In this document: positions 1-64,000 of the stretch, piece after piece
Numbering within the stretch: the first letter of the stretch is position 1
How the letters are laid out: each line of letters starts with the position of its first letter
Source of the DNA: Camelus ferus
Lineage: Eukaryota
DNA: 64,000 nucleotides
Direction of reading: 5' to 3'
NCBI RefSeq assembly: GCF_009834535.1
Contig: NC_045711.1
Location: 47,306,001 to 47,370,000 of the forward strand
The notes under the pieces: model-generated
Database searches by the model: none
What the model was told of the DNA's origin: nothing
What the model saw: the letters and a program-made list of their open reading frames with translations, nothing else
Program-made: the position numbers and the translations under genes

Positions 1-1019
1 TCTGTGAAGGATGGGCTGGGATATATCAGAGAGTATCCCCTTTGGGTCTCAAACTCAGACTCCCCCAAGATCCCTTCCAGCACCCCCAGGTCCCAAACAG
101 GGTGAACACTTTGGGAGACCTTGTCTTCTCAGGACTCCTATCCAAGCTGGGATCTGGGAACTGCTGGTCCCAGACCACACCCCTCCAAAGGGACTCCAGA
201 GGAAGTCCCCAACCTGGGCAGGGTTAATTAGATGGCGCTTTGAGATCTCAGGATGAAAGGACTGCCTAGAGCCATTGTCCTTGGCCTCCCGTCCAGCTTG
301 GCAGGGAGGGGAGGAAATACCCCATCCCCTCTGGCCCCAGGGATGCGGCATCAGCTTATTGGGATTGGCATTGCCAAGCTCTGGAGGATTCTCTGTTCTG
401 AGACACTCCTGCCTAAAGAGGCAGGGAGTCCGGTGGTGGGGGCGAGAGGTTGGGGAGTGGGGATTCAAGGGCCCACGCCCCTGGGGTCTGCCTCCCTGCC
501 TNNNNNNNNNNNNNNNNNNNNNNNNNNNNNNNNNNNNNNNNNNNNNNNNNNNNNNNNNNNNNNNNNNNNNNNNNNNNNNNNNNNNNNNNNNNNNNNNNNN
601 NNNNNNNNNNNNNNNNNNNNNNNNNNNNNNNNNNNNNNNNNNNNNNNNNNNNNNNNNNNNNNNNNNNNNNNNNNNNNNNNNNNNNNNNNNNNNNNNNCCC
701 AGCTCCCAAGCCCCCTGCCTCAGGAACCTTTCTCCTCCCCCCTTCTGCCTGTTCTAAAGCCCTGGCGGCAGCCTCAGCACCTGCCAATTATGGCTCCTCT
801 GGTGACAAGTGGCCCTGTTTCTCTCTCAGGAGGGAAGACCCGTGAGAGCAGAGGGCTGGAGGGTGGGCCTGTGTGTGTACACGAAGGTCAGGGCTTGGAG
901 GGTCTGGGTGGCAATAAGAGGGTTGCTGAGAGGCACCAAAGAGTAGGTGAGGGCCTGAGAGTATGAAAGTGCAAGTCTCCGATGGGAGCAGTTTACTGGT
1001 GGCCATGAGCCCCTGGGCT

Positions 1020-1170
1020 CTAATTCAAGCAGCTCTGGGTTGGGGTCTGTGTTCCACTACTTTATTAGCTGCATGACTTGGCTCTCATTTATTTGAGCCT
1101 CAGTTTTCTGCCCTGTAAAATGGGGATATTAGTACCTACCGCACGGTGGTTATGAAGACTAGATGTGGGT
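1020..1170 (+). mobile_element. MIR SINE fragment
   Basis: Core gagcctcagttttctgccctgtaaaatggggat...gtacctacc. Confidence 0.7.
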
Positions 1171-1679
1171 GCCCTTTAGCAGGGGTGGATCTGAGCACGG
1201 GGAAGATGCCACTTTATGTAGAAAGGCTCTTGAACCCCCAGGACTGAGTTAGTCCCCATAGACCTCAGTGCTTACTCCTCTCCAGCCCTTAACACACTGC
1301 TGTGCAGCAATCTGTTTATTGGTCCGCATTTCCTATAGCCTTGCGAACAAATTCCTTGAGGCGTCATATTGATCTGCCGCCAGCCCAGTGCCCAGAACAT
1401 AGCAGGTGCTCACTATTACAGACTGCGGTGTGGGAGTGGAGTGTGTGGTGGAGGCACATGAGTGCAGGGCTCCTCTGAAGTGTGCGAGGGTCTCTGCATC
1501 AGCATGAGAGTGCGTGTGACCACCGTGTGTCACCGTGTCACAGTGACGGGGGTATGTGAGTGATCGATGTGGGCAGATGGGGAGTGGAGCAATTCCACTG
1601 TGTCTGTCTGTCTTTGGGTCTGAATGAGCCTCTCAGTGAGTGATGACCTATGAGGGTGTGTGGATGAGTGAGGAGCTAT

Positions 1680-1681
<2 letters not shown>

Positions 1682-1717
<36 letters not shown>
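1682..1717. repeat. (GT)18 microsatellite
   Basis: Perfect dinucleotide run. Confidence 0.95.
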
Positions 1718-1721
<4 letters not shown>

Positions 1722-4700
1722 TGGCAGAGGATCTCTATGTGTGATTGTGAAACTCTATGCAGGAGGAGATGTATCCATCTGTGTCAGGGGTGTGAGGAGC
1801 AGTGAGGGACATATGCAAGTCTGAGCTTCCAGTGGTGGTGAGGTCTTTAGTGGAGCAAATAAGGTCCCCAACCAGGGGGAGCTTCTTCCTTCCCTGGTTC
1901 TTCACCTCAAGGCTGGGAGAGAAAAAAGGCAAGAGCCCACTCCTTCCCCAGAGAGGGCTAAGTGGGTGGCCGCCACCACCCTAACACCACAGTCCTCCTC
2001 CCCCATCCTGGTCCAGTGGAACAGATGAGGTGCTGGTGGTGGGTTGCCTTGGGAGGCCCAGGGAGCTAGGAAGGTCCAGGACTGGCTGTGGAGGCAAACA
2101 GCCCTTGCACAGGAGGCCCGATTCCATAGTTCCTGTGTTGGAGGTGGGATTCTATACTCAGCCCTTTAATGGTCCTACTAACCAAAAGCAAGGAAGTTCT
2201 TCTTGGTGTCTAACTCAAATCCTCTATATTCCAGGCCAACCCTGGGCCCTCCCCTCGCACTGTCAGAATCCTTACATAGACATGAACCATTGATCGTGGG
2301 TACCCTGGATCCTGAAGTCAGGGGGCGCTGACATCACTGTTTCCCCACTTTCCTTCTAAGCCCTATTGTTTCTCTTCACCTTCCCACATCCCCTCCTCTG
2401 ACTCTGTCCATCCCAGTTCATCCTGACAGCAGATCCTTCTGGGAGTCTAACTGACTTCCCTCCTGTTCTCAAGCCCTGTATGCGGGCTGGGTGCAGGGGG
2501 ACCCCACGGAAGCCAGGTGATGAGACGGGGTCTGACGGCCTGGCTGAGGTCATCAGCCACTGAAGTACGTCAGCGGAGGGTGTGTATGTCCCAGCCGGCC
2601 GCACAACCTCCCTTTCATCCTTTGTTCTGCCAGCCCGGCCCATTCCCACCGCGGATTCTTGGATTCCCAGCGTGGCATGTCCGATGAGCCAGAGTCTTCG
2701 CCCGGACACGATCCTTTCCCGGCCCTGCCCTCTGCTCACCTCCTCCTCCCTGTCTCCCTCCCAGTCACAGGGAAACCACTTTCAGGGTGCGGGGTGGGGG
2801 CAGTTGATTGCCATCTCCCTCCTGCTTGCCCCTCTCCTTCCCAAGCCCCCACTGGCCACCAGGGCAATTGTGGTCAGACACAAGAAAGAACTTTTACAGG
2901 TATCATGAAGTGGAGAACTTGGGCAGGTGGCAGGCCCCACTTTCCCTGGGAGCAAAGGAGTGCTGGCCAATGGGTTGAGAGGGAAAGGAACATATGTGCC
3001 TGAGCAGAAAGGTGGGGGGTGGGGAGGGAACTTCTCTGGTTTTCCTTCTGCCCTCGATGCCATCCTCAACCCTTTGTTCCCAACAGATGTCTGGCTGCTC
3101 CAGTCTGGCAGCCAATCCCCGAAGATTTCTCCATTCCCCCTGGCGTAAAACTGGGTTTCCACATCCTGGAATTGGCTGCTCACATTGGACCCTCCCAGCG
3201 GCCTGCCTGACCCGGTGTCCTGGCTCCCAGCCCTTTTCCAGGCATCACGATGCCTCCCCAACCTGGGCCCATCTTCCTCCTCATCTCCAAGAATTCTGTG
3301 GCTTGAATCTTCTACTCCAAAAGCCTCCTCACATCTTCCTTCCCTTCCTTCTCCAGGGAGATCTCACTTCCTGCCCCTGGTGGCCCCTGTTCTTTCAGCC
3401 AGAGTCTATGCCAGTGTCTCTCCTGGCATGTGTGTTGGGTCTTCCATAAGTAAGCCAGGAGTTCCCTGAGGATGGGGCCTGGAGCTTCCCTTACTCCAAT
3501 TAGAAATACCCTAGAGATAGGAATCTTGATCTTTTCCCAATTTCCAGAAAAGTCTATGACAGCTGGGCTTGAAGAAGTAAGGGAGAGCAATCATCAGAGA
3601 AGGTGATGAGAAAGAACTGACAAAGTGCAAGGATGGGTCAGGAAGGTGTCTCCTTGAGCTCTGGCTCAGGGAGCCGGGCAGAGAAGAGAAGGAGGAGTTA
3701 TGGAAGTTTAGTGGGGATTGGCAGGGCAGGAAGAGAGAAAGTCTTCGTGGCTTCTCTGGTGGGTCTGACGAGAGTGCCCCTGGAAGGGTTTACCAAAGAG
3801 AAGTTTGGGAGAAGTGAGCTTCCTTCCTATGGTGGAGGCCAGCTTCGGGACCAGTTGTTGAGACGGAGGGAACTGGCTCCATTGGTCCCTCTTTCCCCAG
3901 GCCTGCATGCCTGGCAGTAGTATTTGGGTGCCATGGGCTCACTGGAGACATCCTGAGTCATAAAAAGTGCTAACAAAAGTCCTCAGGCATCCTCCAATCT
4001 TGGCCTGGAAGGGAACCCATTGGGCTCTAATCCTGGATCTGCCATTAATTAATTCGCTGAGTGATCTCTGGCAAGTTCCTCAACTTCTCTGGGCCTCCTT
4101 TCCTGTCCCGCCCCTCCACCCCATGAACAGGTGCCTGAGAGAGGAGGTGGAGTTTCTCCAGCCTGGCTCTGAGGCAGGAGGATGGGTGAGATGACCTCCT
4201 GGGAGTCCCTTTTGGCGCCAGTGGTCAGAGCCTCTCCCCGGTCAGTGGAGGAGGTTGACCAGGGGGACGTAGTCTTGCTTCACTCCTGATGGGAACATTA
4301 ATCTCTCCACACCTCCTTCTCTACCCTTCTCAGGCTGCCTCCTGTGCCCTGGGCCTCCTCCCCTGACACTCCTCATCTTCCTGCCCACCTGGGGCCCTGC
4401 ACAGGAGCAGGAGAAAACCCNNNNNNNNNNNNNNNNNNNNNNNNNNNNNNNNNNNNNNNNNNNNNNNNNNNNNNNNNNNNNNNNNNNNNNNNNNNNNNNN
4501 NNNNNNNNNNNNNNNNNNNNNNNNNNNNNNNNNNNNNNNNNNNNNNNNNNNNNNNNNNNNTTGAGCGTGCCTTCGCTCTCCTTCTCTCCCCCTCTCTCCC
4601 TCTTCCCTTCTAATTACTGCAGCTTCCAAGCTGTTGGCATGAGTTGATGCCAGGCTGTCATTTGCCAACTGCCCCAGGATCTCACCTCTCGGGTGTGGAT

Positions 4701-5921
4701 GGGGGGGATGGAGCCACGGGAACAAGGTCGAGTGTCTCCCAGTTCAGCTCCTGCCAGGCCTGAAGCCTTACCTGGCACCACCACGGAGGCAGGAAGAGGG
4801 CCGGGGCAGAGGGCGGCTCGCCAGGGCCTGGGAGGGCCATCAGCTCTGGGCTTGGGCGCCTTGATGCCCGGGGAGGGGACTGTCACGGTCTGGTGGGCTT
4901 TCCCCCGTGGACTGCTCATGTTTCCCAATCAGCCCTCCTGCCTTATCCTCTCTGATTCCAGCCTAGAAGTTGAACTCTCTAGTGGCACCTGGGCAAGAGA
5001 ATGGACCATGGCCGCCTACCGGGGTCAAGATTCATTTAGGGGAAGACAGGATGGGGAGGAGAGAGCCTGTAGCTCATCAATGCTCCCACTAAGAAGTCCA
5101 GTGTACTGAAACATCACAGGACCCTATTATACTCATCCTAAGGACCCCCTCCTTCCTTCTTTCCTTCCACCTCTCTATCCTTCCATTCACCCACTCAACA
5201 AACTTATAAAGCCCTCAGAGAGTGCCAGGCACCATTCCAAGCACTGGGAGTGGAGTGATGAACAAGAATCCCTGCCTCCACGGAGCTGGTGTTCGAGTGT
5301 GTAGTATGTTAGTTGCAAGGGGATGGGGCTGTGCCCAGTATGTGCCTAGAACAGAGCAGGCACTTAAACATTTACTGAATGAGTGACTAAATGCCCGGTC
5401 TGAATCAGAGGTGACACTATGAAAGTTCAGCTAGTGAAGGAAAAAAAGAATCAGTTATTTAACCCCTTCCCTGCCATGCCCTGCGGCCCTCTACCGTGGT
5501 CCTAAGCCAGGGTGTGAAGGGACAGCTGATGCATGGAGAGCAGGCAGACGCCAGGCTCCGGGCCGCACTGCTGCTTGGCGCTGGGCGCCCTCTAAAACAA
5601 CAAACTTCATGTCTCTAATTCGGCACTTCCTGTTTGTCTCGATATTATCTCCCGTCCTTGAAGCCCACAGGCCCAGTCAGGGATGGGGCAAAGGGCCGGA
5701 GCTTCAGGGACTCAGAGAGAGGGAGAGGCCAGGATGCCCTCCCCCAGGTTTCTAGGCTGTGCCCCGGGGCACTGGGCAGAGGGTGGAGCTCTAATGCTCC
5801 AGGGCACTCAGTGAGGAGCCCTGGGCACCCACACTTCAGGAGGTTCCTAGATTCTGAGTTCTGGTCCTCACAGGTTCTTGGGTCAATGACACTCCTTTCC
5901 TGCTATGACTCTTGGTTTTCT

Positions 5922-6076
5922 TTATTTTTTAATTTTTTAGTTGGGGGGAGGTAATTAGGTTTGTTTGTTTGTTTGTTTATTTATTTATTTATTCTTAGAG
6001 GAAATAGTGGGGATTGAACCCAGGACCTCATTCATGCTAAGCATGTGCTCTACCACTTGAGCTATACCCAACCCCC
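5922..6076 (-). mobile_element. tRNA-derived SINE (camelid Vic-1-like) with target-site duplication
   Basis: Reverse complement GGGTATAGCTCAAGTGGTAGAGC (A box)...GGTTCAATCCCC (B box)...(AAAT)n(AAAC)n...AATTACCTCCCCCC + A tail. TSD gactcttggttttct (5907-5921) / gactgttggttttct (6077-6091). Confidence 0.9.
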
Positions 6077-7029
6077 GACTGTTGGTTTTCTGAACACTGC
6101 AGAACACGGGTATTCAGGGTGGGAATCACCAAGCTTCACTGCCCTCTCTTTCTCATTCTCATGGCTGGGAAGTTCTTCTTGAAGTCTAACTTCAGTACCT
6201 TTCAGTAGCCTCTGGGGAACGGCTCCGACTTTGGGTGTTTTAAGCACCCAAGTCTTATGTGTCTCAGGTTCCCGAATCAATATTGTAGGCACCTTACAGA
6301 TGAAGCTTCTAGATTTTAAAGTTCCTGGGACCAGCTGTCTCCCATAAATGCAGCCCCTCACTGTGTGAGTGTGTCCACCGTGCTAGGCATCAAGATGGCT
6401 GCCCTGTGGGTGGTAAGATCAGGGCAAATTCCAGACAGGCCCCCACCCTGGCCAGAGGGCAGCCTCTGCCACCCCCAGAGCTCCAGGTAATAACCTAGGG
6501 GCCACGCCAGGCTCGCCAGCACCTGAGCCACCGGCAGCAGATAATGACTGGGGAGCTGGGCAGGCAGAGCCAACCCCTCAATCAGGAAGCAAATTAAAAA
6601 GAGGAGGAATCTCCCAGACAGACCACAACAATGAGACCGGCCCCCTTTCCAGGGCACTGCTTGCCCTCCCCACTCTCCACCAGATTTCGCCTGCCAGGTC
6701 CTGATACCCAGCCCTCCCCTCTAGTTCCCCTCTCCTGGGATCCAGCTGGAGGGTGTCCGGGAGACCCTGGCTTCAGGTTGGTGGCAGTGCCCAGCTGGCC
6801 AGGACATAGGATCTTGGGCCTCTCAGTGAGCCTCATCTGCCAACCTGATCTTGGATTCCTGACAGGGCCCTGGGCACAGCAGGGGGTGTAAGAGGAAGGG
6901 TCAGAGTGTGCTTTTGGTGCAGCCTCTTGATGCCCAGGAGGCAAACTCTGGGTGGCTGTGACAAAGGGATTTTATAGAGAACCCACCCACCCCTGGCCTG
7001 ACAGCCTCTTCTCCTCTGCAAAGGGCGCA

Positions 7030-7570
7030 ATTCAATTCAGTGCAACCCATATTTATTACACACTCAGCACTAGTCATTGCACAAGATGCTTGGAGGGGGA
7101 ATAAAAAGATGAACAGAGAAAACTCCAGTCTCTCCAGGAGCTCATGATCTGACACACAAACAACTAATCATATCACCCGTCGGGCAGTTTTAAGCCCTCT
7201 GTATTTTGGGACTCTGGGAGCACAGAAAAGGGTAACTTAGAGAACTGAAGAAGGCTTCATAGATAAGGGGGACATATGAGTTGGGCTTCAAAGGATCAAT
7301 AGGAGCTCACAGGCAGAGAAATGGGGGAGAGCATTTTAGACAAGGAAGAGTATGGGGCATAAAAATGTAGAGACAATAAGGATGGAGGAGAAGCCCCCTG
7401 TGACTGGAGCCTGGGAAGGGACAGCAGTGAGATTGGGAAGGTAGCCTGAGACCAGATGGGGAAATGGGGCTTAAAATCCAGGCCAAATGGTATGGACTTT
7501 CTCCTGTAGGTAATGGAGAACTATTGAACGTTTCTGAGCTGAGGCATGACATGATCAAGATTCTGTCAAC
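7030..7570 (+). mobile_element. LINE-2 3' fragment
   Basis: caattcaattcagtgcaacccatatttatt...ctcatgatctgaca...gagttgggcttcaaaggat...gtaggtaatggagaactattgaacgtttctgagctgaggcatgacatgatca. Confidence 0.6.
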
Positions 7571-10500
7571 CGGGTAAGAAGAATTCAAACTGCCACAGAG
7601 GAACAAGGGGGATGCTGCTTTTTCTGCCTCTGCTTTTCTCCATGGCATGCTGTCCAGCCAGCCCTCTCCTCCAGCTCCCACTCAGTGCCCTTGCTCCTTT
7701 TGTCCCAAACCTCCAACTCTGTTCCCAGCAGGCTGACAGGGCAGAGCGCTTCCCTCTCCCTAGCTCTCTCCCCACCGCTTCGTGTCCCAGATGTCTTGCT
7801 GGGTCCTTCCGCCTCCATCACACAACTGGGATGGAGGAGCCATAGGACAGCTGGTGGGGAAGCTGGGCTCACTTTCTTCATGCATTTTTGGGTGTCAAGC
7901 CTTCTGTTGTGTCTTCCCTCCTGATCCAGTCTTCTGCCTTCACTGCTACCCTCCCCAGCTGAGGAGCTTCTGGAAGCTCTGAGTCCAGGGAAGCATTTTT
8001 CCAATTTACTCAGATGTGGCTTGTCCACTTCCCTTCTCAAAGAAAGGTGCTGGGCTGAGGACTGTGTGGCATGAAAAGGACATGCTTCCTGTCCTCTAGG
8101 AGCCTGCCGACCAGTAGGGAGTTGGATAAGAGGACAACTCCATGGCAACAGAGAAGGCGGCAATCAATGCTAGGCACATTCAAAGGAGCAAGCCAGTGCC
8201 ACGCTGATAAAAAAAAAATGACTTCATAGAGAAAACAGCGTTTGAGCCTGGAGCTTGGAGAATAATCAGCTTTCTTGAAGGCAGAGATGGGCTGACAGGA
8301 TGGAAATAGTTGGAGCGGAAGTAGGAAGTCTAGACATCTTCAGTGAACATTAAATCCAGTGGGCTGGGCTGGAAGGTTTGTACAAGGACCAATGGAAGTG
8401 AAGGCTGTGAAGATGATGGAGGCCAAGTAGGAAGGTCTTAAATGTCACAGTTAGCCCAGGGGAGCCACTGGGTGTATTTGAGGTGAAGAATGCCAGGATG
8501 GAATGGCTTTTTCGGATGATTAATCTGTTACTGGTCTGCAAAACAGCTTAGGTGGGTGGGCCCAGAAGCGGCAGAAAACTCATAGGAGACCTACAAAATA
8601 GTCCAGATGAGAAGTAATTCCCATCACCAAGTTAGCACTTCTCTAGAACTTTCACAGATGAGTGCCCATTTCCAACTCATTCATTCATTCATTCAACAAA
8701 TATTTAAGCAGCACTTACTAAATACTAGAAACCATTTCAGGCTATTTCTCCATTCCTTTCTCCACTCTCTCTTTCTCTCACTCTCTCTCATTTTTGGACT
8801 TGAAAACAAAGGTAAACTCTCACCCACACACATCTGGGGACCTCAGCCCAGCATCCTCCTCCTCCCACACACAAGGTAATCTAGTAGCTCCTGCCTTTGG
8901 AGCAGGTATATGGGAAAAAATTAGAGACTGGCAGGGCACACAGTAAAAGATTTGGGGGATGGTAGGAGATAGGAAAATCTAAGGTCATGAGGGTCAGCAG
9001 CTTGTGCAGCAGAAAGCTCTTGATGGGGGAGCAAAGCTGACAGCTAAGTGTAGGGGAGACCCAGGATCTCTGGGGGAGGGAGGCTGGGGAGGGAGGGAGG
9101 AAAGAGGTGGAGAGAAAAGTGGGAGACAGGCCTCTGGGTGAGGATGGGGGCCAGGAGGGAGGGAAGGACAAATTAGAGAGCTGGGGAAGGAAGTAGAGTC
9201 TTAGCAGCTAGAGGTGGGTGAGGGAGGAGGTGGGGACTGGGAGGCGAGGGCAGAGGAAATGGGCCCAGGCACTGGAGACAAAAGTCTGGGAGTCTGAGCC
9301 TCTGAGGAGCCACCTGGAAGGTGCAGGCTGCGGCAACATCAAACTTGGGATCCGAGGGTTGGCTCTGGGAGAGAGCTGGAACTGGGGCGGGGCGGGGGGG
9401 CGTGGTGACTGCGGGGCGGGTGGGGGGGAGCCAAGAGCAAGTAAGAGGGGTTTGAATCTACAATGAACCCGGCTGGATCTTCCAATTCATCCAACACCCC
9501 CCTTTTCTTCTGAATGCCAGAGCCTGGGCTCCAGAGTCCCACCCCCCCACATGTAGGTTGAGGCCCCATTATGCCCACCCCCAGCTTTCCTACCTCGTCA
9601 TTGGTGGTGGGAAAGCACGCTGTTCCGAGGTAGGAATAGAAGAGGAAAGGGGGTCTCCTGCCAGATAGGGTCCAGGTGAACCAGAGTCCCGGTAAAACCT
9701 TTTCCCGCAAATGAGTCAGGGTCTCCATATACCCTTTACTCATCAGAGAGCTGGGGAGGGGTGCAGGCCAGCAGTCAGGGCCAAGGGCTTCATCTTTTTC
9801 CTCCCCCTAAATCCCCCCACCCCAAGANNNNNNNNNNNNNNNNNNNNNNNNNNNNNNNNNNNNNNNNNNNNNNNNNNNNNNNNNNNNNNNNNNNNNNNNN
9901 NNNNNNNNNNNNNNNNNNNNNNNNNNNNNNNNNNNNNNNNNNNNNNNNNNNNNNNNNNNNNNNNNNNNNNNNNNNNNNNNNNNNNNNNNNNNNNNNNNNN
10001 NNNNNNNNNNNNNNNNNNNNNNNNNNNNNNNNNNNNNNNNNNNNNNNCCCCCACCATTCTGATTTTTCTGGGCTGGAAGGTGGGGAGGGACTGGGAAGCC
10101 CCTCCCTGGAGCCTGCCTCAGTCCTGACGCCTGGGCTCCCCCAGGGAGCTGTGCCTGAGCCCTGTCCTCTTAATTTCGCCTGGGATTAAAGGGAAGGGTG
10201 CAGCTCTGCCTCCTAAGCCCCCCATTTCTCTACTCTCTCCTGCCTGATGGGTGGCTTTCTGCTGAGATTTTTTTCCACTCTCTTAAGGGCCTCAACGTTC
10301 TCATCTCTGAAATGGGTAGAGGAAGGACCTGTTGGGGCTTTTACAGGATAATTACTGAAAAGCTAATGAAGGGACTGGGAATCCCCAGTCTAGAGATTTC
10401 TGGGGGTGTAAGGTGAGGAGCCAGACAAGAGTTCAGGGTTTAGACTCCCTGACTCACCCTGTGGGAGACTTGGTGGGGGAGGCGGCATGCAGGCCCTGGG

Positions 10501-10871
10501 CTACTGGGTTCTGTGTGTGTGGAGAGGGACACACAGCAGTTCCTGTTCCCAATACCAAGGGCATTGGGCTGTGGCTGAGAATGGGATGCAATCACGTGAG
10601 GTCTCCAAGCCACTCTCCCATGTGGGTCAGAATGCCTCACTTCAGAGAGATCTGGGAAATGGGTCTTATTCTGTTTCATCTCCTTTCTTCTTCCTGGTCT
10701 TCTGTCCCTCTCTGCCCCAGGACATGCTCCTGTTAGCCAACACACCTAAACTCACAACCACCCTAAAATTAAGTTCATGTATATAGTTGGGGGCCGTGGG
10801 GACCCAACTAAATTCACCTCCAGGCCCTTTCTCCCTTTCCAGGCCATGTTCCTAGCCTCTTCACCCTGCTG

Positions 10872-11015
10872 GTATTATTTGGTATTATTTGTTTCTTGAG
10901 TGGGGCGTAACTAGATTTCTTCATTGATTTCGGCTTGGAGGAGGTACCGGGGATTGAACGCTGGGCCTCTGGGGTATTGAGCTTGCGCTCTACCTGTTGA
11001 GCTACTCCTTTCCCC
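10872..11015 (-). mobile_element. Older, diverged copy of the same tRNA-derived SINE
   Basis: ggggattgaac...ctctacctgttgagcta (B and A boxes in reverse); degenerate TSD ttcaccctgctg / ttcactctcctg. Confidence 0.75.
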
Positions 11016-11337
11016 TTCACTCTCCTGAAGTTCTGGGATTCCTGAACTGTCTATAAAAGTTCTTGGCTGGGCTCTGCCTCTGGTCCTAGGTGACCTCTTG
11101 TCCATCCCAATCTGCCTCACTCTGTCCTAAGTCAGGGAGAGGATCTTCCTTGATCCCAGATCCAAAAGGTGGATTATACTGGATCCACCTGGTGGTTCCG
11201 CATTGGGAAGTAACTGAAAAAGGGACAAAGAAAAGGGAGGAGGAACGAGGCTCCAGTAGAGGCAGGAGAGACTAGCAGCTGCCAGAATAACCAGCAGCAC
11301 TGCTGGGGAGCTCTGCAGGGACGGACCACATGAAGGG

Positions 11338-11362
11338 GTGTGTGTGTGTGTGTGTGTGTGTG
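11338..11362. repeat. (GT)n microsatellite about 400 bp upstream of the SP6 TATA box
   Basis: About 12 perfect GT units. Confidence 0.9.
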
Positions 11363-11749
11363 GTCTTAAAAGTGGTATCTCCTTCTTTCCCACCAAGTCC
11401 ATGGAGAGGGGTAGAATTTGGAGAGTTCCAGCCATCCCAGCTCTCTTCCCTGGCGATATTCTCATTTCCTCCATCCTGCAAGAACTACTTTGTCCCTCTT
11501 CCTCTGCCTGTCCAACCTCTGGGGAGGGAAGGATGTCCTGTTTACCGCACCCTCAGCTGCTTCTTCCAGCTGAAATCCTCCTTTCCTGGCAGACCTCAGA
11601 GACTCAGATCTCACCCCTACCACTCCCCCAAGAGAGCCGGGGGCCACTGTTTCCTGGATTATCCTAAAAGCTTCCGAGGCCGTGAGGACTTGGCAGCATC
11701 CCTGCCGGAGTCTCTCACCTCCCCCTCTGGCTCTGACTGTTGCCTCCTT

Positions 11750-11821
11750 TATAAAGCCTGGTTCGTCCATCACCCCCACTTGCCCCTCACTGCCGCTGCC
11801 AGCTCTGGGCTCCATGGACTG
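11750..11821 (+). promoter_or_regulatory. SP6: Distal SP6 promoter and non-coding exon 1 (TATA box + donor)
   Basis: TATAAA at 11750-11755, then about 40 nt of exon ending CTG|GTAAGA at 11821/11822. It lies about 6.8 kb upstream of the coding exon, consistent with the known two-promoter architecture of SP6. Confidence 0.7.
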
Positions 11822-13039
11822 GTAAGAGGGGCTGTTCCCCGTCCAGTTCAGGGGACAAGGTGATCAGGTCTCCACTCTAAATTGGGGGACATTGAGAAGG
11901 GGTTGGAAGTCTTGATTCTCTCTGACTTGGGGAGGAGAATATAGGAGGGAGATCTTGAAGGAGTCTGCATGGAGGACAAAAGAGAATTCCTTGGAGATCT
12001 TTGAACTGGGGCTGAGATCTGAGAGGGAAGTGGAGTGGGGATTCACCAGTTAATAGATAACTGGGGACTTCATTCTGTTCTGAGAAAAAAGATGGGCTAA
12101 TATAACAGACATACAGGGCACACACTCACTACATGGAAGTTTACACATGATGGAACACCTGCAGAAGTTGTAAGGGAGAAACCACTGAATGTCTTGTGAG
12201 GAACACCCTTTATGATGGGGAAGAGAGGACAGATACCTCACATTCAAGCCCCAAAGGTACACACAGGCATGATGCACATGCACACATTTGTAGGTACACA
12301 CACACAGACACACACACCAACATACAGATATGCTATCCTCAGCTGGGCTCTTCTTTCAGACTGAAAGTGGATGTGGATTCTCAGGACATTTGTGTTTATA
12401 ATAGAATTAGTGCCCCAAATAGTGCTTGGCTCTGGTTAGACTCTCAGTTAGTGACTGTTCAGTGAATAAAGGATGAATGAAAGAAAACCATTTGGCTCAA
12501 GCTCTGGACCTTCTCCAGTCTCCCAGGAGCCTGGGGGAGTGTAGGGGAGAGGAGGGGACATGAGGAATGCATTGGTTTCTGTGATCACCAACTTGCAGCT
12601 GGCTGAGCGCAACCTGGAGGTAGAGTTGGGGGTAGAGAAGTGTGAACAATGAGGAACACAGGAGACTGGGCTTCTGGTCCCTGCTCTGCTTCTAACTCGT
12701 GATGTGACTGAGCTACTCGCCTCCCTGTTCTGGGGTTAACTTCCCTACTAGCAAAACAAGGGCTTGCACTAGACAGTATTTATGGGCATACTAGCTTTGC
12801 TATATTCATAGTGCCATCTCCACAGAGGGACCGTTGAGGTTTGAAAGGGACCACAGCAATCCAATCCAAGATGGGACCAGTTTGTCCTATTACACTCAGG
12901 ATCATGATGGCTTTGATCTGGGGGAAAGTTTAAGAATGTCATCCTCTCATCCTCTCCTCCTTCAGGATCTGGGGAGCCAGACCGCCAGGGCTATCAATGC
13001 TGCCATAGCGAGGCTGGATGGAACAGCAGGCAGATCATG

Positions 13040-13260
13040 TGCTTCGGACTCAGTTTACTTCTCTGTCTCTTAATAGTTCTGCAATCTTGGGCAGGTCATT
13101 TAACTTCTTTCATCCCTGGCTTCCTCATCTGTACAATGGTGGTGATGGGCAGATAATAATAACTACATGGCTGTATGCTCCTGAGAGTTAGAGATATCTG
13201 TGTGAAGCACCTGGAACATAGTATGTGTCCAATAAATAAGTCCTGTTTATGATGGAGATG
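13040..13260 (+). mobile_element. MIR SINE fragment
   Basis: cttgggcaggtcatttaac...cttcctcatctgtacaatgg...gtgaagcacctggaacatagtatgtg...aataaat. Confidence 0.7.
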
Positions 13261-15849
13261 CACAATTCTGCTCCAGGTACACAGTGAATTGTTGACTATA
13301 AATGAGGCACAAGAAGGAGAGGGGTGGCAAAATGGGAGATGGACACTTGTAGCAAAATCTGTCTATTGAGGGGAATGAGGGAAAGGAAATGACCCAAGTC
13401 CTGGGCAGATCTCAGTGGGCTGCGTGGTTCAACTTTGAGGTGAGATAAGAACATGGCAGTGGGCAGTGGTGATCTTGGCAGTTATGTCAGCATAAGACCA
13501 TGGGCACCATTCAGTAAGGAAATATCCAGTAAGTGGGAAATTGAAAGAGCTGGAGTCAAAGGAACAAAAAAAGAGAGGGATCTGGAAGAAAGAAAGTGCC
13601 CTGAATCAGCAAACCTAGGCAGGGCAGAAAATCAGAACTGCTGAATTTTCTGAGACAACTGCATTACTGCTGAATTTCATGCTGGTGAGTCCCAGGCAGA
13701 TGGAGGGTCTCTGCTTCTGGGAAACCCAGGTGGCTGTGCGTTAGGACGAAGTGGGGTTAAAGGGGGCCTGGGATGAAAGTAGGGTGGGATGTCTACCGTT
13801 CAGGGGCTGGATCCCTTTCCCTGTTGCTTTCCAGGGAAAGATGGAAGGAGCTAGGGAGACAAGACAATTGGGTGCCTATAAATAAATGGAAGGGGGGAAT
13901 TCCGTTTCCCACCCAGAGTCAGATCCCTGTGCAGGTGTTAGCACCTTAAGAGCAGCCACTTCGGAAACAGCCAGAGGCCAGCAGGCTGCAGGGAGGAGGA
14001 GGAGGCAGAGAATGCCTAGGGGTCAAATCAGACTTAACCCAGGAATCCAAGTTGCAGGTTCTGTGATAACCGTGAGCCTCTAACTCTGTCCTGGAGGTCG
14101 CTGTGAACTGAGGTGCAAACCCAGCTAAGTCAAGATTTGTAGGCTGAGTGCATGGAGATAAAACCATGTGGAAAAGAGGATTGTCAGTTTAGCCATGGCC
14201 ACAAAAACCCAGAACCGTTCCTAAGAATCTACATCTCAGGGGCCCAAGAGTTGGGAAGGAAATCCGACTGATCAGAAAGTACGATCTCTGACATCTGGGA
14301 GGAGACTCGCGGCTTCCTAAGTGCCCGCCCTTTACCCTGCAGGGCGGCTGTTCTTACCGTATTTCACCCAGGAGGAAACTGAGGCTCACAGCAACCTGAC
14401 CTGCCAGATGAGCTTAGCAAGTGCAGGGCTGGAGCTAGAATTTAGGTCTGTCAACTTCTAGTCCAAAGATCTTTGTGCATATACCTTATTCCAACAAACA
14501 TTTTCTGGGAACCAACTTATTTAATAATTATAACACTACCAACTATAACTTTGATTTGCTATGAGCTTACTAGGGGCCCCACTGAGCTAGATGTTTTAGA
14601 AACATCAATCCCTTTAAGCCCCAGGAAACCCTCCCAATTTGTACCCAGGTTGCCCATATGAGGAAACTGAGTCTTACAAAAGAGGGATTTGCACAGATGA
14701 CTCACACATTGTTTCTGGATATGAGAATGTGTATGTTTAGGGGCAAAATGATCGATCTTCAACTGGCTTGTGGACCTAATTTAGCAGCACTTCGAATTCG
14801 GGAGAGGTAAACCAAGGGTGGTGGAATCGCGGCTGTACAGCCCAAATTGAATCAGCCTAAATTCCGCTCTGGTTGTACGAAATACAGCTGTAAAGACAAA
14901 AACGAAATATAAAAAGCAGACGGCAGAGCGCATAGGGAAAGTCAACAGGCGCAACGAAAAAAATTGGGAAGTTGATCAGAATTCACCACTCAAGAAAAGG
15001 GTCACGTCTAGAGGTCAAAGCGGCGGGTACAAGAGGCACCCAACAGGGAAAGGAGCTTCGTATCCGGGAGCACAGGCCAGCCCGGCGGGGAGGAGGAGAG
15101 ACCCGCGCTGGGTATCTCAGCCAACTCGGATCTTGAGAGATGTTTTTAGGTGGGCGCCGCGAACGCCCTGAAATTCTGCAGAGGGTTGCACTGTGCGTGT
15201 GCATTTATTTTTCTCAAAGGAATCCAAGACCCTTCCCCAAATTTATTAACCTTGGGTTTACTCATTCAGGTGAGAATCAGGAAGGACTGGTGGCAATGGG
15301 GTCCTCAAATCTTTGCAGAAGTGACCTTTCCCAGTGCTATCCGGGCACCTGCCCTAACATTCAGGGTCGGGTGAGCCGGGGAGCTGGCTGAGCACCTCTG
15401 CGTCCCAGAGGGCGCAGGCATTTTTGAGAGGCGGACCTGGGAGGCGCCGGGGTTGCTCCGCAAGGGTAGATGGAGAATGAGAACTGAGGGGGGAGGCAGA
15501 GATGGGCCAGTGGAGTGGGGAGAAGGGAGAAGTTTACCCCCCAAAAATATGAGTGGCCGGAGAAGGAGAGCAGGAAGGCAAGAGAGAGCAAAGGACTCGG
15601 GAAGCTGGTGGTGGTGGTAAGAAGCGGCGGGGGGGAATGCGGAGGGGGAGCAGCGTTTGAGGAACACTTCTGCCCAAGCCTTGGGGTGGACCGGACCCAC
15701 ACTTGGGGCTCAATCCATCTTTTCTCTCAGTTCCGGGGCATTGCTGCCCGGCCAGGGAGGGTGGGTGGAGAGCCTTCGAGGCAAATTGCGCCCTAGGGTG
15801 ACTCGTTATCACCCCCCAGAACCCGCCCCCTCCTCCATTCCCTCAGGGT

Positions 15850-16780
15850 CTGAGTCCAGCGTCCCCGCCAGAGCCAGCCAGCTCGTGGGCAGTTTTCCAC
15901 CCCGGGGGGGGGGGGCCGCAGGCCCTGGGAAACACTCCGCCCAGGCCCCTCGCCCTGGCAGTGGAGGGGCCAGGGAGGAGCGAGGGAGGGGGCGGGGTGC
16001 GACCTAGTTAGCTATCCCTCCCCAATCCCTGCAGGCCCGGCCCCGCTCGGCCTCCGGTCCGGCCGAGCCCGCAAGGGTTAAAGGCGGCCGCAGGTGAGGT
16101 GGGCGGGGCAGCGAATTCGGGGAAAAAGGAGCGCAGCGCCGAGGATGAAGGCAGAGAGCGCGGTGAGTCACGGGCGGAGCTGGCCTCGCTCGCTTGCTCA
16201 CCGGCTCCCGCCCGCCCTCCACTCTCCACCCTCCACCCTCCTGCGGCCTCTCTCCGCCCCTCCTCCGCCGCCCGCCGCCGGGTCTGGTCGCGGCCCCCGC
16301 TGGTCCTCGGCTTCAGCCGCTCACCGCTGGAGAGCCGGCCACCGCGCGGGGCCCAAGAGTGTGGGTCGGTAGCGCGCCAGTCCGCGGTGCCCGAAGCCCG
16401 AGCGCAGCCTCGAGGTAGGAGCCCGGGTCGTAGGGGCGAGGGGCGCGAGCATCGGCGATCGGCTCCGAAAGATGCGCCCGGAACGCGCCATGGCCTCCTC
16501 TGGCCTTGGGGGAGGTGGTCCTAAAGAATCCGAGGGGCTTAGAGCCCCGGCGGAGTGAAAATGGGGCGGATGGGCGAGGTTGGAAACTGGGGAAACTGGA
16601 GCGACTGGGACAACTGGAGGACTAGAACCTTGAGGACCGGGAGTACGGAAGTCCTGACCACCTGAGCGCTGGTGATAGGAGAGGCAGCCGGCGGAAGGGG
16701 GAAGAAAGGTGTCTCTACTCGCCTTACCGCGTTGGGGAGCGGCAAGTCGGGGTACGCGCCCGACTGTTTCCCGTCCCAAG
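15850..16780 (+). promoter_or_regulatory. SP6: CpG-island proximal SP6 promoter with alternative non-coding exon 1 (donor after 16414)
   Basis: Dense CpG and GC boxes, TTAAA near 16078, AP-1 TGAGTCA near 16164, donor GAG|GTAGGA at 16414/16415. Confidence 0.7.
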
Positions 16781-18630
16781 ATCTCAGTAGCAGGCTAGTG
16801 CATCCCAGGACTGCGCCCCCTGGCCCTGTGTCAGGTGAGACCACTCTGGAACCTGGGTTGTTAGCCTCCCCACCCTCTAACCCCTGGGGTTGTTCCCAGG
16901 CGCCGAAATCTAGTAGTGTCCCAGGCCTCACTGCTCCTGCCCAGCCCCTTCTGGGCTGCCCCGCCTGGGCCTGAGGCTCCATTCCTGCTACTTCACCCTG
17001 TTCCTTTCTTGTGGTGAGGAAGCAGGAGCCTGAGTAGGCGCCCCAGTCGCCTTCTCCCTCTCTCTCCCAGACCACAGGGGCTACCTCTCTGGTCCCAGAA
17101 GCAGAACGTGGTAGGGTCATCTGAATCCAGCTTTGGGAAGGAAAAGTCCCTGCCCTAAACCACTGTACCACCCCACCCCACCCCCACCATCAGAGAAGGC
17201 CCAGGCACCAAGGCAGGACTCCCAGGGCTTAGGGATAGGCAGTGAGATGAGGGGGAGCTTCAAGTGACTGATATGTGGTCCAGAAAGGGGTGCATGGAGG
17301 GGTGGAGGGTGCCTTTAGGTTCCCATTGGTTTAGGGAAAGAGTAACAGACTAGGAGTGGAGAGACCTGGTTCACAGAGGTACATACAGTACACATTTGTT
17401 GATAGAATGAATAAATTAATGTATTTTTTTCAAGTGACTTCTTCAAATTCAGCCTCAGTTTCCTCTTCTTTTAAAATAAGAGGACACGGCTGCATGTTAG
17501 AATCATCTGGGGAGCTCCTAAAAATGATCCATGCTGAGAATGCATGGATCGCTACTATATGCTCTCTTTGAGTAGTTCTTCTTAAGTTCTGTGTGATTCT
17601 GGCTTTTCCTATTGCCCTCCACTTCCCCCACTCAGTCCCTGCATCCTTTCAGGGGGTGGCAATTTTATTTTCCTCAGCTGCTGGTAAGCTCTTCTCTGGC
17701 TGACCTCTTTCTCTGGAGGAACAGAGCCCACCTAGCTTCACATCAGCATCTCTAGATTGGAAGAGGGCAGGGCTAGCAGCCAGGGAGCTGGCTGAGTGTG
17801 GGTCAGGATAGGGAAGGGAGCTTAGCTTTCTCTGGTGGGGAGAATTCCTCTGGAAACTGGCACTGTAGCTGCACCCCAGGGAGGTGAAGTCCCCACTAGA
17901 GGAAAAGGGGTGGGGGCCAGGCATGGGAGTGGGTTTGCTGGGGCCGAGGCAATCCAGCCAGGCAGGTCGCTGGGGGGAGTGGTGTAAAGCAGTGAAATGC
18001 TCTTCACTGAACATGTCTCAGGGATGAAAGGAAGGCTTTCTCCAAAATCTCTGAACCTCCTTTGGGCTTCAGGAAGTTGGGTCACTTCAAGCTTCAGATT
18101 TCAGAAACAGACAATCTCCCTCTCCCCAACTGTGTTCTAAGTTAAACTGGGGAAGCTGAGATGGGTCTAGGAATCCCATTTGGGCTGGCAGCTAGTCTAT
18201 GGGGGTGGGGGAAATGCCACCACCCCTGTGCCGGCCTGGGCAGCTAGGGTGGGGATGGTTCTAACACTGTACTGTAGGTGTATCCGATCTACCAGCCTGG
18301 GACTAACCCAATACCTAGGATGAGGTGGGTCTTATAGGAGGGATCACCTAGGGGAAGGTAGTCTCCCATTATCCTCTGCATGGTGGAGAGCCTCACACCT
18401 TCAACCCTTCCTAGCACTTCCAAATTCTCTTAACTGATCTTTAGTCCCCACCTAGAGGTGCCTTCCTCTTTTTACCTGGGGGTGGGAAAGGAGCACTCTG
18501 TGGCGAGGGTGACCTGGGCTAAGTCAGAAATTAAGCCGGTTACTTTCCACACTTCACCTCTTCTTTGCCCCGTTTAGGTCCCACCTGAGGTGTCCTTGAC
18601 CTTCCCTGTCTCCCACCTCGGATCCCGGCA

Positions 18631-19761
18631 ATGCTAACCGCTGTCTGCGGCTCTCTGGGCAGCCAGCACACGGAAGCTCCTGCTGCCTCCCCACCGCGCC
18701 TCGACCTGCAGCCTCTCCAAACATACCAGGGCCACACGAGCCCGGAGGCCGGGGACTACCCCTCCCCGCTGCAGCCTGGAGAGCTGCAGAGCCTCCCGCT
18801 GGGCCCCGAGGTGGACTTCTCACAGGGCTATGAGCTGCCGGGGGCCTCCTCTCGGGTAACCTGCGAGGACCTGGAAAACGACAGTCCCTTGGCTCCAGGA
18901 CCCTTTTCCAAGCTCCTGCAGCCGGACATGTCACACCACTACGAATCTTGGTTCCGGCCGACACACTCAGGCACCGAGGATGGCTCGTGGTGGGACCTTC
19001 ATCCGGGTACCAGCTGGATGGACCTCCCCCACACTCAGGGCGCGCTCACATCACCTGGCCACCCCGGGGCGCTTCAGGCTGGCTTGGGGGGCTACGTCGG
19101 AGACCACCAGCTTTGTGCCCCGCCGCCCCACCCGCACCCTCACCACCTCCTCCCAGCCGCCGGAGGGCAGCACCTGCTGGCGCCTCCCGACGGGGCGAAG
19201 GCTTTGGAAGCGGCCGCTACGGAATCCCAGGGGCTAGATTCCAGTCTGGATGGGGCGGCCCGGCCCAAAGGCTCCCGGAGGTCAGTGCCCCGCAGCTCAG
19301 GCCAGACCGTGTGCCGCTGCCCCAATTGCTTGGAGGCGGAGCGACTGGGGGCTCCGTGCGGGCCAGATGGGGGCAAGAAGAAGCATTTGCACAATTGCCA
19401 TATCCCGGGCTGCGGGAAAGCCTACGCCAAGACGTCACACCTNNNNNNNNNNNNNNNNNNNNNNNNNNNNNNNNNNNNNNNNNNNNNNNNNNNNNNNNNN
19501 NNNNNNNNNNNNNNNNNNNNNNNNNNNNNNNNNNNNNNNNNNNNNNNNNNNNNNNNNNNNNNNNNNNNNNNNNNNNNNNNNNNNNNNNNNCGGGTCTTCA
19601 TGCGCAGCGACCACCTGGCCAAACACATGAAAACCCACGAAGGCGCCAAAGAGGAGGCTGCCGGGGCAGCAGCGGTGGGCGAGGGCAAGGCCGGCGGAGC
19701 GGAGCCCCCCGGGGGCAAAAGCAAGCGCGAGACAGAGGGCAGCGGGGCTCCCTCCAACTGA
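18631..19761 (+). CDS. SP6: Transcription factor Sp6 (epiprofin/KLF14 alias), single coding exon, 376 aa
   Basis: ORF MLTAVCGSLGSQHTEAP...; buttonhead box CRCPNC (19312-19329); C2H2 fingers beginning HNCHIPGCGKAYAKTSH and ending RVFMRSDHLAKHMKTH. N block 19443-19590 plus the preceding 'ct' is exactly 50 codons, which restores the 376-aa length. Exon acceptor tttag|GTC at 18577/18578. Confidence 0.98.
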   Translation: MLTAVCGSLGSQHTEAPAASPPRLDLQPLQTYQGHTSPEAGDYPSPLQPGELQSLPLGPEVDFSQGYELPGASSRVTCEDLENDSPLAPGPFSKLLQPDMSHHYESWFRPTHSGTEDGSWWDLHPGTSWMDLPHTQGALTSPGHPGALQAGLGGYVGDHQLCAPPPHPHPHHLLPAAGGQHLLAPPDGAKALEAAATESQGLDSSLDGAARPKGSRRSVPRSSGQTVCRCPNCLEAERLGAPCGPDGGKKKHLHNCHIPGCGKAYAKTSHXXXXXXXXXXXXXXXXXXXXXXXXXXXXXXXXXXXXXXXXXXXXXXXXXXRVFMRSDHLAKHMKTHEGAKEEAAGAAAVGEGKAGGAEPPGGKSKRETEGSGAPSN

Positions 19762-20112
19762 GCTCCTCAGTCCCGCCTCCCCGCTGGTCTTCCTGGGGCC
19801 ATCAGAAGACAGCCCTCTGGCCTGATGCCCTTGGGGGGCGGTTTGAGTAAGAGGAAGGTGGTTATTTATTGAGAGGGAGGAAAAGTGGTGCGGGGTCAGG
19901 GACCCGGGTGCTAGGGGTTTCTTAGTCTCTGGGGCTGGACAGGACGGACGCCTTTGACTGTTTGGCTGGGCCGGGAGGAGCTGCGCATGCCTATCAGTTC
20001 TCCCCTTCCTCGCTATTTCACTCTCGCCCCTGGGCTGGGGGGTGGGGTGGGGTGGAGTCCCCCTACTGCGGCTGGAGGGCGGAGAGGACCGGCTGGAGGA
20101 GACAGGACGTCC

Positions 20113-20202
20113 CCGGAGCAGAGAGGAGTGGGGCCGCCCTAGGCGCTGGGGGCAGCTCCGGAGCAGAGAGGAGTGGGGCCGCCCTAGGCGCTGGGGGCAG
20201 CT
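20113..20202. repeat. Perfect 45-bp tandem duplication in SP6 3'UTR
   Basis: ccggagcagagaggagtggggccgccctaggcgctgggggcagct occurs at 20113-20157 and 20158-20202. Confidence 0.97.
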
Positions 20203-22209
20203 GTCTGGACAAGTCCTTAGTGCCTGAGAACCGGGACATAAAAGGGCCTCCGCCCTGCGGCCCGGGTCCCTTTCATCCCCCTTAGAGTGCTTCTACACCC
20301 CAGGGTTTTTGGAGGGAGAGCTGAGATGGGGTAGCAGAGGCTGGGGGTCCCCCTAAGGGAAGAGTTTGTATCTGGCTGGGAGGGTTGATGCAGAAATAAC
20401 GCCTTTGATGTGTCTCCTTATTAAGCCTTGCAGACCCAGTCTGATGGAGCCATGAAGGAAGAGGGGGAAGAGGGCCAGAACTGGCGACAACTTCCAGTCA
20501 GAACTGTTGGGTGGAAGAAAGAGCCAGATGTGGGGGTTGAGCAAGGAAGTCTCTTCTAGAATGAGAGAAGAGGATTTGGTTAGGGACTGGAACTAAGCCC
20601 TTCCATCTCTACCTTTGATTCAGTCCTTAACTCTTGGTCTTTATGAAAACAAAGTTCAGAAATCCACTCGCCATCTGTCACCCAATGTAGGCCTTCAAGG
20701 CAGCCAGGAGCCCCTGCTCCAGAATTGATGTAGTTTCTCGCTGTAGGTCTCCTAGCATTTGCCTTCCTCTTAGGGATGGAAGGAAGAGGGTTACCTCGGT
20801 TGGGTGGAGGTAGGTGGGAGTAGGCGGAGGTGTCACAGCAGAGGGACCTCCAGGTTCTCGCTTAGAGTTGAGGACTCTGTCCCTACCTGGCCATCTGCTA
20901 AGCCCCACTCTTTAGCCCCACCCTCCCCTTTCCCGCTGGCTACAGCCTTGCCCCTCCTGTAGAGTGTGTTAGGAGGCTCCTCCCGATCTCATCTCTTGGG
21001 GGAAGCTCCCCTTCCATATGAAGAAGTTGTTCTCCCACTGGAAGGGGTCTGTCTTCTGAAGGGATGTCCAGGAAGCTGCCCCTGTTCCTTTCTTTAGATG
21101 CTAGAAATACATCCTGATGGTTATCATGGAGTGGGGAAGAGGGAAGCCCAGCAGAGGCTGATACAGGCTAAAGGAAAGAAGTTGATGGGGAAAGGGTCTG
21201 GCGGGCCACAGGACCCTGGAGCTGGTAGGCTTTCCCAGGCTCCAAGTAGAAGCCTTAAGATTCCCCTCTACCTTCCCTTCCCCTGCCCCTCTTTCTCCAC
21301 CCGGAGCCCTATTGAGGATTAGTTGTGTATTGATTTTTAAGTTATAAGCAAAGGGTATTTTATTTAATATTAGGACATGTGTTTGCATGTTGTGTGTACC
21401 TATGTGTGTTTCTGTGTGTGTGTGTGTGTGTATGTGTGTTTCTCTCTACTGAGCCTGAGGTCTCCAGCCAGGGAGACCCGATCTTGTTCGCCCCGGCCAA
21501 AGTCCTGGAGCCTAGCATCTCTTCCTAACTTGGGGATGCTGGAGCCTAGTCCAAGGACTAGATGTTATTGGGAAGTGGGGCTGGGATCTGGGTGGGAACA
21601 TGTTTGTGTAGAAGGGAGCCCTTCTTAAGAGGGATAGGGTGGCTCTTCCTGAGGGACTCATGGGCCGGGGGTAGTTTAAGAAGTGATGTGCTTTCTTTAT
21701 GCTCCCTCTTTTCCCTACCTCCTGCTACACCGACCTGAGGTCCCTTTCATTGATGAAAGGGTTGGGGGCAGAAGAGAGCTGTAGTGCCTGCAGGTTGCCT
21801 GGCCAGGTGGCGGAGGGGGAGAGAGGGAGGGCGCTGTGGGTGTGGGATGCCTTTTCCCTCCACCCATCGAAACCAGCCACCCCCTCCCTGTGCCACCAGG
21901 ACAGCCTTTCCCAGTGACCATTCTCAGGGAACTCCCGAATGGGTGTTGGTGGAGGGGGGGACATAGATGTTCCCCGCTTGGAGGCCCTGAGCTCTAAGGT
22001 GTGTAGGTGAGGGCTTTGGTTAGGTTTTCTTCTGCTCCCCTCTTTTATAGACCTAAGTTGCTTGGCTGTCTGCCCCTTCTAGGCAGCCCCCTAGAGGAGA
22101 AATGTAGGATTTTTTTTTTTCTTTAACTGCTGTGAACCCACTTTGGGGAGGGGGCCGGGGTGGGGGCGGGGAAGGAGAAGGAAGAAACAGCCTGTGTTTT
22201 TTATGCTAT

Positions 22210-22215
22210 AATAAA
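22210..22215 (+). terminator. SP6: SP6 polyadenylation signal AATAAA (3'UTR about 2.45 kb)
   Basis: AATAAA preceded by a U-rich tract and followed by GU/U-rich sequence. Confidence 0.7.
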
Positions 22216-24277
22216 GTCATCAACCACATCACTGCTTCATTTGTCTTTTAGCTCGGATTTCCTCTTTGACTCAGGGTCCCTCAGCAGCGAGGACCAGGCT
22301 GGCTGCAGGGTGGGGTGGACACTTCTCTTTGATCCTACAGCCCTGGGCAGCCTCCTCCCTTTGTTTGGGGCAGAGCTGAGCTGATGGAAGGGTCTGATCC
22401 TGCCTGGAGGTGGCTGGTGCAGAAGGAGGGTGGAGCTCCCTCGGGGTTGATAGCTGGGCTGCTGTCCCTCCCGGGTCTTTCTTCTTGAAGACAAGAAGGT
22501 TCTAGATATTTCCTTCCTCTTCTACATCGCAAGCCCCCTCTTTCACCTCCCCTGCCAAATGCTGGTTCCCTGTCTTCCTAGAGATGGCTAGCCTCTTGGC
22601 CCCTTCACCCTGCGCCCATGGGGGTGTGTGTGTCAATCAGTCCTTCTGGCTGTGAGTGAGGTGGGGGTGACTGACAGTGATTTCTTCACCCAGGATGATC
22701 CCTATCAGGGACGAGGTGATGAAAGGCAGCCAGGCTATCTGATGGGCTCTGGTCCAGCTGGAAAGTATGAGGGAAAGGTTCCTACTGCAACTCCCAGCTA
22801 GAGATTGGCCACAGTTACACAACCGCGGTGTGCACAGAAGTACCTCACTGGGCACCCTCTGATATGCACAAATACCTGTCTGTACACATGTGCCCAGGCT
22901 GTTCCATGCCTGGTGCACACGCAGTTGGTGCCTAATGCATGTCAAATGAGTAAAAACCTCATGGCTCCTGACCCTCAAATTAGGAAGATTGACAAAGGAT
23001 CAGTTTTTGGCTCCAAGGGTGCAGAGTAAGTTATGTTTTTCCACTTTCCCATCCTGCATCTTGGCCAAAATGATCATCTCCCCTAATGGAATTCGTATTC
23101 CCCCGACTCTAACCCTAACCCAATTGTTCAGAGTAAAATATGATACCCAGGTTGGCCCATCCCATCACTTGTTTGGGAGAGACTGGGGTCACAAAGTTTA
23201 AGGCCACTTTGGGATGGGGGCATCAGAATCATTTAGGGGTTCCAGAGGAGAGTAGACTGTTTAGGGGGGCCAAATATTTGTTTCCATCTGCTGTTGGACT
23301 TAGACACCTGGGTGGAGGAGGGACAGGCATGTTCCCATGACCTCGTGCCCACCCCACTCTTTGGCTCCTCTTTTATCTTCCTGGTTCTGGGAGACTTAGA
23401 CCCCAGGAGTCTGGTGAGCCCTCTCCTCCTCTTCCCCCACCGCTGCCCCCAGGGGCAGGAGGGCAGCTGTGGGGCCGGCTGGGCCTGTCTGGGCAGGGCT
23501 GGGGCCACCCCTCCTCCCCTTGCAGCTCCTCCCGCTGACCTGCATTCTTAGCGGGGGCCTTTGGTGGGGCTCTGACGCTCAGTTGCTGGCCCTGACAGCA
23601 AATGCTGCCTGGCTGGCCCTGCCCCATCCCCCTCCCCCCATGGAGCCCAAGGCCACCTCTGACCCCTCAGTTCTGGCGCCCCTGGGAGGACGAACCTGGA
23701 GGGGCTGAGAAGGAGTTCGGGAAATCAGAGCATCTGGGCTGACCCTCTGGGCGACTTCTCTGAGGCACCATCTCCTCTCCTGGGAAGCGGGAGTAGAATC
23801 CCTCTAGGGTAGATGAGTGAAGTCAGGAATGGGAAAGTGACAGAGGAGCAGGCAGCCTGGGAACTGCAGCCTCGGGCTGTGCTGCGCCGACCCACGTCTC
23901 TCCTGCCTGTCCCTGGCCCGCAGCAGGCAGCCGGGGGAGTGCAGCGGGTGAGCCAGCTTTCCTGCCCGCCGCTTCAGGTCCTCACGTTTGTCAGCACACA
24001 GCCTTGATGTTTATTTCTGGAATGACGTCCAATGGCAACCTCACCTCCCACCCTTGACATCACACCAGAAGCAGCCTTCACTTCCCATTAATCATAGTGA
24101 ATCTGACTGCTCAGTATCTTAGCAGTGTAGGTTTGAAAAGAATCTCAGGAATCAAATAGTCCAGCTGTTCCCACCCCGGTAGAGGGCACATTAGAATCAC
24201 CAATGGAGTTTTTCCAGATGCCCAGATTCACTCCCCCAAATCCCACCAAATTATATCCCTTGGGGGTGCTGCAGTAG

Positions 24278-24425
24278 AGCAGCACTTCTCAGACTGCACC
24301 TGGCAGTCTTGTTAACATGCAGATTCCAATTCAGAAGGTTTGAGGTGGGGCCCAAGATTCTGCATTTTTAACAACCTTCCAGATAATGCTGATGCTGGTA
24401 ACCTTCGAACACTTTGAGAAGAAAA
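24278..24425 (+). mobile_element. MER5A-like hAT element within a MIR/MER5 cluster (about 24080-24560)
   Basis: cagcacttctcagactg...ttgttaacatgcagattccaattcagaaggtttgaggtggggcccaagattctgcatttttaacaa. Confidence 0.75.
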
Positions 24426-25629
24426 GTATTCAAGTACATGTTGTGCAGTGGGAGTTGTGAGTTGTGTGGCTGAAAATAATCCCTTCTCACTCAACTTGAG
24501 AACCACTGATCTAGTCCAATGCCTTCTTTTGCTATTGGGAAAACTGAGGCCCTCGCAGGTACAGTGACCTGGAAGAGACCAGCAGAGCCACAGTAGGGGC
24601 AGCAGGAAATGTTAGTCTGCAGAGTTCCAGGTAGTGGTCTTCTCTGCCTCCAGCCCAGCTTCCAGGTCAATCTTCTCTGCAAGTGGCTGTCCCCTTTCTG
24701 AAAGTGAAGCCCATCTCCCTGCAGACAGCATAGTCTTGGGAATCAGCCTTGTTTATGTAGAGGCAATCAGAAAATATCTCAGATTTCAGATGCTCCAATA
24801 GCCTTATCTGGCAGGTTACCCCTGGCCATCACCCAGCTCTCTTGCCTGCAGCCTGCCCCCTGGGGAAGCCTCAGCCTCTGCTTTCATTCCCTTTCCAGGG
24901 ATGACCACATGCTGGGATGCTGTGTCCAGGGCTCTGAGCAACAGCCTTGACTGGTTGGCATGGTGGATGTGGGAGAAATATTCTGCTGGGTCTCCCCTCC
25001 CCCCATTCGTGGAGGGCTCCCTAGAGCAAGAGTGTGATATGCATTTGCTTAAATGCTGGTTATGGGGATCTTCTTCATAGAGGAAAATGACCCGGAAAGC
25101 AGAACATTTGGGATCGGAGCCCACCTCCACACCGATCTGTTCCCCCTTGGCCAAGACTTCTCCTTTGCTGTTTCAGTTTCACTATACATACAGGTGGCAA
25201 ATCTTTGAACTAGAAATTTCCAAATTTCCTTTCAAAGCTAAATTCCAATGAGCTTGAGCACTGTGGGGCGGAATTGGGTTTTTGGGGTTCAGGTGGATTT
25301 TGTGCTTACGTGCCTTAAAAAAATGCATTAACTTTAATTATCCCTATACCTCCTGGCCTGTGAACATTCTTATAGATCTTATTTCTGAGGGGTTGGGGAG
25401 TGGGAGGTGGGAGATGGAGTAGGGGAGGGGTCGTGGGGGAGGGGCACCAGCCTGGAATTGAGCATTTGTTATTCAAACCAGGACACAAGTAGCTGAGGTT
25501 CTTCCTTAACCTCCAGATGCTCCAGCAGTCCCAGGTCATAAAAAATCAACCCTGGTTTTTCTTTCCTCCCTTTTCACGTGGGCTCCTTTACACCTCCAGT
25601 CCCGGCTCCTGACAGTGACTCCATTGGAG

Positions 25630-25862
25630 AAGCCCCGCGGATTCGCCACAGACTTTATCCGGCCTGAAAGCGGCGCCCGGGCAAGGCAGGCAGCCAGTAG
25701 GACTTGGAAGGTCGCTCCGCTCCAAGAAGTGGTGCTGGCGCGCGCCCTGGTGGAAAGTGGAGGAACTGCAGAAGCTCAGTTCCGGCTCCGCCCCCGGGGC
25801 CAAAGCCTTCCAGGTCACCTAGGAGCCTCCGCCCCTTGGGACGGACCTGACCCGAAGCCGAG
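25630..25862 (+). promoter_or_regulatory. SCRN2: SCRN2 CpG-island promoter and non-coding exon 1
   Basis: CpG-rich with GC boxes (ccgccc); donor GAG|GTAGTG at 25862/25863; the next acceptor cag|ATG abuts the start codon at 26255. Confidence 0.7.
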
Positions 25863-26185
25863 GTAGTGGCGCTCGGGATTAAGAGGGGCCCTTGGAGGGA
25901 GAGAGGGTGAGGGGCATACAGTACTGCGGAAGCGAGAAAGCATGGATGAAAGAGGGGCGTGGGACTCTTGGAGAGGGGTGAGGTAGCGAGGGAGACGAAG
26001 GATAGGGTCCTCGGAGCATGCGGTCGGCGCCTGCCTGCTGACTTCCTAGCCTAGAGTTTGGAGGGAGAGGGGGTGTCTCCGTTGCGCTCGCCGCGCATCC
26101 GGCATGCTTGCGGTGCTTAGAGTCCAAAACTCAACGGCAGTGTTTTCCCTGAGTATCTGCACGTGTTGGGAAAGGGGCTCCCTAG

Positions 26186-29301
<3,116 letters not shown>

Positions 29302-29431
29302 GCCTGGCTCCTCCCGGCCTGGAGTGGGGTGCAGGGGGCTGGAGTGGGCCCAAGGGCCCTGGGGTAGTGGGCCAGAGCAATCCCTTCATCCCCTCGGCCT
29401 TGTTCTGAGTGGCCAGGTCGGCCTTTGCCCT

Positions 29432-29437
29432 AATAAA
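29432..29437 (+). terminator. SCRN2: SCRN2 polyadenylation signal AATAAA
   Basis: AATAAA 130 nt after the stop codon. Confidence 0.75.
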
Positions 29438-29985
29438 CATGTTTTCCCTCCTTCATTGTCCAGGTCCAGTGGGTTGGGGGAGCCAAGAGAGGGCGAAGGG
29501 CAGCCCTGAGCTGGCTGTGGGCCACTGCGTGCTTTGCTGGGCAACACGTTCTTCTGACTTGGAGGTGGTCGGTGAAGGTCGCGAAGGGGCCTGTGAGGGG
29601 AGGTGGCCCCCAGGCGTAGGTTGTGTGTGCAAGAGCATGCCTGGCACACAGCAGGTGGCTGCTACATGGGGAGAATTAGAACCAAGAGTTTTTGGTTCTT
29701 GGCTTGAACCCAGGAAGGGCACTCCCTAGGGGTGGCGGTGAGATGCGCCCACCGCAAGGTGGCGTCCTCCATGAGGGGATGCCCGCCTCCTGCCCACTCA
29801 GGAGCTGGGAAGCCCGGTAGGGCCCGAGATGGGGTGCCAGTCCCTTGGGTAGTTCTTGAAAGATCCTGGTCTTTCTTTAGAACCAGTCTCTGTATTCCTG
29901 CCACTGTTTCCTGGTGCCTCTACTGACTGCTTCCCCTGAGATGCCCCCAAGTGACATGGAAGACCTCTGCAGGGCCTGGAGACAC

Positions 29986-29991
29986 TTTATT
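29986..29991 (-). terminator. LRRC46: LRRC46 polyadenylation signal AATAAA (minus strand)
   Basis: TTTATT on plus strand, about 105 nt past the TGA at 30096. Confidence 0.75.
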
Positions 29992-30095
29992 GGGGACAGG
30001 CTCCTGCCACAAGCGAGGGCTCTGAAGATGGGGGGCTATTCTACCCCTTGTTCCTCTGTGTTCCTTGGGCTTTGCTGATAGCAATGGGCTGCACT

Positions 30096-33000
30096 TCATT
30101 TCTTGATTCTTTTGGTTACAGTTTTAGTCATGCTGGGGGCCCCCCCAAGAGGGGCTTTAGGGGCTGAGGCTGCTCTGGCCCCCTTCCCTGCCTGCACAGT
30201 GCTTTGCTGGCCCCTGGAAACCAGAGGGCATGATTTCTTGGTGGCAGAAGAGGCTTGTGGCAAGGAGGCAGGCTCCGGGGATGTGTCCTTCCCTAGCTTG
30301 GGAGTGACTGAAGGACTGCTGTCCCCAGCCATGGGTGCCCTTGGCAGTGGGGGGAGGTCGGTGAGGGCGGGCTGTGTCTCCACCCTCAGAAGATGCTCGA
30401 GCAGGGCTGTCTGCTGCCTGCGCTCCCGGTGCCTTCTCATATCCTGCTCCAGCTCCTGGAGGAAGCCTATGAGGGGCAGGGATGGTGGGTGGTGGATGGA
30501 ACCCAAGGCTTATCGGGAACACCCCTGGGCTGAGGAGGAGGTCCCTGGCTGAGCACCTGAGCAAACTCTCCCTAAGGGGGAGGAGTGTGAGGCGGGACCA
30601 GGATGAGTTGCCTGCCTGCCCAGACTGCTCCTGGCCCTGGGACCACCTCCCCAGACACCACTGCCATCTTAGCTCCTCCCAGACCCCGCAGGGCAGGGGT
30701 GAACTCTGGGGAGGCTGCAAGCCTTGAAAGCAGGGTCACCTCGCTCTGAGCAGAACGGGCCACTCAGCTCCGGGAACTCCTCGTCCTCATCGCTTGAGGC
30801 TTTATCCTCCTCGTCCGAGGTCCAGCGCTCTAACACCGGCTGCCCATCCAGGTACAGGAGCAGGGGCAGGGCTTCTACCACCCGCTCCCTGTAGGGCAGA
30901 AAGAGCAGAGGCTACCTGGGTGGGCACCCCTGGGTGTGGAGCCTGGGAGCGCAGACACAAGCCACAGCAACCACACCAGGAGGGGTGCCGTTCTTGAGCT
31001 GGAAGCTGGGCCTGTGGTCAGGCCAAGGAGCTGGCTCCAGGTGGCGTTATGGGTGTGGGAGGGAAACAAGGGGTCCGACTTGAGCTGGGGTGAGGGAGGG
31101 AAAGATGCCAGGGACGGTGCCCCGAGGTTTGTGGGCCGAGAGGGAGCTCAGCCAATCAGCCCTTTCTTCCCACCTTCAATTCCTCCTCACCTGTAGCCAT
31201 CCTGGGCGGTGCAGCTGTTTCCAGTCAGGTTGAGGATGAGAAGGCTCTCGGGGAATTCATCTGCCCATAGCAAAGGGAGACCACTGCCCCTCTGCACAGC
31301 CCCCAGACCCCCTGGAGCATGTGCAAGCACAGGGAGAGGGGGGCAGAGAGGCGGGAGGGCCCCGCCTGGGACTTATTCCATGAGCCAGGGCAAAGGCTTC
31401 CTACCCAGCTTCAGTACTTCTATCAGGTTCTCCGAAAGGTCCAGAGACTGGAGGTGTGGGAGGTCGCGGAGGTTTTCCACCTGCCTGATTTGGTTTCCTG
31501 CCAGAGACAGGAAGCTGTAGGGGAAGGGAGGAGTGCAGAGACAGCCAAATCACAGAATAGCTGGAGGAAGGGAGGAGAGCACCAGGCGCCCAGGTCCCCT
31601 GGCTAGGCAGCTGGATGACGAGTGGGGACACAAGGCTTTTTGGGGTGATGGGCTAGGTTTGTGGGGGTCTTCTGCTGATAGGTAGTGGGCGTGGGGAGGT
31701 CTTGAGCCAGTTCTTTGCAGGTATTACCAGGTTTCCTCCCCTTCATTCTCCCTCTTCTCCTCATCCCTCACCCTGCCTGAGCCCTGGCACCACTTACCGC
31801 AAGGAGGGGATGCAGGCCAGGTTCTCAATTCGCTGGATCTTGTTCTGCAGGAAGAAGCCGAGGTGGGGAAACCAAGCTGAGGTCAGCTGTGTTGGGGGGC
31901 CCTTCAAAGGAACAAAGCCCCAAGACCCTGTCTACTCTTGATCTGGCCCTTTGGGAATGATCACCCCACTCCTTGAACTGGTAGTTACTACTTTGGGATG
32001 ATTTGCTTTCTCCAGGTGGGTGGATAAGGGTGTAAACCTGGGGCTGGCTAAACTTGGTTCAGGTGTGCCCTGCTCACCCCAAAACCAAAGAGTGACCCGG
32101 AAATCAGAAGAGGAAACCAAGGGCCACAGGGAAATCAAAAAGGCCTTGGTGGTGGATTGCACACAAGAAGGGAACAGCGAACATACACTACTTTGATCCG
32201 TAAAGTTTCTGTCGGGAAAGGTTCAGGGATCTGGGTATATTCAACCTGGGGGAGGCTGGAGATCACCTGCCCACCCCCACCCCCACCCCCACTGACAAAC
32301 AGCCTTCAAGGTTTTGATGGATGCAGAGGAAGCTTCTTGGTTCCCTCTTCCTTTTCTTCAAAACAGGAAATGGATTTTGAACTACGTAGCATGAGAGATT
32401 TAGAGTAGACTACAAGAAGGACTTCTTGAACAAGAGACATGTTCAACAAAAAATAGTGATTCAAGAACATGGTCAGGATCTCTTTTGGGAGGATTGGTCT
32501 TTCAATTCAGAAGGATTCCTGATTCATCTGAAAACAGTGAAGGTCTGCCTGCCTGAACACTAGGAAGTGGGCAAGATGACCTGGTTGGCTCTTTTCAGAT
32601 TATAGACAGACCTGGCCCACAAGGGATAGAGTCACCTCCACAGGGAGGAGGAAGGGCAGGAGGCAAGAATTTACCGCTTGCAGATAGAGGCTGTGAAGAT
32701 TCTGGAGGCCCTCTAGGTTCTTGATAGTGGTAATTCCCTCCCGATCCAGGCGGACAGTCTGCAGTTCAGCAAGCGTGTGAAACCTGGGCAAACAGTCAGC
32801 AGAGTGGTGTGACAGAGGGCCACTTTCTGTGGTGTCTTAGCAGGGAGATGGAGGGGATGGTGTCTTAAAGAGGGGTGGATGGCTCAGTGACTCTGATCAG
32901 ATGTCAGGGACACCTGCTTAACTCATGAGGTTGGGTCCAGGTTGTGAAACTGGGTTGACTTGGAGACCTGGGTCTCTGTCAGTAGCCCCAGGAGGGATCA

Positions 33001-34477
33001 GAGTGAGAAGGGAGTAAGGGCCCTTGGACTGGGAAACTGGGTGATGGCAGCTTATGGTTCCTGGAGAGAATCAGAGAGAGGGAGGAGAAGACTTCCTCAA
33101 GCCAGCTTGGGTGAGGGAGGCAACAAGTGAGACAGAGAGGAGACAATCTCTGCAGGAAGATCCTTCCTCACCTCCCTTCTCAGTGGTCCATGGAAGGGAA
33201 ATCACTTGTTCCTTCACCCATTCATTAATTTCACAACATTTACTGAGTGCTCACTAGAGAAAAATGACAGTCCTTGCCTATCACTATTAGGGAAGAAGCC
33301 CAACCATCTATGACAAATGGGTGTCAGAGGCAAGTGCAAGGGACTAAGGGCAGACATGGACTGTACACTGAGTTCAGACTAGGGGGAATCAGGGAGTACT
33401 TCCTGGAGGAGGTGACATGTGTAGGCACTAGCCAGGAAGGTGAGGTAGGATGAGGAGAAGGCATTTCAAGTAGAAGGCATAGTATGTATGAATCCAGCCC
33501 TTCTTGAACTTTAATGTGCCCATGAATACATTGGGGGGGAGGTTCTTGTTAAAATGCAGATTGATTCAGTAGGTGGGTCTGAGATTCTTCATTTCTAACA
33601 AGCTTCTACGTGTTGCTGCTGCTGCCCCCTTCTCCCCTGCCACCCCCGCCAGCACCACTCTGGGTAGTAAGGTGCCAAGGTGTGAGAACATGGGGTCTTA
33701 GGGGAATTGCACACTTGTGGAGAGTGGCAAGAAATAAAGCTAAAAAGGCAACAGAGGTCAACTCATGCTAAGGTGTTTGGATTTTATGCTGGGGGTACTA
33801 GGGAGCCAAGGAAGGTTCTGCCAGATTTGTCATTTAAAAGGATCACTTTCAAGGGCAGGGAGACTAAGGAGTCTGTTGAGAGGTGATGACATTTAAGACC
33901 CTTATTTAAAGCAACTGAGTGGTTGGGGGAGGGTATAGCTCAAGTGGTAGAGCGCATGCTTAGTATGCATGAGATTCTGGGTTCAATCCCCAGTGCCCCC
34001 TCTAAGAATAAATAAGTCAATCTAATTACCTCCCCCCACCAAAAAAAGAAAAAATAAATAAAACAACTGAGTGGGCATGGTGAAAAAGAAATAGAATGAT
34101 TTTTAAGGAGGGAGAATCAATTGGATATTGTTACTGACTGAATGTGTGGAGTAAGTAAAGAGAGGGACAAAGATAACTTGACAAATGAGTACAGCTCAGT
34201 GGACTGCTGACATCCTGTGTGTTTCATTCTTCCAGCATCCTTTCCTCCCCTGTGCACTCACATCTTCTCTGACAGACCCTCATCCTCAGGGAAGGCCAAG
34301 TTCCTCTTAGTGATAAGGGCTTCCGTAATGCACCTGCTGCCTTCCTCCGGACTCTGGGCAAGCTCAGCTGTGAAAAAATGAGTCAAATTGTTACATTTCC
34401 TCATTCTTGAAGGACAGACTCTACTGTCATCCAGCTGTTTCACCCACCATCCTACTTTCCTGCTCACCTCCAGGCAT
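30096..34477 (-). CDS. LRRC46: Leucine-rich repeat-containing protein 46, 323 aa, 8 coding exons
   Basis: Minus-strand exons 34477-34468 (ATGCCTGGAG), 34367-34262, 32783-32675, 31844-31798, 31514-31405, 31260-31191, 30888-30740, 30466-30096. All GT-AG, total 972 nt. LRRs (LQTVRLDREGITTIKNLEGLQNLHSLYLQANKIQRIENL...), LRR cap (GNSC...YRERVVEALPLLLYLDG), acidic patch and basic tail TKRIKK. Confidence 0.96.
33200..33480 (+). mobile_element. LINE-2 3' end fragment in LRRC46 intron
   Basis: cattcattaatttcacaacatttactgagtgctcact...cttcctggaggaggtgacat. Confidence 0.55.
33495..33670 (+). mobile_element. MER5A-like hAT element
   Basis: cttgttaaaatgcagattgattcagtaggtgggtctgagattcttcatttctaacaagctt. 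Confidence 0.7.
33923..34059 (+). mobile_element. tRNA-derived SINE (camelid Vic-1-like) in LRRC46 intron 2
   Basis: GGGGGAGGGTATAGCTCAAGTGGTAGAGC...GGGTTCAATCCCCAG...CTAATTACCTCCCCCC + A tail; TSD core CAACTGAGTGG at 33912-33922 and 34064-34074. Confidence 0.92.
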
Positions 34478-34699
34478 GATCTAAAAGCTGCTGGCCTGGG
34501 GCAGGATTGGAACAAACAGGAGCAGAGCAGCTTGGGCAGCTCCTGGGAATGGCGGAACCCAGGCCGGTATGAGGAGAAGCTCAGAAAATTGGAAGACAAA
34601 GGAAATGGGTTGGTTCAGAGCCAATTGTTGGGGGTAGGGTAGAAGACGAAAGTAAATTGAAATGGAGGGTCTGGAGTTTGAGGGGCGTAGAGGGGATTT

Positions 34700-34958
34700 G
34701 CTGGCCGCCTCCAGGGAGACTGTAGGTTGACAGTAGTGCCTGCGGTTGGGAAGAACGGTTAGAGTCTAACGTCGTTGCTAAGAGACCGGACGCCAAGTAG
34801 GAAACGGGGGAGGGGGGGCGGGCTCACTGATGCAGGACTCGGCGCATGCGGATTACTGCTCCAGCCAGCGGCCCCGCCCTCTGCTTCCGGTCCAGGGCTT
34901 CCCCACAATCCTTAGCTCCTTCCGTCTCGCTACGCTCCCGGCGGTTCTTCCGGTGGCG
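34700..34958. promoter_or_regulatory. Bidirectional CpG promoter shared by LRRC46 (-) and MRPL10 (+)
   Basis: Start codons are 481 bp apart, head to head. RFX X-box GTTGCTAAGAGAC 34774-34786, GC box near 34815, NRF1 GCGCATGCG 34842-34850, ETS/GABPA CTTCCGG at 34884-34890 and 34947-34953. Confidence 0.85.
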
Positions 34959-37900
34959 ATGGCTGCGACCGTGGCTGGGATGCTGCGAGGTGGTCTCCTG
35001 CCCCAGGCGGGTAAGGAGTGGCCCAGATCTTCACGGCGCGTTCCGGCCGGTGCTCTCTACTCGTCTCCCACCTCTATTAATCTCCCCTCCCGAGATCTCT
35101 GACCCCAGAAAGCTCCCGATAACCCCGACCCCAGCTAGATCACCGGCCTCCTTCCCCCATCTAATTCCCTGGGACTCCAGAATCTAGTAATAGCAACACA
35201 GCAGAAACGTCAGAGACAACCACAGTATTTATTCTCTAGGCCGCAGTCCCTCTGCCTTGTTTGGGGTTTCTCTAACCCATCACCCAGCTCTTTCTGCCTC
35301 CAGAGATTCCTTTGGTTGGACCACGCCCCGCCTTGACCTCGGTGCTATGTTCCCTTCTTAAGGTCTCAGCCTAAATGTCATCTCAGGCCTTACTTGGCCA
35401 CCTTCTGCAAAGCAGGTTTCCCCTGTTAAGTCTGTGTCTTGCACTCTGTTTATTGACCCCTTTGCCTCATCACAATCTTGTAATTTTGCATTTGTTTACT
35501 TGTTTCCTCAATTAAACTCCATTAAGGCACGACCATGTTCATTCAGCATAGCCAGCAAGTGGCATGGTGCCTGACATGAGTAGGTATGCTGTAGATATGT
35601 GGTTTTTTTGTTTTTGGTGGGTTTTTTTTTTGGAGTGAAAAGCCACATTAAATTTATTTAATGAACTCTGGAAATTTCATGTTTCATATATATGTCAGAG
35701 TTCCCCAATTACATTTTTTGTTCATATCTTTATTTATTTAAACTTTTTTTATTGAGTTATAGTCATTTTACAATGTTGTGTCAAGTTCCAGTGTAGAGCA
35801 CAATTTTTCAGTTATACATGAACATTCATATATTCATTGTCACATTTTTTCCGCTGTGAGCTACCACAGGATCTTGTATATATTTCCCTGTGCTGTACAG
35901 TATTGTTTATCTGTTGTACATAAGGCATGCTGTAGATAAGTGTTTAATGAATGATTTTGAGTATGTAATATAGGCCAGACACAGTAACAGAGACATGTAT
36001 TATTTTGTTTAAACCTTGAAAGCATCCTAAGAAGAAGGCATTATCTTCCCCTCCTTACAGGTGGAGAAATTCAAGTTTAGATCAGTTGAGTGACTGGTCA
36101 AGGTTATAGCTTGTGAGTGGCAGAAGAGAGATTAAAATCTGGATTCATGCATGTCAGTTATATCTCAATAAAACTAGAAAACATTTTGAAAAATGTGGTT
36201 CCATCCGATCTAAAGCTTTGTTTTTAAGAGTTAGGTTTTGTGGCCACTGGCAAAAAACCTCTCACCCCAGCAAATCTCCATGGTCTCTGACCGATAGAGC
36301 CACCTTCTGGCTGAACCTTTTCCTGAGATCCCATCCCAGTCTTGAGAAGGGCTGAAAGGGGGAAGCTGTAGTTTGGGTCCTTTTGTTGAGAATGAAGGGG
36401 TCACTTTGGCTTATGGCTTTCGAGTGGTTCCCTTGTCTTCTGAAAGGTGCTCTCCAGCAATGCCTGTAAACAAGAAGCATGGAGAGAGGGAGCTGTGAGG
36501 ACAGTGTAACTTGTCCCTCTTCAAATCATGGGAGAAGGAGCAATGCCTAGAGTGGTGGTTCTCAGACTTTAGCTGGCATCGGCATCACCTGGAGGGCTTG
36601 TTTCACACTATTAAAAATTGACACAACATTGTAAACTGACTATAACTCAATAAAATAAAATTTAAAAACACAAACAAACAAACAAACAAAAACACTATTA
36701 GCCAGCCTCCGATCATATTGGTTTGAGGGTGATGGTGGTACACACTTTGAAAACTACTGGTTCAAACCAGGGGTTGGCAAATTATGGCAGGGCTGGTCAC
36801 CATCTTTGATACATACAGTTATACTGGAACACAGCCACGTCTGTTTATTTACATATTGTCTGTGGCTGCTTCCATGATACAATGGCAGAGTTGAGTAGTA
36901 ATGACAGACCATGTGGCTCTTAAACTTAACATTTTTACTGTTTGGTCATTTAAGAAAAAGTTTGCTCAACTCTCTCCTCCTTTTAAAAATGTATTCAAAA
37001 TACTTTCTCCTTTGTTGTTCTCATTTTTCCCTCATCTCTGCATAAAAAAGTGCTGGAGAAATGGGAGCCTTCAAGGATCAAGCAACTGAGCTAAGGTTAC
37101 CCATTAAAGAGAAGAGAATATTTGGGAATTCAGGATTTCTAGCAGACAAATTCCTTGTCCCACTCAGTGCTGAGGCTAGCTCTGTGGGCTGTGGTTGTCT
37201 CTTCCCAGAGGATGGGATTTTTCCCTTTCCAGGGCAGACTAAGGTCTCCAAGAGACTGCATCTCACCATATTGTCGTTTCTCCTCCCAGGCCGGCTGCCC
37301 ACCCTCCAGACTGTCTGCTATGGCTCCAAGGCCGTTACCCGCCACCGTCGTGTGATGCACTTTGAACGGCAGAAGCTGATGGCTGTAACTGAATATATCC
37401 CCCCAAAACCTGCTGTCAACCCAAGATGCCTGCCACCCCCTCCCAGCCCCCCAAAGGAGGTAAGGAGGAGACTGGGCATGTCACCTAGTGGTGGGCTGGT
37501 GGATTAAAGTAAGCTTGTCCTTTGGCCATAATGAAGTAGCTCTCTAGGACATTGTCATCCACATGATTACTTTCCCACTTTGACTCTATAGTCCAGATAC
37601 TTTAACGTGAAATCTGCACCTGATTTTGCATTAGCCTTTTGGACTCTGGATTGGATGGGCCTCCTGGATTTTCTTCATTCTTGTCTCCAAAAATGTATGT
37701 GTGAAAACTATCCCTTCAGGTAGGGGTAGGGAAGACCTTTGCTCCTGTCTTGAAGTTTCCATGTTTTCTTAGAGGAACAATACTAGGTTTTTTGTCCTTG
37801 AAAAAGAACAGAAAGACCAGTGGAGAAATGGTAACTTTATGGTGGTTCTCAGGTCCACAAGTTCTCAACTTCAGGAAACAGTGTTGAAGTCTTATTTTGT

Positions 37901-39470
37901 GACATTGCCACAGTTTTGAATTAACACTGCGAAAGAATAATCTTGTATTTATGATTGGTAAAATAATTCAACATGAGTACAGTGTCAGAGGAATAATTAA
38001 AGTAATTTTGTGAACATTATTGTCAAAATAACGTTCATTGGGTCAGACTTATGTCCTGTTCAGGGGCACCGAGTGTTCTCAGGTTTGAAAACCACTGCTC
38101 TAAAGACTGCTATTAGCTAATGGAAATGAAAGCACAGAGTGGGAGACGGAACATGTCTCTGAGAGTCAGGGGTCCAACTATCCTGCCTGTACACGGATCT
38201 AGCCCACATTTGGGCATCACTGGAAGCTCCAGCACCCACCCCTGAGGGAGCTGGGTGCGAGGAGAAGAGGCAGCTTATATCCCCTTGATCATCCCTTCCT
38301 GACTTCAGGAGACGGGCCTTGTCCGGCTCCTCCGTCGGGAGATAGCAGCAGTTTTCCAAGACAACCGAATGATAGCTGTCTGCCAGAATGTGGCTCTGAG
38401 TGCAGAGGACAAGCTTCTCATACGGCACCAGCTGCGGAAACACAGGATCTTGATGAAGATCTTCCCCAACCAGGTAGGGAGCAGCCCTTGGGTGTGGGTT
38501 GCCCGTATTTCCCTGTCCCCGCCCACTCAGACCCCAGCATCTCCATAGATATCACACTCCCGACTCCTCCCCTCCACGGCAACCCTCTAGTCCGGTGCCT
38601 AAACTGCAGTTAAGGGCTGAGGAGACCCTTGGGTTGCGCCGTCAGCCTGTTGTGGCCCATGACCAAGGTGGGCGGCTCCTCCTCCCATTTATCTCCAATA
38701 AGCCCTTCTTTCCTGCCATTCCAGATCCTGAAGCCCTTCCTGGAAGATTCCAAGTACCAAAACCTGCTGCCCCTTTTTGTGGGGCACAACTTGCTGCTGG
38801 TCAGTGAGGAGCCCAAGGTTAAGGAGATGGTGCGAATCTTGAAGGGTGTGCCTCTCCTGCCACTGCTAGGTGAGCAGGCACCCCTGCCGGCTAGGGGTGA
38901 GCATGAAGACAAGTGGGCAGGAATCTGTGTTTACAGTATCTTCCCCACTAACACACGTATACTCCAGGATTCTTCAAGAAAGTTTAGGAAACAGTGACTT
39001 AGTGGGAGTTGGGCCAGACTTATTATGTAAGGGAAGGAGGGGAGGGGATTGATCCCAAATAGTGGGAGTGGGGCAGGGCACAAGTGGGAATCAGATTTGG
39101 CAGAAGGCCGGGAGGTGGAGCAGGGCAGTGGAGAGCAAATGCCTAGGGTTGAACCATTGTTTTCGGAGAAGAAAAGCATTTGTGGGACCCTAGCTGATCC
39201 CATGTTCTTCCAGGTGGCTGCATTGATGACACCATCCTCAGCAGGCAGGGCTTCATCAACTACTCCAAGCTTCCCAGCCTGGCCGTGGCACAGGGGGAGC
39301 TGGTAGGAGGACTCACCCTCCTCGCGGCCCAGACCCACTCCCTGCTTCAACACCAGCCCCTCCAGCTGACTGCCCTGCTGGATCAGTACGTCAGACAGCA
39401 GCACGAGGGGGACTCCATCGGGCCAGCCAGTGAGCAGCCGAATCCTCCTGACCCAGTTCCAGACTCATAG
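34959..39470 (+). CDS. MRPL10: Mitochondrial ribosomal protein uL10m, 262 aa, 5 exons
   Basis: Exons 34959-35010, 37290-37459, 38309-38473, 38725-38869, 39214-39470, total 789 nt. [24 protein letters not shown]...[18 protein letters not shown]...LPLFVGHN...[13 protein letters not shown]. Confidence 0.97.
35729..35915 (-). mobile_element. 5'-truncated LINE-1 3' end in MRPL10 intron 1
   Basis: ttttttattgagttatagtcatttacaatgttgtgtcaag...gtatatatttccctgtgctgtacagta, typical of Laurasiatherian L1 3'UTRs. Confidence 0.8.
36614..36691 (+). mobile_element. Ultra-short L1 3' end with (CAAA)n tail inserted into a MER5-like element
   Basis: ttgacacaacattgtaaactgactataactcaataaaa + A-rich tail; TSD ACACTATTA at 36605-36613 and 36692-36700. 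Confidence 0.8.
36768..36972 (+). mobile_element. MER58-like hAT-Charlie element
   Basis: caggggttggcaaattatgg...ggaacacagccac...gtggctgcttcc...aagaaaaagtttgct matches the MER58 pattern. Confidence 0.75.
37840..38097. mobile_element. Non-autonomous hAT-like DNA transposon remnant
   Basis: Ends ggtggttctcagg ... gtttgaaaaccactg resemble Charlie/MER5-type terminal inverted repeats; AT-rich interior. Confidence 0.5.
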
Positions 39471-41739
39471 CCAGCCTCTTATACCCAGCCTACCCATAAA
39501 TATACCCTGCCCCTATTGCCTGTGCCATCTTCTGTCAGAGATGTGGGAGAACTTGGGGTGGGAGTGGCATTTGTTACCTGGCTTTCATTGACAATGACTT
39601 CTTGGCCATCCAGAGATGCAGAGGGAGTCCATTTCAGAATGGAGGCTCGTAATCACTATCTCTGTCCCTAGCCTGGGACCCGATAGGAGCAATCTTTCCG
39701 CTCTCCAGGTCCAAAGCAGAGAAGCTGAACAGAGGAGGATATTGCCCTCAGCCTCTTTTGTCCATTGTCCCTTGCGGCACGTGCCTCCCAGCCTGTCCCT
39801 TCATGGCTCCAAAGTGCCGGCATAGCTCAATTGAGAAATTGTGCTGAGAGTGGCATCTGCTCAGAGCCTTCTGTGCCAGGCCCTGTGCTGACCACTTTAC
39901 ATGCACTAGTTCCTTTATTTCTTACATGTTATCCCCATTTCACAGAGAGGAAGACTAAGGGGAGGAGGAGTTAAATACCTTGCCCAAGGTCATGCTGTTT
40001 GTAGGGGGCAGCACGGGAATTGAACTAGCTCTCTGTGCTCTGAAGACACTGCCCTGGATTTCTACACTAGAACTTTCTCATTAGAGTCCCAGGCGTGCTT
40101 GGATGTTAATTCTCTGCCTTCAGGGTGTGCCGTGTTGTGGAAAGTTTGGGAGCCTTGCTTTATGATAGAATGAAAAGCATTTTACTTTACTGCGTTTTGC
40201 TGTTTACAAGCCTATCTTCCCTATAGACATGTTCTCAGGGTCATCTCTGACTCACTTCTCTTCCTAGAAAATCCTTCCTCTTCCCATGTCCAAGCCAGTT
40301 ACTTCCCTGTGCCCATGCCCACAAATGGCTTTTCTTACATGCTTGTCCTTTTGAAGGCAGCTGCCCACTTTGCCCAGTAGCTAGCATGTCTCAGGTGGTT
40401 CTGAACAAAAGAGCTGAAGGAAAGCCAGGACTCTGTATTAATGGTCTGGTGGCTCTGGAGTAGGAGGCCTCGTCCACGTCACGGGGAACCGTGAGTGCCT
40501 AATGAAGGAGAGAGGACATTTGACTAGGAGCCTGCCCTTCTCCTTGATAGGCACGGTTCTGGGTGAACACTGGGGTGATGTGGGGAGGGTGGCTGTTGAG
40601 CATTCTCCAGGACCTGGAGCCGTGCCACAGCTCCCTTAGTCCCGGGCGGACACTGCCCTGGCAGTGATGTTCTGCGGCAGCTTTTCCTTCCCTGGTCCAG
40701 GACCTATTTCCCACAGTGCTCAATCGATACGATGTGAATTAGAAAACCCTTGAGGCTCCTGGCTACCAGAGGTGGCCTGCGCAGTGCTGTCCAGTGCCCT
40801 CCCTGAGTCCCAGAACCCTGCCAGGTGGTGCTGACAACACCTCCCTAGGGTGACAGGAACAGTGCTGAGGTTCCGAACGGAACAGGGAGCGGGCATCGCC
40901 TGAGAGATGTGTAAGACCCTGAAGGGTAAACCAAGGCTTCTGTGGGGACAGCTGGGTGGGGGAAATGGCTTATGTTATTTTGGGAATTAAAGAAGAACCT
41001 TGCATTGCATCCTTCACCTTGTGGTACCTGAGGCCCCACCATTAAAAACCCTTTCCAGAAAGCAGCTGCACTGCAGTTACAGCCGTCAGTCCATTTCATA
41101 TTCATTTGAATGAATTCTACACCTTTCTCAAAAGCTAGTTTCTAACTAGAACGGAGCAGCCAGACACAGTACTCCAGCGGAAGGGCAAAGGTACTCAGAA
41201 AGGGAGGCCATGGGTGCCGAAGTTGGCTCCACCTTGCCCTTTAAGAGCCAACTGGTTGTTGCTCCAAACCCAGTCCTGGTCCAGAGACTCTGCAGGCTCC
41301 AGGCTCTGGGGTAGGGTTTGTCTTGCCACATTGGTGCTTCCAGCACCCCCTTGGGTCCTGACCTGGTGGGGCATCACCCACAATGACAGTCTCAATGTGG
41401 GGGCCACTGGCTGGCCCTCTCGAGCCTTGACTGCCCTGCTGACTGTGCCCTTGGCACTGTCTTTCATGGTCCCACAGGGGCATCCCTCCCTTCCCGTCAA
41501 CCTGATAGCTTTGCTGGCTCCAAATTTTGCAATCTATTTTCAGATGTAAAATGAGAGAGGCGGGGGGGGCTTAATAAGGAAATGGCCTTGAGTACTAACT
41601 GTGGTCAAGGCCGTGCTAGTCTGGGTAAACCCTTTACCACCACTGGCTTGAGGCCAACAGCTCCCCAGTTCTCTGTGATCTATCTGGAACTGTGCCCAAG
41701 TGGGAACTCTGCCCCCAGCCACAAGCCTCCGGGGTGCTG

Positions 41740-42004
41740 GGGAGTCGGCTCAGCCCTGAGTCCTCCAGGGAGCAGGGGGGCAGAGCTGAGCGGCCGCCTG
41801 GAGCTAGGCGGGAGGAGGGGCCGGGGGAGGTGGAGGTGGGGAGATCCGGCTAGAGGGGAGGCTCCGACGTCTCCTTCCTTCCTGGTTCCTGCAGCAGCTG
41901 CTGCCACTACTCAGCTCTGAGCAGGGAGCGGGCGGCTCAGAGACGGTGACTCAGAGGCAGAGCGGCGCGCGGACCAAGGAGCACTGGCGTCCATGGACCC
42001 TGGG
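41740..42004 (+). promoter_or_regulatory. OSBPL7: OSBPL7 promoter and first exon (donor after 42004)
   Basis: GC/CpG-enriched segment; donor GGG|GTAAGG at 42004/42005; next acceptor ctcagcag at 43365/43368. Confidence 0.65.
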
Positions 42005-43389
42005 GTAAGGGGGCCATGCTGGCATCAGCTGACATTCCCGGAGAGGGCTTCCCCACCTGAAGCTGGCGAGTCTGCTCCTCCGGAGATGAGGGCGGGAATG
42101 GAGGTGGAAAGGGGGCACCCACCTGGCTCACCTCAACCTGCACCCTCTACTGACAGAGCTTCCCCTTCCACCCGCGAGCAGTGAGGGGCCAAGATCCCGC
42201 AGGGCCAGGAAAAGGGCACAGAGATACCCAAACACCGGAAGAGTTTGGGAACTTCCAGTGGCTGAATGCAGGAGTTTCCCCCCAGGTCAGCCTCAGGCAG
42301 CATGGACCCCTCTGCCCAACCTCCTGGCCACCCGTGCCCCACCGCAACCCTGTCCCCTGCTGGCCTCAGCTCCTCAGGTTCTTGCTGGCTCCATTGGAAG
42401 ATCTGGGCTGTTTTCCCAGCCTCGGGCCAACCTTGCCCCTCCAGGCCCCTCCCCCCGTCTCACACACTCAGCCTTATGCATTATTGATCTCCCTGCGGAG
42501 CCAGGATGGCCAGGGCTTGTGCCAAGGGCGCCAGTGGGCACTGCTGTGGGACCTGTGCGGACCTCGTCATGTGTCTCCATTGGCCTGTCCCCTGCTCTCT
42601 CTGGGTGGGTGGCACTTCTCAGGATCCCCAAGGACTGAGAAGGAAGAAAGGAGGCTTTGCAGGAGACTGAGAATCCAAGGTGGTCATCCTAAGGGGAAGA
42701 TTGACGGGAGGAGGCACAGGGGAAAATGGGGGCTGTCTCGGGCCTCAGCTATCCCATGCAGAAAATGGGAGCCCAAGAACTAGAGGGTATGATGGGGAGT
42801 TGGGGTCAAGTGGTTGAGGGATTCTGTAACGGGATAATGAGAGGAGTTCCCGACCCATGGTGGTGGTGGTAGAGATCCTGAAGGAAGAGGAACTGGATCG
42901 AGATCTTGCTTGTCCAGTCTCTGAATCCCTCTGTCCTTTTTTGGATCCTCTTCCTTCACTCCCCTGCCTCACCTCTGATCACCCCCAGGGAATCCTCCAG
43001 GGAAAACACCAAGTGTTTCCTGGAGCTGGGGAATGTGTGCTTAAGGTGGGGCTAGGAGGACTTTCTGAGGTTTTCTCTTGGCACCAGCCTGCCAGCTGTG
43101 CGCTAGTTCACCTCTTGGGGCAGTGGCCACAGTGGGAGGGTGTGGGCAGGGAGACCTGCCCAGAGTGGGGCAGGGACAGGCTCCGGAGAGGCGTGACAGG
43201 TAAGCGGAAGATGTGCTGGTGGGCTTTCAACTCAGAGGGTGCAGAAGGGTTTGGAGGTGGGCAAGTTGATAGCTAGGTCTGTGCTAATGGGGTCTCTCTG
43301 TGCTTCAAGGGCCCTCTCAGGACAAGGTGACGTCCTTCCCCTTCCACTCTGCTCTCCATCCTCAGCAGGGAGTGGCCACTCCCCTCTCC

Positions 43390-46300
43390 ATGGACTTCCA
43401 AGAGCGGGACCCTCCCTCCTTGGCAGAGAGCACTCAGTCTGCAAAGCCCAGCAGTGCCCAGCAGGTCTGAGAATGGAGAAGCAGGAGGGGCCAGCTCGGC
43501 TCACAGGGGAGGGAGAGATGTGGTCGCCTCACTGGTTGCTCCCCCACTCTGTCCTGGACTGCAGGCCTCCGAGCTGTGGGAGGTGGTGGAGGAGCCTCGG
43601 GGCCGGCTGGGGGCAGAGGGTACCATGCCGGAGAGGCAGGAAGGCCATCTGCTCAAGAAGAGGAAGTGGCCTCTGAAGGGCTGGCACAAGGTAGGGCGGG
43701 CAGGGCAAAGGGAGGGGCAAGGTGCAGGGGCAGGACGGGGACCTGCGGGCAGTTCAGGGTGTCTGTGTGTCAAGAAAAAAATGTCCATGTGGTTGCTCTC
43801 TCCTCACACTCTTTCCTCTCGGTCTCATGGGTCCTGTTCCTTCATGGCAACATCACAGAGATACTTTGTACTCGAGGATGGGATCCTTCGCTATGCCACG
43901 ACTCGGCAAGATGTGAGTCAGGGCCTCGGCGGAAGGTGTGGGAGGGATCTGGCACCAGAGTGCCCTGGGCAGGCAGGGGGCTTCTGGAATCCTCCAGAGC
44001 AAAGTTTGAATCCCAAGTACACCATTTGCTGGATATGGGGTCTTGGGCAGGTTACTTCCCTGGGCCTCAGCTCTTCATCACTAAGGTGGAAAGAGGGTGG
44101 TCACCCATTTGTAGTCTTCATCTTGGTGAGCACTGTCGGGACAGTGCCTGGCACAAATAAGTGCCCAAGAGATGAGGGCTTTATCGTTCTCATCCGTGTC
44201 CCGTGCTCATGAAGGAACACAGAACTAAAGGCCTAGACAACCAGGCTCTCTCCAAGAAAGTGTTTCCTTCCTCAGCCTTGCAGATTCCTGAGGATGGGAA
44301 AAGTTTCCCTCACTCCATGACTCCCTAAGAGCTCAGACTGTGACTTGACATAGTGGGCCATCCTGTGCCCAGGAGAATGGCTGACATGTCCCTGCTGATA
44401 CTGTGACTTGGGCATGAGGGTGAACCTGCTGCCTGGCCCATGAGCCTAGAGTGGTCTCAGGAAGATGGTGGCGCTGGTGGCCTAAAAGCAGTCTTCCTTA
44501 GCCCNNNNNNNNNNNNNNNNNNNNNNNNNNNNNNNNNNNNNNNNNNNNNNNNNNNNNNNNNNNNNNNNNNNNNNNNNNNNNNNNNNNNNNNNNNNNNNNN
44601 NNNNNNNNNNNNNNNNNNNNNNNNNNNNNNNNNNNNNNNNNNNNCCCTGGGAACCAGGTGGTGGTTTGGCCTCCAGCCTGGCAGAGACACTGGGACACAC
44701 AGGAGAGAGGCACAGGGGCCGAGGGTCTGTCTGAGTTTGACCAAAAGGGAGTTCCCATCATATACTACAGCCAATGATGAACTGGCCCTGTTGGTTGGTA
44801 TGGCACAGGGCCAAGGGCTCAGACACTTGGGGAAGCTGTTCCTGCCTCACAGCAAGGGGCTTTTGCACAGGCTGGGTGCTGTAGGGAGAGACCCTGCTTG
44901 CCTGGGGACCAGAACCTTGACTTCTTGCCCCTAGAAAGCAGTCCTTCCCTTCATGCATCCCTCTCCTTCTCCGTCACTTCTGTAGATCAAATCCCAGGAC
45001 CTGTTCCAGAGCTGGGTGGCCCAGCTGCGTGCCCACCGCCTGGCCCAGCACCTGGACGTGCCCCGAGGCCTGCTGCCCAGCGCCACTCACCGGAAGGTAA
45101 GATGGGCCCTGAGGCAGGGACAGGTGATGTGGGGATTCAGAATTTGGGAAGGCGGGTCCCATCCTTTCTGACCCTTGACTCACCCCACAGGTTCCCGGTG
45201 CCCAGCCTCCAACAGCGGGTGGTGCCTCGGCTCTGCCAGGGGTTGGACCTAGGGAGAAGGTGTCTTCCTGGCTGAGGGACAGTGATGGGCTAGACCGTTG
45301 CTCTCATGGTGAGGGGCCCCTGGCACGGTGACTCTGTGGGGGGGGCCAATGCTGTTGTGTCTGGGTGGCACCAGCAGTCACAAGGAGGAGAAAATGTTAC
45401 CTCCATCCCTGCCTCAGGGAGCCCCAGTCTGATGGGGAGACAGCTTCTGCCTTTACACTGATCAGGTTTACTCAGGCCTGCCCTGGGGAGCCTCAGGCTT
45501 ACAGAGGATGACAGGATTCATGCCGTAGGCACATGGACTGACCCAGACACAGGGCCAGGGCCCACATCCGGAATACCAACACAGGGAGGGGTCCTGAGCA
45601 GTGGCTCCAGGGTGGGGAGTGTGCTCTGGAACCAGGTTCCTGGAGTTGGGCTGTGATGTTGTCCTGGGAGAGGGAAGTGCCAACCAAGTGGAAAGAGCAA
45701 AGTGAGGGCCCCCAGCCTGTGTGGAGGCAGCAGAGGTAAGGTGTGGTCCTGAGACAGAGAGCTGATGGGGCACCTACCCTCCTCTGAGGCCAGACCAGAG
45801 GGTAGGAGCTGCAAACTGCTTTGGGCTCATGAGTAGGGGGTGTGGAAGCAGTGTCGGCACCTCCGTGGCTGCGGGGTGCAGTGTTTGGAAGACGAAAGGA
45901 AGCTGAGGGGCAGACTGGGGCACCCGGCCAGTCTCCCTGGGGCACCCAGGGAGAGGGACTTCCTCATTCATTCTTTCCGCAGAGCTCTCTGAGTGTCAGG
46001 GGAAGCTCCAGGAATTACACAGACTCCTCCAGAGCCTGGAGTCCCTGCACAGGATCCCCTCAGCCCCCGTTATCCCCACACACCAGGTGAGATCCAGGGA
46101 GGAGGCAGGGTCCTTCCCGGGGCGCTCTCTCCTCTTGCCACCTTCATCTCCATCACTTCCCTGGACAGGTACCCCGTCCCCCTTACAAGCTGCAGTTTCC
46201 TGAGGAGCCACCATCTCCTAGTTGCCCCTCCCCACCTTGTCCACAGTGCCTCAGGGTTGTCTCTCTGCCCCTTTGGAGCGACCCCTTCCTCTTGTGCCCA

Positions 46301-49300
46301 TGCACCTGCCAGGCTGTCGGTCCTTTGCCTCTGGGATGTCTGTGTCTCTGTGTCCTCCTCCATGGCCATCTGCCTCTCTCCTGGCTTTGGTGGTTTTCCT
46401 CACTCTGAGAGTGAAACTCCCCCACCTCGACTTGCCAGGCCTCAGTGACAACCGAGAGACCCAAGAAGGGGAAGCGGACCAGCCGCATGTGGTGCACGCA
46501 GAGCTTTGCCAAGGACGACACCATCGGACGGGTGAGGTGGGGTGTGGGCCCTAAGATGCTGGGGGGAGGCTCTGAAGAAGCCCCTTCAACCTCTCCCCTT
46601 CGTCTACAGGTGGGTCGTCTCCATGGCTCTGTTCCCAACCTGTCTCGCTACTTGGAGTCCCGGGACCCCTCTGGCCCCCGCGGGCTGCCAACCCCAGACT
46701 ATGCCCACCTGCAGCGCAGTTTCTGGGCCCTGGCCCAGAAGGGTGAGTGCGTGCTGGAGGGGTGGCCGGGAGCAGATGGGGAGAAGGAGAGGGAGAGGGA
46801 GGGAGTCTGATAGCCGGCCCCTGCCCCAACAGTGCACAGCTCCCTCAGCAGCGTCCTGGCCGCTCTCACTGCTGAACGGGACCGACTGAAGGACCTGCAC
46901 CAGGGTTCGGAGTTGTCCAGGATGGGGGTGAGGCTGGGGACAGGATGGCCGGTGGGAGGAGAGGGCCCAAGGCCAAGAACTGCAGGCCTGGAGGTGGGAG
47001 CAGACCTGGGCCGGGAAGGGGGTTGGCAGAGGCAGGCCAGGGAGGGCTTCACCTCCCAGCACCTGTCCCCTCACTGTCTCCCTGCAGGTCTCTGAGGCCC
47101 CAGGTGGCCCGAAGCGCCTCCACTCACTGTCCGTCTCCTCCGACACCACTGCGGACTCCTTCAGCTCCCTCAACCCCGAGGAGGTGGGAGCCAGGGTGGG
47201 CTGTGGGCATCTTTCCTCTGGGCCTTTTTTCTCAGCAGGAGTGAAGGCATGGTTGGTTTTCAGACCCAAAACTCCAACCCCTTTCCCAAAACATGGGCAG
47301 CAGCCGCATCTGTGATTCCTTAACTGCACGTAGAGTGCTTTTGCTTTTAAGTCAGAGTCCCGTGAGGCAGCGATTCTAACCCTCAAGTTTACAGACAGGG
47401 AAACTGAGATTCAAAGAATCTAATTGATGGGCCCAGGCTCCCCTACAGCATGGGTTTGAATTTGGCTCCACTGCAGGCTTGCTCTGTGACCCTGAGCCTC
47501 AGTGTCCTAAATCTGCAAAATGGGGGCAGGAATCATACCTACTTCATAGGATGAGTGTGGGGACTGACTGAGCTGGTATGCTCACAGGGCTTGGAGGGGC
47601 TCAGTGTCAGTGGCCAGGAAGCATGAGTGGTGATTATGGAACCCATGTCTCCTTACTCCCAGGCTGGTGATCATTCCCCCAGGCCTGAGTAGCCCACCAC
47701 ACTCGTTCTCCTCTGCATCTTCTCCTGCTCTGCAGGTTCAGACTAGACAATAAAAGTCCCCAGTCAGGCTTCCCTCTCAAGGGAACTGCCAGGTCAGGGG
47801 AGCCCAGCCTGTCTCTCTGGCCGGGCCTCGGGCCTGACCCCCATCTCGCTCCCACAGCAAGAAGCTCTGTACATGAAGGGGCGAGAGCTGACCCCTCAGC
47901 TGTCCCAGAGCAGCGTCCTGTCCCTTGCTGATTCCCACACAGAGTTCTTTGACGCCTGTGAGGTTCTCCTGTCTGCCAGCTCTTCTGAGAATGAGGTGAG
48001 GGAAGAGGGACCCTGGGAATAGAGGAGTAGGGTTCAGGGAGACTAGAATCTATAGATTCCCAAGTCCTTTCCAAGCACCTCAGCCGCTGTCTCTGCATGT
48101 CCAAACATGCTGGGTTTGTGCGGCCCTGCTCAGAAATCTGCTGGGGACCCTTCTTCCAGTTTGATATGCTCTGTCTCCATTGGGTCCTCCTGAAACTTAT
48201 TCCTCAGCTCCACCCCCCAGTCATCTCCCTGTGACCCCATTTTAGCCGCAGCACTCTCTCAGTAATCCCCAACTTCCCTTCCCTTCCTTTTGTGTCCCGT
48301 CAAGTCCCTGAGCTGTCTTGCGCCAGTCGTGAGGCCAGGCCCTCTCTCTCCCAAGGTGGCAGGGCACGTCATGATGCCAGGCCTCCCAGGGCAGTGCCTT
48401 AGGGCTCAGACCACTCCCAGTACATTCCCTTCCCCTTCCCACCAAAGGGCTAGCTGGGCAGATTCTTGCCAGGCTCCGGGCACTGCCCAGCTGTCCAGTG
48501 GAGGCCTAGTCTGCCCGGCCTATCATCTGTCCTGGCACAGGGCTCGGAGGAGGAGGAGTCGTGCACCAGTGAAGTCACCACCAGCCTGTCTGAGGAGGTG
48601 CTGGACCTCAGGGGAGCCGAGCGCTGTCAGAAAGGTGCCAGCCAGGCGGGCAGGAGGGAGGGCTAGAGGTGGGCTCAGAAACAGAGTTTGTCCACAGTCC
48701 AGGCCCCTTGAGAAGCAGTCCCTTGTAGTACTGGTGGGCTAACGGCTTTGGATACTGACTCCAGGGGTGACTCCGGGCGGCGAGGAAGGCTAAGCCGTGA
48801 GCTATGTCGCAGGGGTGGCTCTGGGGTGGGACAGGCTCAGCTGAGGGCTGGCCTCCCCTCCAGTCTTCTGAGAAGGCTCCCATGTGGGCCTGACAGAGAC
48901 ACAGAAGGGCCCACTCAGCCACTTTGTAGCAGCGTGGCTTTAGACGTGTCATTTTGCTTCTTGGAGCCTATTTCCTTGTCTATCAAATGGGCCGAGTAAT
49001 CTACACCCTGACATTGGTTTCTGTGTTTATGAAAGGGAGCAGAAGCCAAGGGTGGGGGCTCAGGAAGGGCTTCTGGGGTGCAGGGTTTCTGTTTCCAGCA
49101 GTGGGAACTGCCCTGTCTGGTTCTTAGCCCTGCTGCCCACCTAAATCCCCAGGAGCTCACCAAGAATTAGCTCTGCAGCCTCCTGCCCCACAGTGAGTCC
49201 ATGCTGGGGCCTGGGAGTGACCATACCCAGGAGCACCTCAGGAGCTCTGGAGGGACCTGGATGCCGGTGCCCAGCGGAGAGTGACAGGCAGGGCAACACC

Positions 49301-52300
49301 CTGGGGCTGTGTTCCAGGGGGAGCTGTGGGGCCTCCCCGCCGCCGATGTCTGCCGGCAGCCAGTGGGCCTGGGGCCGACGTGAGCCTGTGGAACATCCTG
49401 CGGAACAACATCGGCAAGGACCTGTCGAAGGTATCGATGCCTGTGCAGCTCAATGAGCCACTCAACACCCTGCAGCGGCTCTGTGAGGAGCTGGAGTACA
49501 GCAGCCTCCTGGACCAGGCCAGCCGCACCACCGACCCCTGCGAGCGCATGGTACGCCCGTCGCCCCAGCCCAGCCCCAGGCTGCCTCGTCCTCCCAGGAT
49601 CCCGTCTCCCAGAACACCCTGGTGGGCCCTTCCCTGCTGCTAAAGGTTCACCCCAGCCCCCCAGCCCTTGCTGGCAGTGGGGTGGCATCTCCTCTGATCC
49701 CCCGGCGCCCCTCGCCCCCAGGTGTACATTGCGGCCTTTGCTGTCTCCGCCTACTCCTCCACCTACCACCGGGCGGGCTGCAAGCCCTTCAACCCTGTCC
49801 TGGGGGAGACCTATGAGTGTGAGCGGCCTGACCGAGGCTTCCGCTTCATCAGTGAGCAGGTATGGGCCCGGAAGAGGCTGGGGGCGGGGGTGGAGGAGGG
49901 AAGAGGTAGCCAGGTGGCTGGGAGCAGGAAACACAGGGCCTCCATGGAGGCCAGGTCCTGGGATGGAGCAGCTGGCCGTCGGGTAGTTGGGGGAAGGGGC
50001 TCCCCGCTTAGTGTGGGAGCCAGACGTGAAACAAGGAGTTACTGCACCATGTTCTAGAGCTGGGATCATGGAAGCTCATAGGATGTTATTCAGCTCTAGT
50101 GGGTGATCCTGAGCTAAGTCTTGAAGGATGAATTGGAGTTTGCTAGTTGCCCAGGGGGGTGGGGAGAATGGGATGTTGCAGATAGTGTAAAGGAACAAAT
50201 GGAGCATATTTAGGAAGAGTTAGAGACAGGGCTGGAAGATAAGGCAGAGCCAAACCCTGAGGAGCCCTGTAGGTGAAGGTTAGAAAGGGTTGGTTGGTTG
50301 GTTGGTTGGTTTTTAAGTCCTGAAGGCAATGGGGAGCCACGGGAGGGTTTTAAGTGGTAGAGTGACATGCTTAGGATTGAACTTGATAAAGAACATTCAA
50401 GCAGTGGTGTGCCAGGGAATGGGAGGAGGCAAGGAATATAGGCTGTGGGATCCCCAAGTTCAAGGTTCTATATGCGACTTGTTCCAAGGAGGACAAGGCT
50501 GAGTTTTTCTAAGGGTGTGTTGTGGAGGTTGCGAGCTGATAATCAACTTTGGGGGAGAAGATGATGAAGGAAGAGGATCCTCACAGGAGGGCTGGCTTTC
50601 AGGCAGGGCACAGGTAGAGGTCCCACCTGTCACTGCTAGGGGACTTTGTAGGCTTGGGCAGGGTCTCTGGAGGGCACTATACACAGGGTTGGCAAGGAGG
50701 GCCCAGAGGGGAGTGAGTGAGAAGGAAGAATGTAGGGGCCTGAGGGGAAAGGAGAGGATGATGGAATTTGGGTGGTGGCCAAGGGTGAAAGGGACAAGAG
50801 ACCTGGAACTAACTGGTCTTCTGGTCCACAGGGAAACTGGGGGAGGGGTGAGGGCCTCGGGGGGTCTGGGGTCAGGTGCATCCTGAAGAGAACTTCCTTG
50901 CTCATCAAGGTCTCCCACCACCCCCCCATCTCGGCGTGCCATGCGGAGTCTGAGAACTTCATCTTCTGGCAAGGTGAGGGGGGCTGGGTGTGAAGGGCAG
51001 ACAGGGGAGGGGCTGGAACACTTTCTGGTCTTATCTCTGCTGTTCCTCTCCCTCCCTCAACCCAACTCCAGACATGAAGTGGAAGAACAAGTTCTGGGGC
51101 AAATCCCTGGAGATTGTGCCTGTGGGGACAGTCAACGTGAGCCTGCCCAGGTGAGTGTTCCTGAATGCTCCGCAGCCAGGCCCAGGCCACAGGCCATCCT
51201 CCAGGCTGGGACCAGGAGGTGGCAGGGACTGGAGAGAGGCCTGAAGCTGCTTAGGGTGGGGCAGGTTCTGTACATTTTACACCTATGTTCACAGCAGTTG
51301 CCAGTAAAGAAAGGTGAAAAATCTTCCAGCTGGAAGGGCTTGTGAAAGTCATCTGACTGAGTAGTTTTCACACATTCTGACCGTGACTCACAGTAAGGAA
51401 TGCATTTGAGACTTCAAGCCAGTGCACAGTAACCCATAGACACACACGTGCACACACACACATATACACAGAAACCTAAAGTGATTTCAGGACTGCTCAC
51501 AAACCACATTTGAAACACGCTCATCTAACTCATTTTACTGGGGGCACTGCAGCCAGAGGCTGGTGCAGGGGTTGGGGAGGCCCTGGACTTCGGGGTCAGA
51601 AGTCCTCGGTAGGAGTCTCAGTTCTAGTACTGAATAGTTATGCAAGCAGCAAGAAGACTTGACATCTCAGAGCCTTGAGTCTGCTTGTCTATAAAATAAG
51701 AGTAATAAGTAATGCCTGACAGAAGTGCGCAGTAAACAGAGTGATATATGTGAACAGACCGACCATGGTCCCTGGCACCCAAGGCCAGGGACCCAGTCTA
51801 TGGTTTTACCCCCATGACTTAGGCACTCAAGGGCTTTCTCAACAAATGGAGATGTGTCGGCTGAATACTTTCTGTGAAGGCTGCTCTGCTTTATAAATGT
51901 GTCATTCTTCATGGAAGGACGATGAGCTGGAACCAGGGCCCCAGGTTTCCTTCTGCAGACCCATGTGTGTGAACTGCTCCAATGAGACAGGTGCTCCCTG
52001 GCTCAGGGTGGCGCATAGTTCCCCAGAGCTGGCCAGCTGCCCTCCCCCACGCTCTGTCTCTCTCAGGTTTGGGGACCACTTTGAGTGGAACAAGGTGACG
52101 TCCTGCATTCACAACATCCTGAGTGGCCAGCGCTGGATTGAGCACTACGGGGAGGTGCTCATCCGGAACACACAGGACAGCTCCTGCCACTGCAAGATCA
52201 CCTTCTGCAAGGTGGGCACACCACCCTGCCCCTGCCTGTCCGCCCCCAGCAGCTCGCCCCGGGCAAGGGGAGGGGACACCTCCCTAAGCCCCCCGCCCCC

Positions 52301-53292
52301 ACCCCCACCCCAGGCCAAGTACTGGAGCTCCAACGTCCACGAGGTTCAGGGTGCTGTGTTGAGCCGAAGCGGCCGCGTCCTCCACCGACTCTTCGGGAAG
52401 TGGCATGAGGGGCTGTACCGGGGGCCCCCGCCGGGTGGGCAGTGCATCTGGAAACCCAGTAAGTGGGGCAGCCGGGGTGGACTGGGCGGGGTAAGGGCTG
52501 CTGTGGCACAGTCCACCTGCCCCAGCCCCCTGCCTTCCCCCCAGACTCAATGCCCCCAAACCATGAGCGAAACTTCGGCTTCACTCAGTTTGCCTTGGAG
52601 CTGAATGAGCTGACGGCTGAGCTGAAACGGTCTCTGCCTTCCACGGACACGCGGCTCCGGCCAGACCAGAGGTCAGTGCCAGGCAGGTGCTGCTCTAGAA
52701 CCCGGGGCTCCTCCCTCCCCTGTGGGTTCCATACAGACCTGGGACTGTGTCCTTCCTTCCTTGAGTCACCACAGGGGGAGATGGGGCCTGTTTGGGGCAG
52801 AACTGGGCAGGACAGAGGCCTTGAATGTGGGGGCTCCTGAGGGTAGAGGCAGTTCTGCTGACTGCAGCCTGGATGCTCAGGTACCTGGAGGAGGGGAACA
52901 TACAGGCTGCCGAGGCCCAGAAGAGAAGGATCGAGCAGCTTCAGCGAGACAGGCGCAAAGTGATGGAAGAGAACAACATTGTCCATCATGCTCGCTTCTT
53001 CAGGTTCCTCTGCCCTCTGCCCTCTGCCCTCTGCCCCGGGTCTCTCTGCGACCCAGGCTCCCCTCCTCCTCCCTGTAGCCCCTACCTGCTTTGAGTGGGG
53101 CCAGCAGTGGGAGGCAGCATCTGGGGACAGCGGCCTTATTTCTGGATGTTCACCTCTTGTCTTCCCTTTCCCCGTCCCCCCAGGCGGCAGACAGACAGCA
53201 GCGGGAAGGAGTGGTGGGTGACCAACAACACGTACTGGCGGCTGCGGGCTGAGCCAGGCTATGGGAACCTGGATGGGGCTGTGCTCTGGTAG
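43390..53292 (+). CDS. OSBPL7: Oxysterol-binding protein-related protein 7 (ORP7): PH domain, FFAT motif, ORD
   Basis: Coding exons 43390-43464, 43565-43690, 43859-43912, [114-nt exon inferred inside N 44505-44644], 44986-45096, 45191-45308, 45983-46086, 46439-46531, 46610-46742, 46833-46927, 47088-47183, 47858-47995, 48541-48634, (49288 or 49318)-49550, 49722-49859, 50910-50973, 51072-51150, 52067-52211, 52314-52458, 52545-52671, 52881-53003, 53184-53292. PH motif [34 protein letters not shown] signature EQVSHHPP. Confidence 0.96.
44010..44170 (+). mobile_element. MIR SINE fragment in OSBPL7 intron
   Basis: tttgaatcccaagtacaccatttgctgg...cttgggcaggttacttccctgggcctcag...cagtgcctggcacaaataagtgcc. 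Confidence 0.7.
47380..47610. mobile_element. Two MIR fragments in opposite orientation in OSBPL7 intron
   Basis: tttacagacagggaaactgaga (minus core) followed by gagcctcagtgtcctaaatctgcaaaatggg (plus core). Confidence 0.6.
50040..50440 (+). mobile_element. LINE-2 fragment in OSBPL7 intron
   Basis: gagctaagtcttgaaggatgaattggagtttgc...gcaatggggagccacgggagggttttaag...gtgacatgc. Confidence 0.55.
53007..53034. repeat. (CCTCTGC)4 heptamer repeat at the start of the last OSBPL7 intron
   Basis: Four perfect units beginning at intron position +4 after donor AG|GTT. Confidence 0.9.
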
Positions 53293-54190
53293 CCCTGGCC
53301 CAGGGGGCAGGAGGCCCCAGTTCCTCCCTCCTGCCTCCACCCCCCACCACCCCGCCACGGACACTTGGGCGAGGCCAGGCTCTCCCACTTACTGCCCTGG
53401 AGACCAAAGGGGCAGCCCTGGCTCTGGCCCTCTCCCCTCTGCTGGCCAGAGGGGCTGCATCTCAGCCCACTGCCCACCCCTGGTCTAGGGTGGGAAGCAG
53501 GATTTGTGCTTCCCCAGTCTCGTTGCCCCAGACAACCGGCATGTAAGACCCTCCTTGCTTTGTCATCCCCCGTCTTTCCCCCTTGGGGTACTTAGGGGAG
53601 ACTCCAGACCCTCCAGGATCTGTTCCCCATTTCAGTGCCTTCCTAGGACACAGGGGATCCCTTGATACTCCCCAGGCTTCCTGTGCCCAGGACTCTGGCC
53701 CCAGCATTGAGGTTAGAGTGACTGAAGGAGAGGGGACGGCCTTTTCTTCCAGCCCCATGCCTCCCATTCCCCATCTCCAGCATCTTCTCCCCACACCCTG
53801 GGCCAGGGCGCTCCCTTTGCTTGGCCCTGGCAATTTCTCTCATCCTCCTGGATCCCCTTCTCCCAAACTGCAAAATGCCTGCAGCTTCCAGCTCCTTTAT
53901 CCTTGGACCTCAAGTGGTTTCCTTCAGTCTCAGCTCGGCAGATCCCCTCAGAGCAGACTGGGCAGGAAGGGCGCCTGGCCTCAGACCCACCGGGAGTGAG
54001 TGAGGACCCGTGAGAGTGTCGGTTTGTGTTGGAGAGCGTGTGTGCGTGCGCGTGTCTGTGTACTGCTTGCAGGCGAGCAGGATTCCTCTTGTAGCCCGGA
54101 CGTCCCCGCTGCCGGGTGTCCGCCCCCGTTGCTGCTCATTTTCTCAGTCTGCCTCTGATTAAGGTGAATGGCTATGACATTCCAAACTCC

Positions 54191-54196
54191 AATAAA
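54191..54196 (+). terminator. OSBPL7: OSBPL7 polyadenylation signal AATAAA
   Basis: AATAAA about 900 nt after the stop codon. Confidence 0.7.
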
Positions 54197-57100
54197 GACT
54201 GTCCCAAACTTTGGCCTGCAACCATTCATTTCAAAACACATGTGTTCAAGTGAAATGAAGGCTCATGGCCCCCTACTCACCCAGGCTAAAACCCAGTGTC
54301 ACCTCTCCCTTAATCCTCACATCCTGTCGATTCTACCTCGGTGTCTCTCAGCTCTGGCACCTTCTCTCAGTTGCACCTGGCTTAGGATGGGCCCTTGTCA
54401 ACTTTTGCCTGGACAACTGCAGTATCCTCAGAGCCTCAGGCACTTCCATTCTTAATACTGCCTTTCAGGGGGATATTTTAAAAGACAAATATGGCACCTC
54501 GTACCTGCTTCAAATACATCCATTGCTTCTTAGTGCCTAAAGGGAAAACCCAAACTCTTCAACCAGGCAGAGTATTGTGTAGTTCCTGTCCCCCTCCAGC
54601 ACAGAAGCTGACTCCATGCTCAACATCCTCGTTTAGGTCTGCGCTCACTTCCTCACCCCACTCAGTGACTGTTCAAGGAAAGGTGGAGGTGGGGAGGGAC
54701 TAGAAGAGATGGGAGAACAGGGCAAGCTGCAGGTTCTACCCTCTCCAACCACCTGGGCTGAGTTCAGATCCCAGCTCTGTTATTCCAAAGCTGAGTGATC
54801 TTGGCCAAATGTCTTACCTTTCCCTTCAGAGACTCCATTCCCTCATTTGGCTTCTTCTGTGTCTCAGAGGGGGATGTAAATGTAGTGAGCCAGGCTCCTG
54901 ATCTTATTAGTTGTCTCCTAACCCCTCACCTCACCCCACTGTGACCACAGGCCTTGGTCTGGTTTGATGGATGTCCCAAGAGGAGGTCATGCTTTCTCAG
55001 GAAGGTGGCAAGAGCAGAGGGATCCGCTGAGCTACGGCAGCTCTCCCAATTCTAGTTTTTCCTTCTTCCCTCTCCTCCAGTGCCCCCACACCCTCGCTCC
55101 AGGGCCGGGTGTGGTCCACATTTCCACAATTTATTTACAGGGAGCTCTAAAAGGAACACATTTGTCCTGACACCATGCACCAGAAATAACCTCAACCCAT
55201 TCCAAAGAAAGCCAAAGCCTGCACACATTCAGGATCTTTTTAAAACGAAGTGCACTGTCTTCCTCCCCCACCCTTTCCACTCAGAGCCACACAGAGCCTG
55301 ATTGACCAGCCGATGTTCAACCTCTGCATATTTTAAGAACTAGAGTTTCAAGTAGACCAAATTCCAAAGTTATTTTTCTAATGGAGACAGGAGACTGGCA
55401 GCTCCTCTACCCACAGGAACCAAGTCATCTGTGGCTTTGGCCGTCTGGATCAGCGTCCTCTCCCCTCTGGGTGCCAACCCAATGGCAGGAAGATGGTTAG
55501 GATGGTCAGGTTGGTTTGCTCTCGCTGGGGCACTCCCTGCTAGAGGACTGCTGTCATCTCAGAAAGCCTCCCCACCCAGCCAGGGTTTGGTGGGGCGCTC
55601 AGGCCAGGCTGACTCCAGGCTGGGTTCTGTGGACAGAGTGAAGGGACAAGAAGCAGCTGTAGGTGTAGAGGGTGGCGGCCACCTCAAGTGCTCAAGTCTG
55701 GTCTGAGAAGGAACAGTGGGCCCCCTTGTCAAGCCCATCTCAGTCTAGTCTGAGGACGCACAGGAGGACTGCTGACCACAGGGCCTTGGAGCAGCCCTGC
55801 CTAGGTGCAGACCACTGGCCTTGCCTGGAGGATATGGTGGGCCTGGGCAGATGGGAGGATGTGGGCTCAACAGCCCACATCTTGACTCAGCTTGGGAAGG
55901 ATGGGAGGTGGGACACACCAGTTTGTGAAGCCAGGGACCTGCTCCCCTGGATGTGGGAAGAAGGTCAGAGCTTGAACAGCAGGGGAAAACCTGGGCCCGG
56001 TGATGGTGACAGGAGCTTCATCTCACCTACTGTGGTCCCGCCAACCCCAAGCAGCTCCACTTAGAGAGAGATTCAAATTATATTTTTAAAGTTCACTATT
56101 GGATAGGTGATGGGGATGCCCGGGTAGCTAGGGGCAAAAAGGCTGGAAATACTTAATGACCCCCCCAATTCCCTGAATCTTCTGAATAAATAGTGGTTTG
56201 GGGATATGTTTGTAGTAAACCCCAGAGCGAGGAGAGGGTCGAACCAGCAGAGGAGGCTGGTGTCAGAAGTAAACACCATCGGACATTAGTTGAAGTGATG
56301 AAAACAGATTTTGTTCTGTGACTACTGACCGGAGAGGAAAGAGCTGAGCTCCGTTCCAATCCATGCAGAGGAGTCTGGGTGTCTAAGGGGAGAATGAAGG
56401 AGTAGGAAGGACTGCGGGAACTCAGGCAGGGTCAGAGAAGAAAACATGACAAATTACAAGAGGTCATGCAGTGTCAATGTCGTTGGGCCAGGGCGCCTGC
56501 CAGCGGCGGTCATTTTAGGATTCTGTCCTCTGGGAGAGACTGGGAGACAGGGTGCTACCCCTCCTGATGACTACATTTCCAGGAACGACTTTCATGTCCT
56601 TGAGAAAAACACTCCTATTGGAGGTGGAGGAAGGACGGAGGACAGAGTCACAACTGTAAGCCCTTTTGAGTAAATGCTCTAAGAAAGGGAAGTTAGGGGC
56701 CTAGGGTCAGGTGTGGGCTGGAACAAGCAGCAAAGTCTCCTGGCAGCACTGAGCTTTCTCAGGCAGGCATCTCAAGAGGGGTGGGGGTCGTCCTAGGGAC
56801 ATGGCCTTATGCTGCAGGAAGCTGTGCTAGAGTTCAAGGTCTCCTAGTGCAGGGGTTTGGGCAGAGTCATTATGTGCTCACCTGAAGTTCTCATGGGACA
56901 CTTCCCAGCCCCTCCTGGAGGTCAGGGTGTGGATCTGAGTCCCCAAAGCTGGAGTCGGTGTTCAGGGCAGAAGGAGTCAGATGAGCTAGCACCCACCTCC
57001 CTGCTCCTCCGATGGCATGCAGCTCAGGTGGGTGTGTGGATGTGGTGGGGGTGGCAGGGGGTGGAGGTTTCCCACCAGCTCTGCTGCAGGAAGAGAGCAG

Positions 57101-60089
57101 TGGGGGCAGTGGGGGGGGGGGGTACCCGAAGTATCTGACCAATGCCTGCTCAGGATGCAAAGGTCCTGATGTTCAACTTCAAGTCCACTGGTTTCGGTCT
57201 GTCCCCTAGAACTTTCCTCTCCTAGGTTGTACTGTTGTGGTCCCAGTTCTCCACAGGCACCTTAAAGAATTCTCAGGGGACCCCTTCTGTCTGGATCATT
57301 TGCTTAATGATGCCGCCTTCCTGGAAAGGACCCACTAAACAAGTGATTTCCCTTTTAAAGACCCTCTGGTTCCAGCAAGGGCAGAAAATGATGTGGGGCT
57401 TAGCGCTCTCCCCCGGGGCCCATCTCTGTGCCCCTTAGGTGGCCAGAGAGGGTAGCAGAGATTTCAGGGGGACCCTCACAGGGTGGCCTGGGCTGAGTCT
57501 TGTTCACCCAATGACCTATTCCTGGCATAGACTCTTAACCAGGCACCTGGCCTAAAGAGTTCATAGATTGATCCACCCTGATTCTTATCCCACCCTCATC
57601 CTCTCCTCACCTGCCCCCTAAAAGCCCATGCAGAGAGGAGTCGCTGACAGCTCTTGAGATCCCCGACACACCAGAGTCAGCTCCAGGTCAAGGTGCCCCC
57701 AGGGGCTGCAGGAACTTGACCTTGGGAGTAGGGGTTCTAAAGTACCACCTATGTCTCATTAACATGTCATCACATAGTGCAAAATCCTCAGGTTCCTGGA
57801 AGATGCTTCCAGGCCCTAATATATTTGGAGGAGGTAAGTCCAAACTGTTGGCACTATGAGCCATGATGCCAGGACCCTGGGGATGCTGGGCCTTGCTGGT
57901 TCCTAACATGAGAGGCCTCTAAAAATGATGGGTGGGCTGGACTATGGGGAGGTTGTGGGTGGAAGAAGAAATTGGAAGGGTCTGGACAGGAGCTGGAGAG
58001 AGAGAGAAAGGGGATGAGTTGGCTTCAGAGTCAGTATATCCAGGATGGAGGTGGTGAGATTCTTTAAGTTTCCTCAAGAGGGCACCTGGGTCTCTTGGAA
58101 GGATCAACTCAGGCCCATCCTGAACCCATGTGGCTGGTGGCTGCACCCACCATATCTGCTCAGAGTATCAGGCCCCCAGGAATCTGCAGTGGCTGGGGCC
58201 CAGCTCGGCAATGATAAATGATAGCACAGACACCATTTGTCAGCAGTGCGCTCAACCACTGACCACCTTCATCTTCAGAGAACACTCACTGGGGCAGGAA
58301 ACACCCCTTTCTGAGCGACCCAGGGGTCTCCACTCTCCCAGAAACCGCCCAGGTGGCCTGGGGGGTGGGTGGCCAGGCCTCCTTTGCTAGTGCCTTCTCA
58401 CTCCCAGGTAACAGCACCCTCCAGGGGCTGTTTCAAGACACCCCCCCAACCCCAACTTCATGAGAGAACTTTCCGCTAAGTTTCCACTATCACCTCTCTC
58501 GCTTCTGTAGTCTCCAGACCCATCACACATGGGAAGGAAACTCAAAATTAGTCTGGTACCCTAACTTTGAAATTCCAAAGAGAAAGGCAGGTAGAGCATA
58601 TGGTAGCTAGAGAGCCATCCTAAAGTCCAGACAAGCGATGCCCCTGCCAGGGCCCTCAGATCTGAAAAGGTCTGTTTCTGGCTTTTCTCTGACAGCACCC
58701 CTCCCACAGGGCTGGGATCTGTGGAGTGGAGGGAATGTGGTATCTGACCCATCACAGACAACATCCCAGGTACTTAGGGCCCTGGAATTCCTGAACAATT
58801 GGCTTCTAGATCACAGAGCAGGTACCTTTCCCAGGCACACCCTGTTGAGGTTTGACTGTGCCTGCCTGTGGGCAGGCATCCCCTTGGGCCAGGTCTCCCT
58901 ACACTGATGAGGAACTCAGAGGAGTTTGAAAATTCTAAATTCAAACCTGACCTTTCAGGTCATAATAAAGTTTTATTTTGTCAAGTCTGGAAGATAGAAC
59001 ATATTTGTCAGCTTGGTTTATAACCTTTAAGTATTTACCATGTGATATATGAGCCTGTGTTTGTACTTCTATCACCCAGGATAGAATGCTAGGGGTGGGC
59101 CTGGAAAGATTTCTTGTGTTGTGCTTCTCAAGGATGTATGCATGTGGTGGGGGCACCCACTGTGCCCTCCTGGGAGGGGTGAGACTAGGGGTGAGAAAGA
59201 AGCTAGGTCAGTGCCAGTTTAGTAGAGATGTCTTGGCTGCTGAGAGAAGCCATCTCACCTAGGACCCCTGGAAAGAACCAGAAAAGAAGTGGGAAGGGTG
59301 GGTCCCATTAGCCCTCCCTCCCTTCTCCACCACTTAGCAAGATACTCCAGGCCCAGGGCAGCCTCTCTCCTCAAGCCAGGCCATCAGAGGCCAGCACACT
59401 CCCCTTCCACCACCTGCAATACAGGGTGGGACTAAAAGCCAGGAGATCTGAGTTCCTTGCCTGGCCCTGCCATTTAATCCCTTCCTTCATTTCTCCCTCT
59501 GTAGGGTAGGTTTAATGATAAGGCCCCACTCCCTCAGGTCTCTCTCTTTTGTCAAAGGAGATTGTGGGACGTGGCATTATCTAAGCTGTGGAGCACCAGA
59601 CAAGGTTGACTTCAGATGATTTGGACCAGAGTCACCACCAGCTCTGCTACCCCAACACCTGGGGCTCCCAGTGCAGTACAAGTCCTCCCTGAGACAGAAG
59701 GAAGCAGAGGTCAAATGTGGGTGCGCAGACACAAGTTGGTGCCCTAAAGTTCCCAATACTTTTGCCAAGGAAAGGATACAAAGCATCTCTCCCAAAAGAT
59801 GGGGAGGCTCAGGCCTCGGTCAAGGGGGAGGGGGCAGCACCCCTCTCCTCTATAGTCCCCCTCACCATCAGGCCCCGAAACAGAACATATGTTAGCTAAC
59901 TTACCCCCACCCCAGTTAGAGCCTCGGGCTGCGGAAAGCTCCTGTCCCACCCACATCAGTCACAGGAGAGACACTCTTGGCCAGAAAGTCGTGGAAGGGC
60001 AGCAAGTCCCAGGTTGGCAAAGATGAGGGTTGCGAGGTCAGAAATGGGCACCTGCCCCAGGCATCACTTTGGCCTTCACCTCTGGCACC

Positions 60090-60530
60090 AATACGGGGTG
60101 GCCAAGGTGGGAGGTGGCCGGGTGCGTGTGGACACTCAACTTCGCAGGAGCACCCGGGGCAGAGCCGCACCGCCCAGCCCGGCCGCTCTGGTGCAGCTGG
60201 CCCGGTGGCCGCCGGGCGGAGCCCGAGGACCGGCGACGCTGGAGCGCGGGGCCTGGCCCGGCGGGTGGCAGCGGCTCGCCGCGTCCTCGGTCGCTTCTGC
60301 GGGAGCCGCGAGGGGACCCCGTCCCCGCCCACCCACCCACCCGCGGGGCTGCGGGACTTGGGCCGCGGGGTCCGCGGGGGCGCCTGGGGTCTCTGGCCAC
60401 CTATCTCCTCCGCGCACACGAACGCGGGTCTCCTCGCCCAACACGCGCCTCAGGCACTGCGGGACCGGGACCGCGCCCCCGCCTGCAGCCCTTCACCTGC
60501 AGAGAGGGCCGGCCCAGGGCCCCAGACCTG
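60090..60530. promoter_or_regulatory. Intergenic (orphan) CpG island
   Basis: Abrupt very high GC and CpG density (gccgcaccgcccagcccggccgc..., cgcgcacacgaacgcggg) with no recognisable coding exon nearby. Confidence 0.7.
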
Positions 60531-60904
60531 GACAGCCTCCCGCAACAACCTCAACTACTCATCCTCTCCATCTCAAAGGATGTAAAATGTGTCCTGGGGA
60601 TGACCATCTGGAAAAGGAAGTCCTGACCAAGGGAAAGACCGAGAAGGGACAGCATGGACTCGGAGAGCCGCAAGGGTGAGGACAAGAGACAGGGACGTCT
60701 GAAGGCAGAATAATTTAGAGCCCTGTGTTATGGAGAGGAGGTAGTGGCCAAGTTTCCTGTCTAGATTGTCAGTTTCTCCCTGTATTTCTTTAAACTGACA
60801 ACAATATAGTGCAAGTGTTTTTTTTAACCATCCCTCCACCCCTGTTAAAAAGAATGCACGTTCATTGTTGGACAATTAGAAAACACAGAAAAGAATAAAG
60901 ACCT

Positions 60905-62218
60905 NNNNNNNNNNNNNNNNNNNNNNNNNNNNNNNNNNNNNNNNNNNNNNNNNNNNNNNNNNNNNNNNNNNNNNNNNNNNNNNNNNNNNNNNNNNNNNNN
61001 NNNNNNNNNNNNNNNNNNNNNNNNNNNNNNNNNNNNNNNNNNNNNNNNNNNNNNNNNNNNNNNNNNNNNNNNNNNNNNNNNNNNNNNNNNNCTCAATATT
61101 GAAAAACAAGCAACCCGATTGAAAAATGGGCAGAAGACCTGAATAGACATTTTTCCAAAGAAGACATACAAATGGCCAGTAGGCACATGAAAAGATGCTC
61201 AAAGTTGCTCATCAACAGAGAAATGCAGTGCAAAACCACACTNNNNNNNNNNNNNNNNNNNNNNNNNNNNNNNNNNNNNNNNNNNNNNNNNNNNNNNNNN
61301 NNNNNNNNNNNNNNNNNNNNNNNNNNNNNNNNNNNNNNNNNNNNNNNNNNNNNNNNNNNNNNNNNNNNNNNNNNNNNNNNNNNNNNNNNNNNNNNNNAAA
61401 ACTAAAAGTTACCATATGATCCAGCAATTTCACTCCTGGGTATATAGCCAAAGAAAATGAAAACAATAGTTCAAAAAGATACATGCACCTCNNNNNNNNN
61501 NNNNNNNNNNNNNNNNNNNNNNNNNNNNNNNNNNNNNNNNNNNNNNNNNNNNNNNNNNNNNNNNNNNNNNNNNNNNNNNNNNNNNNNNNNNNNNNNNNNN
61601 NNNNNNNNNNNNNNNNNNNNNNNNNNNNNNNAAAATGAATGAAATTAAGAGATAAAGCAAGGGTTTGGAGTGAGTGGGCCTTCATGGGTAGCACCAGGTT
61701 CTTGTTATGGTTATCTGTTGGTCTAAAACAAATTTTAGGATCAAAGAATAAATTAGCTATTTTTTATGGGAAAAAAAAGAAATTTTGCCATTTGCCACGA
61801 CACAGATGGACTTGTAGGGTATTATGTTTAGTGAAATAAGTTAGACAGAGAAGGACACATACTATATGTTATCACATACATGGAATCTAAAAATTAAACA
61901 AACTAGTGAATATAACAAAAAAGAAACAGACTCACAGATATATAAACAAACTAGTGGTTACCAGCGGGGAGAGGGAAGCAAGGAAGGGCAAGACAGGGAT
62001 AAAGGATTAAGAGGTACAAACTGCTATGTGTAAAATAAATAAGGTGCAAGGATACATTGTACAGCACAGGAAATATAGCCAATATTTTATAATAACTATA
62101 AATGGGGTATAATCTTTAAAAATTGTCAATCACTATGTTGTACACCTGAAAATTACATGATATTGTAAATAAACCATACTTTAATTTTAAAAAGTCCTAA
62201 AAAAATAAGTTAAAAAAA
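60905..62218 (+). mobile_element. LINE-1 3' portion (ORF2 C-terminus + 3'UTR + A tail), partly N-masked
   Basis: aaaaatgggcagaagacctgaatagacatttttccaaagaagacatacaaatggcc...catgaaaagatgctc (ORF2), ...tatgttgtacacctgaaa...A-rich end. Flanked by older antisense L1M-type fragments (about 60840-60900, 62225-62460, 62740-62950). Confidence 0.9.
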
Positions 62219-63240
62219 GCCCACATTTCCACATCTCAAGGACTGTCTTTCAATCCTTAGCACTTTCTTCCATAAGTGTCACATGATCACACCATCTGTA
62301 GTTTTGTGTCCTACACCAGGACCACATTCCCATGTTACTGTCTTCAAAAACATGATTTTTAAAGTATACATAATGTTCCATTGAAGCAGAGGAGTTTTAG
62401 ATTTACAACCTTTAAAATATATCAGAAAAAAAAATTGCAAAATAAAATGTGTTGGAAACCTCTGAAAAATAAAATAAAATCAATCAGAATAATAGCAAAG
62501 AAAATCCTTGAAGCTTTATCCACATCTGATTTTTTTACGCTAAATTACTAAACATGGAATTATTTAAATCTAACGCAGCAGGTTTCAAGCCTGGTTGCAT
62601 ATTCCGTTACTCCGAGAAGTTTTGCAAAAGACCACGGCCAGAGTGGTCCGGGTGGGGCCTGAGCCTCGCTGTTTTGAAAATGCTTCACGTGCAGCCTAGG
62701 TTTACCACTGGTTTAAGGGTAGGGACATTTTGTCTCAATTTATTTTTATTCTGAAAGTAACACATACTCCTAGAAAAATATTCAAACAGAAAGGAAGGTA
62801 TAAATGATATGAGACAATAAACATCCTGCCCCCACATTCCCTCCCACTCCCAGGAGCCCCTCCATTAGCTGTTTGGTGTTAGTGGCCCTGCCTTTTTCAG
62901 TGTGAGTGTATGTGTAAAACTGCATTTATATGTTGAAACATGGAGATGTGTATATGATGGGCAAAGGCATATCAAGCAAATAACAGCAAATAGACGGATA
63001 AAATAAATACATACTTGTTATAAAAACAAATTGAGCAACACACGAGTATATACCCCAAAAGAGGATATCCCGGGCAGCTGGAAACCTAAGCCCGTATCAT
63101 TGAGGCTGATCGGAACTGCATTTTGAATACTGTGAGTTTTGTGAGGAGAATGGAATGGAAGGGAGCCACAGATGTTATGGGCAGAGCAGCAAAGAGCAAA
63201 CTGCACTAGTTCAGGCAAAAGACAGCACTCACTTGACTAG

Positions 63241-63570
63241 TGCTGTGGCCTGAATGTTTGTGCCCCCCCAGAATTCATCTGTAGAAACCTAATCACCAAT
63301 GTGATGATATTAGGAGGTGGGGCCTTTGGGAGGTGATTAGGTCATGAGGGAGTCGCCCTCCATAAATGAGATTCATACCATTATAAANNNNNNNNNNNNN
63401 NNNNNNNNNNNNNNNNNNNNNNNNNNNNNNNNNNNNNNNNNNNNNNNNNNNNNNNNNNNNNNNNNNNNNNNNNNNNNNNNNNNNNNNNNNNNNNNNNNNN
63501 NNNNNNNNNNNNNNNNNNNNNNNNNNNNNNNNNNNNNNNNNNNNNNNNNNNNNNNNNNNNNNNNNNGGCA
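63241..63570 (+). mobile_element. MaLR LTR (MLT1/MST-like)
   Basis: tgctgtggcctgaatgtttgtgcccccccagaattcatctgtagaaacctaatcaccaatgtgatgatattaggaggtggggcctttgggaggtgattaggtcatgag. Confidence 0.85.
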
Positions 63571-64000
63571 CTGCTGTTAGAGAGCTCGCTGGTCCACCAG
63601 CCCCAACCACATCTTGCTTCCCTCACCACCACTGGACTTCAAGGTCACCGACTGGACCGGCCTCTCCATGGAACCGCCTGCTTGCTACTATCTCTCTCCT
63701 TCCTGCTGGCCTCCAACCTTGGTTCCTCCCAAAGTCTGCTCCTACACATGCGCAGCATAGCCCTGCCAGGGCATATTCCCCAGCTATGGATGGACAAGGA
63801 CTGTCATAGATACACGGCCTTTAGTATGAGATCACATCAAAGTTCTTGGCAATAGTTCAGAGTCCATTTGCACCTGGACAATGGCCTTACCTTTTCTCCT
63901 CTCCAGTCATTACCAGCCCTCGCCACTTACTTCCAGACTCTCCTAACCAAAACATGCTCAATCAAATATCTACCTTCTGACATACTTGGGAATAATTTTT

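What the first reader, a model, noticed from the sequence alone, without database searches (positions are those of the whole stretch)
19720..19722. SP6 codon 364 is Ser (c.1090A), apparently the same change as the horse curly-coat allele G364S
Seen in sequence: counting from ATG 18631, c.1090 is position 19720 and the codon is AGC (Ser364), in the tail EPPGGK-S-KRETEGSGAPSN. From memory, human and mouse read PPGGK-G-KREAEG here, and the SP6 variant associated with curly coat in horses (epistatic with KRT25) is reported as c.1090G>A, p.Gly364Ser. SP6/epiprofin controls hair-follicle and tooth development. Inference: a fibre-bearing camelid carries as its reference base what is a coat-shape allele in horse. 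This could be a convergent hair-morphology substitution or evidence that the site is tolerant. KSKR also creates an S-x-R basophilic phosphorylation motif inside a basic, NLS-like patch.
Basis: partly seen in the sequence, partly recalled or inferred. Interest (0 to 1): 0.75.

Follow-up and report, generated by a model that had tools for sequence, protein, structure and literature searches.

The report
Horse curly-coat change in camelid SP6
This animal's normal copy of the hair-and-tooth gene SP6 carries exactly the DNA change (glycine 364 to serine) that is linked to curly coats in horses. No other mammal I could sample has it, but whether it shapes this animal's fibre or is simply harmless here remains untested.

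Summary
Window 18631-19761 (+) is the single coding exon of SP6 (epiprofin), 376 codons with the middle of the zinc-finger region masked. Codon 364 (19720-19722) is AGC, Ser.

Thomer et al. 2018 (PMC5913262) report the horse curly-coat variant as c.1090G>A, p.Gly364Ser. Their genotyping primers map onto the window so that the mismatch primer's 3' end abuts 19720. The amplicon measured in the window is 376 bp, the published size. It is therefore the same nucleotide of the same codon.

Gly is ancestral. All 43 other mammalian SP6 tails I retrieved have it. All 41 therian tails carry an identical K-G-K-R-E-A-E-G core. The window alone reads K-S-K-R-E-T-E-G, so a second core residue (A368T) also changed.

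The gene as a whole is under ordinary purifying selection on this branch (17 synonymous and 7 nonsynonymous changes). The tail is predicted to be disordered. Over deep vertebrate time the site accepts A, T and V.

Most likely this is a lineage-specific, tolerated or compensated substitution, the familiar case of a trait allele in one species being wild type in another. A real contribution to crimped fibre is not excluded. I could not obtain other camelid sequences or reads, so fixation and species range are untested.

The parts
18631..19761 (+). SP6 (epiprofin) coding sequence, 376 codons plus stop, all in one exon
   Evidence: ORF list and translation. Best database hits are all SP6 orthologues, E = 2.5e-204.
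18576..18577 (+). Probable splice acceptor AG of the coding exon, after a polypyrimidine tract, 53 nt before the ATG
   Evidence: Read directly. The horse annotation places the intron boundary at c.-58. This is inference and was not tested.
19443..19590 (.). Masked N run inside the CDS, covering the end of finger 1 to the start of finger 3.
   Evidence: Length preservation is supported by the 376-bp primer-to-primer distance.
19717..19740 (+). Codons 363-370, the conserved tail core. It reads K-S-K-R-E-T-E-G here and K-G-K-R-E-A-E-G in all 41 other therian tails.
19720..19722 (+). Codon 364 AGC (Ser). The ancestral codon is GGC (Gly). The change is a non-CpG G>A transition at c.1090, identical to the horse curly-coat allele.
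19732..19734 (+). Codon 368 ACA (Thr). It is Ala in all sampled placentals. This is the second change in the same core motif and a candidate compensatory partner.
19675..19677 (+). Codon 349 GTG (Val), an in-frame one-codon insertion relative to the 11 other cetartiodactyl sequences
19744..19746 (+). Codon 372 GGG (Gly). It is Ala in the other cetartiodactyls. Third lineage-specific tail substitution.
19721..19750 (-). Site matching the published horse SP6 mismatch genotyping primer (23 of 30 bases, two mismatches engineered). Its 3' end abuts 19720.
   Evidence: Table S14 of PMC5913262; mapping
19375..19395 (+). Site matching the published horse reverse primer (20 of 21 bases). With the site above it spans 376 bp, the published amplicon size.

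Best explanation
The window holds the orthologue of SP6/epiprofin, a zinc-finger transcription factor needed for hair follicles, enamel and digits. On this lineage a single non-CpG transition (GGC to AGC at c.1090) replaced Gly364 by Ser. The site lies in a short conserved motif, K-G-K-R-E-A-E-G, in the disordered tail behind the third zinc finger. This is the same nucleotide change that is associated with dominant curly coat without hair loss in horses. A second residue of the motif (A368T) changed on the same branch. So did two more tail positions: a V349 insertion and A372G. My best reading is that Ser364 is a real, lineage-specific substitution that is tolerated here. It may be tolerated because the site is only weakly constrained, or because nearby changes such as A368T compensate. 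That would make it a cross-species 'compensated deviation' and not a major determinant of fibre shape. Shown here: the sequence, the equivalence with the horse allele, that Gly is ancestral, and the overall purifying selection. Inferred: that Ser is tolerated or compensated, and that it has no large phenotypic effect.
For: Sequence and numbering.
Horse notation c.1090G>A, p.Gly364Ser.
Primer mapping to 19721-19750 and 19375, with an amplicon of 376 bp equal to the published 376 bp.
Gly in 43 of 43 other mammalian tails, and an identical core in 41 of 41 therians.
Polarised codon changes on the window branch are 17 synonymous and 7 nonsynonymous over 324 visible codons. This is similar to Bos (26/6), dolphin (10/3) and hippo (11/5).
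At the site, amphibians have A or T and squamates have V, so small and hydroxyl side chains are compatible with the K-x-K-R-E motif.
The tail has pLDDT below 50 and no secondary structure in a model whose fingers reach 73-89.
The horse variant was scored tolerated/neutral by SIFT and only 'possibly damaging' (0.84) by PolyPhen-2, sits in a low-complexity region, and has no functional assay.
Trait or disease alleles that are wild type in another species are a well-described class, with compensation by nearby substitutions as the main explanation: PMC6606640, citing Kondrashov 2002.
Against: The site is invariant in every other mammal sampled, from monotremes to placentals. That argues for real constraint in mammals and against simple neutrality.
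Two of the 7 nonsynonymous changes on this branch fall in the 8-residue core (P about 0.012). All 3 substitutions in the tail are nonsynonymous, against 4 of 21 elsewhere (Fisher p = 0.017). This could reflect a functional shift and not drift, although both tests are post hoc.
In horses one copy is reported to be enough to curl the coat.
Partial loss of the SP6 C-terminus curls rat whiskers, so hair shape is sensitive to this protein.
No other camelid sequence or read data were available, so neither fixation nor accuracy of the base is independently confirmed.
Confidence: 0.6

Rival explanations
1. Parallel hair-shape substitution. Ser364, alone or together with Thr368, alters the activity or partner binding of SP6 in the hair follicle. 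It contributes to the crimped or woolly fibre of this lineage by the same route as the dominant horse allele.
For: It is the same nucleotide change as the horse allele. Gly and the whole core motif are otherwise invariant in therians. There is an excess of nonsynonymous change in the tail and two hits in the core on this branch. SP6 loss or C-terminal damage gives hairless or curly-whisker phenotypes in mouse and rat.
Against: The horse variant has no functional assay and its causality rests on association within one 13-Mb associated region. SP6 is not among the suri-specific variants in alpaca whole-genome data, so it does not explain the main within-species fleece difference. If the state is shared by all camelids, they differ widely in coat. 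The statistics are post hoc and the look-elsewhere effect is large: roughly 0.6% a priori for this one site, but hundreds of animal trait variants could have been matched.
Confidence: 0.2
2. The horse variant is only a marker in linkage with the true cause, and position 364 is effectively neutral in mammals. The camelid state would then be evidence against causality in horses.
For: SIFT calls it tolerated, it lies in a low-complexity disordered region, and SP6 expression is unchanged. The same residue is a wild-type state here in a gene under purifying selection. Other tetrapods have A, T or V at the site.
Against: Genotypes fitted all phenotypes across 216 horses and the allele was absent from 420 equids of 17 straight-coated populations. 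Gly is invariant in 43 other mammalian tails, which is not what a neutral site would show.
Confidence: 0.15
3. The base is not representative of the species. It is either an assembly or consensus error, or a polymorphism private to the reference animal.
For: The A extends an AAA run to AAAA. No independent reads or second camelid sequence could be retrieved.
Against: It is a substitution and not an indel, and the frame is intact. Three further derived changes lie within 50 nt on the same sequence, as expected for true lineage divergence.
Confidence: 0.08
4. Ser364 creates a regulated phosphorylation site (S-x-R/K) within a basic patch that controls nuclear import.
For: S364-K-R366 fits the generic [ST]-x-[RK] pattern, read directly from the sequence.
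Against: The pattern has almost no specificity. Rat SP6 truncated at residue 323, which lacks the whole tail, is still nuclear (PMC3464675). In the Sp family, import is attributed to the zinc fingers (same paper).
Confidence: 0.05

Closest known systems
Horse SP6 c.1090G>A, p.Gly364Ser (curly coat without hypotrichosis; Thomer et al. 2018, PMC5913262)
   Same: Same gene, same CDS coordinate, same codon change (GGC to AGC), and the same K-x-K-R-E context. The published genotyping primers map to the site, and the window would read as the mutant allele in that HindIII assay.
   Different: In horses it is a rare, dominant, breed-restricted variant on a Gly background with Ala368. Here it is the reference state, it is accompanied by Thr368, Gly372 and an extra Val349, and no phenotype link has been shown.
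Compensated pathogenic deviations (Kondrashov et al. 2002; reviewed in PMC6606640)
   Same: A residue that changes phenotype in one species is the normal residue in another. A nearby second substitution (A368T, four residues away) is a natural candidate compensator.
   Different: The horse allele is a coat trait and not a disease. Compensation has not been tested. The region is disordered, so the usual structural-contact argument does not apply.
AMI rat Sp6 2-bp insertion (PMC3464675) and Sp6-null mice
   Same: They show that damage to the C-terminal part of SP6 bends whiskers or hair, supporting SP6 as a hair-shape gene.
   Different: Those are frameshift or null alleles that destroy finger 3 and also give enamel defects. 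Here all visible conserved elements are intact and only tail residues differ.

Membership tests
SP6/epiprofin orthologue (Sp/KLF family) | Best reciprocal-type similarity to SP6 and not to other Sp paralogues | tested here: met
   All named top hits are 'transcription factor Sp6', E = 2.5e-204 downwards. Visible codons are 93-95% identical in nucleotides to Bos, dolphin and hippo SP6.
SP6/epiprofin orthologue (Sp/KLF family) | Buttonhead box C-x-C-P-x-C upstream of the fingers, and an N-terminal Sp box | tested here: met
   CRCPNC at residues 228-233 and an MLTAVCGSLG start. Both are invariant or consensus columns in a 46-species SP6 alignment.
SP6/epiprofin orthologue (Sp/KLF family) | Three tandem C2H2 zinc fingers near the C-terminus | tested here: inconclusive
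   Only the first half of finger 1 and the last half of finger 3 are visible. The rest is masked (19443-19590). Pfam zf-C2H2 matches the finger-3 remnant at E = 0.041, below the cut-off. The mask length fits three fingers exactly.
SP6/epiprofin orthologue (Sp/KLF family) | Conserved synteny (SCRN2, LRRC46, MRPL10, OSBPL7 downstream) | not tested
   Another note of this scan places an OSBPL7 exon at 49281-49322 of the window. I did not verify it.
Same allele as horse SP6 p.Gly364Ser | Homologous nucleotide and codon, not merely the same number | tested here: met
   The mismatch primer maps to 19721-19750 with its 3' end next to 19720. The reverse primer maps at 19375. The span is 376 bp, the published amplicon size. 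The horse context deduced from the primer is K-G-K-R-E-A-E-G-G-A-A.
Same allele as horse SP6 p.Gly364Ser | Derived state on a Gly ancestral background | tested here: met
   GGC in Bos, dolphin and hippo, polarised with Ochotona and Dipodomys as outgroups. Gly in 43 of 43 other mammalian tails.
Same allele as horse SP6 p.Gly364Ser | Association with curled hair in the carrier | not testable with these tools
   No genotype or phenotype data for this species. SP6 is absent from the suri-specific variant list in alpaca.
Compensated deviation | Fixed wild-type state in the second species, with a compensating change | not testable with these tools
   Only the reference sequence was available. A368T is a candidate compensator but is untested.

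The most novel reading that the evidence does not exclude
Camelids fixed, as their normal state, the very SP6 substitution that dominantly curls the coat of horses, and they rebuilt the surrounding K-G-K-R-E-A-E-G tail motif as well. This change would contribute to the crimped, woolly fibre of the lineage. It would be a case of the same nucleotide change bending hair in a domestic variant and in a wild-type lineage, and it would identify the SP6 tail motif as a hair-curvature control element.
Probability: 0.15. Interest if true: 0.7.

Novelty: new member of a known kind. Interest (0 to 1): 0.4.

Why it matters
The horse SP6 allele is one of very few transcription-factor variants linked to hair curvature, and it has never been tested functionally. 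Finding its exact counterpart as the reference state of another mammal cuts both ways, and either outcome is useful.

- If Ser364 affects the follicle, camelid fibre offers a natural model, and the conserved tail motif becomes a target for study.
- If it does not, the horse variant's causality or its dependence on genetic background needs re-examination.

The question can be answered cheaply by genotyping existing camelid and Zoonomia data and by a Gly/Ser (with or without Ala/Thr368) comparison in cells or mice. On present evidence it remains a verified coincidence with no demonstrated effect.

Tried and rejected
**1. Other camelid SP6 sequences.**
- The protein database shows only representatives of 90%-identity clusters.
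- Two whole-protein and tail-restricted searches and two cluster listings gave many mammals but no camelid.
- An exact look-up of the window protein is impossible because part of it is masked, and I did not fill the mask.

**2. Host-contaminant contigs in metagenomes.**
- An exact 30-mer allowing both alleles found nothing.
- A codon-degenerate pattern found five loci. Only one was a true SP6, and it had Gly. The two 'Ser' hits were chance matches in unrelated DNA.

**3. Independent read-based contigs via spurious ORFs in the 3'UTR.**
- Such ORFs are called on cattle and dolphin contigs, but three look-ups for the window's ORFs were blank.

**4. Single-sequence structure prediction.**
- It was uninformative, with mean pLDDT 41. 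I repeated it with an alignment.

**5. SUMO-site idea (position 364 as the residue before a K-x-E lysine).**
- I considered and dropped it. Gly is not a typical residue there, and sharks replace the Lys by Gln.

**6. CpG hypermutability as an explanation of the parallel change.**
- Rejected. The G is preceded by A in the window, Bos, dolphin and hippo and in horse, as deduced from the primer logic.

**7. Literature.**
- No paper in the library mentions SP6 together with alpaca/suri or camel.

Full report
**What is in the sequence.**
- Window 18631-19761 on the + strand is an ATG-initiated ORF of 376 codons.
- A masked run of 148 N (19443-19590) interrupts it.
- The visible parts carry the hallmarks of SP6/epiprofin: the N-terminal Sp box, the buttonhead box CRCPNC at residues 228-233, the start of zinc finger 1 and the end of finger 3.
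- A search of 5.8 billion proteins returned only SP6 orthologues at the top, with E = 2.5e-204.
- Codon 364 begins at 18631 + 1089 = 19720 and reads AGC, Ser. The tail is ...EPPGGK-S-KRETEGSGAPSN, followed by the stop.

**Is it the horse allele?**
- Thomer et al. 2018 (PMC5913262) describe the SP6 variant as G364S in the main text.
- Their supplementary variant table lists it as chr11:24022045, c.1090G>A, p.Gly364Ser.
- Equal numbering does not prove homology, so I used their genotyping primers from Table S14.
- The 30-nt mismatch primer is antisense to the gene. It maps to window 19721-19750 with 23 of 30 matches. Two of the mismatches are the engineered ones.
- Its 3' end therefore sits directly next to 19720.
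- The reverse primer maps to 19375 with 20 of 21 matches.
- The distance between the two sites is 376 bp, the published amplicon size.
- The primer design creates a HindIII site only if the next base is the variant. This fixes the horse wild-type context as A|GGC AAG CGG GAG GCC GAG GGC..., that is K-G-K-R-E-A-E-G.
- So the window carries the same nucleotide change in the same codon of the same motif. It would type as homozygous mutant in the horse assay.
- The equal amplicon length also shows that the mask preserves length and that the numbering is sound.

**Conservation.**
- From the cluster representatives and two cluster listings I collected 43 other mammalian SP6 tails, 27 of them distinct, from about 30 named species.
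- They cover two monotremes, seven marsupials, ruminants, cetaceans, hippopotamus, primates, rodents and a pika.
- All have Gly at this position. All 41 therian tails have the identical eight-residue core K-G-K-R-E-A-E-G.
- The window alone reads K-S-K-R-E-T-E-G.
- Outside mammals the K-x-K-R-E element persists, but x varies:
  - Gly in turtles, crocodile, tuatara and birds;
  - Val in squamates;
  - Ala or Thr in amphibians;
  - Ile, Met, Leu or Ser in sharks, in a motif that aligns only loosely.
- So the site is strictly conserved within mammals but is chemically permissive over deep time.

**Evolution on this branch.**
- I fetched SP6 DNA for Bos, a dolphin and hippopotamus, with two outgroups, pika and kangaroo rat. 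I then built a codon alignment of the 324 visible, ungapped codons.
- Changes polarised to the window's branch number 17 synonymous and 7 nonsynonymous. This ratio resembles Bos (26/6), dolphin (10/3) and hippo (11/5), so the gene is under ordinary purifying selection.
- Codon 364 is GGC in all three relatives. The change is a non-CpG transition, so hypermutability does not explain the parallel with horse.
- The nonsynonymous changes are unevenly placed.
  - Three of them (G364S, A368T, A372G), plus a one-codon insertion (V349), lie in the last 28 codons, with no synonymous change there (Fisher p = 0.017).
  - Two of the seven fall within the eight-residue core (P about 0.012).
- These tests are post hoc. 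They suggest that constraint on the tail motif changed on this lineage, either by relaxation or by coordinated change.
- A rough prior for this one coincidence is 0.6%. Given the many known animal trait variants that a reader could match, a few such coincidences per genome are expected.

**Structure and function of the tail.**
- An AlphaFold2 model of dolphin SP6 with a 46-species alignment gives pLDDT 73-89 for the fingers. After about residue 345 it gives pLDDT below 50 and no secondary structure.
- This fits the 'low-complexity region 361-373' noted by Thomer et al..
- The motif is therefore best seen as a short linear element in a disordered tail.
- In the AMI rat, a frameshift at residue 323 removes finger 3 and the whole tail. 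The protein is still nuclear, enamel is hypoplastic and newborn whiskers are curly (PMC3464675).
It also supports the general point that partial damage to the C-terminal part of SP6 bends hair.
- For the horse variant itself there is no functional test. PolyPhen-2 gave 0.84, SIFT gave tolerated, and SP6 expression was unchanged.

**Relation to camelid fibre.**
- I could not confirm the species. Other notes of this scan treat the genome as camelid.
- My own data place the sequence close to, but outside, the ruminant, whale and hippo group.
- No paper in the library links SP6 with alpaca, suri or camel.
- A whole-genome study of 3 suri, 3 huacaya, 6 vicuna and 6 guanaco proposes a TRPV3 stop codon for suri. 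It does not list SP6 among the suri-specific variants, in the text or the supplement (PMC10873959).
- So codon 364 is unlikely to be the suri/huacaya switch. Whether it is fixed across camelids remains unknown.

**Verdict.**
- The observation and its equivalence with the horse allele are firmly confirmed.
- The most probable reading (about 0.6) is a lineage-specific substitution that is tolerated or compensated in this background. This is the well-known class in which a trait or disease allele of one species is wild type in another (PMC6606640). A368T is an obvious candidate compensator.
- A genuine contribution to crimped fibre (about 0.15-0.2) is not excluded. It is made somewhat more plausible by the otherwise perfect conservation of the motif in therians.
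- The result also gives modest reason to re-examine the causality or background-dependence of the horse variant.
- It is a neat, cheaply testable lead and not a demonstrated mechanism.

Noticed in passing
window 18967-18969 and 19219-19221: Two further lineage-specific substitutions, P113S and P197T, at positions invariant in all 25 mammalian SP6 sequences aligned (monotremes to placentals). Both lie in the N-terminal region, which has no Pfam match.
   Followed up: partly
proteins P0009 (Myotis davidii) and P0128 (Myotis brandtii): Both annotated bat SP6 models leave the normal reading frame after finger 3, at different points, and lack the K-G-K-R-E-A-E-G motif. This is either a gene-model or assembly error or a real tail loss in Myotis. 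If real, it would bear on how dispensable the motif is.
   Followed up: no
proteins P0004, P0005, P0121, P0129-P0131 (Eubalaena glacialis): The North Atlantic right whale has at least six distinct 'Sp6-like' protein records on two contigs (63.9 Mb and 74.7 kb). Their tails end in ...APCS or ...APCN. This could be a duplication or an unplaced haplotig in a toothless, enamel-less lineage.
   Followed up: no
proteins P0155 (Bos) and P0134 (Lemmus): Both read P-G-S-K-G-K-R-E, with Ser two residues upstream of the focal site. The flank of the core motif accepts Ser while the core itself stays fixed.
   Followed up: no
window 49281-49322: Another note of this scan (s1-149851) reports a displaced OSBPL7 exon-15 splice acceptor here. 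I used it only as a hint of conserved synteny downstream of SP6.
   Followed up: no
loci L002 and L004 (metagenome contigs): Chance occurrences of a G-G-K-S-K-R-E-A-E-G-coding string in unrelated environmental DNA. This is a reminder that a 29-nt codon-degenerate pattern still gives false hits in 241 million records.
   Followed up: yes
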